64,000 bases of DNA. Source: a virus (lineage: Duplodnaviria; Caudoviricetes). The translations under genes and the position numbers were made by a program. The stretch's first letter is position 1; every line of letters starts with the position of its first letter. The notes under the pieces were generated by a model. It saw only the letters and a program-made list of their open reading frames with translations. It had not been told where the DNA came from and did no database searches. Location: IMG/VR virus record IMGVR_UViG_3300009103_000014, positions 1 through 64,000 of that record; one strand, written 5' to 3'. Shown here one piece after another: positions 1-64,000 of the stretch.

Positions 1-1997
1 TTGTTTTTTAATTGGTGTATACCTGGTACTACTTGTTTTAATACACCGTGCTTACTTTGTTTAACACTAACAAGACTACGAGGAGGTTCAATGCCATTAG
101 TACTGTTACTAATTTGTGCTGATGTTTCAGCAGGCATAAGTGCCATTAGTGTTGAGTTTTTAATACCGGTTTCTTTAAGTTGCTTTCTTAAACTTGTCCA
201 TGCCATACGTTCTTTGTGTGGAACTAGTTCATCGACATCTTTCTTATATGTGTCAATAGGTAAAATACCATCACTATACTTCGTATCAGCGTTACCTGGA
301 CAAGCACCTTCTTCTTTAGCCAAGTCAGCACTTGCTTTAATTAAGTAATAACTCCATGCTTCTGCCCATCTATCTATTACTTCTAAATTAGGATCACTAT
401 ATGTCATATCTTGTTTAGCCATCCAATAAGCAAGATTAATAATACCAACACCAAGTGGGCGTCTTTTCATTGTTGCTTTTTCGGCCGCTTTAACAGGATA
501 TTTTTGATAATCTAATAAAGCATCTAATCCTCTTACTGCTAATTCACAAGGCAATTGAAAATCTCTAGGATCTTTTATATTACCCCAATTAACTGCGGAA
601 AGAGTACATAAAGCAATTTCACCTTCTTCATCTGTATAACTAGATAATGGTTTGGTTGGAAGATTAACTTCACAACATAAATTACTTTGTCGTATAGGTG
701 CTTTTTCTTTTTTAAATGCTCCGTGATCATTAGCATTATCTACATTCATTAAATAAATCCTGCCTGTGTTTTTACGTTCTTCCATAAAAGAAGCAAACAA
801 CTTAGAAGCGGGAATAGACTTTTTACGAATTTTAGTAGACCTCTCAGCTTTTTCATAAAGTTCTTTAAATTTATCTTGATCAGCAAAAAAGGATTTATAA
901 AGTCCTGGAACATCTTGAGGCGAGAATAAAGTTATATCACTACCAGCAATAAGTCTTTCATACATTAACTTATTAAACTGTACACCGTAATCTATATGAC
1001 GTACACGATTCTCATCTGTACCTTTGTTATTTTTTAAAACTAATAAATCTTCAATTTCTAAATGCCAAATAGGATAGTAAAGAGTGGCGGCGCCATTTCT
1101 TACTCCCCCTTGACTACAACTCCTAGTTGCGGCCTGAAACATTTTATAGAAAGGAACGACGCCAGTATGATAAGCGTCGCCTTTTCTAATAGGTGAACCT
1201 AAAGCACGAATAGAACCTGCGCCAATCCCGATACCTGCTTTTTGACTAACGTACTTAACAATTGAACTTGTTGTGGCGTTAATCGAATCTAAACTGTCAC
1301 CTGTTTCAATAAGAACACAACTACTAAATTGTCGTTGTGGTGTTCTGACCCCAGCCATTACTGGCGTAGGTAAACTTAAATCAAAATTACTAATAGCATC
1401 ATAATAATCTTTAACCCATCTTAATCTTGTTTCTTTAGGATAATGACTAAACAATGTTGCCGCTATTAAAATATAAGTCATTTGTGGTGTTTCTCTTAAT
1501 TCACCTGTAACTCTATTTTGTACTAGATACTTTCCTCTAAACTGCTCCATCGCGGCATAAGTTAAATTCTCATCACGTGAATGAACAATCATATTATTAA
1601 TTTTGTTCCATTCATCTTCTGAATATGTTTCTAATAATTCTTTATCGTAATAACCATCGCGAACATTCTCTTTAACTAACTTAAGAACGTGCCATGGTTC
1701 AAAATCTCTGTAAACCATTTTTCTTAAATGATACGATATTAATCGCCCACCTACATATTGATAATTGGGCGTTGCTTCACTGATCAAATCAGCGGCACTT
1801 TTAATTAATGTTTCTTGGATTTCCGAACTAGTCATGCCATCGAAAAAACTTAGATGACTGTTAATTTCTACTTGACTAGCACTTACATTGGACAAACCAT
1901 CACAAGCAAAAAATACAACTTTGTGCATTTTTTCTAAATCTAATGGTTCTTTATCTTTATTTCTTTTTGTTATTTGTAATGTCGATTGATATGCCAT
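1..1997 (-). CDS. nrdA: Ribonucleotide reductase class Ia alpha subunit (3' end runs off the window)
   Basis: Manually translated; absent from the ORF track. ATP-cone start MAYQSTLQITKRNKDKEPLDLEKMHKV, then PTPVMAGVRT, QFSSCVLI, SQGGVRNGAA, QSNLCCE, LMPAETSAQISNSTNGIEP. Confidence 0.97.
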   Translation of the reverse strand, partial: MAYQSTLQITKRNKDKEPLDLEKMHKVVFFACDGLSNVSASQVEINSHLSFFDGMTSSEIQETLIKSAADLISEATPNYQYVGGRLISYHLRKMVYRDFEPWHVLKLVKENVRDGYYDKELLETYSEDEWNKINNMIVHSRDENLTYAAMEQFRGKYLVQNRVTGELRETPQMTYILIAATLFSHYPKETRLRWVKDYYDAISNFDLSLPTPVMAGVRTPQRQFSSCVLIETGDSLDSINATTSSIVKYVSQKAGIGIGAGSIRALGSPIRKGDAYHTGVVPFYKMFQAATRSCSQGGVRNGAATLYYPIWHLEIEDLLVLKNNKGTDENRVRHIDYGVQFNKLMYERLIAGSDITLFSPQDVPGLYKSFFADQDKFKELYEKAERSTKIRKKSIPASKLFASFMEERKNTGRIYLMNVDNANDHGAFKKEKAPIRQSNLCCEVNLPTKPLSSYTDEEGEIALCTLSAVNWGNIKDPRDFQLPCELAVRGLDALLDYQKYPVKAAEKATMKRRPLGVGIINLAYWMAKQDMTYSDPNLEVIDRWAEAWSYYLIKASADLAKEEGACPGNADTKYSDGILPIDTYKKDVDELVPHKERMAWTSLRKQLKETGIKNSTLMALMPAETSAQISNSTNGIEPPRSLVSVKQSKHGVLKQVVPGIHQLKN

Positions 1998-2022
1998 AGT
2001 ATCTATTATTCCTGGTACCTTT

Positions 2023-2472
2023 CTATAAGTATGTTTCTGTTCTAAGTTCGACATAATTGTAAGACCATCTCCTATTGTCTGTACTACCTACTATAGAAGT
2101 ATTTACAACTTCTCCACTACTCCAATTAAGAGTATATTTGCTGTAGACGTCAACAGCAGGTGTTAGTATCGAACTTTCTTTATTAGTATATATTACTACA
2201 TCTAGGTCCCGTTTGTCAAATCTATTTGTCAAAAAAAGTGTATAATAAATTCCAAGAGCTTTTCCAACATCATCCCAACTAGTATAAGAAATTAAATCCC
2301 ACGGTTGTGGCCAAGTATTTGGCAGGTCATAAGCCAAATGAGGCATGGCAATCGGAGCCATAGACCACAATTTTGCTGTTTTTTGTAAGATATCTTCGCG
2401 GTCAAGGTAAGAAACTTCTAAACGAAAATTCCTCCAAGCCCGAATCCTATCCTGATATAATAGGTCGAACAT
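2023..2472 (-). CDS. Hypothetical phage protein
   Basis: 149-aa ORF tightly packed between the 517-aa gene and nrdA. Confidence 0.7.
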   Translation of the reverse strand: MFDLLYQDRIRAWRNFRLEVSYLDREDILQKTAKLWSMAPIAMPHLAYDLPNTWPQPWDLISYTSWDDVGKALGIYYTLFLTNRFDKRDLDVVIYTNKESSILTPAVDVYSKYTLNWSSGEVVNTSIVGSTDNRRWSYNYVELRTETYL

Positions 2473-2478
2473 TAAGTA

Positions 2479-4032
2479 TTAATAATATTTGTCTAACTTG
2501 TAATAAAAATTTGCTTCTGTGGATTGATTGTTAGTAGTATAGAATAAGTTTGTTACTCCACCACTACGATCTAAACTAAACTCAACTCCAACATCTGCTT
2601 CTTCAATAAATTCATCTGAGATAGAACTATCTACAGTTGTATTTGTAATATACAATATTCCTGTTCTAACCCTAGAACCTCTGCTTATTGAATATGTTAA
2701 TTGTAAATTTGTATCTGCTGTTCTACTAAACGAAAGTCCAGTTGCTACTGCTGAAGATTGGTTATCTATTAATGTAATTTTCTTACCAGCAAATTGTTTA
2801 TGATACCCATAATTTAAACTGTTATCAGCCAATGAAGCATAAACTTCTTTACCGTTATGTTGAACTCTAGGAAAAGTTACAGCGTCGGTGTCATTTCTTT
2901 CATACCAGTCACCAAAACATCCATTTCCATCATCATTAAAATCTACACACGGAGCAATAGGATTACCTGCACCAACTAAATTAGTTGCTACATCTCTGTA
3001 TGTATTAAATGATGAAGTACAACCTTTACCATTAAACAAATAAATTGCTCTGCCAGTAATTTTATCAAACTGACTGTTTTGAATTCTCAATCCAACTGGA
3101 TAACCTGAAGAAATATTCTCTGCGATTCTTAAAGCTTCATACAAATAAGAAAATGAACACTTATCAAACACAACGTTCTTATGTGCTACATCTGAGATAA
3201 CACCTAATTCACTAAATGTAAAATCACAACCATCAAATACAATATGACTTGATATATGAGTTGCTGTTTGATCTATTTTAACACAGGCATATTTACTGCC
3301 GATTGCTGTTGGTCCTGCTGTAAGTCTACCTTTAAATCCTACATCATGGAATCTTACTTCATTACATTGTTCAACAATAACAGCATCGTTCATAGCTGTT
3401 TGATATAATGTCATTCCTGATATTGTAATATACCTAGGTGTTATTGCTGTACCTGTCCCTATACTAGCTGATGTGTTTTGATCACTATCAGCTGTTCTTA
3501 AAACTGGTATCCCGGCTTTTGTATTTTTAATATAAGTTTTTTCTTGGCCGGCTCCAATTAAATGAGCATACGCCGGAACCTTAATAGAGTCTGTGTTAAT
3601 TAAATATGTTCCTGGGGGGAAATACAAAGATCTTCTTGTTAGAGGATCTGTATCTTGTACACAATAAAGTTGATATAAAGCTGTATTGATTGCTGTTGTA
3701 TCGTCAGTTGCTCCATCACCTTTAGCACCAAAATCTAATACACTAGCAAAATCATCTAATTTAGTTTGTAAACTTCTAGCTGATGTACTTCCTGCTGTAT
3801 AACCTGCTCTATCTCCTTTATATGTATAACTATTAGATCCGCCTAAAATATTACTATGTTCAGTTAATATTTCAGTATTACCTATAGTCGGCGCACCTTC
3901 TACAGTAGAACCGTTACCAATATAAAGTTTACGATTGTTAATTACCCAGCCAAGTTCAGCTGATGATAGTTGAGGTAAGTCATCACTTAAACCTCGTCTG
4001 TGTTGAATTCTAGATATTTGAACTACAGCCAT
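2479..4032 (-). CDS. Virion structural protein with pectate-lyase-3-like beta-helix domain
   Basis: N-terminal tail-protein motif RRG...LPQLSSAELGW...LYIGNG. SVLDFGAKGDGATDDTTAIN...LYFPPGTYLI is a typical beta-helix cap. TAAATA upstream at 4057-4062. Confidence 0.8.
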   Translation of the reverse strand: MAVVQISRIQHRRGLSDDLPQLSSAELGWVINNRKLYIGNGSTVEGAPTIGNTEILTEHSNILGGSNSYTYKGDRAGYTAGSTSARSLQTKLDDFASVLDFGAKGDGATDDTTAINTALYQLYCVQDTDPLTRRSLYFPPGTYLINTDSIKVPAYAHLIGAGQEKTYIKNTKAGIPVLRTADSDQNTSASIGTGTAITPRYITISGMTLYQTAMNDAVIVEQCNEVRFHDVGFKGRLTAGPTAIGSKYACVKIDQTATHISSHIVFDGCDFTFSELGVISDVAHKNVVFDKCSFSYLYEALRIAENISSGYPVGLRIQNSQFDKITGRAIYLFNGKGCTSSFNTYRDVATNLVGAGNPIAPCVDFNDDGNGCFGDWYERNDTDAVTFPRVQHNGKEVYASLADNSLNYGYHKQFAGKKITLIDNQSSAVATGLSFSRTADTNLQLTYSISRGSRVRTGILYITNTTVDSSISDEFIEEADVGVEFSLDRSGGVTNLFYTTNNQSTEANFYYKLDKYY

Positions 4033-4059
4033 TTTTTAAAACTCCTTGTATAGAAGTAT

Positions 4060-4743
4060 TTATGCTGTAAGTCGATAGTATGATTGAACTCTATTTAACC
4101 AATGATCGGTGAATACTTCAAATTCTTCGCCTTTTAAGACCCATTTTTGAAACTCTAAGTCTTTACTACACATTAAAATAACACCTTGCTTTATATTAGT
4201 ACCATATACTTCGTTATGAGCAAGAGCATACGCCACTAATTGTGTTTTATAATCATCTACCCATTCGTCTTTTTTAGGCTTATTAGTTTGTTTAAAATCA
4301 ATAATACTAGGTTCGTCATTAAAAACTCCAACGGCATCTGTAGTACCAGCATATAATTCTGGGAAATACATAGGAACTTCAGTACCCCATATTTCACTTA
4401 CATCACACATACCTTCTTCTACAACAACTTTAGCCATATCATTAGCTTGTTTACTCCATGGATTAGAACCAGGGTCTTTTAATTCGCCTTCTATACAATA
4501 ATTTTCCAAGTATTTGTGCATCCTTGTACCTCGACTAGATGCTTCAGTTACTATTGCTTGAGCTTGTTCTTCACCTACACGCTTTTTCCAATTGGCTAAC
4601 GCTTGTTTCTTTTCTTCGCTTTTAGTTTTATCAAGTATAGTCGTGACGCTAGGTAATGCTTTGCCGTCTGGTGTTGTATATAGGCGTTTGCCTTCAACAC
4701 TGGCTCTTTTTAATTGAGTGTATTGGAATTTTTCAGTAATCAT
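4060..4743 (-). CDS. PD-(D/E)XK (Cas4-like) exonuclease
   Basis: PSVTTIL, RGTRMHKYLE, E..., YAGTTD, IIDFKQ and QLVAYALA motifs. Confidence 0.88.
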   Translation of the reverse strand: MITEKFQYTQLKRASVEGKRLYTTPDGKALPSVTTILDKTKSEEKKQALANWKKRVGEEQAQAIVTEASSRGTRMHKYLENYCIEGELKDPGSNPWSKQANDMAKVVVEEGMCDVSEIWGTEVPMYFPELYAGTTDAVGVFNDEPSIIDFKQTNKPKKDEWVDDYKTQLVAYALAHNEVYGTNIKQGVILMCSKDLEFQKWVLKGEEFEVFTDHWLNRVQSYYRLTA

Positions 4744-4749
4744 TTATAT

Positions 4750-4778
4750 ATTATAACAGATCTATGAGATGAAGTCAA
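4750..4778 (-). promoter_or_regulatory. Sigma70-type promoter TTGACT-N17-TATAAT, probably giving a leaderless exonuclease mRNA
   Basis: Near-consensus hexamers; only 6 nt separate the -10 box from the ATG at 4743. Confidence 0.85.
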
Positions 4779-4806
4779 GCCCGAAATTTCTTCCGGGCTC
4801 AAGTTG

Positions 4807-5034
4807 TTACTTACCGTCAACAAAAGAATATAACTTCTCTGCTTCTTGTAGTATATCATCTGATGAAGGGTACTCCGGGGCATCTTTTGTAGATAGTAGT
4901 TGTCCTGTTTCAGGATGTCTACTTGTAGAGTCTTGCCATTTTTGATGTTTGTTATTAAATTTCTCCATAACAAAACCTTGGGCCATGCCTAGTATTTCTG
5001 TACGAATTTCGTACGCATTTTTATTTGTAGTCAT
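4807..5034 (-). CDS. Small phage protein (AYEIR..IL.MA / A..LY.FV type)
   Basis: 75 aa, AGGAG RBS, ACAC-rich leader. Confidence 0.8.
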   Translation of the reverse strand: MTTNKNAYEIRTEILGMAQGFVMEKFNNKHQKWQDSTSRHPETGQLLSTKDAPEYPSSDDILQEAEKLYSFVDGK

Positions 5035-5120
5035 TTGTTTCTCCTGTGTGTTTGTGTGTTGTAACGTTAGTGTTACATAAATTAGTTATAAAAACTATAC
5101 AGGAGGGAGGGTATTCTTGA

Positions 5121-5453
5121 TTATTTTCTTTTGTTGAGGGCTCGTTTAGCCATATCATCTACTTTTTTATCAGGATCAATTTTTGGCTCTTCAGCATCTA
5201 TAGTGTCGTTGTCTATTTCGTCGGGGGATTTTAGTATAATGTTGTCTTGATTTATATCAGCAATAAGATTTTGTAATTGTGGATTTTCGTCGTATGCTTT
5301 TTTAAGTGCTTGATAGCTTAATGGTAAGCCCATTTTATGACCCATAGCAACAAAGGCCTTCATAGGCATTTCTTTGTTATCACCATCTATTTTATTAGCT
5401 AAAAAAGTTAATAATGAAGATAACTTGGTAGGAGCAAACTCATCGAGTCGCAT
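5121..5453 (-). CDS. Hypothetical protein, putative internal head protein
   Basis: Start re-called to MRLDEF (5453), just after the upstream stop. Confidence 0.65.
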   Translation of the reverse strand: MRLDEFAPTKLSSLLTFLANKIDGDNKEMPMKAFVAMGHKMGLPLSYQALKKAYDENPQLQNLIADINQDNIILKSPDEIDNDTIDAEEPKIDPDKKVDDMAKRALNKRK

Positions 5454-5454
5454 T

Positions 5455-6537
5455 TTAGCGTTCCTCTCTATCCAGTCCTGGTTCGCCTTCTGTTCCACCT
5501 TCTTCTGAATCTAAATCCATTACAGGCATTTCAGCATCAGCACCATCTACGTCTACGTCTAAATCACCTGCTGGTTCCATAGCATCGGCACCTTCTGGTT
5601 CTGGACCTAAGTCAATTCCTGATTCTTCACCAGTTAATAATCTACTAGCACTATCCATACCTGATCTTGCTGATTCAACTGAACTTAAACAACTATCAAG
5701 TGTACCTTTTGCCGCATTGGCAAAAGCATCTGCTTTATCTTGACCCATCTCATCTCTAATAGCATCTACTAATGGTGGTAGGTTTTCGTTTTGTAATTCA
5801 CCTATTTGTTCTTGCATTTTTTGAAGTTGGTCAACCATATCTTTAGCGGCTAATACTAATTCTGCTGACTCCATTTCACCTTCTCTAAGAGTGCCTTCTT
5901 TAATTTTTAGCATTCTTTTACTTCTTTTATCTAACTGTTGCATTATTCTTGTGTTAGAAATACTTGCTGACATTACATTTTCAAGCAAGTCTAATAAAGG
6001 CATTAAACCTTCCATAAAGTTTGCCGGTACAGCCTTGCCTGCTCTAGCATACTCTAAAGCTCTTTTGGCTTTAACATAATTTTGAGAACCTACTAGCAAC
6101 CTTAGGGCCTGTGTTGCTGTAGCATTATCGCCAAATGCTTCTTTAACTGATTCTTTTTTATCTTTTAAATTTGGGTGAGCTTCATATCTAGGATCGCCTG
6201 CTTTGTATCTTTGCCATGCTGGAGAATTTGTTTTTCTATCAGCATCAGTTACTTGCATTTTACGTCCTGGTATATCGTGTTCTTTAATTAGTTTTTGTTC
6301 AGTAAGCCATTTTTCTAATGCTTCAACAGTCATTATAGCATTAAAGTACTTGGCACTTCCTTTAGAATCAGCACCATTAAGTTTAAATGACTGTACATCA
6401 TTTCGGGTGCTTTCTAATATATCTAAAGCTAACTGTGGCGTTAACTTAGAAAAATCAATTTCATGATTAAATGTTTTTTTAAGTTGCTTGTTCACTGCTG
6501 AACTAGTAACTCTTTTTTCAATTTCACTCAAATTCAT
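5455..6537 (-). CDS. Putative prohead core/scaffold-type protein
   Basis: Helical and acidic; repeated (I/L/V)xE motifs (LIKEH, SVKEA, IKEG, LREG); very acidic C-terminus; TAAATA at 6567-6572. Confidence 0.55.
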   Translation of the reverse strand: MNLSEIEKRVTSSAVNKQLKKTFNHEIDFSKLTPQLALDILESTRNDVQSFKLNGADSKGSAKYFNAIMTVEALEKWLTEQKLIKEHDIPGRKMQVTDADRKTNSPAWQRYKAGDPRYEAHPNLKDKKESVKEAFGDNATATQALRLLVGSQNYVKAKRALEYARAGKAVPANFMEGLMPLLDLLENVMSASISNTRIMQQLDKRSKRMLKIKEGTLREGEMESAELVLAAKDMVDQLQKMQEQIGELQNENLPPLVDAIRDEMGQDKADAFANAAKGTLDSCLSSVESARSGMDSASRLLTGEESGIDLGPEPEGADAMEPAGDLDVDVDGADAEMPVMDLDSEEGGTEGEPGLDREER

Positions 6538-6569
6538 AATATTAGCCCTTTTAATTTTATATAATGTAT

Positions 6570-6986
6570 TTATACAATGTTCATTGCTTTTGATAACTCT
6601 CTTAATTCATTTAATATACGATCTGCGTCATAAATGCTGAGTTCTAACCGTGTTTCATAGAATAATACACTACTTTCGTCATGTTTCTTCTTAGCTACCC
6701 TCAAATGATATTTATGAAACATAGCATCGTTTTTATGTTTAGCTAATGAATCATCTAATCGCTTTATTGTATCTCGGCTATCTCCAGTATAATATGCTAC
6801 AGCATACGACACAGCACCCAATCTTGAATAAAAATCATGTTTAAAACCTTTTCTTTTATACCTCCAATAACCATGCTTTATCTGAAAAACGATCGATTCA
6901 CCCACACGGGTGTACGTTTCGCCTTTAGTAATAATCGGAAAGTTATTTTCTATATGTTGGTTTTCTGCCATAGAGCACATCATCAC
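6570..6986 (-). CDS. Hypothetical protein
   Basis: ORF within the operon; true start may be 6971 (MAENQH). Confidence 0.65.
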   Translation of the reverse strand: MMMCSMAENQHIENNFPIITKGETYTRVGESIVFQIKHGYWRYKRKGFKHDFYSRLGAVSYAVAYYTGDSRDTIKRLDDSLAKHKNDAMFHKYHLRVAKKKHDESSVLFYETRLELSIYDADRILNELRELSKAMNIV

Positions 6987-7164
6987 CTATTCGTTTACGC
7001 CAAAACACACTTTTACTTACCAAACGGTTAACTGTAGCGATGTGTTCTTGTTTTAATGAAGATCTAAGTATTTGACCTTCTGGTGAATTCTCTACGATTT
7101 TTATTAATTCAATTTCGTCCGTTGAAATCCAGACTCTAACTGTTGGTGCTATCTTGTGAAACAT
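6943..7164 (-). CDS. Small hypothetical protein, possibly winged-helix-like
   Basis: 73 aa; start overlaps the kinase stop codon (TAATG). Confidence 0.6.
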   Translation of the reverse strand: MFHKIAPTVRVWISTDEIELIKIVENSPEGQILRSSLKQEHIATVNRLVSKSVFWRKRIGDDVLYGRKPTYRK

Positions 7165-7844
7165 TATTTCTTATTTTTAGCTATCCAATCTTTTGCTATT
7201 GGATTACGAGGCTCTTGATTTAAAAACTGTCTAATTTTACCTTCTACGTTTTTAAATCCTTCTGCTCTTTCGGGGTCTTCTAACCCGCCTGAATTATCTA
7301 CAACAAGAAAACGTTCAGGTGTGAACAACTGCTGAAACTTCATCATATTTTCTTGTACTCTTCTCCACATTTTTTCTACTTCTTCAGGTTTGAGTGTTCT
7401 TCCGGGTCTATCTAAATTTCTTTGTTGTGCTACGGCTAATTTAGTATTAACATATAACATCATTGTGCCGTAACCTAAGTCGGTCATTTCTTTTCTTATT
7501 TTTGCTGTTTTTTCTAAATCTCTACCTGTACCGTCAATTACTACACCTAACTTACCATCTAACCACCAGCCTTTTTGTTTTGCTAATAGTTCTTTACCTT
7601 GATCTCTAGTTGCTTGACCGGCTGGACTATAAATTTGCTCTGGATCAGTAACGTCCATGCCCTTTTTTCTCATTAAAAATTCAAACATATTATCTGAATC
7701 AGCAAACTTTAATCCAAACCCTTGTAATATTTTTTTTGCTACATATGATTTCCCAGAACCGGGACCACCAGCCATAAAAATCGCTTTGAAAATATGTTTA
7801 TCGTTGGGACCTTCTTCTAGATCAAGACCGGTATCTACAAGTCT
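7164..7844 (-). CDS. P-loop kinase (zeta-toxin/AAA_33/PNK-like), probably expressed as a -1 frameshift extension of 7835..8713
   Basis: KAIFMAGGPGSGKS Walker A, DSD, VVIDGTG, lid R..R. The frame is open upstream of ATG 7775 to the A9 run, with no ATG/GTG/TTG in between. Confidence 0.8.
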   Translation of the reverse strand, partial: RLVDTGLDLEEGPNDKHIFKAIFMAGGPGSGKSYVAKKILQGFGLKFADSDNMFEFLMRKKGMDVTDPEQIYSPAGQATRDQGKELLAKQKGWWLDGKLGVVIDGTGRDLEKTAKIRKEMTDLGYGTMMLYVNTKLAVAQQRNLDRPGRTLKPEEVEKMWRRVQENMMKFQQLFTPERFLVVDNSGGLEDPERAEGFKNVEGKIRQFLNQEPRNPIAKDWIAKNKK

Positions 7845-8713
7845 TTTTTTTTGACAGACTCAATCTGTTTGTTGTATTTTGCTCTAATCAAACTTGGCTT
7901 TAATCCAAGTTCCCTAGTCCTTATATCATCAACAGCATTTTGAATTCTATATGCTATCTCATTTTTATCAATGCCTTTGATTTCTTCACTTTTAAATAAC
8001 ATCTCTACATACTCGTCAATAGTGTTTAAGTACCCTTCTATGTTACCGCCAGCTTCTTTTACAGAGCCTTCTGAAAATGATCCTGTGTCACCTTCAAGTC
8101 TTGCTTTAAATTCTGCTAGGTGTCCAACAAGATCTTCTACGTTCTCGTCATATTCTTCATTGTTAAAATCAACTAGTTCTCTATAAAGCTCGTCTGTAAG
8201 TCGATGTATTTTATCTACATCATTTACGCCTTCTTTAACTGATTCTTCTTTTGGTATATAAGCATCTGCTGGAACAATCTTTTTTGCTCTTTCTAATACG
8301 TCTTGTAAAAGTTTAACACCTTTGTCCATAGTAACTATTTGATCGTGTAAGTCACCAGCACCTGTTCCTCTTGAGTCAATTTTACTTAATAGATCAACAT
8401 CTTGTTTGATAGTTTGTAAATGACTTTCTAATTCTTCTAAACGGTGATGTTTGTAACCGTCGAATTTATCTTCGTGTACTTTTACTTGCTGTCCTGGTTT
8501 AAGTTTTTTACCTACGTTAGGGCCTTTTTTCTTATTTAAATTAATAGATGTTTGACCCATAGATGTACTTACATCAATACCAGTATCTTTATCAGTATCT
8601 AATTCTATTTTTTGTCCTGGTGACGTTTGTATTGTAAACTTTTTACCGTCAGGAGAAACTTTAGTAATTTTTCCTTTTTCTGGCTCTACTTCTAATAATT
8701 TAAACCAACTCAT
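7835..8713 (-). CDS. Putative internal head (poly)protein ending in an A9 slippery run
   Basis: Modules separated by VKE/LLE-type motifs; ends GTC AAA AAA AAA GAC TTG TAG. Confidence 0.7.
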   Translation of the reverse strand: MSWFKLLEVEPEKGKITKVSPDGKKFTIQTSPGQKIELDTDKDTGIDVSTSMGQTSINLNKKKGPNVGKKLKPGQQVKVHEDKFDGYKHHRLEELESHLQTIKQDVDLLSKIDSRGTGAGDLHDQIVTMDKGVKLLQDVLERAKKIVPADAYIPKEESVKEGVNDVDKIHRLTDELYRELVDFNNEEYDENVEDLVGHLAEFKARLEGDTGSFSEGSVKEAGGNIEGYLNTIDEYVEMLFKSEEIKGIDKNEIAYRIQNAVDDIRTRELGLKPSLIRAKYNKQIESVKKKDL

Positions 8714-8843
8714 TTTTTTCTTGTTTCCTATAATGCTTACAAACTTCTATTTCTATTGTTTTATTATCACCATCTTGAAATTCTTTAATTAAAGGACTAT
8801 CATGTTTTTCATACCCGCAATTTTCACAATATTCTTTTATCAT
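8700..8843 (-). CDS. 47-aa protein with CxxC...H...C, possibly metal binding
   Basis: Manually found: MIKEYCENCGYEKHDSPLIKEFQDGDNKTIEIEVCKHYRKQENELV. Fills the gap and overlaps both neighbours. Confidence 0.65.
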   Translation of the reverse strand: MIKEYCENCGYEKHDSPLIKEFQDGDNKTIEIEVCKHYRKQEKNELV

Positions 8844-9145
8844 TACTTCTTACCCGAAAATTTTCTTGAACCCTTTGCTCTATTTAGTGCTTGAACCCTT
8901 CTTGAAGCTGGGTTAATACGCTTTGTTCTGTTTGCTTTTCTAACATTTCGTCTAGCAAATCTGGCTTTAGTAATAGCTAACTTAATACGTTTTTGAATAT
9001 TAGGTGCTTTATAACATGAAGCCGGCGAAGCAACAATCTTACCTTTTAATCTTCCTGCTGAACAACGAAATTTTCGTACGACTTTCGTCCCTGAACGGGC
9101 CCATGCCATAGTTGCTTCATTTGATGTAATTTCGTTGACTAGCAT
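8843..9145 (-). CDS. Highly basic small protein, putative internal head nucleic-acid-binding protein
   Basis: Arg/Lys-rich after the acidic leader MLVNEITSNE; TAAATA 5 nt before the ATG. Confidence 0.75.
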   Translation of the reverse strand: MLVNEITSNEATMAWARSGTKVVRKFRCSAGRLKGKIVASPASCYKAPNIQKRIKLAITKARFARRNVRKANRTKRINPASRRVQALNRAKGSRKFSGKK

Positions 9146-9166
9146 ACTAGTATTTAGTATGACTTT

Positions 9167-9445
9167 TTAATTAAGAATAATTAGTTGGTAAGTCAAAAAT
9201 GCCACTGCTGACACTAATGCTCCTATTATTCCTACGCCGATGGTCAAAGTCTGTCTGCTTCGACTGGCTTTATCATTATACATAGCATCTCGTAATTCAA
9301 CCAAAACTTCATCCATTTTGGTCATACGCTCATTAATAGAGTCCAATTTCTCTTCCATTCTTTTATACCTCTCCGCACATAAATCAACGTGTGCCTCCAG
9401 GCTCTCTTTTTCAACGTCTAAAACTGCCATTGTCTTCATTCTCAC
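9167..9445 (-). CDS. Coiled-coil protein with C-terminal TM helix (XhlA/holin-like architecture)
   Basis: SLEAHVDLCAERY coiled coil followed by a single hydrophobic C-terminal helix. Confidence 0.55.
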   Translation of the reverse strand: MRMKTMAVLDVEKESLEAHVDLCAERYKRMEEKLDSINERMTKMDEVLVELRDAMYNDKASRSRQTLTIGVGIIGALVSAVAFLTYQLIILN

Positions 9446-9565
9446 CTATGTATATTGTTAATTAGTGAGTTGCTACTATTACAATGTTATTGTGTTTTGC
9501 CTATAAAGTTTGCCTAATTGTTGCCTTCTAGTGTCAACTGTTTTTTCTAACCAATAATATTTATC

Positions 9566-10084
9566 TTATACTCCGACAAGATAACATTGTGTATTTACTT
9601 TAAGGCCGGTTGTAGCTAGAACACTAGCATCTAAAGTAACTGTTTCATTTAGACCAGCAACAATAGGAATAATGTCTAGTTGCTCTTTTAATAGCTTTAC
9701 GGGGTCGCTATCGCGTAGATAAATGTCAGGTAGTTCATAACCAAAGTTAAAAGTCCATACTTTATGCTCACCGGTATAACCAAATTCAAATAAATCTGCT
9801 GTTTCCACAACAGGCTTTTCTAACATAATTGGTTGAGCTCTAATAGAAATACATTGTACAATCGTTTCCCAATTACGTTGCTCGTTTCTACTTTTACCCC
9901 AAGTGTCTTGGTCATTAATAATTTGTTTTAAATCATCAACAAAAGGTAATGGCGTTTCTTTTCTAAACTCTGATATTACACCGGTTGGTGAAATATCTAT
10001 TAATGTTTTTATTTGATACTGACTTCTTAAAGTACCAAATCCGTAACCTGCTGTAGGTGAACCATGTGCTTGTGTAGTACTCAT
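9566..10084 (-). CDS. Hypothetical protein, probably structural
   Basis: 172 aa; N-terminus STTQAHGS resembles the TRVHG-start proteins nearby. Confidence 0.65.
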   Translation of the reverse strand: MSTTQAHGSPTAGYGFGTLRSQYQIKTLIDISPTGVISEFRKETPLPFVDDLKQIINDQDTWGKSRNEQRNWETIVQCISIRAQPIMLEKPVVETADLFEFGYTGEHKVWTFNFGYELPDIYLRDSDPVKLLKEQLDIIPIVAGLNETVTLDASVLATTGLKVNTQCYLVGV

Positions 10085-11184
10085 TGTACTTCATCCAAAT
10101 AATAAGTTTTTTCATTAAATCTAGTGGAACTACTAAATTCATAACTGTCACCACAAGTTCTACCACAAGTAAATAATTTTGAAATTTCGCTATCCATAGT
10201 ATTACTCCAACTGCTAACTAAATCTTTATCATAAAAATCATGTTCTAAAACTTCTTCTAATGAATATTTTCTTAATGAATTAAAATCTTTACTATAACGA
10301 TTTAATAATTTATTTAATTGTTTTTCTTGAATATTTTGTTTATCATGAAAGTGTTTAGGAGCACCAACCCAACAACAAGGCCAAAGTTTCATTTGAAAAT
10401 CTATAAAAATGTTTTGTTCATTTTTAGTTTTACAATTTATTGGTGTTTGATTTACATACTCGTTAAAACTACCAAACTTTTCTATAATTTGTTCGTATTT
10501 TGTTTTATTTTTATTTTCTTTACTAGAAATAGAATAATCTCCTTTTCTATGTGTAACTTGTTCGCTCATTACTTCCTGAAATTTAGCTGTATTAACAAAC
10601 CTACTAGTATTTTTAAAACTAATACTTTCAAATCCTATTTTTTTAGCAAATGTTTTTGCTCTTGCGACTTGATGTATATTATGATCAAATATTAAATAAT
10701 CCCAATGAGCTTTGCCTCCGGCACCTATAAATGCTTTAACATTTTCTATTAACTTATGCCATTGGGCATTTACACGATATAAATGATTTGTATCCTCAAA
10801 TCCATCAATACTAAAAGTTACGCGATCTTGTGGACCATTAAGAATCTTTGCTACTTTAACCCACCATTCGGAGTTCCTAGCACTACCATTTGTTATTACA
10901 CTAATCTTAGGTACACCTGTACTTTTAACCCATTCTAAACATTCAAGAAAAGTATTACTAGCAATACTATCACCATAATTACCACACCAAAAAACTTTAT
11001 CTAACTGCGATACTAACTCTGGCGTTAATATTTTTTTATAATCATCTAATGTTAATTCATCTAATGGTAATTCTGGTACTACTTTCCCATCTTTTACTCT
11101 AGCACATTGGGGGCAAAGTAAATTACATTTACTAGTATGCTCAAAATGGATACTTCTAATTTTATCGATATCTAAATAATTCAT
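10081..11184 (-). CDS. Radical SAM protein with twitch/SPASM-like C-terminal domain
   Basis: CNLLCPQC (CxxxCxxC), CGNYGD, ITNGS, FSIDG, WPCCW and C-terminal CGRTCG. Confidence 0.92.
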   Translation of the reverse strand: MNYLDIDKIRSIHFEHTSKCNLLCPQCARVKDGKVVPELPLDELTLDDYKKILTPELVSQLDKVFWCGNYGDSIASNTFLECLEWVKSTGVPKISVITNGSARNSEWWVKVAKILNGPQDRVTFSIDGFEDTNHLYRVNAQWHKLIENVKAFIGAGGKAHWDYLIFDHNIHQVARAKTFAKKIGFESISFKNTSRFVNTAKFQEVMSEQVTHRKGDYSISSKENKNKTKYEQIIEKFGSFNEYVNQTPINCKTKNEQNIFIDFQMKLWPCCWVGAPKHFHDKQNIQEKQLNKLLNRYSKDFNSLRKYSLEEVLEHDFYDKDLVSSWSNTMDSEISKLFTCGRTCGDSYEFSSSTRFNEKTYYLDEVQ

Positions 11185-11219
11185 TATATATGTACTTATC
11201 GAGGGCCGAAAAGTAGGTC

Positions 11220-11246
11220 AAAAAAATAGGCACCTTCGTGCCTATT
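11220..11246 (-). terminator. Rho-independent terminator
   Basis: 9-bp stem AATAGGCAC/GTGCCTATT with a U-tract on the minus strand. Confidence 0.8.
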
Positions 11247-11281
11247 CAAAAATACAACGTATTTTAATATTCTATTAGTTA

Positions 11282-11632
11282 TTAACTAACAGCCGCGGCT
11301 GTTAAAATTCCTAATTTAGTATCAGTTACTGTAGCACCGGATAAGTCAACACCGTCAACCGTACCTAATGCTCTAATAGCCGCTTGTAAAGTAGCCGCAA
11401 CTGGAGTTCCTTCAACAGCGAAAGTTTGCTGAGTGTTAGAATCTAGCATTGGACCTACAGCAACGACTGTATTGTGGTAGCTAATACAATTATGAGTTGC
11501 CGCTTGAGCACCTACAGGACCAGTTGAGGCGTTTGTAGCCACATAGTCAACTGTAAAGAAACTCATGTTAGCCCCCATCATTTCAACATCAGATGTTGTT
11601 GACGCTGGGTGGACTCTTGTTACTTCTGGCAT
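11282..11632 (-). CDS. Small Ala/Thr/Val-rich virion protein (TRVH family, copy 1)
   Basis: Starts MPEVTRVH; own TAAATA (11695-11700), AGGAG RBS and terminator. Confidence 0.7.
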   Translation of the reverse strand: MPEVTRVHPASTTSDVEMMGANMSFFTVDYVATNASTGPVGAQAATHNCISYHNTVVAVGPMLDSNTQQTFAVEGTPVAATLQAAIRALGTVDGVDLSGATVTDTKLGILTAAAVS

Positions 11633-11707
11633 AATATTCTCCTATGATATCATATTATAGTTGGCAAAGTATAGTTTAACCTGCCTTATACGATTATTTA
11701 TCATGAC

Positions 11708-11729
11708 GAAAGGGCCTTTCGGCCCTTTC
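11708..11729 (-). terminator. Hairpin terminator with GAAA tetraloop
   Basis: GAAAGGGCC-GAAA-GGCCCTTTC on the minus strand, after 11754..12047. Confidence 0.75.
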
Positions 11730-11753
11730 TATATTTTTCTAATTAACTAAGAA

Positions 11754-12047
11754 TTAGGCAAAATGAGCAACAACTGTAGCTGTTACACCAGTTTGACCAC
11801 CAAAATCAGAACCTGCCGTAGGTGCTATACCTTCAGACAAAACGTGTACGGCATCAGATGCCCCAGCGTTAAATCCACCAGCTGTATCGTCACCGATACC
11901 TACGATAGTTGCTGTTAAGCCTATAAAAGCTATACAGCCGTCTAACTCAGCTTGAGTCATGTTTGACTTTGCTAATTTAGTTAAATGTACTTCCTTACCG
12001 GCGTATCCAACTTTGGAACTGCCGTGTACTCTTGTAAGATCTGCCAT
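11754..12047 (-). CDS. Small Gly/Ala-rich virion protein (TRVH family, copy 2)
   Basis: Starts MADLTRVHG; own TAAATA (12100-12105), GGAG RBS and terminator. Confidence 0.7.
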   Translation of the reverse strand: MADLTRVHGSSKVGYAGKEVHLTKLAKSNMTQAELDGCIAFIGLTATIVGIGDDTAGGFNAGASDAVHVLSEGIAPTAGSDFGGQTGVTATVVAHFA

Positions 12048-12128
12048 TTTAAGTCTCCATATTTTTATGTACCCACACTAATTGTTTTGGGCATACTAAT
12101 ATTTATCAAATTGGAAGATTTTTGGCTT

Positions 12129-12794
12129 TTAAGGCTGGTCGTTTCGAATGCCCTTAATATTACGTTTAATACGCGGGTCTCGTATAGTTTTGTATAAGGC
12201 CGCACCTGCTACTGCTCCCCATACAAGTGGGTTTTTAGATAATGGGCTTTTAGCTTGATCCATGCCCAAGTCTTTCTTTCTAGCTGTTTTCATATAAGTT
12301 CTTGTTAAATCACTGCCTCTAGCGTCATGATTTAAAGAAAAACCTAATCTAGTAGCCGCTAATTTACGTTCTGTAGGCAACATTCTAGGCCAGTCAGCAA
12401 TAACACGTCTTACTTGGTTACTTGTACCACCTCTAACACCTAAACCACGTTGTAACATAATTAACGCCCGTCTGTCAGCTTGAGTATCCATTTTTCCATT
12501 AACAATGTCTTGTAAATATCTTTTTACCTGTGCTTGAGGCGTTTTTTCAACACTTGCTAATAAATTATGTAAATCAGTAGCACCTGGGCGTACACCATCA
12601 AACCCTTGGAATCTCATAGTATCTCTAGCATATTTTTTAGCCGCCGCTGGATTTTCATACTTCATAACTTGTAATCCAAGTAAATGAGAATATAAAGTGT
12701 CTGCTAAACGAGCCTGGCTACTAACATTAATCCTATCAGGATTTTTAAACATCCTAGCTTCACCTAACTCTTCTCTAATCCATTCAAAGGCCAT
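12129..12794 (-). CDS. Putative internal head protein
   Basis: N-terminus MAFEWIREELGEARMF; basic body; hydrophobic Gly/Ala segment near the C-terminus. Confidence 0.6.
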   Translation of the reverse strand: MAFEWIREELGEARMFKNPDRINVSSQARLADTLYSHLLGLQVMKYENPAAAKKYARDTMRFQGFDGVRPGATDLHNLLASVEKTPQAQVKRYLQDIVNGKMDTQADRRALIMLQRGLGVRGGTSNQVRRVIADWPRMLPTERKLAATRLGFSLNHDARGSDLTRTYMKTARKKDLGMDQAKSPLSKNPLVWGAVAGAALYKTIRDPRIKRNIKGIRNDQP

Positions 12795-12798
12795 TTTA

Positions 12799-14055
12799 TT
12801 AATCCCAGTTTTTCACAGCGTTAAAATTCGCCGCATTAAATTCTAATCTATCATTAAGTTTTACAGCACCATCTTCAATACCAAATGCTACAAAACCTTC
12901 TGGGTTAGTAACTACATAACCCATATCTGTTTTTAAAAACGTACCAACACTTTGTTCAATACGTTGTAATTTATGTAATAACTTTAATTTAATCTGTATA
13001 ATTTGTTTATATACAGCCATTACTGCTAATAAACTATTTAAGTTATCTTCTACAAATAATTCTAATTCAGTAGCACGAGCTATTCTATTTTGTGCCGCGG
13101 TGCCTTCTGGACCACTTTTTAAAGCATCAATTTCTTTGTCCATTTTTTCTTTAAAATAAACAACAAACTCTTGAACAAACTTTGTGGGCTCTCCAACACT
13201 TTGACCTGATTTAATTTTATGATTAATAAATGGTTTAACCCATTTAGCTAACTCAGGTTGCTGTAAAAATGTATTAAATCTTCCCTCGTCAGTTTTACCT
13301 AGTGTGGTTTTAGCTTGTTCAATTGCTTGAGCTATAACTTTATTATCAGCTTTACTTAAGGTTGCTTTTCCGCCTACGTCTTTATAGTAAGCATCATCAA
13401 ACCAAACATCTTTAGTTTGTGTTAAGCCACCCATATTAACACCAAATTCTGCTTTCATATCAGCTAATGTTTCACCTGTATATGTTGTGTGAAATACTAT
13501 ACCTATTTTAGCCGCTTTAATTCTTTTACCAATGTCACTGTCAACAGGTACTGAATATGTAATAGTATTAGGTGTAAATGTATAACACTCTTCTTTACCT
13601 ATTGTTTCAGTTTTAACATCTTCAGATGTAAACATTAGATCACCCTGTAAAACACCTTGTATGCCTAGCTTTCTTAAAGTTACTAATGCTACTTGAAGTT
13701 TGGCGTTAAGGCCTGCTCCAGGATACCAATTATTAATTTGTGCTTTAGTTTTAGCCGCTTTATTTTCTGTTTTACCAAATACTGCTTTAGTACCAACAAA
13801 AAACTTTCCATCAGCTGGATCAGTTCCACAAATAATCGCAGGAGCACCGTCCCACTTAACTGTTATTTTATTTTGTCCTTCACCACCCGTGTTAAGCATA
13901 TCTCTAATAGCATTAATATATTTTAATGCCGAAATAGCTCCTTTATAACCGTCATTTAATATTAAATCTTCTAAATGTTCTAAATGAGTGTTTTTCTCAG
14001 AGGCTTCGAATAAAGTTTGCCAGTTACGTGGCTTGAGTACTTCTGTTATTAACAT
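12799..14055 (-). CDS. Ligase-like covalent nucleotidyltransferase-fold protein
   Basis: HLEHLED, TVKWDGAP (KxDG motif I), FFVGTK, LQGDLMF, PEGFVA (motif IV-like), VKL.DR.EF (motif V-like). Confidence 0.7.
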   Translation of the reverse strand: MLITEVLKPRNWQTLFEASEKNTHLEHLEDLILNDGYKGAISALKYINAIRDMLNTGGEGQNKITVKWDGAPAIICGTDPADGKFFVGTKAVFGKTENKAAKTKAQINNWYPGAGLNAKLQVALVTLRKLGIQGVLQGDLMFTSEDVKTETIGKEECYTFTPNTITYSVPVDSDIGKRIKAAKIGIVFHTTYTGETLADMKAEFGVNMGGLTQTKDVWFDDAYYKDVGGKATLSKADNKVIAQAIEQAKTTLGKTDEGRFNTFLQQPELAKWVKPFINHKIKSGQSVGEPTKFVQEFVVYFKEKMDKEIDALKSGPEGTAAQNRIARATELELFVEDNLNSLLAVMAVYKQIIQIKLKLLHKLQRIEQSVGTFLKTDMGYVVTNPEGFVAFGIEDGAVKLNDRLEFNAANFNAVKNWD

Positions 14056-14058
14056 ATT

Positions 14059-14733
14059 TTACTTTCCTACTAGTTCTAACTTACTTGTTGTAAGTGCCCA
14101 TGGAGTACCATTTGGAACTGTTACTTGAGTATTGCCTTTTTTAACACCAACGTCTGTGTCTTTTGTAACGGTACCAGTAATTTGTTTACCTTTTGCGGAT
14201 GTCCAAGTTACTTTATCACCAGCTTTAAAAGATTTAGCAGGTTGATCAGGTACTTGATTTTGTGCCGCTGACGGATTAACATCTTTATCACCAGCTGGCA
14301 TTTTTTCTGCTACTTCTTTATTAATTGGGCTAGGTAATTTATCTGCTACCTGTTCTAAATATGATTGCATTTCAACAGATGATTTTGGTTTTAATAATAT
14401 AGCTATTACTATTCTTAAAATAGCATTGGCGCCTTTTTTATCAGTTTCAACACCAAACTCTGTTGTAGCTTTTTTTAATGATATTTTAGCTGAACTTGAT
14501 CCATAAAATCTTTCAATCCATGCTTTTAATAAACCATCAGGATTAGTTTTAGCTGTATCTTGATTTTTATCAATTATTTTTTTCCAAGCACCGTAATGAC
14601 GTTTTACCATGTCTATAACGTCACCGATTTGACCGCCTTTACCAGTTAACCCACCGTCTAATTTATAACTTCCTTTTTTATACTTCGGGTCTATAACTGG
14701 AGCTTCTGCTATATCTATCTCGTTAATTCTCAT
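14059..14733 (-). CDS. Putative internal head protein with C-terminal SH3/KOW-like domain
   Basis: MRINEIDIAEA leader; C-terminal FKAGDKVTW...ITGTV beta-barrel pattern. Confidence 0.6.
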   Translation of the reverse strand: MRINEIDIAEAPVIDPKYKKGSYKLDGGLTGKGGQIGDVIDMVKRHYGAWKKIIDKNQDTAKTNPDGLLKAWIERFYGSSSAKISLKKATTEFGVETDKKGANAILRIVIAILLKPKSSVEMQSYLEQVADKLPSPINKEVAEKMPAGDKDVNPSAAQNQVPDQPAKSFKAGDKVTWTSAKGKQITGTVTKDTDVGVKKGNTQVTVPNGTPWALTTSKLELVGK

Positions 14734-14971
14734 TCTTTAATTTCCTAATTCCTCTAGTAAACTTGATAGGTTCTTGCTTCTTAATTGCGGCCAGAAATCT
14801 TTTTTCTAAATCTACTGCTGTGTCTTCATTAAAGTTTTCTTTAATCATTCTCAATAAATTAATAGATGATTGGATTAGGTGAGTTGCTCTACTCTCTACG
14901 ATATGTTTGCGATCCTTATCAATAGCAATCGCATCTAATTCTTCTAACAATGATTTTGTTTTACGTTTCAT
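14723..14971 (-). CDS. Small hypothetical phage protein
   Basis: 82 aa; GGAG RBS and TAAATA at 14991-14996. Confidence 0.75.
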   Translation of the reverse strand: MKRKTKSLLEELDAIAIDKDRKHIVESRATHLIQSSINLLRMIKENFNEDTAVDLEKRFLAAIKKQEPIKFTRGIRKLKNEN

Positions 14972-15078
14972 TAGAGTCTCCCTGTACTGTTATTTATTGA
15001 ATTTTTACAAGTTGCTCCATCATTTGGAGTAGCTGTATATTGTTTAAAATCAATAAATATGTTTATTAGGAGCAATCT

Positions 15079-15795
15079 ATGAACAGAAGTAGCCATTTTG
15101 CAAATCTATCGGGTTTAGCATACGACAAATTTGACGATAAACTAACTAAAAAATTAAAAGATTTAAAATATACCACTATTAAATACGTTAGTAATAAAGG
15201 TGCCCAAGCAATATATCTATCAAATAAAGAAGAACAAGTAATCGCCTTTAGAGGCACTGAGCCAAAACAATTTAGCGATATTAAAGCTGATTTAAAAGCA
15301 TGGAAAATTAAGTCCAAAACAAGTGGACGAGTACATGATGGTTTCTATGACGAAGTAGAAAAAGTATGGCCTGAATTAATTAAATTAATAAAACCAAAAA
15401 ACTTGCCTTTATATATGTGTGGACATAGTTTAGGTGGTGCTATGGCTACAATAGCCGCTAGTAGACTTAAAACAGAAGCCTTATACACATTCGGTTCACC
15501 TAGAGTTGGTAATAAAAAATGGTTAGATCATGTAAATGTAACCCATTACAGATGGCGTAATAATAATGATTTAGTTACTAAAGTTCCTTTATGGCTCATG
15601 GGCTTTAGACATCATGGGCAATTAATGTATATTAACTATCATGGTAACTTGCGAAACGGATTGAGCACTTGGCAACTAATTAAAGATTGGTTCCGCGGAC
15701 ATTGTAAGGCTGTTAGTAAGTTTGAACTGTTTGATGGGTTAAGAGATCATAGTATAGCACGATATATTAAACGTACTAAAGAAAACTTGTATTAA
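15079..15795 (+). CDS. Lipase class 3 (alpha/beta hydrolase)
   Basis: IAFRGT, VHDGF, GHSLGG nucleophile elbow, YTFGSPRVG, NNDLVTKVP, DHSI. TAAATA at 15054-15059 and AGGAG RBS. Confidence 0.93.
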   Translation: MNRSSHFANLSGLAYDKFDDKLTKKLKDLKYTTIKYVSNKGAQAIYLSNKEEQVIAFRGTEPKQFSDIKADLKAWKIKSKTSGRVHDGFYDEVEKVWPELIKLIKPKNLPLYMCGHSLGGAMATIAASRLKTEALYTFGSPRVGNKKWLDHVNVTHYRWRNNNDLVTKVPLWLMGFRHHGQLMYINYHGNLRNGLSTWQLIKDWFRGHCKAVSKFELFDGLRDHSIARYIKRTKENLY

Positions 15796-15819
15796 TAGGG
15801 AAGAATTTTCGGAATTATT

Positions 15820-15981
15820 TTAGACTATTATAGCCCAAATAAACATTATCATTACTAAAATAAACAAAAACATTAATATTTTTACTACTCCAACACATAA
15901 ATCTGTAATAGCACCAGGAAAGTTTTTCTCGGCGTACATACAAACTAATATTGTTAATAATAATGCTATGAAAAATGACAT
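15820..15981 (-). CDS. 53-aa two-helix membrane protein
   Basis: Manually found: MSFFIALLLTILVCMYAEKNFPGAITDLCVGVVKILMFLFILVMIMFIWAIIV. AAGGAG RBS and its own sigma70 promoter. Confidence 0.75.
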   Translation of the reverse strand: MSFFIALLLTILVCMYAEKNFPGAITDLCVGVVKILMFLFILVMIMFIWAIIV

Positions 15982-16018
15982 TGTATATTTTTACTCCTTT
16001 TTTATTAACTATACTACT

Positions 16019-16046
16019 ATTATAGCATCTTTTGGATAGAAGTCAA
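16019..16046 (-). promoter_or_regulatory. Sigma70-type promoter TTGACT-N16-TATAAT with extended -10 (TGn)
   Basis: Direct sequence match upstream of the 53-aa ORF. Confidence 0.75.
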
Positions 16047-16050
16047 CCAA

Positions 16051-16078
16051 GAAAATCCACAAGATGTTGTGGATTTTC
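16051..16078. repeat. 12-bp inverted repeat (hairpin/operator) with an NrdR-box-like core
   Basis: GAAAATCCACAA-GATG-TTGTGGATTTTC between the 249-aa gene stop and the -35 box. Confidence 0.6.
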
Positions 16079-16080
16079 GG

Positions 16081-16830
16081 TTATAAACGATACAATATCT
16101 TGTCAATTGTACCAGAAGTTAGTGTTCTAGAAAACCTAACGTGCGAATATACGCCATTCCAATTAATATAAACGTTATCTGCTTGGTCTGTGTACGTTTT
16201 TGTAGTAATTTCAAACCATTCATCTGTATCTAATTCACTTATAGCCGCCATACTGCCTTCAATTTTTAACGAACCTGTAAAGTTAGTAAAATATACTTGA
16301 GCTGTATGTAAAGCTGAATTTTGATTTAAATGAGGATAGGCTTGTACTGAAACTGGGTTAGTATCAGGTAATGTAATTTCTGACGACTTTCTAAATTCCG
16401 TATATGGTCCAGCAACAACTTCAATGTTACCCATAGCACCATACTGATCGTCGACATAAACAACACCTCTTTCGCCGCTAGTGTTATCTAAGATACTATA
16501 GTTTAGAAAATGTCCAGCTACAGCACTTAAATCACTTTCAGTAATATCAAATCGTACTTTACCTTTAGAAGCATTTATAATTGTACCAGTTTTACTGATA
16601 AGAGTTTGTGTTTTATCTTCATCTAAAACATTAAAGACAAATGTTTTGCCTGTAATATCGACAGCTTTCTGGTCAGTATTTTTCATTTCTATTACAATAG
16701 GGTTTTTAGCACCTTTGTAAACTTTTAAATTACGAGCATACATAGTCAAATTCCTGTTCGGTGTAGACCCAATAGTGGTATATACTACTGAGTGGTTTTG
16801 TTGTACTAAATAGGTTGTAGTCTTTAGCAT
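16081..16830 (-). CDS. Virion structural protein, BppU/Ig-like N-terminal domain
   Basis: VYKGAKNPIVIEMKNTDQKAVDITG...GKVRFDITESD pattern; beta-rich; TAAATA at 16853-16858. Confidence 0.6.
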   Translation of the reverse strand: MLKTTTYLVQQNHSVVYTTIGSTPNRNLTMYARNLKVYKGAKNPIVIEMKNTDQKAVDITGKTFVFNVLDEDKTQTLISKTGTIINASKGKVRFDITESDLSAVAGHFLNYSILDNTSGERGVVYVDDQYGAMGNIEVVAGPYTEFRKSSEITLPDTNPVSVQAYPHLNQNSALHTAQVYFTNFTGSLKIEGSMAAISELDTDEWFEITTKTYTDQADNVYINWNGVYSHVRFSRTLTSGTIDKILYRL

Positions 16831-16868
16831 TATAAAATTACCTTTATTACTATATTTATGGAGCGAAC

Positions 16869-17240
16869 GTGAATAAATTTGAGAAGTTAAGAGAAAAATA
16901 TCCTTTTTTAAGCCACGTTAAATATGCTGGCAACGAGTTTATAGGAATAATTCAAAATTTTGACAAACATTGTTTAAGTATATACGATATCGAACGATTA
17001 AAAACTACAGATGAAAAAACATTATTTTTAGAGCTAGGTGATACTTGGTGGAATGAATCAAACAGAATGATTCCTATTAACATATTTCTAAAAAAAGACT
17101 TCCAATACTTTAAAATTTGCCTACAAACTTTTATATCTAAAGATTGTGAAATTATTAGCGGACCACAAGTAAGTTTAAAAAATATTAGTGAGAAACGTGT
17201 TAAGAAAAGAAGTATACAACTAGTTAAAAAAGCTACTTAG
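16869..17240 (+). CDS. Hypothetical phage protein
   Basis: GTG start with GGAG RBS; YPFLS, GIIQN and LGDTWWNESNRMIPINIFLK motifs. Confidence 0.75.
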   Translation: MNKFEKLREKYPFLSHVKYAGNEFIGIIQNFDKHCLSIYDIERLKTTDEKTLFLELGDTWWNESNRMIPINIFLKKDFQYFKICLQTFISKDCEIISGPQVSLKNISEKRVKKRSIQLVKKAT

Positions 17241-17949
17241 GTAATTCTAAAAAATCTTCATACTCTTGATAAGATATAAACTCTCCACCATACGTGTCTG
17301 GACTTATAACCTCAGATATAGCATCAATATTTTTTTGAGCCCATTCTAAATAATTAGTGTCAGCTCTAAATTTTAAATCATCAACATCAATTCTACTATT
17401 AGGAAATTTATTACTATAATATTTTTTAAACCTTTTTATAGTAGACTTTGTTCTTGTTAATGTATCTGTTCTGATATCAACATCACCTTTTACAATTATA
17501 CAAAGAGCCCAATGAAGAATCCAATAAGGATTAGTATAATCTAACCATTTCCAAACTGGTTCTCTAAATAAATTAAAATCAAAATGTGTATGGAACCACT
17601 TACTACTTTCTAAAACATTTCTTCTGCCAAGTCTTGGATTATCTCTATCAGGATTACCAGAACTAAACTTCCACTGATCTGTTGGATCAGTTTTGTTTAT
17701 AAATTCTTTTAATTCTTGTTCAGATGAAAAATTAAGTCTACATTCTTCAGACCATTCTTGATTAATTTCCTTTAAGGCTGTTGATGTTTTATATAACAAA
17801 TCATGAGCAGGGAAAGAATTTAAAGATTTATATCTGTTACTATCTAGTAATATTAATTTTTGACCATTTAGTATCGATGTAACGTATTCACCACCTGCTC
17901 CTGGGTGATATACTAATACTCGCTGATCATCTTTGAACCAATTGCTCAT
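17233..17949 (-). CDS. Hypothetical protein, possible sulfotransferase-like fold
   Basis: N-terminal [11 protein letters not shown] loop resembles FYDMGCGGQYL in 44978..45676. Confidence 0.5.
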
Positions 17950-18314
17950 TCATCACCTTTTCCTGGGGTAGGATCGAATAAATGTTTTTTACCTTCAGGA
18001 AAATTATCTGGGTGATATTCTTCTGCTTCTGGTAATGGTCCTCTATTTTTTGTTATAACTGGCCATTTGTGATCTTGAGAATATTCTGTATTGAAATTGA
18101 ACCAATGATCTAATACATCTTTTTTTGTAGGATCTGTATCCGGCCATATAGCATCAACTGGACATTCTGGTTCGCATACGCCACAATCAATACACTCGTC
18201 TGGGTTAATAACCAGCATATTTTCACCTTCGTAAAAACAGTCAACTGGACATACTTCAACACAATCTAAGTGTTTACATTTTATACATTTATCATCTACC
18301 AAATAAGTTGCCAT
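17946..18314 (-). CDS. fdxA: 7Fe ferredoxin (FdxA type)
   Basis: [47 protein letters not shown]; start re-called to MATY. Confidence 0.93.
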
Positions 18315-18316
18315 AC

Positions 18317-18481
18317 TTATATTCCTATGTTCTTCCAACTGTCGGACAAATTATAATTTTTTCTTTTCTTTTTTATTAACAATCGAATTCGATTTCGATT
18401 TTTACCAAAATAATAACCTGCTGAAAATGAAACAGCCATTACAGTTACTATTGCTGAAATATGCCATATCCAAAATATCAT
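18317..18481 (-). CDS. 54-aa membrane-anchored basic peptide
   Basis: Manually found: [54 protein letters not shown]; fills the gap between two genes. Confidence 0.65.
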
Positions 18482-18482
18482 G

Positions 18483-19058
18483 TTAATCTCCTTTCTCTTG
18501 TTCTTCTAATAAATTAATGTGTAATGCTACTAAATGAGCATAAGCAACAGCATGAGCTTTTTTAAAGTAATAACTACCATCCATAGGTTTTGTCCATACT
18601 GTATCTGCTATTTGTTTCCAGTGACTATTTCTTAAACTTGCTTTACCTGGTCTCATCACTGCTAAAAACATAGCCATTCTAACCATGCTATCAGGTTTTA
18701 GTTGTGTTAGTAATTCAAAATGATTATTCACGTGTATTACTTTTTCACAAAATTCTTTATCTGTCCATAAACGTTGCCAGTTAGGTTCTTTAGCAAGTAG
18801 TGTATTCATATGTTCTTCGTCTTTAATGCCTTGGTACACATTTACATTTAAAAAGTCTACTTTAAAGTATCCTCTTTCTTCTGCTGTTTCATAATCAATA
18901 CTAGCTTGTCCTGTTGCTGGGTTTAATGGTATATCAATAAAGTAAGCACCAGTATTGTGCTTTTTACCATCTTCCAACGTTGCTGGAATATGTTTAATCT
19001 TATCTAATATTAAATCTCTATTAGCAAAATCTATATCAATGTCTGGTAACTTTTTCAT
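18483..19058 (-). CDS. Miniature DnaE/PolIII-alpha-like (family C) polymerase core
   Basis: PDIDIDF, KHNTG, FKVDFL, AVMRPG and YYFKKAHAVAYA in only 191 aa; start re-called to MKKLPD. Confidence 0.85.
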   Translation of the reverse strand: MKKLPDIDIDFANRDLILDKIKHIPATLEDGKKHNTGAYFIDIPLNPATGQASIDYETAEERGYFKVDFLNVNVYQGIKDEEHMNTLLAKEPNWQRLWTDKEFCEKVIHVNNHFELLTQLKPDSMVRMAMFLAVMRPGKASLRNSHWKQIADTVWTKPMDGSYYFKKAHAVAYAHLVALHINLLEEQEKGD

Positions 19059-19339
19059 AAATTTAAAATCAATGTTATTAAAGCAATAACGTTCATTAGT
19101 GTAAACCAACTACACAAAAATATTACCATTGCCGCCTTTCTAATTACTGAACTAACTACACCTAATGCTGACCCAACCATATACATTGGAACAAATATCC
19201 ACATAGCTGGGTCTAATACTGTAAATGTTAATACAGCACTTGCTCCAACTAATAATATAGTTTCAACAACTTCACACCAAAAAGCCAATGGACTTAACTG
19301 ATACGACTCTTTAAAAAATCCTACAACTTTTTGATACAT
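19055..19339 (-). CDS. Small multi-TM membrane protein
   Basis: About three hydrophobic helices in 94 aa. Confidence 0.7.
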   Translation of the reverse strand: MYQKVVGFFKESYQLSPLAFWCEVVETILLVGASAVLTFTVLDPAMWIFVPMYMVGSALGVVSSVIRKAAMVIFLCSWFTLMNVIALITLILNL

Positions 19340-20079
19340 TAAAATCCTACTTCTTTCAACGTTTCTTTAACTATTTTAGATTCTTTATTATACTTGATAA
19401 AATATTGTCTCCAATAATCCGGATCAATGTATTCATAAACTAATTCTAATTGTTCTTGATTAAGTTTACTTAAAAATTCTTTACCTGTTTCTGTATTAAA
19501 AACAACCCAACAACTAATACGACCATTAATAATATCTTGACAAATTTTATTTTTACTATTAGCAAAGAAATAACTTTTAGATAAAACATTTTCACCAGCA
19601 CTATCAGACCAATCATCCATTGTAGTTAAACTTCTAGACAAAGCATCTTCCCAATGTTCTGTTTTAAGATATCCTGATAGCCAGTCTAAATAATATTGTT
19701 CTTTACACCAATAGTCTAATTTAAACTTGCTTTTAATTACATATTCAATATATCGTTTCGTGTTTATAACTTTATAATCAATTAAAAATCTACCAAACTT
19801 TACAAAAGCATTATAATAATTGCTTTTAACAAAATCAGCATACGTTAATTTTCTACCTGAATTTGGTTGTGTATCTTTAAAAAATATTAGATATGCTTGT
19901 TGACCTAATTGTACATTTTTATCATATTGTTGTTCCCAACGTCTTTTAGACTCACACATATGAGCTAATAATGTTGTTTCTTTTACAAAACTTCTATGAC
20001 AATACTTACAACTATATTTCTTGGGAGATTTGTAATTTTCTTGTGCTTGTTTTACTATCTCGGTCATTTCTACATTCAC
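19339..20079 (-). CDS. Protein with N-terminal zinc finger
   Basis: YSCKYCHRSFVKETTLLAHMC (C2H/C2HC-like). Confidence 0.75.
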   Translation of the reverse strand: MNVEMTEIVKQAQENYKSPKKYSCKYCHRSFVKETTLLAHMCESKRRWEQQYDKNVQLGQQAYLIFFKDTQPNSGRKLTYADFVKSNYYNAFVKFGRFLIDYKVINTKRYIEYVIKSKFKLDYWCKEQYYLDWLSGYLKTEHWEDALSRSLTTMDDWSDSAGENVLSKSYFFANSKNKICQDIINGRISCWVVFNTETGKEFLSKLNQEQLELVYEYIDPDYWRQYFIKYNKESKIVKETLKEVGF

Positions 20080-20552
20080 TTGATCTCGGCCTTTATATCA
20101 GAGTCTTGCCATCCTAACAAAACTAGTTGTTCCTTGAGTTCTTTTTTAGTTACAATACTTGACAACAGTTGAACGTCATCTTCTTTCATATTAGGATATA
20201 TTTTCCTAATAGTTTTATCAAATCCAGTTTTACTTGACTTATCTTTTTTCTTATGAGGAATCCACTCATGAAAATGTGTTCCCATTTGTGGACTAATTGT
20301 AGTTAATAACAACCAATGTAATTTAGGATGTTTACTAGTACTTATATCAAAGAAATTCTTGTTGGTTCTTTCGTTAGTCGCTCTTAAATACCATTGCTGT
20401 AAAAGTTCCTCGCCCTTAACAGACGAAGAATATCTATTATATAAGAAAGGTGAAAATGCTTTCTTTTCTTCTACTGAAAGTCTATCCCAGAACTTTCTAT
20501 CTTTTTTATCGATAGCTGGAAGAACTTTGTTTAATGGTAAATTTACCCCCAT
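20076..20552 (-). CDS. Clamp loader small subunit (T4 gp62-like)
   Basis: FSPFLYNRYSS, NE..N, HPKLHWLLL and FHEWI pattern; replication context. Confidence 0.6.
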   Translation of the reverse strand: MGVNLPLNKVLPAIDKKDRKFWDRLSVEEKKAFSPFLYNRYSSSVKGEELLQQWYLRATNERTNKNFFDISTSKHPKLHWLLLTTISPQMGTHFHEWIPHKKKDKSSKTGFDKTIRKIYPNMKEDDVQLLSSIVTKKELKEQLVLLGWQDSDIKAEIK

Positions 20553-21049
20553 GCTTTTCCTACGTCTACAATTTCATTATTTCTTGTAACCTCTTTAACA
20601 AAAAAGGCACACTTAGGTTTATCACCTTCATGTAATGGTACTGCTAATAATTGACCTGCTTTTAATTTTGGAAAGAACCATCTTACTTCTTGATACACGT
20701 CTACTATCTCAACAGGATAAAAGTCTGGTTTAAAATCAGATAACTGATTAAACACAAACGCCTTAAATCCTCTATCGTTAATACTTGTTAATGACAATAC
20801 TTCTAAATCACCGTGGTCTTCTTCACCTATAAGCATACACCAATCTAATGGCATTTTAATTTGATGTTTACCTATCTTAAGAACTAAAGCAGGGCTATTA
20901 AAACTTTCTAAAAATATAAGTGGTATAAAAAAATAATCCGGGTTTTCTGGGTCCGAATTATCTAATACGCCAAATCTCATATCTTCTACTTCATCAGGTA
21001 CCTCGGTCATCGGAAAGCATTTGTTGTCCAATGTTAATATTTGACTCAT
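20543..21049 (-). CDS. Beta-rich hypothetical protein, possibly a degenerate Hint-like fold
   Basis: 168 aa directly downstream of UvsW. Confidence 0.55.
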   Translation of the reverse strand: MSQILTLDNKCFPMTEVPDEVEDMRFGVLDNSDPENPDYFFIPLIFLESFNSPALVLKIGKHQIKMPLDWCMLIGEEDHGDLEVLSLTSINDRGFKAFVFNQLSDFKPDFYPVEIVDVYQEVRWFFPKLKAGQLLAVPLHEGDKPKCAFFVKEVTRNNEIVDVGKAWG

Positions 21050-21082
21050 TTTTTATCCTTTTATAATATGTGTAGTATAGCA

Positions 21083-22549
21083 TCATTTAGCCTCCCAGTC
21101 AACTTTTTCTACCTGGAATGGGTAATTAGCTTCTTTATAAAACTTCTTTCTTTTAGTTAAATGTCTTTTAGCAAACTTACAGGTGCTAGTGATATCCCAA
21201 ATTTGAACAAAATCTTTATCATCTGCTTTTCTAATACCACGTCCGATGCTTTGAATTACCCTAACAAAAGACTTGCCTGGTTCAAGCAAAATTAAATTAA
21301 ATATTCTTGGAATATTAATTCCTACTGAAGCTACACCATAAGTTGCTACAATAATTTTATCTGTAGCATCTGCTACTTCGTCGTAATGTTCTTTTCTATC
21401 ATCACCTTTTGTACTACCCGATATGAATACTGCTTTATCACCAATCATTTCTGTTAAATCTTTACCAGCACTAATTCTATCTACCAATATAAGTGTATTG
21501 CCTGACTCTGCTATTTTAGTAAACAATCGAGACAAATATTCTATTCTACTAGAATTTGTTAACAAGTATTTAAGCTCTTGCTGATAGCCTCCATAATCAC
21601 CATAGTCTTGTAATTGTACAACATTAACGTGACAATTGGCTAATACACCCTGAGCTTGTAATTCACTTGCCGGTATTTTTGCTGTTACCTCACCTAAACT
21701 TACTTGTAAACTTTTCCATTCAAAATTTTCTTTAGGTATAGTTCCTGTTAATCCCCAACGTATTGGTACGTGAGCAAAGACTCCTGTTAATAACTGCTTT
21801 AATACATCTGCCTTAGCCATATGTACTTCATCAACCATAACACAAACAACATCTTCTATAAACTCTTCTATAGGAATTAATGCCTCACTATTTTTTGTTT
21901 TCTTTAACAATATATTTAAACTTTGCCAAGTACAAATGGTATGTGTTTTACCAAACTCTTTTCTATCACCAAAAAATACACCAACATCAAGACCCATATT
22001 AAGATAGTCTTCTTCTGTTTGTGTTACTAATGATTTATTAGGTACAATTACAATACTTCTACCATATGGTTCTACCTTTTGACTTAATACAGCCGTTATT
22101 AAAGTCTTACCAGCACCAGTGGCTATTTCTTGTATGCTTTGTGGATTTTCTAAAAACTTATTAATGGTGTCTACTTGGTAATCACGTAATTTAATTGCTT
22201 CACCGACCATTAAATGTTTTTCAGGCCAAGTAATATTACTATAAGAATCTTCTTTAACTTTTTCAAATTGAAAATTAGTTTTATATTGGCGTTTGTCATC
22301 TAGCTCAATTTCATAACCGAGTTCTTCTAATACAGGAATAATTTCTGGTAACAAATTAGTATAGGTGGAACCACCCAGCTGAAAAAATGCTATCTTACCG
22401 TCCCAGCGACCTAATCTTACTGCTGGAAGATATCTAGCATACGGAACTTCATATTTAAAACGATTTGATAATTTTTTACGAGCATTAAGATCTAATCCTT
22501 CAAATTTAATGTTAACTTCATCCTTTATATGTAATATACATTTGCTCAT
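21083..22549 (-). CDS. uvsW: SF2 DNA helicase UvsW-like
   Basis: WDGKI, LRDYQ, ATGAGKT, VDEVH, GLTGT, GINIP and QSIGRGIR motifs. Confidence 0.93.
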   Translation of the reverse strand: MSKCILHIKDEVNIKFEGLDLNARKKLSNRFKYEVPYARYLPAVRLGRWDGKIAFFQLGGSTYTNLLPEIIPVLEELGYEIELDDKRQYKTNFQFEKVKEDSYSNITWPEKHLMVGEAIKLRDYQVDTINKFLENPQSIQEIATGAGKTLITAVLSQKVEPYGRSIVIVPNKSLVTQTEEDYLNMGLDVGVFFGDRKEFGKTHTICTWQSLNILLKKTKNSEALIPIEEFIEDVVCVMVDEVHMAKADVLKQLLTGVFAHVPIRWGLTGTIPKENFEWKSLQVSLGEVTAKIPASELQAQGVLANCHVNVVQLQDYGDYGGYQQELKYLLTNSSRIEYLSRLFTKIAESGNTLILVDRISAGKDLTEMIGDKAVFISGSTKGDDRKEHYDEVADATDKIIVATYGVASVGINIPRIFNLILLEPGKSFVRVIQSIGRGIRKADDKDFVQIWDITSTCKFAKRHLTKRKKFYKEANYPFQVEKVDWEAK

Positions 22550-23760
22550 TAAAATAATTCATCACTATCAATTTCATTTTCTGAAGGTACTTTTGGTGCG
22601 ACTTCAATAACTTTATTACTTTGGAATACATTTCTTTTACTAAACATACCGTACCCAATAGTTATCTCAGAATCAAAATCCCATTCTTTATTATGTAACC
22701 TACTCATTTTATCAGTTATTAATACCTTTGTAGTTTCTATAGGCTTGTCTACCTTTGACCCAAGTCCATCAAAAACATTACTCTTACCACTAATTACTAA
22801 TTCATCTACTGTTCCAAACCTAGCTTTCCACATTCTTGCGATCTTTTTAATCTCTTTAATGTTTTCAGTTGAATGACTTGATAATCCAACGGCAATTTTT
22901 TCAAAACCTAAATCTAAACAACTAAACAATATAGTACTTAGATCGTTGTCCAATTTAACAAACCTATTTGTTAAGATTTTCTTTTCAAGTATATTAAAAT
23001 TATACTTGGTTAAGACATCATTGTCAAGATTTATTGCCAATAATCCGCAACTTTTTATTTGTTGGAGAATTGACTTTTCTTTAATATTTTCATCCCAATA
23101 CTTCTGTAATTCTTCAGGGGCATTATGTAATACTAATGAATCATTATTATGAGTAGCATAAATTGAATACTTTTCTTTATTGTTTAGAATTTCATTTAAC
23201 TCATTAACATAAGGCTCGACGTCATCTGAAAACTTATCAAATTCTTTTTCTTTACACCAGTTATACATCTTTAAAAAGTTATGTTCGTTATTATCTATCT
23301 CCCATCTCTTTTTACTTTGATTCCATTTTGAATTCCCGTCATGTAATAAATTATCATCTCGTAAAAACCCGTTAACTTCTTTAATCCAATCTTGATTATA
23401 TGGGAAATGTAAATAAATCCATTTATCGTTAAAATCAAATCTCTTTGAACGATCTACTGTCCTAACTTCTGTTCTAAAAACAGGATCTAAAACAATCTTT
23501 GTAATATCAACACCAACTTGTCTAAACTGTTTGCGGTATTTACTAGTCAATTTAATAGCAAGATCTCGTTGACGTGATGTCATACCTTCGTTTCGATGTA
23601 TGTAAGAAGACACATTATTAACAAAGTTAACATCATAACGAGCTAACTTAATATACATACCTATACCTCGACCGTGCTTTTTAGGAGTACGTGGCGGGGA
23701 CTCAGACCCCGCCATAACTTCTATACAATACTCTATGTCTTTAGGTAAAAGCATCTTCAT
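22549..23760 (-). CDS. Hypothetical protein with HARP-like segment
   Basis: IYLHFPYNQDWIKEV...SKWNQSKKRWEI; translationally coupled to uvsW. Confidence 0.55.
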   Translation of the reverse strand: MKMLLPKDIEYCIEVMAGSESPPRTPKKHGRGIGMYIKLARYDVNFVNNVSSYIHRNEGMTSRQRDLAIKLTSKYRKQFRQVGVDITKIVLDPVFRTEVRTVDRSKRFDFNDKWIYLHFPYNQDWIKEVNGFLRDDNLLHDGNSKWNQSKKRWEIDNNEHNFLKMYNWCKEKEFDKFSDDVEPYVNELNEILNNKEKYSIYATHNNDSLVLHNAPEELQKYWDENIKEKSILQQIKSCGLLAINLDNDVLTKYNFNILEKKILTNRFVKLDNDLSTILFSCLDLGFEKIAVGLSSHSTENIKEIKKIARMWKARFGTVDELVISGKSNVFDGLGSKVDKPIETTKVLITDKMSRLHNKEWDFDSEITIGYGMFSKRNVFQSNKVIEVAPKVPSENEIDSDELF

Positions 23761-24758
23761 TGATTAATTCCTTTTGTTACTGACTCTTTATTTTTGCCTT
23801 TTCTTACTTCATCATAATAGACAATAGTAGTAGGCACTTCAACTGGTTTGTAATACTCTTTACATTTTTTGTAAAGTTTGATTGAATCTTTATGATTAAT
23901 ATTAGGGGCTCCGGCACCATGTTCTAATTTATATAAAGTAAGATTATCATCATCTGTATAACCTTCACTTTGGTAACAATCCCATATAACATTTAAATTC
24001 TGATAATTTATGTACCTTGTTAAGCCTGTACGATAAATGCCCCATTGAAAAAATACACCTCTATATTTTGATTGTGTTCGACCTTTGTAGTTGTATTTAA
24101 GTTCGTTATTAACCCAAACTTTAAAAAATCCGTCTTTCTTTTTAGTCCATTTTACGTTTATTAAAATATCATTCCATTTGCCTATCATATCTTCTTTAGG
24201 AATAAGCAAAACTTCATCTCTATCACAAAATCCCATAGAACAATATCCTTCGATACCTTTATTACCGATAGTTCTTACTAAAGTATATCCACTCCTGTTT
24301 TCTTTAGTTTGAAATACAGGGTCATAACTATCACCAATATAATCTACTTCTTTAAATTGCCCGTATGTGTTTTGTAAAGGCCATAAATTTATATGACTTT
24401 TTGGAAAATACATTGACCAGGCTAACCAATGTTCACCGCCTGTCATATAATCTTTAGAACCTCTAGAATCGCCTGAATTAAATTCACGTCGTTCTCGATC
24501 TGTTTTACAATCTTGATGGAACCCAGTACCTCTACCGCAATCACCTTGTCGTACTTCGATTCTTAATGCTTCATTACCACTTCGTACAATATCATTAACA
24601 ACTGTTACACCATAATCGCTAGGTTTAAAATTTCCTGCTTTATGTAAAGTATAAAAACCAGAACCAATATCATCTGATATTTTATACTTAGGCCCTTGTC
24701 CAGCATACGACTGAAATGATACAACGACAAATACTAAAGTTAGCAAAATCTTTTTCAT
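23757..24758 (-). CDS. Secreted polysaccharide-lyase-like (jelly-roll) protein
   Basis: Signal peptide; ALRIEVRQGDC, RERREF, GKWNDILINVKW, GFFKVWVN, FQWGIYR and YYDEVR motifs. Confidence 0.8.
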   Translation of the reverse strand: MKKILLTLVFVVVSFQSYAGQGPKYKISDDIGSGFYTLHKAGNFKPSDYGVTVVNDIVRSGNEALRIEVRQGDCGRGTGFHQDCKTDRERREFNSGDSRGSKDYMTGGEHWLAWSMYFPKSHINLWPLQNTYGQFKEVDYIGDSYDPVFQTKENRSGYTLVRTIGNKGIEGYCSMGFCDRDEVLLIPKEDMIGKWNDILINVKWTKKKDGFFKVWVNNELKYNYKGRTQSKYRGVFFQWGIYRTGLTRYINYQNLNVIWDCYQSEGYTDDDNLTLYKLEHGAGAPNINHKDSIKLYKKCKEYYKPVEVPTTIVYYDEVRKGKNKESVTKGINQ

Positions 24759-24778
24759 GATAATTCCTTATCCTCAGT

Positions 24779-24809
24779 TAAAAAATTGGGGAGTATAAAA
24801 CTCCCCAAT
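24779..24809 (-). terminator. Rho-independent terminator of the AAA ATPase gene
   Basis: ATTGGGGAGT...ACTCCCCAAT stem with a U-tract on the minus strand. Confidence 0.85.
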
Positions 24810-24820
24810 CTGCTTGGTTC

Positions 24821-24831
24821 GGAGTAACTAT
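24821..24831. repeat. 11-nt exact complement of the AAA gene's own RBS region (partner at 25875-25885)
   Basis: Plus-strand GGAGTAACTAT here and ATAGTTACTCC at 25875-25885; this arm spans the TAG stop. Confidence 0.85.
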
Positions 24832-25874
24832 GCCGCCCGTTTCATACAGGTCGATACAGCCAAGCTCTGCCACTTTTCGGAAATCTTCTTAAGGTCACCA
24901 ACTTTAAGAGCTGTCCTCAAACTCATTTCACGAAGTCTGTTTCGGTTCTCATATATAAAAGCAAGAATTTCTTCTTCGTCTTCTTTAGTAAAACCGTAAC
25001 CTTGAAACAAATCACCTTTATCAGCAATTTGTTTAATTCTTAAAAACTTATCTCTCATAGTATCAAGAGTAAGATCTAAATAGTGACATCTTGACATAAG
25101 TGCCTCTAGGTGATCTTTAAGTTTCTTAGATTTAACGTGTTCAAATTTAATGTTGGTAACAAAACAAGCTGAACCTTTAAATTCAAATTCGTTTGGTATA
25201 CCTTCTGCTCTAAGTTTTGAACTATCCGCACTCCACATTAACCTACGTCTCTTACCACTATCTAAAGCGGCCTTTAAAATGTTTAATGCCAAGTCATCTA
25301 GTAAAACTGAATCACAGTCATCAAAAACGATAACATTTCCTGAATCACTGAACTCATAAAGTTTAGCATAAAGTCCTAGTGCCGTCATCGCACCTTTAAC
25401 AACTTCATACTTCCTTTTACCGCCACCGATATCATCAAATAGGCTATGCTCATCTAATGTTTGTTCAACACCGTATGATTTACCAACCCCTGGAGGTCCT
25501 GTAACAATCAAAGCACGGATGTCGCCATTTTTTAGACTGGCCGCCATCTCGTTTAAAATTTCAAAACGTTCAGTAATTTCTTTAATACGTTTTTCATCGG
25601 AAACTTGAGAACTAAACTCGCCTTCTTTCTGGCCTTCGTTCATTCCTAATGTTTCACATTGTTTTAAATAATCCGCTTCATCTTCAACGAAGCTAAACCC
25701 TGTTGGTTTAACAGTAACCCTAATTTTATTAAAATCAGGACCGAACACTTTTGAACCATCAACAGTAAGAAACATTCCTTTCTTACCGGATGTCATGTTC
25801 TTGATGAGTGGGAAAATGATGTTCTCTACAGGCTTATTTCTGTAAGAACCTTTCTTAATTAACACATATGACAT
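24828..25874 (-). CDS. AAA+ family ATPase
   Basis: GPPGVGKS Walker A, IVFDDCD Walker B, ALMSR arginine finger. Start re-called to MSYVL (GGAG, 7-nt spacer). Confidence 0.9.
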   Translation of the reverse strand: MSYVLIKKGSYRNKPVENIIFPLIKNMTSGKKGMFLTVDGSKVFGPDFNKIRVTVKPTGFSFVEDEADYLKQCETLGMNEGQKEGEFSSQVSDEKRIKEITERFEILNEMAASLKNGDIRALIVTGPPGVGKSYGVEQTLDEHSLFDDIGGGKRKYEVVKGAMTALGLYAKLYEFSDSGNVIVFDDCDSVLLDDLALNILKAALDSGKRRRLMWSADSSKLRAEGIPNEFEFKGSACFVTNIKFEHVKSKKLKDHLEALMSRCHYLDLTLDTMRDKFLRIKQIADKGDLFQGYGFTKEDEEEILAFIYENRNRLREMSLRTALKVGDLKKISEKWQSLAVSTCMKRAA

Positions 25875-25924
25875 ATAGTTACTCCTTTTCATTGTCTATT
25901 GGTTTTTCTAACTTTACATATACT

Positions 25925-25953
25925 ATTGTACAGTCATTCGGCCCATTTGTCAA
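25925..25953 (-). promoter_or_regulatory. Sigma70-type promoter TTGACA-N17-TACAAT, with the -35 enclosed by an inverted repeat
   Basis: IR arms GTCATTCGG (25933-25941) and CCGAAATGAC (25954-25963). Confidence 0.85.
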
Positions 25954-25979
25954 CCGAAATGACGTCTTTTTTTCGCTTG

Positions 25980-25992
25980 TAAGTCGTTGATT
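25980..25992 (-). promoter_or_regulatory. IHF-consensus site
   Basis: Minus-strand AATCAACGACTTA matches WATCAANNNNTTR. Confidence 0.55.
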
Positions 25993-25995
25993 TTA

Positions 25996-26589
25996 TTAGG
26001 TTTTTAAATTATTTTCCTGTTTTAACCACTTTTGGAATTGATTTTGGGCATTTTGGAGTGATTTTACCCAGTCAAAATCAGCATTTTCGTCGGCATTATC
26101 AGAAATATACTTGATACAACGAAACTTTATACCCAATTTAGCACAGACAGTTGCCATGGCATAAGCCTCCATATCTACTATATCTACTTTTGCTTCGTCA
26201 AACCATGGGTCTTTTGTGTTTACAAAACTATCACCTGTCCCTAGTGTAATATTAGTGCCTGAATTAAGCATTATAGCATGAGTTACACCGCCTTGATACG
26301 GTGTTTGGCCTCGTGGTGCTAATGGTGTTGCTACCATATCTCGCTGTAAAATAGTATCTACTTCTACTAACCCAGTATGCTTACCATTTACAGAACCAAC
26401 TGTTCCAAAATTAATAACTTCAGTAATTTTACCATAGCTCAGACTGTGATTATCTTGAATAATTCTTCTTGTTAAGTTAAATGTGGCATTTATTTTACCT
26501 ACACCTGTATATACGATGCCAGATATCTCTGGTGGTTTATTTGCTAATGGAAATTCTTCTTCCAAAGCTACACTTATTAATGTTCCCAA
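25996..26589 (-). CDS. mtnN: MTA/SAH nucleosidase
   Basis: ALEEE, TGVGKINA, INFGTVG, GTGDSF, VDMEAYA, KYISDNAD. Start re-called to the TTG after AGGAG. Confidence 0.88.
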   Translation of the reverse strand: MGTLISVALEEEFPLANKPPEISGIVYTGVGKINATFNLTRRIIQDNHSLSYGKITEVINFGTVGSVNGKHTGLVEVDTILQRDMVATPLAPRGQTPYQGGVTHAIMLNSGTNITLGTGDSFVNTKDPWFDEAKVDIVDMEAYAMATVCAKLGIKFRCIKYISDNADENADFDWVKSLQNAQNQFQKWLKQENNLKT

Positions 26590-26616
26590 TGTACTTCTCC
26601 TATAAATAACTTTGTT

Positions 26617-26645
26617 ATTGTAACACAGACTAGTAAGTATGTCAA
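26617..26645 (-). promoter_or_regulatory. Sigma70-type promoter TTGACA-N17-TACAAT
   Basis: Direct match; supports the shorter start of the nucleosidase. Confidence 0.85.
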
Positions 26646-26699
26646 GTTTATCCTTCATAATAAAATAAACCAATAAATATCATAACTAAAGGAGACTCA

Positions 26700-27467
26700 A
26701 TGGAAATTGATGATAAAATTATTCCTCTGCCAATTGACTTTGGCATTAAGCCCTTAGACAATCAACAAACATATGATTGGATTAGAGATAACAAACACCC
26801 TCAAGGAAATCATTTTGGTTGTGCTTTACCATGGTTAATGTTAGACTTTCCTGAATGGCCTCATAAAGAAATGGCCGAAGAAGCTAAAAAAATAGATGAA
26901 GCTGGATTGATACCAGATTACAATAGTGGAAGTAATATAGGCTGGTCAGCTGTAGCACTTTATGGGTTAAGTTCCGACTCTACATTACCTCCAGAGGAAT
27001 ATGGTTACAGCAATTACCAAGAAGCTAGAGCCGCCGGAGCATTAAACTGGACTGAGATTGCGGACCATTGTCCAATTACTACAAAATTTTTCAAAGACGA
27101 CTTTCATTACAAACGTTATAACAGAATTAGATTTATGAAAGTAGCACCAGGTGGAATTATACGTTGGCATAACGATGTCCCTGACAACGAAGGCCCTACA
27201 TTTGATTTAGGCGTTGTTAATATTAGTTTAACTAATCCAGAAGGTTGTTATTTTCATATGGGACAATGGGGTAATATTCCTGTAACTGATGGTTGTATGT
27301 GGTTGTTTGGTAACAATCATTATCATATGGTTATTAATACAAGTAAAGAACCTAGATATCATATGATAGCTAGTGGAACACCAGACGAAAAATTCTGGGC
27401 TGATATAACAGCAAATAGTTTTCGTCGACAATGGTGGGGTGAATTTGTAGAGGACGAAAATGATTAG
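26700..27467 (+). CDS. 2OG-Fe(II) oxygenase, Asp/Asn beta-hydroxylase-like
   Basis: RIRFMKVAPGGIIRWHND (HxD), NNHYHMVIN, PRYHMI. TAAATA at 26674-26679 and AAGGAG RBS. Confidence 0.85.
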   Translation: MEIDDKIIPLPIDFGIKPLDNQQTYDWIRDNKHPQGNHFGCALPWLMLDFPEWPHKEMAEEAKKIDEAGLIPDYNSGSNIGWSAVALYGLSSDSTLPPEEYGYSNYQEARAAGALNWTEIADHCPITTKFFKDDFHYKRYNRIRFMKVAPGGIIRWHNDVPDNEGPTFDLGVVNISLTNPEGCYFHMGQWGNIPVTDGCMWLFGNNHYHMVINTSKEPRYHMIASGTPDEKFWADITANSFRRQWWGEFVEDEND

Positions 27468-28182
27468 TTGGAGTTTTATTAAAAATCAAGTTGCTTTAGT
27501 ATATTGGGATTATCGTAAATTCCTAGACGATAAAATTGATACTATGGATGAAAGTGGTGATACTGGTTTTATATTAACTAAAGCAAACCATGACGAACTT
27601 AAAGATATGTTTGCTTTTGAATATTCAGGCCCTGTTATTGAACTAGGTATTCTAAAAGCTATACAAAAATCTGAATCAAAATTTGCTATTATACAGGCAC
27701 CAGGTAGTGTTATTGCTCGTGAATTTACTATTAGGGCTATAAACTATATGGAAAAAAATACTGAGTGTAGTGTTCTAGCTACCCATATACACAAAGTTGA
27801 TACCGAAGGTGATCGTTGGTGGGGTTTAATGCCGTATGTTATAGTTGTAAATTTAGTACATTTTAAAGAAGCCGGTAGATTATTTTTTGGCAATCGTAGA
27901 GACGGTCCAGATGCTGGACAATTATTTCCTGAAATAGTAGATAACGATGGCATATTAACATCAACTGGTACAGATATACCTCCTCCAAGTAATAAATTGT
28001 TCTATGGATGGAATTGGATATGTAAATTTTTACAAAAAGGATATGAAATTCATAAATTTGATAACAGAATAAATCCATTCAGACAATTTGTGTACTATGA
28101 ATCAGAAAAAGATTTGAAAAAGCACAATTGGTTGCTAGAGAATATGACTGATTATATTGAGGACGGCGAACTTGACATCTGA
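27460..28182 (+). CDS. Hypothetical protein, possibly a degenerate GT-A-like fold
   Basis: Overlapping operon member; weak resemblance only. Confidence 0.55.
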   Translation: MISWSFIKNQVALVYWDYRKFLDDKIDTMDESGDTGFILTKANHDELKDMFAFEYSGPVIELGILKAIQKSESKFAIIQAPGSVIAREFTIRAINYMEKNTECSVLATHIHKVDTEGDRWWGLMPYVIVVNLVHFKEAGRLFFGNRRDGPDAGQLFPEIVDNDGILTSTGTDIPPPSNKLFYGWNWICKFLQKGYEIHKFDNRINPFRQFVYYESEKDLKKHNWLLENMTDYIEDGELDI

Positions 28183-29362
28183 TTTTAACAAAGATTTTAA
28201 CAAATACAAAGTTGATGATAACGAATATCCTAATGCCCAAAGGATATTAGAATCTAAAGTTGACTTAATATTAGTAAACCCAAACGAAGAAACATATTTC
28301 TATAGTTTACTTGTTAATAACGTTGTTAATAATGTACAAACTGTTAAAACACTAAAAGAAGCACTCGAATATAAAAGTAACTATGCTATTATTGTAGAGC
28401 ATAATGCTAAATTTTGTGAAACATTGTTTATTGAAATGTTAATCAAACACATTCGTGAACAAAAAAATATTAGTACTGGTAACATTCATCTTTTAAAACA
28501 AAGAGACCCTTTAATAGTTCGTGGTGGACAAGGAAACACTTTAGAAGATTGTATTACTGACAAAACATTAGAAGAATTTTCTACTCTTGACAGACCTGTT
28601 TGTAATGATTTAACAACATTAAAAATTGATGAATCAATTAGTCCTTGGCGGAGTAATATTTTTGCTTTTAATACAGAAATATATATAAACCCTTTTGAAA
28701 AAATTAACAACAAAGAATTTGGTCACTATATGATGGTTGCTTCGGGTTGGTTATGGGCATGGTTATTACATACTAATAATTGGAACCCAAGAGAAAATCA
28801 ATATGTAACATTATTCGATGTTAGTGGGTTACAATTATTATTTGTAGAAAACTTAATAAGTTATTGGTCTCCGTGGGACCAATCTTATACTGACTTTGTT
28901 ATGTCAAATGATCTTGCTAAAAGTATAATGATTAAATCTGGATGGATTGAAGATTTTTCAGAGGAAAGAATTAAAGAGAGTAAAGAACATTTAGATTCTT
29001 TATGGGATCAAGAAATGAAAAGATGGGGCGATGAACAATCATTTCTAGAATTTTTTCGAGAACTACAATGGGCATCAGCTAATGGTAAACTATCTTATGC
29101 TAATTTAAATATTATAAGTGATGGTTATATAACAAAAAAATTAGCATCTTCAACAAATGGAAGAACTTTTTGGTTTGTAAGTAACATCTTTACTAGTCAT
29201 GCTAGTCGTATGTGGTCGAATGGTAGTAAAGAAAACGAACTAGACTGGTATGAGGTATTTAAAAAGAGACTAAACAAAAAAGATATTATATATGGACGTT
29301 ATCCAATTTTTGATGAAAAAGAAGATATAATTAGACCTGAAAAATCCCCAGAGGAAATATAA
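28157..29362 (+). CDS. SAM-dependent transferase-like protein (paralog 1)
   Basis: AFNTE, MMVASG, TLFDVSGLQL, NII and FWFVSNIF motifs, shared with the next gene. Start codon uncertain. Confidence 0.55.
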   Translation: MRTANLTSDFNKDFNKYKVDDNEYPNAQRILESKVDLILVNPNEETYFYSLLVNNVVNNVQTVKTLKEALEYKSNYAIIVEHNAKFCETLFIEMLIKHIREQKNISTGNIHLLKQRDPLIVRGGQGNTLEDCITDKTLEEFSTLDRPVCNDLTTLKIDESISPWRSNIFAFNTEIYINPFEKINNKEFGHYMMVASGWLWAWLLHTNNWNPRENQYVTLFDVSGLQLLFVENLISYWSPWDQSYTDFVMSNDLAKSIMIKSGWIEDFSEERIKESKEHLDSLWDQEMKRWGDEQSFLEFFRELQWASANGKLSYANLNIISDGYITKKLASSTNGRTFWFVSNIFTSHASRMWSNGSKENELDWYEVFKKRLNKKDIIYGRYPIFDEKEDIIRPEKSPEEI

Positions 29363-29363
29363 T

Positions 29364-30512
29364 ATGAAATATACTGAATACTATGAAATAATGAGAGACA
29401 ATTATTCTATTATAGTTCCTAAAACTATGAATCAAAATACTAAATTCTTTTCTAAAATAGTTTCATATTGTTTTGGTGATAGAATTTATTCTTCTGTTGA
29501 ACAATGTCCAACAGCTGGGTATTTTACTATTACTGACAACAATAAAAATATTAGTGAAGATATTTTAATGATGTTAGTACATCTTCAACATACAAAAAAA
29601 GCAGGTGAAGTTAAATCACATTGTGGTTCTATTATTGCTACCTATAATACATTTGATACTAATAACAAAGAAACATTAAACTCAAGTGATTATCAAGATG
29701 CTTTAACTATTACAGATGATTGGCAAACTAATAATTATTTTAGAAATGTAATTTCAATTTCATTAGGAGGATATACTTTAGTCCATCATATGTACAATAC
29801 TGAAAAATATTGGAATGGTGGTATAAAGAAAGCAATTCGTACTAAGGCAAACTTTGATCAATTTGTTATGTTACCGAGCGGATTAAAATTTGCTTGGATG
29901 TTACATAAATTAGGTTGGACACCTGATAAACCTTTAGTTCTTTTTGACATTAGTAGTCTTCCTATTGCTTTTGCTAAAGAAATGATACTATCATGGGATG
30001 GTTCTTATCCATTACATGATTGGGCGATAAAAGACCCTATTGCTAAAGGAGTACTATTAGCTAGTGGTCAATTACAAGAAGGTACAAGACCAGGAGCAGG
30101 ACCAAAAGAATGGGACGATCTTTGGCAAAGAGAAATTAAACTCTGGGACGGAATTGAAAATATTATCGACACTATGGCAGACTTAAAAGAAGCAGAAGTT
30201 AATAAAAACATTGTTTGGTGCTCTCTTAATGTTGTTACTGATTCAATGGGACAAGATATTATTTTTAAAAACTTAGATAATAAGCCTACAGTATTTTGGT
30301 TTAGTAATTGTTATAATACTAGTAGTACTGGTTCAATGATAGCAAGTGATGTTGATAACATTTATAACATTAAATCTAGATACAGCACATCTATTGACTT
30401 ATACCAAAACTTAAAATCTAAACTACCAAAAGATAGTTTAATAATAGGTAGCATTCCTGTTGAAGATTATGGAAGACATTCGGATGGTTGGGCTGGATTT
30501 GATTGGTTATAA
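29364..30512 (+). CDS. SAM-dependent transferase-like protein (paralog 2)
   Basis: MYNTE, VMLPSG, VLFDIS, NVV and FWFSNCY motifs. Confidence 0.55.
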   Translation: MKYTEYYEIMRDNYSIIVPKTMNQNTKFFSKIVSYCFGDRIYSSVEQCPTAGYFTITDNNKNISEDILMMLVHLQHTKKAGEVKSHCGSIIATYNTFDTNNKETLNSSDYQDALTITDDWQTNNYFRNVISISLGGYTLVHHMYNTEKYWNGGIKKAIRTKANFDQFVMLPSGLKFAWMLHKLGWTPDKPLVLFDISSLPIAFAKEMILSWDGSYPLHDWAIKDPIAKGVLLASGQLQEGTRPGAGPKEWDDLWQREIKLWDGIENIIDTMADLKEAEVNKNIVWCSLNVVTDSMGQDIIFKNLDNKPTVFWFSNCYNTSSTGSMIASDVDNIYNIKSRYSTSIDLYQNLKSKLPKDSLIIGSIPVEDYGRHSDGWAGFDWL

Positions 30513-31346
30513 AAGTTTATTAGCTTTAGTTAAATCATTAGACACTCTAGCATACATTTTTTTATAACTATCATTTTCATCTAATACAGGTTCTAAATAT
30601 TCAAATTTAACATTTATCTTAGGTGATATTACTAACAAGTTAATTACCCCGCTACTACCAAATATATTTTTTTCAAAATTATTATAATTATCTGGATTAA
30701 AATTCCTAACAGGACACCAATACATTTTTTCATATCCTAATTTTTTAAATCTAGTATATATATGAGTAAGATGTGTTTCATCATTACATTCAACAAATAC
30801 ACTAGGTAAATGTTTTGCCAATGTATGTTTGGCTCCTTTAAATACAGATAATTCTTCTCCTTCTACATCTACTTTTAAAAGATCTAATCTCGTAAATTGC
30901 ATTTGATCTAATCTCATTGTAGGAACTAGTTCCATATATTCGCCACTTGTATTTAAACTAGATTCACCGTAGTTGCCAGGTTTTTGAGGATTGTAATTAC
31001 TTAAATATCTATTACCAGCACTTCTACTTAAAGCATAAGGAAATACTGTAGCATTAGTAACTTTATTATCTAATAAATTACGTTCTAATAATCCTCTAGA
31101 ATATTCATTTGGTTCAAAGGCGTGTACATGACCTTTATGTGCTAATCTTGTAAAAGGTACTGTATGGGTTCCAATGTTAGCACCTATATCAGCTATATGC
31201 CAGTCTGGTTCTATTATTTGTTCTAAACACATTATTTCCCATTCACAATATTCGCCATATACATTTAAACTTTTTCCAATAATAATATCATTATCAAAAA
31301 AAGTATATGAACCGTGTCTACATTTTTTAGTTGTTATCATACCCAA
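30507..31346 (-). CDS. FkbM family methyltransferase
   Basis: DIGANIG, HAFEP, LLKVDVEGEE. Confidence 0.92.
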   Translation of the reverse strand: MGMITTKKCRHGSYTFFDNDIIIGKSLNVYGEYCEWEIMCLEQIIEPDWHIADIGANIGTHTVPFTRLAHKGHVHAFEPNEYSRGLLERNLLDNKVTNATVFPYALSRSAGNRYLSNYNPQKPGNYGESSLNTSGEYMELVPTMRLDQMQFTRLDLLKVDVEGEELSVFKGAKHTLAKHLPSVFVECNDETHLTHIYTRFKKLGYEKMYWCPVRNFNPDNYNNFEKNIFGSSGVINLLVISPKINVKFEYLEPVLDENDSYKKMYARVSNDLTKANKLL

Positions 31347-32038
31347 TTCTCTGCTATTATAGGATCATTAGCAAGTTCAGAAGGATTTGGACTACCATGA
31401 AAAACTAATACACTTGTATCATTATCTATTGTTGTAATATCTGAATTGTATTCTGTGGTACCCATTCTTTTTAATCCGCCGTTTAATACTTCCCATTTAT
31501 AACTCATTACCCATTTTTTAGGCCACCAAACTTTGTTGTCGCCTAAAATACTTGTTAACCAATCTTGGTCGCCTTTAAACTTATTAATAATTTTTGTTTT
31601 ATCATTTAAAAAGTCTACATAATATTTAACAAAAGAATTAGCCTTGAACATCATAACAGAACTATTACTTACATGGTAATCTGGCATAGAGTGTCTATTA
31701 AAATCTTGACATATATTAAATTCTTCTGGTGAATTCTCAAACAATTTATCTAATTGTCCTACAATTACAGTATCTAAATCTAAATATAATACAAGACCTT
31801 CCCATTGTTGTTCATTAAACATATTAGTTTTATACCACCAGGCTTTATTACCTTTTTGAAATTGTTCATCAACAGGAAGTTCTATAGGTATAACACCAGG
31901 TATATTTACATTTAACTCTGTTGTTAAGCAATAAAAATTAAAAGGTTGATGTAGATGTCGTTTGACGCTATTGTATAATTTCTGTACATAAGAAATATCA
32001 TACTTTGGTGGTACCCAAACACAAGCTACATTTACCAT
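31337..32038 (-). CDS. Glycosyltransferase (GT-A, GT8-like)
   Basis: YVQKLYNSV, WWYK, YLDLD (DxD), NSSVM, GDQD, VFHGSPNP. Confidence 0.85.
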   Translation of the reverse strand: MVNVACVWVPPKYDISYVQKLYNSVKRHLHQPFNFYCLTTELNVNIPGVIPIELPVDEQFQKGNKAWWYKTNMFNEQQWEGLVLYLDLDTVIVGQLDKLFENSPEEFNICQDFNRHSMPDYHVSNSSVMMFKANSFVKYYVDFLNDKTKIINKFKGDQDWLTSILGDNKVWWPKKWVMSYKWEVLNGGLKRMGTTEYNSDITTIDNDTSVLVFHGSPNPSELANDPIIAENWV

Positions 32039-32394
32039 TATACTTTTCTACCTATCGTTCTACGAACTATATCATTATGGTTAAACTCTGCCCAATACAA
32101 TTCAAAAGCAACACCATCTTCTATGCCCTCAAATTGATGGACCATTCCAGGCTTAACTACTGTAAAGTCTCCTGGACTTAAAATTGTTTCGTCTATTAAT
32201 CCGTCTTGATCATTATCTTGCCAAACACGAACAAGCATCTTTCCTGACTCTACAAAAAATCCGTTAAACTTATATTTGTGTTCATGTTCTGAACATTTAA
32301 ATCCTGCTTTAAATTCTATTCTATGAAATTCTAATACACCATTGGCGTGTATTAATTCTGTTTGTCCCCATACTTTTCCTGCTTTTACTGTCAT
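32038..32394 (-). CDS. Cupin (sugar isomerase-like)
   Basis: KVWG, CSEHEH, PGMVHQF. Confidence 0.85.
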   Translation of the reverse strand: MTVKAGKVWGQTELIHANGVLEFHRIEFKAGFKCSEHEHKYKFNGFFVESGKMLVRVWQDNDQDGLIDETILSPGDFTVVKPGMVHQFEGIEDGVAFELYWAEFNHNDIVRRTIGRKV

Positions 32395-33056
32395 GCTATA
32401 TCTCCTATTAATGGAAAAATCTTTGCTATAGCTATAGCACAGGCGTGAGCTATTTCCATGTGTTCTTTTTGTGTTCCGTGAGCACTTCTTAAATCAATAT
32501 AATGTACCCAGCTTCGTAAAGTACCATTCATATACAAAGTTGTTTTAGTTAATCCTTCTGGCAAAACTGCTCTAGCTTGTTCTTTAGCTATTCCGTTAGT
32601 TATTGCCCATTCATAAGCTCTTTCAGAGGCTTCTATGACTCCTTGTTGATACCTAAACCAATCCATAGTTAATTGAACATCTTCTGTTGGAATTGAATTT
32701 TGTCTATTAACAGGGTCTTGTAATCTTGTTTCTTTAGTAGTATACCAATCTTCCATTTGTGTAGGGTCAGCATAACGTTGACTAAATTCTTGAAAACTAA
32801 AACTACGATGTCTAACTATTTGATGAGCAATATCTCTTGTTGTTTTAATTTCCAAACAGGCATTAACCATTTCCAAAGGTGACCAATGTTGATGTTTAAT
32901 CAAATACTTAATTAACTTTTCACTAGTTGCTTTGTTTACTTGATTACTTGGATTGCTTACTTTGGCACAATAGGCTATTAACTCTTGTATATTATCAAGA
33001 CCTAAATGCTTATATTCGTCTGTAGGTTGTGTATACGATACTAATTTTACATTCAT
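32391..33056 (-). CDS. thyX: FAD-dependent thymidylate synthase
   Basis: HWSPLE, RHRSFSFQEFSQRY signature, KEQARAVLP, TLRSWVHY. Confidence 0.97.
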   Translation of the reverse strand: MNVKLVSYTQPTDEYKHLGLDNIQELIAYCAKVSNPSNQVNKATSEKLIKYLIKHQHWSPLEMVNACLEIKTTRDIAHQIVRHRSFSFQEFSQRYADPTQMEDWYTTKETRLQDPVNRQNSIPTEDVQLTMDWFRYQQGVIEASERAYEWAITNGIAKEQARAVLPEGLTKTTLYMNGTLRSWVHYIDLRSAHGTQKEHMEIAHACAIAIAKIFPLIGDIA

Positions 33057-33076
33057 AATAATTTCTCTATAATACT

Positions 33077-33105
33077 ATTATAACAAAACTTACAACAATG
33101 GTCAA
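33077..33105 (-). promoter_or_regulatory. Sigma70-type promoter TTGACC-N17-TATAAT
   Basis: Direct match upstream of thyX. Confidence 0.85.
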
Positions 33106-33747
33106 TCATTTTAAAAACACAGCCTCTTTTTTAAATTGTCTTGGTTGCCACTTATAGCCATGTGACGCTAATAGTTCTTTCATTTTTCTGTGGGTGTGTT
33201 TTTCTTGTTGACTTCGTCTAGGCAACTCTACTACTAAACATACGTCATTATTTTTTAAAGTTTCCAATGACCCTAGTATTACTTCTTCCTCTGTACCTTG
33301 TACGTCTATCTTTATATACCCAACGTTGGTTAAATTGTAACTATCTAATGTATGTACTGAAGTTGTTTCTCCACTATCTGTTGTTGCCCATTCACTATTT
33401 AAACTACCAGCACCACAATTTTTAGCATTTGAATACAATACTTGATCATCTTTTTCTTCTTTGCCTAATGCTAAATTATATAATGTATAGTTTTCACTAG
33501 TGACATTTTTTTCTAAACATTTACAGTTATCTAGGAAAGGTTCAAAAGCATGAACATGATTAAATTTTTCACAGAGAGGACTTGTCCAAAATCCAATATT
33601 AGCACCAATATCTATTGCTATTGTATTAAAGTCTTTTACCTTTTTAAGAGTAAAGTCTCTACTATACTTTTGATAATGCCCTTCAATTATTTGCTTTTCA
33701 AAGTGGTAGTCATAATCTGGCATCCACCAACCTTTTACATTTTTCAT
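33106..33747 (-). CDS. FkbM family methyltransferase
   Basis: DIGANIG, HAFEP, IKIDVQG. Confidence 0.9.
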   Translation of the reverse strand: MKNVKGWWMPDYDYHFEKQIIEGHYQKYSRDFTLKKVKDFNTIAIDIGANIGFWTSPLCEKFNHVHAFEPFLDNCKCLEKNVTSENYTLYNLALGKEEKDDQVLYSNAKNCGAGSLNSEWATTDSGETTSVHTLDSYNLTNVGYIKIDVQGTEEEVILGSLETLKNNDVCLVVELPRRSQQEKHTHRKMKELLASHGYKWQPRQFKKEAVFLK

Positions 33748-34412
33748 TTCATTACCACGTTTCGGTTATAACTATCCCAAGCAACAATATCATAATTGAG
33801 ATGTTCTCGACAATAATCTATTCCAGATGTATCACCTGCTTCTGCTTCTACTACTAGTACAGGTTTGTGTTTTAGAATAGTTTCTTTTGCGCCTGCTAAT
33901 ACTCTTGTTTCAAATCCATCAACATCTATTTTAATATAATCTACTTGAGGTATATCAAACTGATCCAAAGCATAAATTCTATGATCTTGCCAGTTTGTTT
34001 TTTCTCCTACCCTCTCAACCATCATATTAGCACCGCCACTAACTTTAATAACTTTTTCTGCTTCACCTAGTCCTGTATGAAATAAAGTTATTTTGTCTAG
34101 GGGTATGTTATGAGTAAAATATGCTCTTGGTCTATAATCAAAGCAATATACGTGATTAAAGTTGTTTGCTAGATACCTAGCATATTCTCCATCTCTACAT
34201 CCAATATCAATAGCATTATTAAACGAATCAATATGTGGTATACTGGCTACCCATGTAACTTTACAATGATGGTTTGGAAATTCTTTATTTCCATCAACAC
34301 TTTTAAAATAATCTCTTTCATACCAATCAGGCTGGTAACCACCTTCTACTGATTGGGGTAACTCGACAGGTTTAATTGGATACATCATGTTCATACCACC
34401 GTTCAATATCAT
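33744..34412 (-). CDS. FkbM family methyltransferase
   Basis: IDIGCRDG, IKIDVDGFE; true start likely 34385 or 34388. Confidence 0.85.
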   Translation of the reverse strand: MILNGGMNMMYPIKPVELPQSVEGGYQPDWYERDYFKSVDGNKEFPNHHCKVTWVASIPHIDSFNNAIDIGCRDGEYARYLANNFNHVYCFDYRPRAYFTHNIPLDKITLFHTGLGEAEKVIKVSGGANMMVERVGEKTNWQDHRIYALDQFDIPQVDYIKIDVDGFETRVLAGAKETILKHKPVLVVEAEAGDTSGIDYCREHLNYDIVAWDSYNRNVVMK

Positions 34413-35235
34413 TTTCTGTTAGCTTGTTAGTTTCGCCTTTCCATATTTCAATAATATGTGCTGGCTTATCACTTTTGTTTCTACCTTTATGCCAATACCC
34501 TTTTGCTATATCAACAGGATTAGCAGGAGCCAACGTCCACACATTTGCTCCATCAAATGGATTACCCATTAATGTCCAATTAACTAATACTTCAGCTTCA
34601 CCACTAACAAGGTTCCAAGTTTCACTTCTGTTTTGATGACGTTGCATACTCAAACTACTATGTGGGTTAATAACTAATTCTTTAACCATAAATCCTTTGC
34701 CTTTATATAAGTTTCTATAATGCCCCCAACTACGAACAACTTTAGGTGCCTTCCAATTTTCTAATAACCAACTACTTGAATTCTTTTTATCTTCTCCACC
34801 TACACCAAAAACAAATTGTACCTGGCTTTCATCATAATAATGAGAAACTTCTGGTATATTTTCTCTTGTTCGATCACCGCCATTAGCAAATATAACAGTA
34901 TCTTCCCAAGAAGCAGTTTTTGAACCTACGTTAAACACATTACCAGCAAGAACTTTTTCAATAGCATCTATGGCAGTTCCATCAGTCCAAACTTGGTCAC
35001 CATTTATATTTGTATCATTAAATGTAATAGCTTGATCTACACATCTTAATTCTTCAACAACAGCAAGACGCTCTTTCATAGGCATAAAAGGTTTTCCTTT
35101 TTTACGCCTTAACCATTCATCTGAATTAAGACCGACAACTAGTTTATCACCAAGTTTTCTTGCTTCTTTAAACAAAGCAATATGACCTGAATGTAATGGG
35201 TCAAATCCGCCAGTTACTAATACAATTTTAGACAT
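34372..35235 (-). CDS. Cytidylyltransferase-like domain fused to a mannose-6-phosphate-isomerase-type cupin
   Basis: TGGFDPLHSGH (HxGH), FANGGDR, KNSSS, then RSWG, SLSMQRH..RSETW and IIEIW. Confidence 0.9.
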   Translation of the reverse strand: MSKIVLVTGGFDPLHSGHIALFKEARKLGDKLVVGLNSDEWLRRKKGKPFMPMKERLAVVEELRCVDQAITFNDTNINGDQVWTDGTAIDAIEKVLAGNVFNVGSKTASWEDTVIFANGGDRTRENIPEVSHYYDESQVQFVFGVGGEDKKNSSSWLLENWKAPKVVRSWGHYRNLYKGKGFMVKELVINPHSSLSMQRHQNRSETWNLVSGEAEVLVNWTLMGNPFDGANVWTLAPANPVDIAKGYWHKGRNKSDKPAHIIEIWKGETNKLTENDIERWYEHDVSN

Positions 35236-35237
35236 TA

Positions 35238-35945
35238 TTATTGACTAGAGTATAGATTAATAACTTCCTTTTTCCAGATATCACTGTACTCACAATTCCT
35301 CATATTATCAAACCAAGGTCCTCCCAAGGTATAATGTAAAACTTTTGGTTTTACATCTGCTGTTTCTTTATACCAACCAACAAGCCAATTATAACTGTGA
35401 TGTAGACTACCTATTTCCGAATCATCTAACCAACTAAACCTATGGAGGTATTTTCCGGTGGTGTTAGGGTCGTTAATAAGCTCACTAGTTAACTTTTTAT
35501 TGCTAGGGTGTCCACAGTTAAACAAAACAACAGAACTCCAATTTTTCCGCGGATATGGTAGTTGTAACTGGTTATCCATTTTAGTACCTTCACTGATATT
35601 ATATTCATGTTGAACACACATTACAGCATATTTGTCATCTGCTTGATCAAATATTTCTTTAGCATCTGTTAAAAATACCATATCACAATCGCAGAACATA
35701 GCCCAGCCTTCATAGTTGTTTAAAAATGGAACTAAAAATCTAGTAAACGTAAATTCTGTACTACCTAACTTATCTACTTCTCTAGTATATGCGCCTTTAT
35801 CTCTTAACTCATTTTGTTTTAACGGTAATACATTTGTTGTTTTAGATCTCTTAAGAATACTATGCTCACAAACTTGATAAGCAATATCCTCTCTACTATC
35901 CCATCCTATATAAACGTTATTCATTTTATCCTCTGAATTCTCCAC
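35238..35945 (-). CDS. Glycosyltransferase (GT-A)
   Basis: YIGWDSRE, STEFTFTRFLVP, FCDCDM, YPRKNWSS, HYTLGGPWF. Confidence 0.88.
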   Translation of the reverse strand: MENSEDKMNNVYIGWDSREDIAYQVCEHSILKRSKTTNVLPLKQNELRDKGAYTREVDKLGSTEFTFTRFLVPFLNNYEGWAMFCDCDMVFLTDAKEIFDQADDKYAVMCVQHEYNISEGTKMDNQLQLPYPRKNWSSVVLFNCGHPSNKKLTSELINDPNTTGKYLHRFSWLDDSEIGSLHHSYNWLVGWYKETADVKPKVLHYTLGGPWFDNMRNCEYSDIWKKEVINLYSSQ

Positions 35946-36648
35946 TACGTCCTGCTTTTTTTCTTCGTGGTCCTTTTGTGTGATCGTATATTTGTCCTAA
36001 TATACTTCTACATTGAACATGACCTTTTTGATCATCGCCAATGTTATGGTTTAAAGTTCCTTTTTCATTTTCAAATTTTAATCTTACTACGTCCCATATC
36101 CAACTGTCGTGCCATTCTTGTTCATTATAAAGCAAATCTGAATCGTACATTTCTTTCATTGCTTCAGCAAATTGTTTAGTATGCGGATGTTTTAAATTAA
36201 AATATAGATAACCACACTCGCTATAATCTGGTCTCGGTCTACCTAAATAAGTTAACATACAATCATCGCGATGTATATGTTCCTTCATCCATTCTATATC
36301 AATCGGATTATAAAATACACTATCGGCATCTATACATATTAATCCATCTGTACCTGCTTTAATTTGTTTTAATATTTCATGTATATAAACATATACTTTG
36401 TAACAAAACCTAACAGCATCAAACTTAAAAGTATCATTTCTAAGATCTGGAACTTCCCTGTCTTTATTTCTTTCAACAAACTCTTTACATTGTGGTATAA
36501 TATCAAAAGTATTTTCATGCTCAACTTCGGGTATGCTATCTTCACTGTAAACAGTTAATTCAAACGGCCAATTATATGTTCTCATGAACCGATGAGCATA
36601 CTCATCATATAATCGTTTATTAAAAGTTGTTACACAATTTATTTTCAT
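35926..36648 (-). CDS. Glycosyltransferase-like (GT-A)
   Basis: FDAVRFCYKV, IDAD (DxD), SECGY, EWHDSWIWD, DHTKG. Confidence 0.8.
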   Translation of the reverse strand: MKINCVTTFNKRLYDEYAHRFMRTYNWPFELTVYSEDSIPEVEHENTFDIIPQCKEFVERNKDREVPDLRNDTFKFDAVRFCYKVYVYIHEILKQIKAGTDGLICIDADSVFYNPIDIEWMKEHIHRDDCMLTYLGRPRPDYSECGYLYFNLKHPHTKQFAEAMKEMYDSDLLYNEQEWHDSWIWDVVRLKFENEKGTLNHNIGDDQKGHVQCRSILGQIYDHTKGPRRKKAGRSGEFRG

Positions 36649-36923
36649 TCTGCTATCTCGTCTACTATCATATTAAATGTTTCTTCGCCTAGTAAATGAT
36701 AAAGTCCGACTACTAATAAAATAAACCATAATAACCAAAATACATAGTAACCTAGTTTTTTCCAACCTAAACCACAAACTTTATATACTGTTTCCATTGG
36801 CAAATACTTTTCAAATAGTGTTGTTATATCCCATACATATCTAAATAGTAAGACATAACAAAACCATCTAACGTATTTGTTTGGTACTGTCTTTTCGTTT
36901 ATAGTCTGATCGTATTTTTTCAT
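36645..36923 (-). CDS. Small membrane protein
   Basis: Hydrophobic helices; translationally coupled to its neighbours. Confidence 0.65.
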   Translation of the reverse strand: MKKYDQTINEKTVPNKYVRWFCYVLLFRYVWDITTLFEKYLPMETVYKVCGLGWKKLGYYVFWLLWFILLVVGLYHLLGEETFNMIVDEIAE

Positions 36924-37393
36924 ACTTTGTACTCAAAATTTTGTGTTGTAGGATTAATATTAATTAATCTAGCACCATTTCTAATATGGTAATGTGTGGC
37001 CATAGGTGTTAATGGTGATAAAGTCATTATGCTATCTACTTTATCTTTTGCTTTCATGTATCTTAAAAGCTCTTCCATAATCTTTTTCCCTGCTCCTTTT
37101 TTCAAAGACCATACTGTATATGCTACTGCTATTTTACCTTCATCTTTACTCATCAAATCTAGTTCTTTAACAGTAGTAGGTATATCATCTGTATAAGCAA
37201 CACAAATTACACCTTCTATCTCATCTTTATATTTTAAACCAAATATTTTTCTACCTTTTTCTTTTCGAAATTCATTACTTAATTCTGGTCTTACTGGATC
37301 ATGTGCTGGGTCTATTTTATCTAACTCTACTAATTCTGACCGTGAAATCCAACTAAAAAAATCAAAATCATAATTACCTATTTTCATTATCAC
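36920..37393 (-). CDS. GNAT-fold protein resembling the malonyl-CoA decarboxylase catalytic domain
   Basis: AYTVWSLKKGAGKKI, TLSPL, HYHIRNGA. Confidence 0.65.
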   Translation of the reverse strand: MIMKIGNYDFDFFSWISRSELVELDKIDPAHDPVRPELSNEFRKEKGRKIFGLKYKDEIEGVICVAYTDDIPTTVKELDLMSKDEGKIAVAYTVWSLKKGAGKKIMEELLRYMKAKDKVDSIMTLSPLTPMATHYHIRNGARLININPTTQNFEYKV

Positions 37394-37596
37394 CCTTCAT
37401 CTTTCCTACTTCCTATATCTGTAATATTGCCACCATCATCGTCAACCCTTTTTTGTTGACTACTATGTAGCTGGGCGACAATTATTGTACATACAGCTAA
37501 CATAGGTATAACGTAAATCATTTTATCGGTTAGATATGCCATAAGATATGTTGGTACTAGTATTATTAGAATAGCATATACAGTCTTTTTAATCAT
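37390..37596 (-). CDS. Small two-TM membrane protein
   Basis: Two hydrophobic segments and a charged tail. Confidence 0.65.
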   Translation of the reverse strand: MIKKTVYAILIILVPTYLMAYLTDKMIYVIPMLAVCTIIVAQLHSSQQKRVDDDGGNITDIGSRKDEG

Positions 37597-37605
37597 ATTT
37601 AATTC

Positions 37606-38571
37606 CTATTTCAAACCATTTAATGTTTCTTGAACTACTCTCCATGTTTTAGGTTTTGTCCAATCTAATTTCTTTGTATCTCTAATAAGTTTCTTACAAG
37701 TACCACTTTCAAATAATGACTCGTCTGTTGTTTCAAACATCTTATTAAATTTATTACTAATCTGAAGCATTGATGCTATACCTTCTATAAAATTTTTAGT
37801 ATGTATATCATCATCTGGGGTTCTATGATATTCAATATGTAATAAAAAATACCACTTCAACATTGTACTATTAAGTACACCTAACATGGGCCTTTTATAT
37901 GATTCGACGTACTTATTCTTTTTTTCATACCCTTGCCATTTTGCTAAAATAGTATTTCCTTCTGGCATACAAAAAGCATTTCCGCCATAGTCAACCCAAC
38001 GTGTTTTGCCCGATTCATAATGTTTCATATAATTTAAACCACTTTTAAACTTTGAATCTTTTAAATCGGCTATTCCGACAAAACCATAATCCCATATTGC
38101 CATATTGTGCTCTAGCAATTTAGAATTTAATCTAGCAATTTCAATAAGTGCTTTAATCCATTCTTCTTTACGATTTATAGGATCATACTTAATGTATGGT
38201 TCATTACATGGATATCCTATTACTTCATAAACTTTACCTGCTGTTGATATTTGTTCAGGAAATCTAATAAGATCATTAAACTCTTTATCTAAATTTACTT
38301 TTTCATAAATTCTTTGTACTGATTCTGTCCTATGATAAAAAGCTCGACCATAATGCGATTGTACTTTTATTGCCCATTTACTTTTATCATCACTACGTTC
38401 ACAAAAATAAGTACTACCATCCTTACCCCTGCCTAGTTGTTCTTTAACAAGATATATAATTTTTCCACCGGCATGAATTTCTGTTAAAATATCTGATTCT
38501 AATGTGTCTGGATTATAAGCATATCCAAATACATTATTCTTAGAAAATACAAGATTATTTTTTTTCGTCAT
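37606..38571 (-). CDS. Protein-kinase-like fold enzyme (possible sugar/small-molecule kinase)
   Basis: LGRGKDGSTY Gly-loop, WAIKV, IWD...N, WVDYGG; start re-called to MTKKNN. Confidence 0.7.
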   Translation of the reverse strand: MTKKNNLVFSKNNVFGYAYNPDTLESDILTEIHAGGKIIYLVKEQLGRGKDGSTYFCERSDDKSKWAIKVQSHYGRAFYHRTESVQRIYEKVNLDKEFNDLIRFPEQISTAGKVYEVIGYPCNEPYIKYDPINRKEEWIKALIEIARLNSKLLEHNMAIWDYGFVGIADLKDSKFKSGLNYMKHYESGKTRWVDYGGNAFCMPEGNTILAKWQGYEKKNKYVESYKRPMLGVLNSTMLKWYFLLHIEYHRTPDDDIHTKNFIEGIASMLQISNKFNKMFETTDESLFESGTCKKLIRDTKKLDWTKPKTWRVVQETLNGLK

Positions 38572-39446
38572 AATACCCACTCCTGTATCAAATTCCAAGC
38601 TGTGCCATTCTCCATTTCACTCAAATGAAACTGGTGATATGCTAAAGCATTAAACCATCTTTGACGATCTGGTTCTTGTGATAATCTTTTAGTGTTATTA
38701 ATATCACTTAAATCAAAACTTATTGGCCAACTAGGTGCTTGATCAGTACTAAACACTGGCACACCTTCTGATATTGCTTTAACTACAGCACCACTATTAT
38801 AAGCTATTACACAATAAGCATCTTGAATATCTTCTTCAAAGGATGTTTGTCTAACTAATGGTTTCATTTCGTTTTTCTTTTGTTCTATTAGTTCATGCTG
38901 TAACGGAAACCCAAAAGAATCACAAAACGTTACTGGAGGTTTATATCTAACAATTACTTGCCTATCAGTATGAGTTTGTAACCAATTTACTGTATCATTC
39001 AACCAGTTATCAGCACCTAAATACCATGCCGTTGGTTGGGTAGGCGGGAGAACTAATATATGTCCTGTTGATTTAACCCGCCAAGGTTTAATGTTTACTG
39101 ATGATTTAAAATAATGATCGAACCGATCTTGAGGGAATACTTTGTTTAATTGTTTAAGATTAATGCCATTTTTACTAACACGATACCACGGGTCCTTATG
39201 TTTATGGTGCCCTGCTAAAAAGTAAGCATGGTCAATATGTAAATAATTTATATTATTTGCTATTGCTTTTTTATATACTTCTGCTGTTCCTCTTAAAATT
39301 CCAAAGCTAGTAAGATACGTTGTATTAGATGGTATTCCTTCTTGTTCTAATACGGATATGTCTTTAAATTCGCCACCAGATCCTGTTGTAAATACCCGGA
39401 CAACCTTTGTTGTTGTTTTTCGTCTGGTGCTATAGCCGTATAACAT
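38568..39446 (-). CDS. Capsule-biosynthesis-like GT-B glycosyltransferase (KpsS/KpsC-like), copy 1
   Basis: HIDHAYF, IKPWR, VIVRYKP, IAYNSGAVVKAISEGVPVF, DRQRWFNALAYHQF. Confidence 0.7.
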   Translation of the reverse strand: MLYGYSTRRKTTTKVVRVFTTGSGGEFKDISVLEQEGIPSNTTYLTSFGILRGTAEVYKKAIANNINYLHIDHAYFLAGHHKHKDPWYRVSKNGINLKQLNKVFPQDRFDHYFKSSVNIKPWRVKSTGHILVLPPTQPTAWYLGADNWLNDTVNWLQTHTDRQVIVRYKPPVTFCDSFGFPLQHELIEQKKNEMKPLVRQTSFEEDIQDAYCVIAYNSGAVVKAISEGVPVFSTDQAPSWPISFDLSDINNTKRLSQEPDRQRWFNALAYHQFHLSEMENGTAWNLIQEWVL

Positions 39447-39481
39447 TGAATTTCCTATCCATTAATTGAGTTGCTCAGTGA

Positions 39482-39496
39482 TATTTATTGTAAATA
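39482..39496. promoter_or_regulatory. Back-to-back T4-late-like TAAATA promoters
   Basis: TATTTA (39482-39487) and TAAATA (39491-39496) between two divergent paralogous GT genes. Confidence 0.7.
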
Positions 39497-39501
39497 GTTT
39501 T

Positions 39502-40386
39502 ATGAAAGTATCTTTCTTCACTAAAAATTCAAGTAAAGCAGGCATACCAGTTTTTAAATCAATGATGAAAGCTGTAGCTGAAACTGATACCGTTTTAGAA
39601 AATAGTATTGACGCCGATGTGGCTGTTATTTGGAGTTTATTATGGCATGGCAAAATGGCCGCAAATAAACTTATATGGAAAGAATTTAAAAAACAAGGAA
39701 AACCTATAGTAGTTTTAGAAGTTGGCGGTATTAATCGTAACACTACATGGAAAGTTGGTATAGATGGCATTAACGGTCGTGCTAATTTTTGTAATAAAGA
39801 AAATTTAGATGTTAATAGACCTAAAAAATTAGGTATAGAACTAAAGCCTTGGAAAACTAATGGAGAGAATATTATTATATGTGGGCAACATCAAAAAAGC
39901 GAACAATGGATAAATTTGCCTCATATTGATCAATACTATGAAAATAGAATTTTAGAAATTAGAAATCACACAGATGCTCCAATATTTTTAAGAGAACACC
40001 CTAGACATCTACGTGGAATTCACTATATGAATGAAATTGATTTACAATTAAAATATGCTGTAAAATATATGGCAACTAATCATATAGAAGGAACATACGA
40101 TAATTATGATTTTAATACAGCACTAGAAAATGCCAAATTGGTTGTTAGTGAAAGTAGCAACCCTGGAATGGAAGCCACTATTAACGGTGTGCCAGCATGG
40201 ACTGGTCCTGAAAGTTTAACATATCCTGTTAGTGTTCATCCAAAAGATTTAGATAAAGAATACCCCGATAGAGAACAATGGCTAATAGAACTAGCACATA
40301 CAGAATGGACAGTTGAAGAAATTGAGAGTGGAATACCTTGGGCTAGATTGTTGAATAGTCTATCAACGTACCATCAATCCAACTAA
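39502..40386 (+). CDS. Capsule-biosynthesis-like GT-B glycosyltransferase, copy 2
   Basis: LKPWK, IFLREHP, SSNPGMEATINGVP, DREQWLIELAHTEW; start re-called to MKVSFF. Confidence 0.72.
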   Translation: MKVSFFTKNSSKAGIPVFKSMMKAVAETDTVLENSIDADVAVIWSLLWHGKMAANKLIWKEFKKQGKPIVVLEVGGINRNTTWKVGIDGINGRANFCNKENLDVNRPKKLGIELKPWKTNGENIIICGQHQKSEQWINLPHIDQYYENRILEIRNHTDAPIFLREHPRHLRGIHYMNEIDLQLKYAVKYMATNHIEGTYDNYDFNTALENAKLVVSESSNPGMEATINGVPAWTGPESLTYPVSVHPKDLDKEYPDREQWLIELAHTEWTVEEIESGIPWARLLNSLSTYHQSN

Positions 40387-41125
40387 GAAGTAAATTTTTA
40401 TTTGAAAGATATCCAACTTTATTAAGCTGGTTTACCATAGAAGGAGGTAAGCGATCCATTTCCATTAAATCATAAGGTGTAACAGATCCAACTTCATATG
40501 TTTCATCAGTGTTTTTATAAACTATAGCATTAATTAAATTACTATTCTTTTCTTGTAAAAAATAAGCATCACGGCAATCATATCCTGCCAACGCTAACCC
40601 ATAAATTAAATTTACTATATTAATATCAGAATGACAATCTGTATATACTCTATAATCAGGGTCACCATAAAACATATTATGAATTTTTGGAACTGTTATA
40701 CATAACAATCCGTCTTTTTCTTGTAGTGTATTAATATTACATAAAACATCATAAAAATTAGTAAATTTATGTAATACACAATGGGCCCAAACAACATCAA
40801 ATAATTTAGAACCCTTTCTCATAGATTGATAATATTCCCAAAAGTTTTTTTGAGTACGATTAAATGTTACTCGATCTAAAGATAAAACTTCTTGCTTCAT
40901 TTCATCCATTCTAGAACAAGCTGTTACATCAATTTCTAATGGCTTTGGATTCTTCTCATCGTCATCCATTCTAGTAGCCCACCACTCTGTGTCTAAACCT
41001 ATACCAGATTCAACATCTAATACTGAAGAAATACTTGACATCATTTCTCCGTGCTGTTCTAGTGCTGATAAAAATTTGAGAGAGTGTAACCCTCTTGTTT
41101 GATGGTTATTTAATAGTAGATCCAT
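40343..41125 (-). CDS. Class I SAM methyltransferase-like protein
   Basis: VLDVESGIG (degenerate motif I), FDVVWAHCVLH, GLLCITVP. Confidence 0.7.
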   Translation of the reverse strand: MDLLLNNHQTRGLHSLKFLSALEQHGEMMSSISSVLDVESGIGLDTEWWATRMDDDEKNPKPLEIDVTACSRMDEMKQEVLSLDRVTFNRTQKNFWEYYQSMRKGSKLFDVVWAHCVLHKFTNFYDVLCNINTLQEKDGLLCITVPKIHNMFYGDPDYRVYTDCHSDINIVNLIYGLALAGYDCRDAYFLQEKNSNLINAIVYKNTDETYEVGSVTPYDLMEMDRLPPSMVNQLNKVGYLSNKNLLLSWIDGTLIDYSTI

Positions 41126-41411
41126 GTTTTATACCTTCTATCATTGATTGATACTTGTAGTTATCATAATATTCACTAGCTTTCTTATATTTCGTTATTA
41201 ACTTATCTAAGTTTTCATTAGTATTAACTTTATCATATTGAGTTAAATTTCTTTTCATATCATCCATTAAAATTTTTAATGTATTATGTCGAATAGAATG
41301 TTGCTGAAATTCTTTTTCATCGATAACTGATTTTTGCTGTGATATTGTATCAAACCACTCGTCTTTTTGCCATTCTGTTAAAAGGTTTTTTACTTTATTA
41401 TACGCTAACAT
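41106..41411 (-). CDS. Hypothetical protein
   Basis: 101-aa helical ORF overlapping both neighbours. Confidence 0.6.
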   Translation of the reverse strand: MLAYNKVKNLLTEWQKDEWFDTISQQKSVIDEKEFQQHSIRHNTLKILMDDMKRNLTQYDKVNTNENLDKLITKYKKASEYYDNYKYQSMIEGIKHGSTIK

Positions 41412-41868
41412 CTTCCATACCTGCCGTTCTGAGTCTAGTTATATGACCAATTTGAAAGTTCTTGGATTCAAGCCCTTTCATTATACCTAAATAACGGTTT
41501 CTCAATAAAGCTACTTCATTAATAAGTGTTTCAAAATCAATAACTTCATCTTCACCATCAACATACTTTTCAGCATCTCTTGTAGATAATGCCCTAGCAT
41601 AGTTTTCTAGATATTTTTTAAAATAAGTTTGTCTAATTTTTCGAAGTCTAATATTAAGAAGATTTAGAACAGCCTCAATCTCTTGAAGCTGACTAAATCG
41701 GACTTCTGTTTGTGCCGGAAGTTCCTTTAGGTTTTTTTCTACGTTGCCGTGAATGCCGGCATCATAACGAGCTTGTTTTAACTCTTCGTTATACCAATCA
41801 AGAAAATCTGGTATAGCGCCTAAATCATGTACTATCTTTCCGTACCAATTTTTACTAATAATTGTCAT
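41398..41868 (-). CDS. uvsY: Recombination mediator UvsY-like
   Basis: KYLENYARALSTRDAEKYVDGE...GIMKGLESKNFQI; downstream of uvsX. Confidence 0.8.
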   Translation of the reverse strand: MTIISKNWYGKIVHDLGAIPDFLDWYNEELKQARYDAGIHGNVEKNLKELPAQTEVRFSQLQEIEAVLNLLNIRLRKIRQTYFKKYLENYARALSTRDAEKYVDGEDEVIDFETLINEVALLRNRYLGIMKGLESKNFQIGHITRLRTAGMEDVSV

Positions 41869-42106
41869 TGTCCTCAGTTTCTAAATCTTCTTCTTCGTCA
41901 TACAAAGGTTCTTCCATAGCATTTGTACAATGTTCTTCCATTATTTCATCTGTATCAGCCAAAGCATTAAGTACTTCATTTTCTACACCATTGTCTTGTA
42001 ATACTCGTACCCAATGTTCTCCTGCTTTATCTTTATCCTTCTCAGGAATATATTCTTGTAAAGTTCTCCAGGTCTCGACTATAATATCTACTACATCTTC
42101 GCTCAT
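41855..42106 (-). CDS. Small acidic hypothetical protein
   Basis: Between uvsX and uvsY. Confidence 0.7.
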   Translation of the reverse strand: MSEDVVDIIVETWRTLQEYIPEKDKDKAGEHWVRVLQDNGVENEVLNALADTDEIMEEHCTNAMEEPLYDEEEDLETEDNDNY

Positions 42107-42111
42107 TTAAA

Positions 42112-43194
42112 CTACTCCGTGGTTGTTATTTCTTCTTCTGATTCTTCAGTACTTATATTATCATTTGTACTTTTTAGATCAGCAGAAACTATATCATCCA
42201 TAACTATCTGTAGTTTTTCACCTGTCCAGCCTTTACGAAATTCTTTAATTTCCTGCCCATTTGCTGTAATATACTTTAACTTGTTTCCTTCTTTTACAAC
42301 ATAATTATTCTTTTCAAACATTTCAAGTAAACCACTATAAGGGTCCATTCCTCTATCATAAGGAATTTTTACTTGTACTCCTTCAAACGGTTTAGAGTAA
42401 CGTGTTTTCATTACTTTACAACCTGCTCTAATACCTCTAACATCACTTATCTTGTTACCTGCTTCGTCTTCTTTTAGTTTCAATTTTTTCATTGCTATTA
42501 CAATTGAACTAGCATATATAAACCCTTGACCACCGGATATTTTATCATCTGGATCAAACATATCCTGCGAAGCATAAGTGTGGTTTGTACATACCATGCC
42601 AACATTGTAAGCACCGATCATATTAACTGTATTACGAACAAGAGCTGTTAAGGCTTTAGGTTTACGACCCATATCACCTTTCATATCACCCTTGTCAAAT
42701 TGATCTACGTCAGTTGGTGTTAATAACATACCTAAACTGTCAATTACAAACAATACTTTAGTTTCAGCCCTTTCTTCCGGCTCCATTGTTTTATAATCTT
42801 TCATAAACGTTGAAATTGTTTTAGCTACATCATCAACCATACTCATTGATAACTTTAATAACTTATCTTCATCTGTGCTAACGCCTAAAGCATGAAGCCA
42901 AGTTTCATCTAAAGCATTTTCTGAATCAATTAGTACTACAAAAATTCCTTGTTCTTGTGCGGCCTTTACAATATTACCTGCCGCGAAATAACTTTTACCT
43001 GAACCTGATTCTCCAGCAAATACTGTAACTTTGCCTAATGGTACACCTTTATTAAAGTCGCCACTAACCAAGTAGTTTAAACAATAATTACCTGTTGAAA
43101 TCCAATCTGTTGGATCATGAAACCCAATGTTTAATCCGTCTATGGATTTTGTTATATCTCTTCTAAATTTACTTACATCGAATGGTTTTGCCAT
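42112..43194 (-). CDS. uvsX: RecA-like recombinase UvsX
   Basis: ISTG, AGESGSGKS, IDSENA, VIDSLG, TNHTY, SGGQG. Confidence 0.95.
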   Translation of the reverse strand: MAKPFDVSKFRRDITKSIDGLNIGFHDPTDWISTGNYCLNYLVSGDFNKGVPLGKVTVFAGESGSGKSYFAAGNIVKAAQEQGIFVVLIDSENALDETWLHALGVSTDEDKLLKLSMSMVDDVAKTISTFMKDYKTMEPEERAETKVLFVIDSLGMLLTPTDVDQFDKGDMKGDMGRKPKALTALVRNTVNMIGAYNVGMVCTNHTYASQDMFDPDDKISGGQGFIYASSIVIAMKKLKLKEDEAGNKISDVRGIRAGCKVMKTRYSKPFEGVQVKIPYDRGMDPYSGLLEMFEKNNYVVKEGNKLKYITANGQEIKEFRKGWTGEKLQIVMDDIVSADLKSTNDNISTEESEEEITTTE

Positions 43195-43217
43195 ATCTAC
43201 CTTCCATATTGGTTAAA

Positions 43218-43247
43218 GAGTGTAGCAGACCTAAGTCTACTACACTC
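43218..43247 (-). terminator. Hairpin between gp32 and uvsX
   Basis: 13-bp stem GAGTGTAGCAGAC/GTCTACTACACTC with one non-Watson-Crick pair. Confidence 0.7.
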
Positions 43248-43261
43248 GTATCTTACTAAGA

Positions 43262-44287
43262 CTACTTCTGTTGTGAACGTTCCTTAATCATAGAGAGTAT
43301 ATCTTGAGCTCTCTTTGGACTAGTTGTTTCACTTGAAGCCTTTGGAGCAGAAGTCGATTCCGTCTGAATCGGTTCTGGTGCTACCTTTTCTGTACTTACT
43401 TCTTCAGTTGTAGCTTTGGCAACAGACTGTTCTGAGACAGTCGGAGCGGGAGACGGTGTTGCCTCTTTTTTTGAAGTATTAGTAGTACTTGGAGCACTTA
43501 CCCCTGCCGGACGATAATAAGCACCAAATCTCTCAGTATCGTAAGGTTTGCCATCAACTGATTCTTCAAACATTTGTTTGATGATTTTTAATTCAGTTTC
43601 TGACGGTTTCTTAGGTAAGAAATCGTTTAAATTAAACAATCCGTTAGTATCGATAGCTGTTTGCTCTTCAGCAGTCAACGGTGTTTCTTTACGTGACCAA
43701 GTTGAAGTTGAATAATCAGCATATCCACCTTTAGTTGTTTTTGTTACACGGAAATCTAAACCAGCTGTGTAATCAGTTGGTAATTCTTCCATTTCTGGGT
43801 CCATTAAACTTGCTTTAATAATATTAAAGAGTTGTGGTCCCATTATAAAACGTCTAATTGGGTTTTCAGGTGTATTTTCCTCAGTCAACGGATTATCACG
43901 AACAAAACCTTGGAAAACGTATGAACGTTTTTTCCAATATTTACGACCCATGTCTTCTAGTGAGCTGTCTTTAAACCAAGGACGAACCTCAGTTAAAATT
44001 GGACATGAACCAATGGCTTCCCACATTTCCATACACGGTACTTGTACCGTTACCGGCTTACTGTCAACTTGACCTTTAATACCTTGAAAAGGTAATCGAA
44101 TCATTTGACGTTCTGCCCAGAAGAATGTGTTTCCTGAATTTCCGTCAGGAAGAAATCTTAATGTTGTTGTTTCGTTTTCTTGGATATTCCAGTGAGGGAA
44201 GATAGCGTTGTCGCCACCTGTGCTACCGCCTGATTGGCGTGTTTCTTGAGCTTGTAGCCTCGCTCTAATTTCGGCTAATGATGCCAT
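43262..44287 (-). CDS. Single-stranded DNA-binding protein, T4 gp32-like
   Basis: LRFLPDG, C...CP, KYWKKRSY, DYTAGLDFRVTK, YADYSTS; low-complexity C-terminal linker. Confidence 0.92.
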   Translation of the reverse strand: MASLAEIRARLQAQETRQSGGSTGGDNAIFPHWNIQENETTTLRFLPDGNSGNTFFWAERQMIRLPFQGIKGQVDSKPVTVQVPCMEMWEAIGSCPILTEVRPWFKDSSLEDMGRKYWKKRSYVFQGFVRDNPLTEENTPENPIRRFIMGPQLFNIIKASLMDPEMEELPTDYTAGLDFRVTKTTKGGYADYSTSTWSRKETPLTAEEQTAIDTNGLFNLNDFLPKKPSETELKIIKQMFEESVDGKPYDTERFGAYYRPAGVSAPSTTNTSKKEATPSPAPTVSEQSVAKATTEEVSTEKVAPEPIQTESTSAPKASSETTSPKRAQDILSMIKERSQQK

Positions 44288-44293
44288 AATGTG

Positions 44294-44324
44294 TGCCTCC
44301 TATGTGCCTATGTTTATTTTGCCT
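44294..44324 (-). repeat. Three AGGCA repeats in the gp32 leader, overlapping the RBS
   Basis: TGCCT at 44294, 44305 and 44320 on the plus strand. Confidence 0.7.
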
Positions 44325-44425
44325 TGATAAAAACATAATCCCAATTATGCTTCTAACGTTATATTTATCATCTTTACCTTAAAGTTAAATAATAAATGGC
44401 CTGTTAATTTTTTATTAACAAGTAT

Positions 44426-44455
44426 ATTATTACATAAAACCGTGGTACTTGTCAA
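44426..44455 (-). promoter_or_regulatory. Sigma70-type promoter (TTGACA...TAATAAT) for the gp32 operon
   Basis: Perfect -35 and AT-rich -10; an additional TAAATA at 44362-44367. Confidence 0.6.
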
Positions 44456-44462
44456 CCTTTTT

Positions 44463-44981
44463 TTAACTTTTTTTCCATTCGGCGTAGATCCGATTACTCG
44501 AATCCCATTTACACTCAACTACTTCACATCCATATTTTTGAGCCCATTCGTAATTTAAATCAATTGTCCAAGGAAAAAACTTAACTACTTCAACACCTTT
44601 CCAAGGATGATCTCCAACTCCTGGGTTTTGTCTCCAATATATTCGACCGTTTTTCTTTAATAAACTAACTGCTTTTTCAACTTGTGGTTCAACATCTTCA
44701 ATTGTTCCAAAATTTAAACTTCCTAATGCTAAAATAACGTCCCATTGTTTGTCTGTTTGGAATTCCATAATTCCAACAACTTCATCTGCTTCGTCATTTG
44801 CTGGATCAATACCATATAATTTATTACCCCAATGCTTTTTAAATAAATTATAACCACAGCCAATATCTAAAATTTCTTCGTCTGATTGAACTTTATCAAG
44901 TAATGCCCAACCACTATACTTAAAATATGAGTAATCAGGTTTCCAACTTTTTCCAAAATAATCTAATAAGTCTTTTTTCAT
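44463..44981 (-). CDS. Class I SAM methyltransferase
   Basis: ILDIGCG, GIDP, WDVILALGSLNF. Confidence 0.85.
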   Translation of the reverse strand: MKKDLLDYFGKSWKPDYSYFKYSGWALLDKVQSDEEILDIGCGYNLFKKHWGNKLYGIDPANDEADEVVGIMEFQTDKQWDVILALGSLNFGTIEDVEPQVEKAVSLLKKNGRIYWRQNPGVGDHPWKGVEVVKFFPWTIDLNYEWAQKYGCEVVECKWDSSNRIYAEWKKS

Positions 44982-45676
44982 ATATCTAAATACTCACGTA
45001 ATTCATTGTCTATTTTTATATGTTTCTTATACAACTTACTATTTTCAGTTGTCCAGTCTTTACACATTTTAGAAAATATCTCATTATTTACAGGTACACC
45101 AAGTATAGAAGATAATTCATTACAAAATTTATCTTGTTTCAGCCTGTGATAAAAACCCATATACGGGAATTCAATATCAAATTTTATTTTTCTCGACTTC
45201 ATTACAAAATCCATAGGATTCGGTAACTCGTTATTTAAATACGGCTTTTGTTGTGGTGGATTGTGTTCCCACAAACTTGTAAATTCACAGTCTGGTGAAT
45301 TACTATTATTATTTTTTATAATTTGATTTAACCTAACAGATATTATTTCCCAATGTGTTTTTGTTGTGATTTTAATTTTAACTATTTTTGAAAATTGCCC
45401 TGAATCTTTTTGACTTCTAGAGGCACGTTCTTCAGTAAATTTCCACGGTTGATGACACTCGTCTACAAAAATGTTAACTTTGTCTTTTTGGTAATCTTTT
45501 TTATCAACATTAAAAAACCATCTATTACGATTCATTTTTTTTGGCTGATCATCGTGTAATTTAAATGTATAAGGAGAAACATTATCTTCTAAGGCTTTAG
45601 CTATTGCGCCAGACAAATATTGTCCACCGCACCCCATATCATAAAATACTGTTAAACCTAACATACTGCCAACCAA
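44978..45676 (-). CDS. Hypothetical protein, possible sulfotransferase-like fold
   Basis: FYDMGCGGQYL loop, as in 17233..17949. Confidence 0.5.
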   Translation of the reverse strand: MVGSMLGLTVFYDMGCGGQYLSGAIAKALEDNVSPYTFKLHDDQPKKMNRNRWFFNVDKKDYQKDKVNIFVDECHQPWKFTEERASRSQKDSGQFSKIVKIKITTKTHWEIISVRLNQIIKNNNSNSPDCEFTSLWEHNPPQQKPYLNNELPNPMDFVMKSRKIKFDIEFPYMGFYHRLKQDKFCNELSSILGVPVNNEIFSKMCKDWTTENSKLYKKHIKIDNELREYLDI

Positions 45677-46260
45677 ACATCCTTGTCAAATTTAAAATCT
45701 ATATTTCGTTTAAAATTTTGTCTAAACCAGTTTTTTCCTGGTTGTTCTAGCCTTAAGCCTTTCTTATAACAAAAGTCTAGTATTGCTTTATTTTGTTCTG
45801 TTATCTGATGATTCATTGTAGTGTTATCTCTATACCATTCATAGCTAGGATATGTAATATCCCAACCACCTGCTTCATGCCACCATTTGTAACATTCGTC
45901 GTCTGGTCTATAACACAATACTAACTTACTATCAGGAAAAGTTTTTACTAATTCATCTAAGTAATAAGCAAAATTGTGGCTAAGAATAACTTTTACAGAA
46001 TTAGGAAGACCTTTAAAACTTTGTTTAATTTCCTTTTCCCACATATCCTTTGTGCCAAATTCATAATCTAACCAATGACCGTTAAGCATCTTAGGACCAT
46101 AATAGTTTCCTTTATGGCCGCTGTATTTGTGATGTGTGTATAATTTTTTAGGATCTAATAAATCTGAGTTATCAGCATCTTCCCAAGTATCTCGTATTAC
46201 TTGACTTACGCCACTCCAACGACTTCCTGGTGCTCCTGTAAAAAATACCCAATTCTTCAT
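45658..46260 (-). CDS. P-loop/sulfotransferase-like protein
   Basis: FFTGAPGSRWSGV, ILSH, LVLCYR. Confidence 0.6.
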   Translation of the reverse strand: MKNWVFFTGAPGSRWSGVSQVIRDTWEDADNSDLLDPKKLYTHHKYSGHKGNYYGPKMLNGHWLDYEFGTKDMWEKEIKQSFKGLPNSVKVILSHNFAYYLDELVKTFPDSKLVLCYRPDDECYKWWHEAGGWDITYPSYEWYRDNTTMNHQITEQNKAILDFCYKKGLRLEQPGKNWFRQNFKRNIDFKFDKDVWLAVC

Positions 46261-46610
46261 GTATATACACTTCCTATTATAAAGTAATCAACTATAAAAG
46301 TCAACTCTGCTCCAATGAATAATGCTACCCAGTAGTTTCCAATCCAATCCCATAACTGCTTAATAACCCACCAAGCACACAATACTCTTATACAGTATAA
46401 CACATTCGCATCTATGATGTCAATCCATAAAAAGGAATTAGCTGAAAAATAATTATAAAATATGATGTTATCGTATATAAAACTTAACTGGGCCATTAGA
46501 AAAACGGCCAAGTAGTAAGGAAGATAGTTTATAGAAAACTTAACTAACGGTCCAGAGATCGCCATTCTATAAAAAACATATATCGCGTTAGCTAGTGCTA
46601 ACTCAATCAT
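46257..46610 (-). CDS. Four-TM small membrane protein (candidate TctB equivalent)
   Basis: Hydrophobic 117 aa immediately after the TctC-like gene. Confidence 0.55.
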   Translation of the reverse strand: MIELALANAIYVFYRMAISGPLVKFSINYLPYYLAVFLMAQLSFIYDNIIFYNYFSANSFLWIDIIDANVLYCIRVLCAWWVIKQLWDWIGNYWVALFIGAELTFIVDYFIIGSVYT

Positions 46611-47753
46611 TTAATCTTTCTTTAGTAACGATTTAATCCAACCAATAATACCTTCTTTTTTGGGTTCTTCTGGTTTTTCATCTATAGTAGTTACAGGTTG
46701 ATTCGCATAATGTAATAAAATTTTTGTTTTATCTACACTTGCTAAACCCAATGCTTTTGTATTAAACTCAACTAAATTTTTAAGAGCATCTGCTGTAATA
46801 AATGTCATCAGTGTATCTCTTTGATTATCACCAGCATCACCTATTAGCCATTCATAGTTACCAACTTTAGCTGTAATAACTGCGATAGCATCTGGATCTT
46901 GTGACATTTCTAATAATGCTTTTTGAAGTTTTGCGGCATTAGGATTTCCTTTATTAACCCACATTGCCTTTTGTAAACCATCTCTAAAAGATTTTACAAG
47001 ATTATAAGCATCATAAAATTCACCACTTGGTTTTACACCCCATCGCTCTTCAAATAAGTTTTCTAACTGATAACCAGGATAGTTAGGATCGTCTATGCGA
47101 CTACCATCTGGTTGTAGTATTCCGTGATGGAACCAAATTTCAGCATTTTCATTTCCAGCAACGTGTTTCTTATAAGCCGCAGGATTTTCTCTTGTTCCTG
47201 TTAACTCTCCACGTTTAAATGCTAAACGTCTTTCTCCACCGCTCATACCAGCTACCCAAGTAACGTGTTCTTTAAAACAAGTTATGTATTCGTCTACAGT
47301 TTTACCTGGTCCGCAAATTAATAGTGTCATAGCAAATGCTTCTGGCACCATTCCTGACCCTGCGGCAAAACTTGGGTTATCCATATCAGCACCTTTTAAC
47401 TTCCCAGCAATAATATTAAGATTCATTAATCCAATTGACGTGTATTCACCGTAATTGTAATCAACTTCTTCTTGTAAAAATGCTACTCCGTTACCACCAT
47501 GTGATACCATAACAACTTTGTCGTCATCTCGCATCTCATTATGCCATGTATTAAAACCAGGTATATCTCTAGCACCAGGTTGATGTGATATTACAATTTT
47601 TTCACCTAAAAAAGGTTCTAGTTGTTCAGCAATAATTGCCGCCCATTGACTAGTTCCTGCTCCTGGTTTTTGAGGTACAACAAATGTATATTCAGCGAGT
47701 GCTGAAGTACATATACCTAACGTTAATAGTATAGTTAAAAGTAATTTTCTCAT
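46611..47753 (-). CDS. Tripartite tricarboxylate transporter substrate-binding protein (TctC/Bug-like)
   Basis: Signal peptide; FVVPQKPGAGTS...LGEKIVISHQPGA; GGERRLAFKRGE. Confidence 0.75.
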   Translation of the reverse strand: MRKLLLTILLTLGICTSALAEYTFVVPQKPGAGTSQWAAIIAEQLEPFLGEKIVISHQPGARDIPGFNTWHNEMRDDDKVVMVSHGGNGVAFLQEEVDYNYGEYTSIGLMNLNIIAGKLKGADMDNPSFAAGSGMVPEAFAMTLLICGPGKTVDEYITCFKEHVTWVAGMSGGERRLAFKRGELTGTRENPAAYKKHVAGNENAEIWFHHGILQPDGSRIDDPNYPGYQLENLFEERWGVKPSGEFYDAYNLVKSFRDGLQKAMWVNKGNPNAAKLQKALLEMSQDPDAIAVITAKVGNYEWLIGDAGDNQRDTLMTFITADALKNLVEFNTKALGLASVDKTKILLHYANQPVTTIDEKPEEPKKEGIIGWIKSLLKKD

Positions 47754-47764
47754 TTTATTTTCCT

Positions 47765-48004
47765 TTATAGTTTTTTATGTAATTGAGCAACTAACTTATC
47801 TTTGGTTAGTCGTCTATCAAGCTCGATACCAGCTTTTTGTCTTCCTAATTCTTCTAATTGAACTTTAGTTAATTTAGAAAGTTCTTTTTTAGTGAGCTTT
47901 TTTTCTGTTTTAACTTTAGGCGCCACTTTTTTTACTGGCTTTTTCTTTTCTTCTGTACCAAAGAATAGCTCAGTTAAAGTAGGCCAATTTTTAAACCAAC
48001 TCAT
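47765..48004 (-). CDS. Lys-rich protein with Rho-N/HeH-like motif
   Basis: LSKLTKVQLEELGRQKAGIELDRRLTKDKLVAQL. Confidence 0.7.
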   Translation of the reverse strand: MSWFKNWPTLTELFFGTEEKKKPVKKVAPKVKTEKKLTKKELSKLTKVQLEELGRQKAGIELDRRLTKDKLVAQLHKKL

Positions 48005-48141
48005 GATATTTTTTCTCCTTTAATAAATTTATTATTAAACCAATCTAGCATTACAGCTAGTCCCATAGGTATACCTATCAGTATATAAAATAATGCCATT
48101 CCTAAAAATAAAAATGGTATTAGTATTATTGCTTTAAGCAT
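48001..48141 (-). CDS. 46-aa membrane peptide
   Basis: Manually found: MLKAIILIPFLFLGMALFYILIGIPMGLAVMLDWFNNKFIKGEKIS; overlaps both neighbours. Confidence 0.65.
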   Translation of the reverse strand: MLKAIILIPFLFLGMALFYILIGIPMGLAVMLDWFNNKFIKGEKIS

Positions 48142-49573
48142 ACTCTAATTTACTCCTTCTTGTAACTCCCCATCCAAATAAAATAATTATAGCTAATACT
48201 AATATTAAGAAGATTGGTCTAGTAAGTAAACTATCTACTGTATAAAGTTTAGTTAGCTGTATTGTTAATGCTTCAACTCTATCAGCTAGAATAAATGCCA
48301 TTAACAAAGCAGGTCTACTAAACTTGTATTTCTTTGCTAGTACTCCTAACAAAGAACAAATACCAAGTATAGCATAATCTTCCCAACCACCTGTATATTG
48401 AACACAGGCCCAAACTATAAAAACTATTAGTACTGGGAAATAATATTTATAAGGAACGTAGGTGATGAGGGCTATATAACGGTTGAACAAAATACATACT
48501 ATTCCAACAATTACAGTTGCCCACATAAACCCAAATGTTAAACTGTCAAAAAATCTTGTATCACTAGCAAGATCAGGAACACCTAATTCAAAACCCAAAT
48601 ACATAAACAACGCCATTAACACCGCGGCAAAACTTGCCCCAGGAATTCCAAATAATACTGTTGGAATCATTGATGTTGCTTTTTGAGAATTATTAGCACC
48701 TTCAGGTCCTATAACTCCTCTAATATTTCCATTACCAAATTCTTCATTAGGATTTGATGCTACTGTTGAACCATATGCCATCCAATCTGCCATAGCACCG
48801 CCTATACCTGGAAGGAATCCTATAAAGGCTCCAATGGCTCCACCTCGTAAGGCATCCCATTTATATTTCCAAACTGCTTTAATACCTTCCCAAGTTTGTT
48901 TACTATGTGTATGGTCTCTTATTTTTGCTATTGATTTACCTTTCCGCCAGCCATCTAAAATTTCTGGGAAGGCAAACAAACCAGCAACAAATGGTAAAAG
49001 TTGAATACTATCTGCTAGATAATCCCAACCAAATGTAAACCTATCAACGTTAGTAGCTGGGTCTACTCCTATAAGTCCTATAAAAATTCCTACAGCGATT
49101 GCTATTAAACTTCTAAACCAAAATCTATTACTAACAAATCCTACACAGGCTAAACTTAACATTATAAAAGCCCAGAGTTCTGGTATTCCAAGATACATTA
49201 TAAGTTTCGCATACCATGGTAATAAAGCAAAAGTAAGTGTACCCCATAATAAACCGTTTATTGTTGATGTTGTAATTGCTGAAGTTAAGGCGTATGTGGC
49301 TTTACCTTGTTTTGCTAAAGGATAACCATCTACCATTGTAGCCGCGGCTGAATTGGCTCCTGGTATCCCTAATAATATTCCGCTGTATGTGTCGCCTGTT
49401 GTACTGGCGGCTACTACAGCCATACAAAATATTACGCCTAAATAAGGATCAAATCCAAAATAACCTATAAAGCCAAACAAAGCTACAAGTCCTGTTGTAG
49501 CTCCAGCCGCCGGTATTAATCCTATGATTAATCCGTAAAATGTTCCTGCTAATAATGTTAATATGGCATCCAT
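48134..49573 (-). CDS. tctA: Tripartite tricarboxylate transporter permease TctA
   Basis: ILLGIPG..AAATMVDGYPLAKQGKA, GFLPGIGG, GPEGANN, IPTVLFGIPG; many TM helices; TAAATA at 49607-49612. Confidence 0.92.
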   Translation of the reverse strand: MDAILTLLAGTFYGLIIGLIPAAGATTGLVALFGFIGYFGFDPYLGVIFCMAVVAASTTGDTYSGILLGIPGANSAAATMVDGYPLAKQGKATYALTSAITTSTINGLLWGTLTFALLPWYAKLIMYLGIPELWAFIMLSLACVGFVSNRFWFRSLIAIAVGIFIGLIGVDPATNVDRFTFGWDYLADSIQLLPFVAGLFAFPEILDGWRKGKSIAKIRDHTHSKQTWEGIKAVWKYKWDALRGGAIGAFIGFLPGIGGAMADWMAYGSTVASNPNEEFGNGNIRGVIGPEGANNSQKATSMIPTVLFGIPGASFAAVLMALFMYLGFELGVPDLASDTRFFDSLTFGFMWATVIVGIVCILFNRYIALITYVPYKYYFPVLIVFIVWACVQYTGGWEDYAILGICSLLGVLAKKYKFSRPALLMAFILADRVEALTIQLTKLYTVDSLLTRPIFLILVLAIIILFGWGVTRRSKLEYA

Positions 49574-49642
49574 GTGAATTCTTTATGTTAATACGTTACT
49601 ATTAATTATTTAGAAAATGTATGCCCTTGATTATTACTGAGC

Positions 49643-50131
49643 CTATTCTTCTTTTTGATGTTTTCCTAGTATCTCAATAATTTCCCAACTACCATCAGCA
49701 TAATGATGTATTTGAGCATCAACCAGATCACACATAAATTGTAAACTCTCGCCTTCTATTTTATAAGTGATGCCATTGATTTCTATAGAATCAGTTGAGG
49801 CTTGTTTGTTGCGCCATTTCTTTTCAACTTCTCTTTTAGTTTTTAAACAATCACTCATGCTGTCAGCACCTTTGTGATCTACTAATGTTCCATCAGCAAA
49901 TACACATACGGCAAAAACAACTTCTGGATCTGGTGCTGTTGATTGCTCTAGTTTTTCTTCATGCTTGTGATCATGAAAAATACCTATAACATGATCATGG
50001 TCTTGACTTGATTCGTGAGTATGGTTTGGATCTTCTATACATACTCCGTGGCCTTCTTCGCCACAGCCTGTACAAGCGGCATATACGTTAAATGTAAACA
50101 ATAGCGTAAATAAAAATATTAAATATCTCAT
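49643..50131 (-). CDS. Secreted Cys/His-rich protein
   Basis: Signal peptide, CTGC, His-rich stretch, DSMSDCLKTKRE motif. Confidence 0.7.
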   Translation of the reverse strand: MRYLIFLFTLLFTFNVYAACTGCGEEGHGVCIEDPNHTHESSQDHDHVIGIFHDHKHEEKLEQSTAPDPEVVFAVCVFADGTLVDHKGADSMSDCLKTKREVEKKWRNKQASTDSIEINGITYKIEGESLQFMCDLVDAQIHHYADGSWEIIEILGKHQKEE

Positions 50132-50140
50132 TTTGTTCTC

Positions 50141-51190
50141 CTATCTAAAAGGTGGAACATATAATATACCACCATTGTTCCATAAATTATTTAATCCTCT
50201 GTCTATAGCAAGAGGTGTGTTTGGTCCTACGTTTCTTTCGTAAGATTCTCCGTAGTTTCCTACTTGTTTAATAATATTATATCCAAATTTCATTCCAAGT
50301 CCTAACATAGGACCCATATACCCATCTTCACCTAAAAGTCTTAAAACTTCTTTTGATTTAGATGTTAACATTTCGTCAACGTTGTCAGATGTGATTCCTA
50401 ATTCTTCAGCACTAATCATAGCAAACATACTCCATCTAACTATATCTTCCCATTCTTGATCACCTTGTCTTACAAGTGGACCTAAAGGTTCTTTAGATAT
50501 AATTTCTGGTAACACAACCCAATCGCTTGGATTATCTGCTCCAGCTCTTGCTGATGCTAACCCAGAAGCGTCTGTTGTAAATACATCACATTCGCCAGCA
50601 AATAATTTTGCCTTAGCGTCTTTATTACCTTCAACTGGTATTTCTTTATATTGCATACCATTCTCTGTGAAGTAATCATTTAAGTTTAGTTCTGACGTTG
50701 TTTCTTTTGTAATACAAACAAAAGCACCGTTTAATTGTGTAGCACTTGTAATCTCTAATGACGCTGGCACCATAAAGCCTTGACCATCATAAAAATTAAC
50801 ACCAGCAAATTCAAACATTAAATTAACATCTCTGCTAATTGTCCATGTAGTATTTCTTGCTAGTAAATCAATCTCTCTAGATGCTAATGTAGGAAATCTC
50901 TGAGCGGCATTTAAACCAACATATTCTGTTTTAGTAGCATCTCCAAATATTGCGGCCGCAACTGCTCTACACATATCAACATCTAAACCACTCCAATTAC
51001 CTTCTTCATCTTGAGCAGAAAAACCAGGTAGTCCTGCGTTAACTCCGCAGATAACATATCCTCGTTCTTTTACAGTTTTTAATAAGCTAATTTGTTCTGG
51101 TTGGTATACTTGTATTTTATCTGGTGTGCTACATCCTATTAGTAAACTACTTAATAATAATGTAGCAATAGTCATTAATAATTTTTTCAT
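50141..51190 (-). CDS. aapJ: General L-amino acid ABC transporter substrate-binding lipoprotein (AapJ/BztA-like)
   Basis: Lipobox LIGC; CGVNAGLPGFS, RNTTWTISRD, FYDGQGFMV, IISKEPLGP, VGNYGESYERN, LWNNGGILYVPPFR. Confidence 0.92.
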   Translation of the reverse strand: MKKLLMTIATLLLSSLLIGCSTPDKIQVYQPEQISLLKTVKERGYVICGVNAGLPGFSAQDEEGNWSGLDVDMCRAVAAAIFGDATKTEYVGLNAAQRFPTLASREIDLLARNTTWTISRDVNLMFEFAGVNFYDGQGFMVPASLEITSATQLNGAFVCITKETTSELNLNDYFTENGMQYKEIPVEGNKDAKAKLFAGECDVFTTDASGLASARAGADNPSDWVVLPEIISKEPLGPLVRQGDQEWEDIVRWSMFAMISAEELGITSDNVDEMLTSKSKEVLRLLGEDGYMGPMLGLGMKFGYNIIKQVGNYGESYERNVGPNTPLAIDRGLNNLWNNGGILYVPPFR

Positions 51191-51199
51191 TGATACTTC

Positions 51200-51511
51200 C
51201 TATGGCTTTGTTAATACTTTTAATCCGGACTTTTCCTGTTTTTTCTTAGTTGTTAATGACGTAGCGTTTGTACCACCTAATTTTAAACTACCAGAAGTAT
51301 CTGGCATTTTATTATGAATAGTAACTATATTACCGTCGGCATCTAGTTCTGCCATTGATGGTCCACAAATTGCTTTTCGACCATCTTTTGCTTTTGTTAT
51401 TTCTCTTTTGTCTTTCATACATTCCATTAAACTGTCATAAGGAACAAAATGACTCGATGTATTACTTACAATAAACATAGTAATAATTGTTACGAGTGTT
51501 GTTGCTGTCAT
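51200..51511 (-). CDS. Exported small Cys protein
   Basis: Hydrophobic N-terminus; DSLMECMKDKRE motif shared with 49643..50131. Confidence 0.65.
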   Translation of the reverse strand: MTATTLVTIITMFIVSNTSSHFVPYDSLMECMKDKREITKAKDGRKAICGPSMAELDADGNIVTIHNKMPDTSGSLKLGGTNATSLTTKKKQEKSGLKVLTKP

Positions 51512-51520
51512 TTTCTTATC

Positions 51521-51985
51521 CTAGTTGTTGGAACTAACGTGACCGTTACCTTCTCTAATTTTGTCTTTTAATTTTTCTATATCTTGTAAGACTTTTTCCA
51601 TGTCAGTTTGTAACCTCTCGATATTTACTTTATTATTCATCATACCTTCGAGTTGTTTTTGTATAGACTCTACTTGTCCGCTCAAAAATTCAATCAACAT
51701 GAATTGCTCACTATCAGCCGGTGGAGAACCTAAATCTCCCCTTGGCCATTTTATTCTAAATTCATTATTTTGGGCTATATCGCCTTTTACTAAACTTTCA
51801 ACAGCACCATCGATTCTTTCTACTTCAGATTTAATATCTTCTTGTATTAGAATAATTTGTGTTTCAGATTTGTTTAGTCTTTCAACTATACCAAAATATG
51901 CCCACACACCTAATCCTACAGCAATGACTATAGAAATTAAATTCCGCATTGGCATCGCTACAGATGTGTCGCTCGATACTTTCAT
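51521..51985 (-). CDS. N-terminal TM, coiled-coil protein
   Basis: MPMRNLISIVIAVGLGVWAYFGI TM segment followed by a long coiled coil. Confidence 0.7.
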   Translation of the reverse strand: MKVSSDTSVAMPMRNLISIVIAVGLGVWAYFGIVERLNKSETQIILIQEDIKSEVERIDGAVESLVKGDIAQNNEFRIKWPRGDLGSPPADSEQFMLIEFLSGQVESIQKQLEGMMNNKVNIERLQTDMEKVLQDIEKLKDKIREGNGHVSSNN

Positions 51986-52002
51986 TACTACTTCCTCTCG
52001 AA

Positions 52003-54222
52003 TTAACTGTTTCTTTTATGTATTGACCTCGGTGTTGTTTGATGTTCACTAGTTTTAGGTCTTAATGCTTTATTAGATGACATAACACCTGCTAACTTTT
52101 TCATATGATTTAAAGATTCATCTGTGTCTTCTTCATCTTCTAATTCATCTTCTACTTTATCAGCAAGTTCATCCGCCATTGCTTTTTTAAGAACTTCTTC
52201 TGGGTTTTTTGATTCATTAATATCTACACCAAAAGGAGCATCACCAAAGAAATCTTCTAGTCTGCTTTGAACAATGTATCTAACGTCAAGTACATCTCCG
52301 CCATCTTCTGCTTCACCTAGGCTATCTAATAACTCATCATCAAATACAAAACCAGTTACCATGTTAGTTGTTTCTTCGCCTGGTGGACGAGGTTTAGACA
52401 TAAACTCTTTGTATCTCGCTACAGCGTCTTCATGTTCGCCTTCTGGTTGACCATCATATTTCATTAGTCCGCCAATCATAGTGCCTTCAGCAACTTTTTT
52501 TGCTTCAATTTCTTCAACTGCCGCCTCTGCCTCAATTGGTAATTCTTTTGTTTCACCAACAACGCCTACCATTTTATTTAAAATTTCATTATGTGGTTCT
52601 TCAAAGCCAGCCTTCGCGGCTTTTTTCAACCAAGCTATAATTGTAGGACGGGTATCTTCTTGTTCGCCTTGGTCTTTCCCAACAGCATATAGATCATCAA
52701 ATAATTGATCATCACCAAATATTTCACCAATTTCATCTGTTGCGGCTTGACCTTCTTCACCTGCGAAAACAGGTGTTGACATAATTTCTTTAAACCTTGC
52801 TACGTCTTGATCACTTGATGGTAAATGCCATGTTCCTTCTTTTACAACTGAATCTGTCCATTTTTGAAATTCATCAACAGGTTCTTTAAGTTTAAATTTA
52901 GGATCGAAGTCTTGTACTTCTACATCACCTTTAAGCCATTTACTAGCAACTGCTGTCATTAATTTAGCATCATGCTTATTTTCAAAACTATCATCTAAAT
53001 TAAAAATAGCTCTTGCTAAATCATCATTTTTTGTACGAACTGATATTGTAGTTAAAATTCTTCTTACTAAAGCCTGTAAAGGATTCTCAGCATGATCTAA
53101 ACCTTGTGAATCGTTTGGCTTTTTAAACTTATTAGCTTTAACAAAGGCAAGTTGCTTTTTAATTAAAGCATCTTCTTCTTCATTAGGCGTAACAACAATT
53201 TTTTCTTTGCCTTGAATTATATCATGTAATGGTCCCATATCTTCTTGTACTTTCTTTCTTGCTTTAAGTACTGTAGGTAATAAACTTTCTAATTCTGTTT
53301 GATCAACATTTCTTACTAACTTACCTTTTAATTCATTAATGTCTGATTCATCATATGTTGATTCTGTTGGTTTAAAGTTTTCAGCATACAATCTATATCC
53401 TTTTGGTCTACTAAGAGTTGTTATTGTTTCTCGTAAACCTTGATAACGTTTTTTAGCATCTAAAATAATATTAGCAGAATCTTCATCAACAAACCCGTCA
53501 GCACGGTTTAATTTGCGAACAAACTGTTTTAGCTCACGCATCTCTTTTATACATTCAATAATGTGTGTTCCTAATTCATCATGTGGATTGCCTCCAGCGT
53601 TGATGTGTCTTGCCATTGCTCTAGCACCTGGTAAGTACCTGTAAGGAAATTTAAATCTTTCTTTTGAACTATTTTCAATAAAGATTGCTTGTATTTGTCT
53701 ACTTCTAGAACCCATTTTATCTTCATCTACTGCGGTTCTATGTTTTACTATAATTTTTGCTGATTCAACTGTTTGGTAACTTGTTTTAGTTGATCCCCAT
53801 AATTTGCTGACTGATTCCATGGTTATCTCATCCGTTGTGTATTGAGAACTATTTTTAGTAATAGCCTCATAATCTCGTTTATCTAACTGATTTTTACCAA
53901 TGTTTCTTACATCAAAATTCATCATATTTCTTTTAGCAAATTGTCTCATTTCTTTTAAAAATTTAAACCAACTATTTTGTATTGAGTCGGGTAAATCACC
54001 ACTTAAACTTTCAGCAAAATAAATTGTAAAATTAGCTGGGTCAATAATACTAATTGTTACAGGTCCGTACTTTTGTCCCTCGACAATGTAGTTAAAGTCA
54101 AATAATCTAGCTTGTTCTGACTCTAATACAGCACCTGCTGAACTATCAGCTATGTTTACTTCGCCGAATTTACTGGCTAAATTTTGATATAATGTATCAG
54201 CAATCTTATTAATCAGTTCCAT
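52003..54222 (-). CDS. Large virion head/core-associated protein
   Basis: Directly downstream of terL; acidic C-terminal half with VKE/INE/VAE motifs and MKKLAGV; TAAATA 5 nt before the ATG. Confidence 0.65.
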   Translation of the reverse strand: MELINKIADTLYQNLASKFGEVNIADSSAGAVLESEQARLFDFNYIVEGQKYGPVTISIIDPANFTIYFAESLSGDLPDSIQNSWFKFLKEMRQFAKRNMMNFDVRNIGKNQLDKRDYEAITKNSSQYTTDEITMESVSKLWGSTKTSYQTVESAKIIVKHRTAVDEDKMGSRSRQIQAIFIENSSKERFKFPYRYLPGARAMARHINAGGNPHDELGTHIIECIKEMRELKQFVRKLNRADGFVDEDSANIILDAKKRYQGLRETITTLSRPKGYRLYAENFKPTESTYDESDINELKGKLVRNVDQTELESLLPTVLKARKKVQEDMGPLHDIIQGKEKIVVTPNEEEDALIKKQLAFVKANKFKKPNDSQGLDHAENPLQALVRRILTTISVRTKNDDLARAIFNLDDSFENKHDAKLMTAVASKWLKGDVEVQDFDPKFKLKEPVDEFQKWTDSVVKEGTWHLPSSDQDVARFKEIMSTPVFAGEEGQAATDEIGEIFGDDQLFDDLYAVGKDQGEQEDTRPTIIAWLKKAAKAGFEEPHNEILNKMVGVVGETKELPIEAEAAVEEIEAKKVAEGTMIGGLMKYDGQPEGEHEDAVARYKEFMSKPRPPGEETTNMVTGFVFDDELLDSLGEAEDGGDVLDVRYIVQSRLEDFFGDAPFGVDINESKNPEEVLKKAMADELADKVEDELEDEEDTDESLNHMKKLAGVMSSNKALRPKTSEHQTTPRSIHKRNS

Positions 54223-54237
54223 ATTTTTATTTATCCA

Positions 54238-55809
54238 TTATATAACTACAAAAGGCATTGGCTCAATAAAGTCATCTTCACTTGATCTCATATCTTTTTG
54301 TATACTAGGGTCGTATGTTCCTAAAAATACAGCAATTCTCAAAGCCAAAACAAGAGCCATAACTAAATCGTCATGTTCTCCTGGCTTACTTTGGTAGCTA
54401 TTACCACTCGCTACAAATGTTTTTAACTGTGATATAAGAGGTTTACTATGAACTACTAGCTTTTGATTTTCTACTAGTTCTTTTAACTTGGCACAAGAAG
54501 CCAATTTACTTTTATGTGTTGTATTAAATCCTTTTCTAAAGCGTCTAACGTGACCGCTTCTAGCAGGTTCACTCATAAAATATCCATGGATTGCTTCTTC
54601 GCCTACTTCTGCTATAGAAACTAGGGCCGCCTCTCCTAGCGTATTGTTTTCTACGCTGTAATAGATATTATTATTATCATTTGTAATGCCATAGATATAT
54701 TTTGTAATCTGTTTTAAAATAGTTATTTGTTCTTGTATTGTTGTTTTATTATGTTGCCATTCAGCACATTGTTTCATACCTGGTAATTCAAATACTTGAA
54801 TAGCACTATAGTCACCACCTGTACCTAAACTTGGATCTAATCCAAGCACATACGTCATTCCTTTTCTAGGTTTATGATACCAACGTACTTGTCCTTGTTT
54901 ATATAAAGGTTCATGTCCTTCTAAACTTGCTAATATAATTGGGTTGATTAGCGTCTCGTCAAATATGATAGGCTCACATTCGTGTTCACGTTTGAACCTT
55001 TCAATTCCTATTCTTCCTCGCTCATCTTCAGCCCATTTTTTATCTCTATCAGGATGTTCATCCCATAAAGCCTTAAAGGCATGGAACCCGTTAACACCAA
55101 CTTCATTAGCATTACCAAAGTTATCTAAAATTTTATTTGCTTCAGTCCATAATAACCAAAACTGGTCTTCGTCTGAATTTGGTGTAGAAGTAATAATCGC
55201 TTTACCACCTGTTGCTAGTGTAGGTGAAATAGAAGTCCAAAATTCTGTTGCTATGTTATTTCGCACAAAGGCAAACTCATCACAATATAATAATGTAATG
55301 GACATACCTCTTCCTGTATTTTCTGTAGTCGCTTGTGATACAATTCTACTACCGTTCTCAAATTCAATTGATCCTCTATTGTAATTTGTAACACCTGCCC
55401 TAATATAATCAGGACAAAGTTCATATCCATATCTAATACGTTGCATAATTTCTTGGGCGCCAGCGTATTTGTGTGCCGCAATTAATATTACACTATCGGG
55501 AATAAACATAGCATACCATAATAAGTATCCAGCCGCTGTTGTAGTTTTACCCATTTGGCGACTTAACAAGTTTATACTAAATCTATTTTTATGGTAACTA
55601 TCTGTTAATAATTCTTGGAATGGGTACGGTTTATATAACAACTTTCCATCAACAGGATGTTGTATATGGAAATAATTTTCAAGAAAATGCTTTGGACCAC
55701 CAACAGGGTCGGCACAAGCCACAAAACTGTCAATTTGTTCTTTAGTAAACTGTTGACCTTTGTTAGCTTTTTTAACTAAAACACCATCTAAAGTTTTATT
55801 ACTGCTCAT
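54238..55809 (-). CDS. terL: Terminase large subunit (T4 gp17-like)
   Basis: SRQMGKTT, YCDEFAF, ITSTPN, GLDPSLGTGGDYS, HDDLVMA. Confidence 0.96.
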   Translation of the reverse strand: MSSNKTLDGVLVKKANKGQQFTKEQIDSFVACADPVGGPKHFLENYFHIQHPVDGKLLYKPYPFQELLTDSYHKNRFSINLLSRQMGKTTTAAGYLLWYAMFIPDSVILIAAHKYAGAQEIMQRIRYGYELCPDYIRAGVTNYNRGSIEFENGSRIVSQATTENTGRGMSITLLYCDEFAFVRNNIATEFWTSISPTLATGGKAIITSTPNSDEDQFWLLWTEANKILDNFGNANEVGVNGFHAFKALWDEHPDRDKKWAEDERGRIGIERFKREHECEPIIFDETLINPIILASLEGHEPLYKQGQVRWYHKPRKGMTYVLGLDPSLGTGGDYSAIQVFELPGMKQCAEWQHNKTTIQEQITILKQITKYIYGITNDNNNIYYSVENNTLGEAALVSIAEVGEEAIHGYFMSEPARSGHVRRFRKGFNTTHKSKLASCAKLKELVENQKLVVHSKPLISQLKTFVASGNSYQSKPGEHDDLVMALVLALRIAVFLGTYDPSIQKDMRSSEDDFIEPMPFVVI

Positions 55810-55824
55810 ATACTGTATTTACTC

Positions 55825-55863
55825 AAAAAAAAGCCAGCTATATTACAAGCTGGCCATTTTTTT
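55825..55863. terminator. Bidirectional-type terminator
   Basis: A8-GCCAGCT...AGCTGGC followed by a T-run. Confidence 0.75.
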
Positions 55864-55889
55864 ATCTTATTATATGCTTTAAAAAGCTA

Positions 55890-56489
55890 TTATTCCATAT
55901 CGTCGTATGATTTCTTTAATTTCATAACTATTCTGTTATGACCATCATTACCTACTGTTGGCATAGCTTTTGGTCTATTAATTCCACCTGATAATTTGTT
56001 TAATTGTGTATCAGCATCAGCATATTGCTCATCTGGTGAGTTAGAATATTCGTCAACTGGTTCAGCACCATCTTGTGGCTGATTAATATCAGCATCTGTA
56101 ACAGGTTTTAGTCCTGCTAAATTTAGAAGTGTTGATAAAGTAGTTGTATCCATAGAAACCATTTCAGGTTGTTCTGTTACTTCTTCTTCAGCTACTTCTT
56201 CTTCAGCAACTGGTTTGTCTTTAACGACAGCAATAACAGGTGTTTCTTCTACTTTAACTATATCTTCAGAAACTTCTTCTTTAGTTTCTTCAACTGCTTC
56301 TTCTTTTGCTTCATCAGTAGTTTCATCAGCTTCTTCGACTGCTGAGTCATTGTCTGTTTCTTCTACTTCTTTAATTGTTTTTTTAAATTCTGATTCTTCT
56401 TTTGCTTCGTTTTTAGCGTACTCTTCTTCCTGAATTTCTCTAAAAAGACCAGCAACTTTATGTAAATCAATTAATTTATTGTCTTCCAT
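55890..56489 (-). CDS. Highly acidic putative prohead core protein
   Basis: Glu-rich with many VEE/VSE/VAE motifs; LLNLAGL. Confidence 0.6.
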   Translation of the reverse strand: MEDNKLIDLHKVAGLFREIQEEEYAKNEAKEESEFKKTIKEVEETDNDSAVEEADETTDEAKEEAVEETKEEVSEDIVKVEETPVIAVVKDKPVAEEEVAEEEVTEQPEMVSMDTTTLSTLLNLAGLKPVTDADINQPQDGAEPVDEYSNSPDEQYADADTQLNKLSGGINRPKAMPTVGNDGHNRIVMKLKKSYDDME

Positions 56490-56491
56490 AA

Positions 56492-57046
56492 TTATCTCCC
56501 TGCCACCGGTGATTTTGTACCTTGTGGCAAATCACTAGTTGTTTTAGCTTTTTCTGTTGTACCGCCAGCAATTTCAATTTCAGGTGTTTCTTTTACATTA
56601 TTTAATTCTCTAATGAAACCTAATTTTGCTTCTGCTGGTGCTTCACCCGAAGCGTAATCGTTTCCAAGTTTTGTTTCATATTCTTGTCCTTGTGTTGCTA
56701 CTGCTTCTTCTCTAGCAATTTCTTCCGGGTGTTCGCTATTAATAACAACAACTTGGTTTCCAGGAATTCCTGCTAAATTTACTAAATCAGCATGAACAAC
56801 TTGAGGTGTACTTGGATATGTTAATGTAATTTCAAAAATTGTTACCTTGCTATTGCGAAGGTTTTGAAAGTCCATTGGGTGTTCTTGAATTGGCGTTACT
56901 TTAGGAGCCGTGATATCTTTAACATCATACTTGCCTAGAACCCTTTCAATTAGGTCCATCAAATCAGGTTCAGCTTCTATTGCCAGTTTAACCTTAAATT
57001 TATATTCTTTTATTGACTCTGTCAAGTATTCGTTAAATGACTTCAT
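56492..57046 (-). CDS. Putative internal head protein with T4 CTS-like N-terminus
   Basis: MKSFNEYLTES; start re-called using the GGAG RBS; TAAATA at 57071-57076. Confidence 0.7.
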   Translation of the reverse strand: MKSFNEYLTESIKEYKFKVKLAIEAEPDLMDLIERVLGKYDVKDITAPKVTPIQEHPMDFQNLRNSKVTIFEITLTYPSTPQVVHADLVNLAGIPGNQVVVINSEHPEEIAREEAVATQGQEYETKLGNDYASGEAPAEAKLGFIRELNNVKETPEIEIAGGTTEKAKTTSDLPQGTKSPVAGR

Positions 57047-57069
57047 TTCAATCTCCATTTGTATTATAA

Positions 57070-57588
57070 CTATTTATTATCTTTTGTGTCATTTTTGCTA
57101 AGAATTCTCTCTAATAACTCGTTACGATTTAATATAGTTGCTTCGCCAGTTTCAGCACCATCACCTAGTTTACCCATATCACGGTCTATTCTAGCGTCTA
57201 AGGCCTTCTTACGAAGCTGTAATTCTACCATTTTTAGCTTTTTATCTATCTTAGCCTGCTTGGCATTCAATGTAATAGTTAACATTTTACTAGCTGTATC
57301 AAATATTTGTCCACTAAATCTAGCTTCTACGTTCATACCTAAGTCCATTAGGTTATTAAAAGAATCTTCTGCCTTGCCGGCAATTTCATCCATTTCTTTA
57401 TCATTTGCTGTTAAATTCTCAACTCCTGCCAATGCTGATTCAATAGTATCTACTTGTTTTAACTCTTTTTCTACTTTATCTACTGTTTCCAAAGACTTAT
57501 GTGGATCAACCTCTTCAGGGAGAGCTGTACTATCATCTTTATCTACATTGGGGGCTATATTTAGAAGCTCTTCTAGTTTTTTTGTCAT
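57070..57588 (-). CDS. Helical protein, candidate terminase small subunit
   Basis: Size, coiled coil, C-terminal ILNRNELL and proximity to terL; function inferred only. Confidence 0.45.
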   Translation of the reverse strand: MTKKLEELLNIAPNVDKDDSTALPEEVDPHKSLETVDKVEKELKQVDTIESALAGVENLTANDKEMDEIAGKAEDSFNNLMDLGMNVEARFSGQIFDTASKMLTITLNAKQAKIDKKLKMVELQLRKKALDARIDRDMGKLGDGAETGEATILNRNELLERILSKNDTKDNK

Positions 57589-57616
57589 GTTTAAACCTTA
57601 TTAGTAATAAAGGTAT

Positions 57617-58063
57617 TTAGCGACGGCGTTTTCCTTGATGAAACAAATCGTTTTCTGTTACTACCCTAAAACGTATACCTTTTTGTTTACACCAGGCTGT
57701 TGCGGCCTCCCATTTAGCCATATTTTGTACTACAGCCATTTGTCTATTTTTACTTTTACCAGCGGCTTCCATTGTGGATTGGTTACTAGGTTTAATTTCA
57801 ACTACTTCAGTTCTTTTCTTACCTTTAGCATCTTGATACTGTACAAAAAAATCTGGTACATAAGTTGTTGTTTTACCAGTTAAAGGATTTTTATAAGGAA
57901 TTCGTACAGCTTCACTGGCCCAGCCTATAACACCGTGACTATTATCACAAAACGTCATAAAAGCGTGTTCCCAGCTTGATCTATAAATTGGTGTTTTTGT
58001 GCCGGCGTATTTGTCTGGATTCTTTAATGTGTATCGACCGCGGGCAACTCCCTTGCCTATCAT
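57617..58063 (-). CDS. Head completion nuclease (T4 gp4-like)
   Basis: KNPDKY, YRSSWE, WASE, YVPDF, VEIKP, NMAKWEAA, FRVVTE. Confidence 0.92.
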   Translation of the reverse strand: MIGKGVARGRYTLKNPDKYAGTKTPIYRSSWEHAFMTFCDNSHGVIGWASEAVRIPYKNPLTGKTTTYVPDFFVQYQDAKGKKRTEVVEIKPSNQSTMEAAGKSKNRQMAVVQNMAKWEAATAWCKQKGIRFRVVTENDLFHQGKRRR

Positions 58064-58443
58064 TCAATGATGTTCCTTAATACATTTGGGTTTGCTGTTC
58101 TAGAATTAGCGTATCCTAAGACACTAGTTTTTATTCTATAACTGTTTATAATAGCTATTAAATTTTTTTGTACGTCGTTAATATTTTCTGATTCTAATCT
58201 TTCTATTAAAGACATTATATCATATCCACCATTATAAGCAATCTCAAACAGACTATCTGTTAATGTACTTGCTGTTGTTTGATCATCATTTGTTTTTCTT
58301 AAAAAGAAAGATTTAACTGCTTGATGTTGTGCGGCATCAATAGATATATTTTGATTAAAATATCCATTAAAAAAATCTACTGTTTTTTCTTTTGATTCTA
58401 CGTTTTGATCTACGTTTGTACTAGCATATAAATTCTCAGCCAT
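58060..58443 (-). CDS. Hypothetical structural-module protein
   Basis: Coupled ORF in the tail operon. Confidence 0.7.
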   Translation of the reverse strand: MAENLYASTNVDQNVESKEKTVDFFNGYFNQNISIDAAQHQAVKSFFLRKTNDDQTTASTLTDSLFEIAYNGGYDIMSLIERLESENINDVQKNLIAIINSYRIKTSVLGYANSRTANPNVLRNIIE

Positions 58444-59993
58444 TATTCACCTGCCTCTGGAGTCCAAGTACTAGAATTATTCTTTTTAACAATATATGGT
58501 TCGCCGTCAATTTCTGCTAGTTCTGAACCTTTAGCAATTGATTGTCCTGTATAAGCTGTAGCGTCTTGATGAGGATTACTTGCTGTTCCGTATGTTGTGC
58601 TTCTCGAAGAAGCAGACGAAGAACTTAATTGTGTGTTTACTTCACCTTTACTAGTTGTTGCTCCACCTAATGTGTTTATTATTGTACCTGCGGCCGCACC
58701 AGCAATAACTCCTTTAACCATTCCTTTAATATCACCGTCCATGATAGCACCTGCGGCGGCTCCAACAATAAGAGATTTAGTCATTGTACTCATATTAAAT
58801 CCTGATTGTACTCTGCTATTTCCACCTTCTGGAACTCCCATTCCACCAAACTCCATCCCGCCAGCACTAGCAACTGATCCAGCACCACCACTCGCGTCAG
58901 CTTGTAAGTACGCCATTGGGCCAGCGGCAAACGGTTGTGTACCTTGAACAGCATTTCCGTCTTCACCAGTAACTGTGCCTGTGCCTGTTATAAAATTCGT
59001 TTTAGGTAATGGGTTAAATTTTCTTGCGACGCTTTGACCGGCTGATCCTGGGAAGGCAAATGGATTTTCACCTTTTAATGCTTTACGAACTCCCTGACTT
59101 ATTTCAGAATTTACAAAACTTTTTAAATCAACATTTTGGAAATTTTGAAATGTTCTTAAACCTTGTATTGCGGCACTTCCAAATTTTCCTGAAGCTAAAT
59201 CCTGAGACATTTGTCCAGTAGCATCAAATAAACCGCCTACACCAAATAATGATGTTGTACCTCCGCCTTCTGGCGACAATGGACTTGCTTTTTTATCATA
59301 GTGTAAATCACCAAAGCCTGTCGGCGAACCTACACCACCAATAAAACCAGTAGCATATTTTACAAGTTCATATTCAACTTGCATTATATTTTCTAATACA
59401 TCACTTTGACTATGATCATGACTGTCATGATTATAATTTGTTAGTAATGGATTAATTAATGTGTATTCTGTAAACTTTTTACCGTATATACTATAAATTC
59501 TTATATCATCAAAAAACGGTTCGTGATTTGCTCTTTCATAACCAAACATTCTAGCAACTCTAGGGCCATATGTATCTTTATACCTATAAGTAGCGAAATT
59601 TTCATATGCTTGATCAGTATAGTAATAATCCATGTAAGCATACCACATATTTCGTGATATGTCTGCCATATCATCGTGTATTCGTATGTTTATAGGATTA
59701 AAATTTAATTTAGATTGAATATTTCTGACACGATTGTATTGATTCATCTGAGTTGTGTCAAAAGTGTATGTTGGTAATTCAACTGATTTTACCAACATAC
59801 TTATTTCTCTTTTTGTTTCGTCTTTTACTATAGCCGCCGCTGTTGGCGACAAGTTAAACACGACATAAAATAAAAACTTTTGCTTCGGTGCTAACCTAAA
59901 ATTACCATCTCTAAAAGTTCTAGAGGCGTGTTGGTAATCTCTTATAGCTTTCCGACCGGTTAAGGCATTAAGAAAAGCGTTCATGCTCCCCAT
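58443..59993 (-). CDS. Tail-tube-like/baseplate protein with Gly-rich C-terminal extension
   Basis: N-terminal tube-fold pattern (VKSVELP, NQYNR, INIRIHDD, YTLINP); follows the tube gene. Confidence 0.7.
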   Translation of the reverse strand: MGSMNAFLNALTGRKAIRDYQHASRTFRDGNFRLAPKQKFLFYVVFNLSPTAAAIVKDETKREISMLVKSVELPTYTFDTTQMNQYNRVRNIQSKLNFNPINIRIHDDMADISRNMWYAYMDYYYTDQAYENFATYRYKDTYGPRVARMFGYERANHEPFFDDIRIYSIYGKKFTEYTLINPLLTNYNHDSHDHSQSDVLENIMQVEYELVKYATGFIGGVGSPTGFGDLHYDKKASPLSPEGGGTTSLFGVGGLFDATGQMSQDLASGKFGSAAIQGLRTFQNFQNVDLKSFVNSEISQGVRKALKGENPFAFPGSAGQSVARKFNPLPKTNFITGTGTVTGEDGNAVQGTQPFAAGPMAYLQADASGGAGSVASAGGMEFGGMGVPEGGNSRVQSGFNMSTMTKSLIVGAAAGAIMDGDIKGMVKGVIAGAAAGTIINTLGGATTSKGEVNTQLSSSSASSRSTTYGTASNPHQDATAYTGQSIAKGSELAEIDGEPYIVKKNNSSTWTPEAGE

Positions 59994-59999
59994 GGCGCC

Positions 60000-60626
60000 T
60001 TACCCCGTAATAACTTGTCCTGCCGCTCTAGCCACTGCCGCGCCTATACCTGCTCCGCCGGCTCCAGCTGGTAATTGTACCGCATTATCAAATCTAATTG
60101 ACATAGTAACACTTGCTGGTTCTGATGAAGCATAGTTCAAGTCATTGTAATTAACATTCTCAATATAACAACCATATAGTTCCCACTCTTCTAATGAAGT
60201 AGGAGCAGATGATCCGTTACCGCCATCTAATAGCTCAAATCTTGTTAAGAACTTATAATCAATACCAGCTGAAGCTGATGCTTGTTCCATGAAGTCAAAT
60301 TGCTTCTGAACTTGCTCGCCTACTAGTTTTGATACATTACTTGAAACGTCATCTCTTATATTAACTGTAACGGGGTCCCACGTATGTTTCCCAATTATAT
60401 TAATCTTAGAGTTATAAACATCTACAGGAATTTGCTCAAAGTTAACGCTTGGACGGGTTACATCCATAACCTGTTTTGTAAGTTCTGCTCTTGAAGTAGA
60501 TACTCCAAAATTCTCAAAACTCACTCTAAAGCGATATTTAAGTTTTGGCATAAGCAGACCTTGTGAACTTGCACTTTGTCCGCCTGCTAGTGGAACAGTA
60601 AACTTGTTTAATGAACTTACTGACAT
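60000..60626 (-). CDS. Tail tube protein (gp19-like)
   Basis: PKLKYRFRV, VTRPSV, GKHTWDPV, WELYGCY, IRFDNA; follows the sheath; TAAATA at 60652-60657. Confidence 0.9.
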   Translation of the reverse strand: MSVSSLNKFTVPLAGGQSASSQGLLMPKLKYRFRVSFENFGVSTSRAELTKQVMDVTRPSVNFEQIPVDVYNSKINIIGKHTWDPVTVNIRDDVSSNVSKLVGEQVQKQFDFMEQASASAGIDYKFLTRFELLDGGNGSSAPTSLEEWELYGCYIENVNYNDLNYASSEPASVTMSIRFDNAVQLPAGAGGAGIGAAVARAAGQVITG

Positions 60627-60675
60627 TTGTACGTCTCCTTTATTATAATATTATTTATCATATCTTTCGACCTAT

Positions 60676-60702
60676 AAATTAGGCGGCATAACCGCCTAAT
60701 TT
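60676..60702 (-). terminator. Hairpin terminator after the tail sheath gene
   Basis: 11-bp stem AAATTAGGCGG/CCGCCTAATTT. Confidence 0.8.
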
Positions 60703-60717
60703 AATTGATTCAATTAA

Positions 60718-63700
60718 TTATACCCCTGATATAGACCCAGTATTCTGTATTCTTACTGGAATGTATATAAACTCAACACTCTTAACAGGTTCAACAGCAA
60801 CGTCAATATATAATTCGTTTCTATCTATTCTGTCTGATGTGTTATTAGTTTCATCACAAACTACCAAGTAGTCGTATAATCCACGTTTAGCAACCAAGTC
60901 ATTCATTAGTGACTCAACAACACCTTTAACTTCATCTCTAGTTAACTTGTCGTTTGGTTCAAATACAAATGGTTTTGTAATTTCGCCTAGTCTTTCTCTA
61001 ATATAAGCTACTAATCTAGCAACGTTAATTCTGTCTAACGCTGAAGCAGAGCTATGTCTTGTTTTGTTACCAAAGTTTAATATACCTACACCTGGGAAAA
61101 ATGATATAGGATTAATTTTATTTTCATATAACGTATCTCTTAAAGATTCTCTAATACCTACAGTTTGGAATTCACCTGTCGCTTTGTCAATGTGACCCAA
61201 TGCTGTAGCATTATCTACGCCACCTCGTCTAGTACCAGCTGGAGCAAACCAAGGAAAACTAGCATCATCTGAACGTAATATTGTTCTCAATGCCATGTGT
61301 GTAGGCGGAACAACAACTTTGTTTCCGTCTAAGTCTGTTGTGTTACCCGCTGGATAAAACACACCTTGATAAGTGTCTGCTGTAACTAGTCCATCTTCAT
61401 CATTGTCAATAGCTAATTTAGTATTACTAGCCCAGTTCTGAATATCAGTACTATTTGGTGCTAATCTAAATGGAGCATCTCCAAGAATAAAGCCAGTGTT
61501 ACGTCTTTCATTATTAAGAGCTACTAGGTTAGCCATAAGTTCTGGATATCCAGGAGCAACTAATAAGTTAAAGTTACGTTGTTCTTCACGAATCTCTGCT
61601 GATGTTTTAACAGCTGACTTCATAGCTGATACAACAACGTTACGTTGAGCAAATCTGCCCATAAACGGTGAACCATCATTTTTCAATCCTGAAGTTGTTA
61701 CCCAAGCATTTGTTTCTGTAGGTAAAGTTTCACCTGCGAAATCAGTAGCATTAAAGTAACTCTTAGTATATTTTTTAACACAATTCGAGCTTCTTCTTAA
61801 GTTATATGCTAGTGTGCCTTTTGGATATAAGGCGGCACTTGGAGCATCTAAGTCTAAGTAGTCACTCTTTAACAATGTTTTTGTTGATGTCATTGATGAT
61901 GTTGTTACATCATCAGTACCACTATCATGGAATCTAAAGTCAGCAAATACAATACCATCTTCAGTAGTTTGGTCAGCATTATCAATCAATACCCATTTAT
62001 CTTCACCAGATACACTTTCGTATCTGTTAAGTTTAGGATAAGCATCTAAATCTGAACTGTCTAACCATAAGTCACCATATACCAATGCTGTCTTATCTGA
62101 CTGGGCTGTGGGCTCACTTGCTGAAACAATTACACCATTTGGTGAAGTGTTTGACAAGTTAAAACCTCTAGCATCAGAAGTAACATTTTGGTAACCTTTC
62201 CAAGCTGACCCATCATGTATCATTACATCAACTTCATCTACAGCCGCACTAAACCAAAGTCTTCCATCTGCTGGATCGCTAGTTGGTTGTGTGTTTGAAG
62301 CTGTATATGTGTAAGTTTTCCAATTTGATATAATAAGATCACTGTTATTACCTGATCTTACTGTATCGTCGTCTGTACTAATACCAGCGTCAGCTATCGG
62401 AGTACCACTTGTATCTTTAACTACAATAACACCACCTAAATCATGTGTTAAAGTAATTTTATTAGTAGTAGTATCTCTTGATACTGATAAATTGGAAATG
62501 TTTTTAGCTGTTAAGTCTGCTACAAACGTTTCAGCAGTTGTACCACTCATAGTAACTGTTACTGCCGCTGGTAAAGTTGCTGTCTTATCTGAAACTTGAA
62601 TTGTGAACGTTTCAGACGCTGTAAAGCTAGGACTATCAACACCGCTCGCTGTAGTAACTCCTTTGGCGTGTCTAGTATAGAATCTATATCCTACTCTTCC
62701 GTTGTCTGCTGGATCGTATTTTACATACATAGTATCAGCTTCAACATTTAATCCGCCGCCTGCTTTATCTAAACCAAAGTTAGCTGATTGATCATTTTGA
62801 TAAATCGGAGCTGTTAACGTTTCAAATAAAGAAGTATTAGAGTTATATTTTTTCAAACTAACATTAGCACCTAAGTTAGGTGTAGTAGTTTTAATCCACA
62901 TAGCACCACTTGGTCTAGTGTAAGTATCTGCTGTTTTCCATTCAGGTACGCTAGTGTGAGCCGCTACTGTTAAAATAGGGCCATAATAAGTACCAGCAGT
63001 TAACCCACAGACTGTGAGGATTGTACCTGTGCCGTTCGCTAGTACGATTGTAGCATTAGCTGTTGAATCTCCACCTGATGAACTATCAGCATAAATCTGT
63101 AATTTGTTATTAACTACATCAGCAGTAACTCCAGTTAATGAAGCACCGTTAATATCTGATGCCATTGTAGTAACTGTAGTTCCTGAAGCTGTAACAACAT
63201 TACCATTAATAGAAATTGTATTACCAGCAACAATAGTTGGTGAACTTTCTGTTCCTGCTATTGTTGGGAATGATTTCTGCCAAGTAGATGTTCCAACTTG
63301 TGTCCAAGCATTGTTAGACTTTTTGTAAAATAACGGGTTTTGTGTATTAGTAGCATCAATGGCGTAATCGCCTATTGATCCAAAAGCCGCTTTAGGAACT
63401 GAACCGGAAATATCATTTGAATCTGTAATAACTTTTGGTACTTTGTTTTCGAACTTCTGTGTAGAAGCATTCCAAACTTGGACACCAAATAATGTTTTAC
63501 TAGTATCAAACCATTGTGTATTTGCCGCTGGTGTTCCTGTAGGTCTTCCAGCTGATGTAATTATTTCTGATAAATCTACATCTGCTCTTAATACATAAGC
63601 TCTGTTACTAACACCTAATACGCTGTAGGCCGCTAATAATCCGTACTCGTTTGGTTCAATACCATGTAACGGAGTACCACTTGTATTCTTATAAAAATTA

Positions 63701-63918
63701 GGCTCACCGTAGGTTGTCACCAACTCTCTTTGAGACCCAATTAAATATGTTTTTTCTGCATTTGCTTTAGTAGTACCTGCCGCCGTTGCGGTGCTTGTAC
63801 CACTAGTTTTGTCTTGGGCTGTGGCGATAACAATTAACGGAATCGTTCCAACTGCCGTTGGAGCGTATTGCGATTCGTCTGTTACACTAACCTGTATGCC
63901 CGGTGATATAAGTGCCAT
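60718..63918 (-). CDS. Contractile tail sheath protein (gp18-like, large insertion)
   Basis: ALISPGIQVSVTDES, PWFAPAGTRRG, LYENKINPI, RINVARL, FVFEPND, VEPVKSVEFIYIP. Confidence 0.96.
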   Translation of the reverse strand: MALISPGIQVSVTDESQYAPTAVGTIPLIVIATAQDKTSGTSTATAAGTTKANAEKTYLIGSQRELVTTYGEPNFYKNTSGTPLHGIEPNEYGLLAAYSVLGVSNRAYVLRADVDLSEIITSAGRPTGTPAANTQWFDTSKTLFGVQVWNASTQKFENKVPKVITDSNDISGSVPKAAFGSIGDYAIDATNTQNPLFYKKSNNAWTQVGTSTWQKSFPTIAGTESSPTIVAGNTISINGNVVTASGTTVTTMASDINGASLTGVTADVVNNKLQIYADSSSGGDSTANATIVLANGTGTILTVCGLTAGTYYGPILTVAAHTSVPEWKTADTYTRPSGAMWIKTTTPNLGANVSLKKYNSNTSLFETLTAPIYQNDQSANFGLDKAGGGLNVEADTMYVKYDPADNGRVGYRFYTRHAKGVTTASGVDSPSFTASETFTIQVSDKTATLPAAVTVTMSGTTAETFVADLTAKNISNLSVSRDTTTNKITLTHDLGGVIVVKDTSGTPIADAGISTDDDTVRSGNNSDLIISNWKTYTYTASNTQPTSDPADGRLWFSAAVDEVDVMIHDGSAWKGYQNVTSDARGFNLSNTSPNGVIVSASEPTAQSDKTALVYGDLWLDSSDLDAYPKLNRYESVSGEDKWVLIDNADQTTEDGIVFADFRFHDSGTDDVTTSSMTSTKTLLKSDYLDLDAPSAALYPKGTLAYNLRRSSNCVKKYTKSYFNATDFAGETLPTETNAWVTTSGLKNDGSPFMGRFAQRNVVVSAMKSAVKTSAEIREEQRNFNLLVAPGYPELMANLVALNNERRNTGFILGDAPFRLAPNSTDIQNWASNTKLAIDNDEDGLVTADTYQGVFYPAGNTTDLDGNKVVVPPTHMALRTILRSDDASFPWFAPAGTRRGGVDNATALGHIDKATGEFQTVGIRESLRDTLYENKINPISFFPGVGILNFGNKTRHSSASALDRINVARLVAYIRERLGEITKPFVFEPNDKLTRDEVKGVVESLMNDLVAKRGLYDYLVVCDETNNTSDRIDRNELYIDVAVEPVKSVEFIYIPVRIQNTGSISGV

Positions 63919-63962
63919 TTTTTGTCCTCACTAATAAGTTTGTTATATCTTTTTTATAAGTG

Positions 63963-63968
63963 TATTTA
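63963..63968 (-). promoter_or_regulatory. T4-late-like promoter core TAAATA (representative of about 20 intergenic copies)
   Basis: The same hexamer recurs shortly upstream of most structural genes. Confidence 0.7.
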
Positions 63969-64000
63969 CCAATAATGTTGAAAAAGGCTCTAAATAAAAG

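Follow-up and report, generated by a model that had tools for sequence, protein, structure and literature searches.

The window, i.e. the whole 64,000-nt stretch of viral DNA analysed here (IMG/VR record IMGVR_UViG_3300009103_000014, Caudoviricetes), carries on its minus strand a gene for an AAA-type ATPase, set between a promoter and a terminator-like hairpin (Table 1). On sequence comparison, the product is a T4 NrdC.10-type phage AAA ATPase: it matches the phrog_1250 profile with an E value of 9e-80 (residues 2-345), the alignment with T4 NrdC.10 contains 111/313 identical positions, and the G-PPG-GKS block (Walker A) is invariant across 41 sequences. A Pfam search gave a weak AAA_16 match below the cut-off, an Atlas search returned viral AAA clusters only, and searches with the ATPase found no match in NCBIfam and none below E 0.3 among PDB sequences. 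An in-frame ATG at 25892 lacks a Shine-Dalgarno (SD) sequence, and the alignment of homologues begins at the 25874 start.

Table 1 Features of the ATPase transcription unit and its 3' neighbour in the window
Feature	Coordinates	Strand	Description
sigma-70-type promoter	25925..25953	-	TTGACA 25953-25948, 17-nt spacer, TACAAT 25930-25925; 11/12 matches
5' UTR, ~44 nt, A-rich	25875..25918	-	start near 25918 inferred from -10 position
5' arm GGAGUAACUAU	25875..25885	-	Shine-Dalgarno core + entire spacer to AUG
CDS, 348 aa + stop, AAA-type ATPase	24828..25874	-	phrog_1250; T4 NrdC.10 homologue
3' arm AUAGUUACUCC (anti-SD)	24821..24831	-	final Ala codon's last base + UAG + 7 nt 3' UTR
terminator-like hairpin (intrinsic type), 10-bp stem, 5-nt loop + T-run	24780..24809	-	10/10 complementary; folded
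next ORF, 333 aa	23757..24758	-	start ~20 nt past T-run; own GAGGA/AAGGA SD

The first-pass annotation had described the gene as monocistronic, with its own sigma70 promoter and a terminator about 11 nt beyond the 3' arm. Both elements were found where claimed. An equivalent TTGAC-17-TATAAT promoter lies upstream of the gene in the displayed relatives of classes A, E and F, and the 5' UTR is predicted to be mostly unpaired in the nascent RNA. The hairpin (arms 24809-24800 and 24794-24785) begins 11 nt past the 3' arm and leaves a 3' UTR of ~50 nt; it was not among the sites listed by a consensus terminator scan. The monocistronic description holds as far as promoter and terminator are concerned, but the next ORF follows the T-run closely, and promoter-like sites listed on the minus strand from 25925 to 24758 numbered none. 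That ORF, for which a family search found nothing, probably depends on read-through. DNA sequencing runs with matches carry marine or seawater metagenome labels. Four RNA-library runs yielded short contigs covering parts of the gene or of a close relative, with DNA carry-over possible; as these matches are contigs, transcript ends, strand and level are not readable from them. One such contig reaches 25941, 23 nt upstream of the deduced start, so that the 5' end near 25918 stays a prediction, and another, from a relative, spans the terminator.

The 5' arm GGAGTAACTAT lies directly 5' of the ATG (25874-25872) and comprises the SD and spacer, while the 3' arm ATAGTTACTCC includes the TAG stop (24830-24828). 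The first-pass annotation had claimed an exact complement between the two; on re-reading, the arms were indeed Watson-Crick complementary at 11/11 positions, with 1043 nt separating them. A window-wide search for the 11-mer, allowing 0-1 mismatch, retrieved the two arms only, which rules it out as the phage's generic RBS. It had also been argued that such a match was unlikely by chance. When segments of 25 nt and 83 nt were placed at random about 1 kb apart in this genome, a complement of at least 11 nt occurred in 29/40,000 trials, some of these successes being the window arm pair itself. Among 129 ORFs of at least 70 aa in the 80.4-kb contig, a complement of at least 10 nt was found at this gene alone, the runners-up being two AT-rich matches of 9 nt. 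Wider use of the device in the contig showed no trend, with matches of at least 9 nt numbering 9 downstream vs 8 upstream for 68 SD-bearing ORFs.

Other accounts of the 11-mer were tried. TAG is not a rare stop in this genome (22/92 ORFs of at least 100 aa use it), so its use at this gene is uninformative. A plus-strand ORF starting from the 3' arm, which reads as SD + ATG on that strand, was rejected: the frame runs for only ~20 codons, and in the other arm classes the corresponding position lacks a start codon. An Rfam covariance-model search of window positions 23500-27000 gave no match at E <=1, and in six related loci the element itself was likewise unmatched by Rfam.

The region 24779-25918, which the first-pass annotation had put forward for folding, was folded as a complete 1140-nt transcript and as a series of prefixes. 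The minimum free energy (MFE) structure of the full transcript contains the arm helix, with eight pairs at a probability of at least 0.997. In prefixes of 80-1086 nt, the 5' arm is predicted to be unpaired with a probability of 0.50-0.69, which falls to 0.07-0.08 once the RNA measures 1100 or 1140 nt. The RBS would thus be open during synthesis and closed upon completion, and the same direction was seen in 6/6 other arm-bearing representatives, which had been chosen for having arms. Across all 45 cluster representatives of the family (see below), the MFE structure pairs at least 5/13 SD-region bases with the 3' end in 16 and does not do so in 29. These MFE and partition-function folds of 1.1-kb RNAs ignore ribosomes, kinetics and proteins.

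To look for covarying complementarity in homologues, as the first-pass annotation had proposed, the best 80 of 589 viral and the best 80 of 554 metagenome stretches with matches were examined. Of 168 matched loci, 146 were usable; these lie on aquatic phage contigs and fell into 45 sequence clusters; start codons and SDs of the homologues were assigned by our own heuristic. The complementarity was found. Over the 45 clusters, the longest complement between a gene's own 5' and 3' segments averaged 6.58 nt. Permuted pairings averaged 5.34 (sd 0.15; z = 8.1), and 0/100,000 permutations were as high as the own pairs. Duplex energies followed suit, with -12.88 kcal/mol for own pairs vs -10.64 kcal/mol for permuted ones (z = -6.0), and a direct-repeat control showed no comparable excess (5.44 vs 5.23). 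In the first ~100 nt past the stop, complements of at least 7 nt to the SD segment reach a density of 4.33 per kb, compared with 0.31 in the CDS, 0.43 upstream and 0.74 per kb further downstream. Within ~100 nt of the stop, 17/45 clusters have such a complement, against 33/856 same-locus control windows (3.9%; binomial 3.6e-13). The other 28 clusters have no perfect complement of at least 7 nt in that interval; some contain 6-nt, bulged or more distal matches and others none. Only own pairs show the excess, and they show it only in the complementary sense and at the 3' end of the transcription unit. In most arm-bearing clusters the 5' arm overlaps the SD, and the helices span 7-12 bp.

The covariation is evident at the level of individual lineages. 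The window 3' arm is present in six clade-A relatives, one of which (L005) carries an A-to-G change that converts a U-A pair to U-G. In relatives at 45-93% protein identity, the SD flanks differ and each is matched by its own 3' end: the arm pairs read TAGGGAGTAAT/ATTACTCCCTA in L148, ATAGAGAGGAT/ATCCTCTCTAT in L155, AGCTAGGAG/CTCCTAGCT in L099, AACGGAGTA/TACTCCGTT in the L063 group, AGGAGCTA/TAGCTCCT in a group of 42 loci, GAGGGTAA/TTACCCTC in L143 and AGGAGCGA/TCGCTCCT in L156, while class B combines GGAGAGAGA arms with a CU-rich hairpin loop. Even the sister clade of the window (98% SH-aLRT in a quick tree) has arms quite unlike those of the window. In cultured phages, a DNA search with the 1351-nt region gave no match, and no arm complement was found in T4 and six other sampled phages; Pseudomonas phage PA5oct has an 8-nt version of the arm pair at its homologue, EST35_0359.

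The placement of the 3' arm also varies. In about 11 clusters it starts no more than ~12 nt from the stop; in about half of the arm-bearing clusters, including the largest groups, it lies 20-60 nt past the stop. Local folds gave the 3' arm a mean unpaired probability of 0.71, compared with 0.40 for the remaining 3' region (arm higher in 16/17 clusters). It frequently sits in a predicted hairpin loop upstream of the terminator, whereas the window arm is not in a stable hairpin. The 42-locus group has TAGCTCC downstream of the gene in 38/42 loci, and the hairpins flanking its arm show compensatory changes in 11/12 predicted pairs. In eight class-F loci of this group (L101, L022 and L030 among them), one to several small ORFs have been inserted after the gene; there, the unit still ends in a hairpin-TAGCTCCTG-hairpin-terminator module, located at +240 to +1217 relative to the stop.

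Complementarity between the two ends of this message therefore exists, is gene-specific within the genome, and persists, in altered sequence, across a broad aquatic-phage family. We favour, with a probability of roughly 0.6, a long-distance 5'-3' interaction in cis that sequesters the RBS and limits translation mainly to the nascent transcript. The unit would run from a strong early-type promoter through a short A-rich 5' UTR and the ATPase gene to the anti-SD arm and the terminator. In the finished transcript, the 3' anti-SD arm would pair with the SD ~1 kb upstream and occlude the RBS. As the arm is transcribed last and the RBS is predicted to be open up to that point, ribosomes would load on the nascent mRNA and be largely excluded from the completed one, so that each transcript would yield a brief burst of protein of limited dose. 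The stability of the paired mRNA may differ as well. The first-pass suggestion that translation occurs mainly on nascent mRNA thus gains computational support from the covariation in homologues and from thermodynamic folding. Taking the comparative and modelled evidence together, the pairing is probably a genuine built-in translation brake. SD sequestration reduces translation initiation. From this, and from the long-range anti-SD effects measured in Bacillus subtilis (PMC12697547), we infer that the helix represses initiation. The helix itself would form in vivo, and its purpose may be to restrict how much of the ATPase is made, or when.

One alternative is that the complementarity acts in trans. 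The hairpin-displayed anti-SD could be released together with the terminator as a 3'-UTR-derived small RNA, which would bind the RBS on further molecules of the same message and provide negative feedback at the transcript level. The anti-SD is often located in an apical hairpin loop just 5' of the terminator, an arrangement that many antisense RNAs and sRNAs display, and the covariation is equally compatible with cis or trans action. However, the minus strand of the window has no listed promoter-like site in the 3' part of the gene, so release of the sRNA would need processing. In addition, the window arm includes the stop codon and forms no part of a stable hairpin, and intramolecular pairing would be kinetically favoured. 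We consider trans action unlikely.

The pairing could also serve to store an inert message of the hok/aapA type, keeping the mRNA stable and untranslated until trimming of its 3' end takes away the arm, so that the protein appears with a delay after transcription from an early promoter. The architecture fits the long-distance interaction of type I toxin mRNAs, which are activated by 3'-end processing (PMC6733600). Yet those mRNAs use metastable 5' hairpins, while here the SD is predicted to be 50-69% unpaired during synthesis; the terminator hairpin 3' of the arm would be expected to impede exonucleolytic trimming, and the product is a 348-aa ATPase rather than a small toxin. A stored message is accordingly rather improbable.

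The first-pass annotation had offered a further possibility, in which ribosomes that terminate pull the helix apart and re-expose the RBS. An mRNA in translation would then remain active and an unused one would shut. The overlap of arm and stop in the window clade, and the close spacing in the ~11 clusters noted above, would suit such re-initiation, since ~12 nt from the stop is inside the footprint of a terminating ribosome. For those lineages in which the arm overlaps or abuts the stop (the window clade and the ACGGAGTA class), it is conceivable, if doubtful, that the helix is a translation-coupled latch, melted by the terminating ribosome to free the RBS. If true, a ribosome-loaded message would keep re-initiating, as a bacterial closed loop, and an empty one would lock permanently, giving each mRNA molecule an on/off memory. 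The distal arms of the largest groups and of the eight insert-bearing loci indicate that stop overlap is not required for conservation; as the overlap is not general, re-initiation is very unlikely to be the common mechanism.

Finally, the arms might not reflect mRNA structure at all, and could instead stem from chance, from DNA-level inverted repeats of a mobile cassette, from homogenised promoter/terminator cassettes, or from an anti-SD directed at the RBS of the next gene in read-through RNA, as with the RBS-occluding hairpins of T4. Duplex energies of the sense and antisense strands are compatible with this (-12.88 vs -13.57, Wilcoxon p = 0.29): as the sense strand does no better, G-U asymmetry is no proof of an RNA-level constraint on the mRNA strand. 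Terminator/promoter cassettes bound gene units in these phages and could recombine, with a link to the cassettes of T4. The look-elsewhere chance of a single 11-mer amounts to a few percent per window. Against this, chance is ruled out at the level of the family by permutation and position tests, most arm-bearing clusters have a 5' arm that overlaps the SD, and upstream complements are not enriched. In most loci of the 42-locus group, each arm motif is single-copy and flanks this gene, with GGAGCTA absent at the next gene, and the window 3' arm mismatches the SD of its own next ORF. Judged by RBS mismatch, motif copy number and position densities, next-gene anti-SDs and homogenised cassettes are not supported, and origins outside mRNA structure are very unlikely.

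With cis sequestration of the RBS as the preferred reading, the element would let a virus set protein dose via transcript completion, without a regulator protein. A literature search (not exhaustive, mostly open-access journals) found no such element described in phages, in line with the first-pass remark that no named phage system like it was known. Few natural cases of long-range RBS sequestration exist in bacterial-type mRNAs, and PMC12697547 lists only three earlier reports. The present case spans ~1 kb and accompanies a single conserved gene in many divergent phages of aquatic origin, and the many independent arm variants provide comparative support of a sort usually reserved for structured RNAs. 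The variants would also amount to natural 'compensatory mutants' through which the effects of distance, hairpin display and stop-codon overlap on long-range repression could be followed, and PA5oct may suit as a laboratory model. The element would also mark the NrdC.10-type ATPase as a protein for which quantity or timing is important.

The closest likeness is with icaR mRNA of Staphylococcus aureus, in which a pyrimidine-rich anti-SD in the 3' UTR pairs with the message's own SD and hinders initiation (PMC3868564). Both have an anti-SD 3' of the coding region that is complementary to their own SD, here at 11/11 positions in the window and as an own-pair excess over 45 clusters. icaR is a chromosomal repressor gene that was chosen among 3' UTRs over 100 nt, and its duplex is an RNase III substrate (PMC3868564). 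In contrast, the phage 3' UTR is short in the window and the arm may overlap the stop; helices of 7-12 bp are probably too short for RNase III. Support for the phage pairing is comparative and comes from many covarying variants.

The mRNAs of hok and aapA are a few hundred nt long. In hok (plasmid R1) and aapA (Helicobacter pylori), a CU-rich 3' anti-SD sequesters the SD from far downstream and is conserved through covariation (PMC6733600); pairing of the 5' and 3' ends on the SD, maintained by covariation, is thus shared with the phage element. These toxin mRNAs also have a partner antisense RNA, use metastable hairpins to prevent translation during transcription, and are activated when the 3' end is trimmed (PMC6733600). 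An opposite-strand promoter-like site is present at 25708-25735 in the window, its -10 being absent from 3/5 clade-A relatives, and no conserved antisense promoter over the gene was found in the window and these five relatives. The metastable 5' hairpins have no counterpart in the predicted nascent prefixes, and in place of a small toxic peptide the ~1.1-kb phage mRNA encodes an ATPase.

In B. subtilis reporters (Gill et al. 2025 preprint), anti-SD-like sequences pair with an RBS that lies hundreds of nt upstream, inhibiting initiation and promoting decay, results which lend mechanistic plausibility to RBS sequestration in the phage; these were synthetic substitutions, and natural genes are depleted of anti-SD-like sequences (PMC12697547). 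The phage family differs in showing positive conservation of a natural anti-SD at the 3' end, and matches are scarce in its coding region. Phages do offer precedents in which sequestration of an RBS is governed by the portion of the RNA already synthesised or present, namely the MS2 maturation gene, whose translation is restricted to nascent RNA, and the T4 hairpins. MS2 is mentioned in PMC6733600 as well. The pairing partner in MS2 and T4 is found upstream or close by, at a distance of tens of nt, whereas here it would be the far 3' end of the message.

The two arms of the ATPase gene, at its Shine-Dalgarno (SD) sequence and at its stop codon, are exact reverse-complement 11-mers lying 1043 nt apart in the window sequence, as the first-pass annotation had described. 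The promoter it attributed to the gene was found, and the hairpin and T-run beyond the 3' arm are present in sequence and form in both local and full-length folds; this hairpin is absent from the consensus terminator scan of the window. The gene had also been called monocistronic, which does not hold strictly, as the next ORF starts ~20 nt past the T-run and has no listed promoter. The ORF list opens the ATPase frame at an earlier ATG (25892) without an SD; homologues align from the 25874 start and not from this ATG.

Arms and associated motifs of the ATPase gene in the window and in homologous loci (L-numbers); arm pairs are written 5' arm/3' arm
Locus or group	Feature	Position	Strand	Sequence or description
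Window	5' arm	25885-25875	minus	GGAGUAACUAU; mRNA leader ...GAAAAGGAGUAACUAU-AUG
Window	start codon AUG	25874-25872	minus	directly 3' of GGAGUAACUAU
Window	3' arm	24831-24821	minus	AUAGUUACUCC, in context ...GGC-AUAGUUACUCC
Window	UAG stop	24830-24828	minus	inside 3' arm
Window	promoter	25953-25925	minus	TTGACA-17-TACAAT
Window	terminator-like hairpin	from 11 nt 3' of 3' arm	minus	10 bp, 5-nt loop, then T-run
Window clade, 7 loci	arms			GGAGTAACTAT/ATAGTTACTCC
L148	arms			TAGGGAGTAAT/ATTACTCCCTA
L155	arms			ATAGAGAGGAT/ATCCTCTCTAT
L099	arms			AGCTAGGAG/CTCCTAGCT; sister L010 shorter, CTAGGAG/CTCCTAG
9-locus group	arms			AACGGAGTA/TACTCCGTT; some members up to 12 nt, into TGA stop
42-locus group	arms			AGGAGCTA/TAGCTCCT
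L125	arms			TAGGAGTT/AACTCCTA
L143	arms			GAGGGTAA/TTACCCTC
L156	arms			AGGAGCGA/TCGCTCCT
L113	arms			GGAGCAA/TTGCTCC
L123	arms			GAAAGGG/CCCTTTC
L166	arms			GAGGGCA/TGCCCTC
Class B, 14 loci	arms			GGAGAGAGA opposite CU-rich hairpin loop
L084 (T4)	15-nt motif	14307-14321	minus	nrdC.10/nrdC.9 spacer
L006 (class B)	15-nt motif	2611-2625
L009 (class B)	15-nt motif	2595-2609
L087 (class B)	15-nt motif	2599-2613
L094 (class B)	15-nt motif	2106-2120
L165 (class B)	15-nt motif	2611-2625

The 348-aa product matches phrog_1250 (function not assigned) over its whole length (E 9e-80) and resembles viral AAA-type ATPase clusters in the Atlas. Its AAA_16 match is weak and under the Pfam cut-off, the NCBIfam search returned no family, and a PDB sequence search gave no relative below E 0.3. 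An alignment of 41 sequences shows an invariant G-PPG-GKS Walker A block together with a VFDDCD block. By tblastn, 1307 cultured-phage records match, all at <60% identity and mostly from T4-like phages; T4 encodes the homologue NrdC.10, identical to the window protein at 111 of 313 aligned positions. Many records label the gene 'thioredoxin', which probably stems solely from the nrdC.N gene names. Sequencing datasets containing the window stretch carry marine or seawater metagenome labels. The upstream ORF (25996-26673, minus strand) has nucleosidase-like matches, including MTA/SAH nucleosidase models, below cut-offs (best E 8e-31), and from these appears to be a nucleoside-salvage gene carried by the phage. 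In the ATPase promoter, the -35 box and spacer are flanked by an imperfect inverted repeat, GTCATTTCGG ... CCGAATGAC (25933-25963, minus strand), which is not evident in the relatives inspected for this region. On the plus strand, a promoter-like TTAACA-16-TAAAAT (25708-25735; 10/12) is oriented antisense to the ATPase mRNA, towards its 5' end and RBS; it is probably fortuitous, since its -10 is changed in 3 of 5 clade-A relatives.

The window covers the initial 64 kb of one 80,403-nt contig with a G+C content of 33%. Complements of at least 11 nt arose in 29 of 40,000 random placements of 25-nt and 83-nt segments ~1 kb apart, some of the 29 being the ATPase arm pair itself. Among 129 ORFs of at least 70 aa, only the ATPase gene has a complement of at least 10 nt between -22..+3 and stop-10..+73; the runners-up are two 9-nt AT-rich matches, both outside any SD. 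Widening the search to 2.5 kb downstream (68 SD-bearing ORFs) gave 9 matches of at least 9 nt vs 8 in the upstream control, the ATPase match being the longest and the sole one at its own stop. Copies of the 11-mer at 0-1 mismatch occur in the window at the two arms only, which rules out a stereotyped RBS of the phage. The match, judged beforehand to be unlikely by chance, is thus unusual in this genome, but by itself not overwhelming once ~100 genes per window are allowed for; the decisive evidence is that from relatives.

Homologous loci were taken from viral contigs (80, the best of 589 confirmed), metagenome contigs (80, the best of 554) and genome contigs (7), with 8 cultured phages added, and starts were set by similarity and SD score. 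Both ends were present in 146 of 168 matched loci, 22 being excluded (flanks missing, match split or no stop). Single-linkage by the sequences of the 5' and 3' segments yielded 45 clusters, each represented by the member closest to the query. The longest own 5'/3' complement averages 6.58 nt over these clusters, compared with 5.34 (sd 0.15, maximum 6.07) for permuted pairings (z 8.1; observed value reached in 0 of 100,000 permutations), and complementarity is thus retained in homologues with differing arm sequences. Duplex energies behave likewise (-12.88 own vs -10.64 kcal/mol permuted, z = -6.0), and a same-sense control is without comparable excess (5.44 own vs 5.23 permuted). Complements of at least 7 nt to the SD segment (-18..-2) are densest over the ~100 nt past the stop, with 4.33 per kb; the CDS has 0.31 per kb, upstream sequence 0.43 and more distal downstream sequence 0.74, and a direct-match control is flat along the locus (0.69-1.38 per kb). 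Such a match past the stop is found in 17 of the 45 clusters (at least 8 nt in 10) and in 33 of 856 equal-sized control windows of the same loci (binomial 3.6e-13); 28 clusters have no perfect match of at least 7 nt near the stop. Sense and antisense duplex energies are alike (p = 0.29), and the usual G-U argument for RNA-level constraint on the sense strand is therefore unusable here.

Bulged helices occur in several clusters (e.g. L039, L107, L127, L016). In a quick maximum-likelihood tree, arm-bearing rows are scattered over the entire 43-row aquatic clade; class B is the sister of the window (98% SH-aLRT) and has unrelated arms, and no arms are present in the two T4-like outgroup rows. Within the window clade, an A-to-G change in the 3' arm of L005 converts a U-A pair to U-G. 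No arm match was found in T4 (duplex -4.6 kcal/mol) or in 6 of the 7 other cultured phages examined. Pseudomonas phage PA5oct (L082) has an 8-nt pair, AGTAGCAT/ATGCTACT, with the 3' arm 23 nt past the stop, making this cultured jumbo phage a possible laboratory model. The elements concerned lie around 955 and 2109-2145 of the locus. Two G-U pairs would extend the pairing, and the 3' arm also folds back locally on a copy of the 5' sequence as a small hairpin. The metagenome relative L155 has a manA RNA match (RF01745; 40.8 bits, E 1.5e-7) at 342-547, upstream of its ATPase gene, that falls below the gathering score of 55.2.

The 42-locus group relates the 3' arm to the end of the transcription unit. 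TAGCTCC lies 3' of the ATPase gene in 38 of the 42 loci, usually as a single copy per ~4-kb locus. One to several small ORFs follow the gene in L101, L022, L025, L049, L061, L117, L118 and L030, and all eight keep a module of hairpin, TAGCTCCTG, hairpin and terminator, relocated +240 to +1217 from the stop, where the enlarged unit ends. Across 34 distinct aligned modules the flanking hairpin and terminator covary, with double changes in 11 of 12 predicted pairs; the invariance of the seven TAGCTCC columns is by construction, because the alignment was anchored on them. GGAGCTA is found in most loci of the group at the ATPase RBS only and not at the next gene, whose RBS is also unmatched by the 3' arm in the window. 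An anti-SD aimed at the downstream gene is therefore disfavoured, as are homogenised intergenic cassettes, by this motif placement and the tie of the 3' arm to the unit end.

A second TAGCTCC copy ~650 nt upstream of the ATPase start in L105, L027 and L038 may mark the end of another unit with the same device, its partner lying beyond the DNA compared. In most members of a 34-locus alignment (e.g. L046 2484-2611) the T-run abuts the -35 of the next promoter (TTTTTTTGAC). Similar promoter/stem-loop cassettes in T4-type phages are described as sites of modular gene shuffling, and such shuffling would be consistent with the insertion of small ORFs behind the ATPase gene in some loci. Just 3' of the NrdC.10-type gene, T4 and five marine class-B loci share a 15-nt motif that falls within a GGCAGT...ACTGCC hairpin, in both its loop and its stem. 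The adjoining T4 and class-B proteins are only ~35% identical, and from sequence comparison the motif is a conserved element.

Local folding of the 3' region gives the arm a mean P(unpaired) of 0.71 vs 0.40 for the remainder, with the higher value on the arm in 16 of 17 clusters (Wilcoxon 3e-5). The arm is often placed in a predicted apical hairpin loop between stop and terminator, and in one cluster in the terminator loop. The window transcript was folded as 1140 nt (25918-24779, start inferred), and its MFE structure (-312.1 kcal/mol) contains the proposed 11-bp helix. Eight of its pairs have probabilities of 0.997-0.9995, and the three closest to the AUG have 0.90, 0.73 and 0.47. For nascent prefixes between 80 and 1086 nt long the 5' arm is predicted to be 50-69% unpaired, dropping to 7-8% at 1100 and 1140 nt, where the 3' arm is included. 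For six further representatives, picked for having arms, adding the 3' end lowered predicted SD accessibility in every case (0.32 to 0.03, 0.50 to 0.39, 0.42 to 0.11, 0.54 to 0.24, 0.32 to 0.18 and 0.49 to 0.23). Among the 45 representatives, 16 have an MFE structure in which 5 or more of the 13 SD-region bases are paired to the final ~100 nt, folding predictions for long RNAs being approximate. Inspected relatives of three arm classes have a TTGAC-17-TATAAT promoter and a 30-45-nt leader before the gene. Four RNA-library runs have contigs over portions of the gene or of a close relative, and these contigs do not define transcript ends; one extends upstream past the inferred start, to 25941, and one from a relative spans the terminator.

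The evidence best supports a cis 5'-3' long-distance interaction, one that would occlude the RBS of the completed transcript. This mRNA-level reading rests on the 5' arm overlapping the SD in most arm-bearing clusters, on both arms lying within the unit and on the 3' arm tracking the unit end. The RBS would be open during synthesis, so that translation would occur mainly on nascent mRNA, giving a dose limiter or pulse of ATPase. A stored message awaiting 3' trimming, in the style of hok and aapA, is less likely: the leader is predicted to be open during synthesis, and the nascent-prefix folds of the window mRNA contain no metastable SD-masking hairpin, which together favour nascent-mRNA translation. 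A 3'-derived RNA acting in trans is a less probable alternative. Re-initiation by terminating ribosomes in a closed loop, the alternative in the first-pass annotation, can hardly be the general mechanism, given how many arms lie far past the stop or behind inserted ORFs; it may act as an extra feature where the arm overlaps the stop.

As a kind, the SD-occluding 5'-3' interaction is already known. It is described for icaR (PMC3868564) and, as long-distance interactions, for hok and aapA (PMC6733600), and hbs (PMC5737220) is a further reported case. In PMC12697547, synthetic long-range anti-SD sequences lower expression in B. subtilis, natural genes are poor in them and few natural long-range cases are counted. 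Rfam has no family match at the element, and a non-exhaustive literature search found no phage example, in agreement with the initial view that no such system is named in phages. Compared with icaR, hok, aapA and hbs, the element described here belongs to a phage and to the gene of a 348-aa ATPase, its pairing bridges ~1 kb and is kept despite inserted ORFs, the anti-SD is often displayed in a predicted hairpin loop, and the comparative support is unusually broad.
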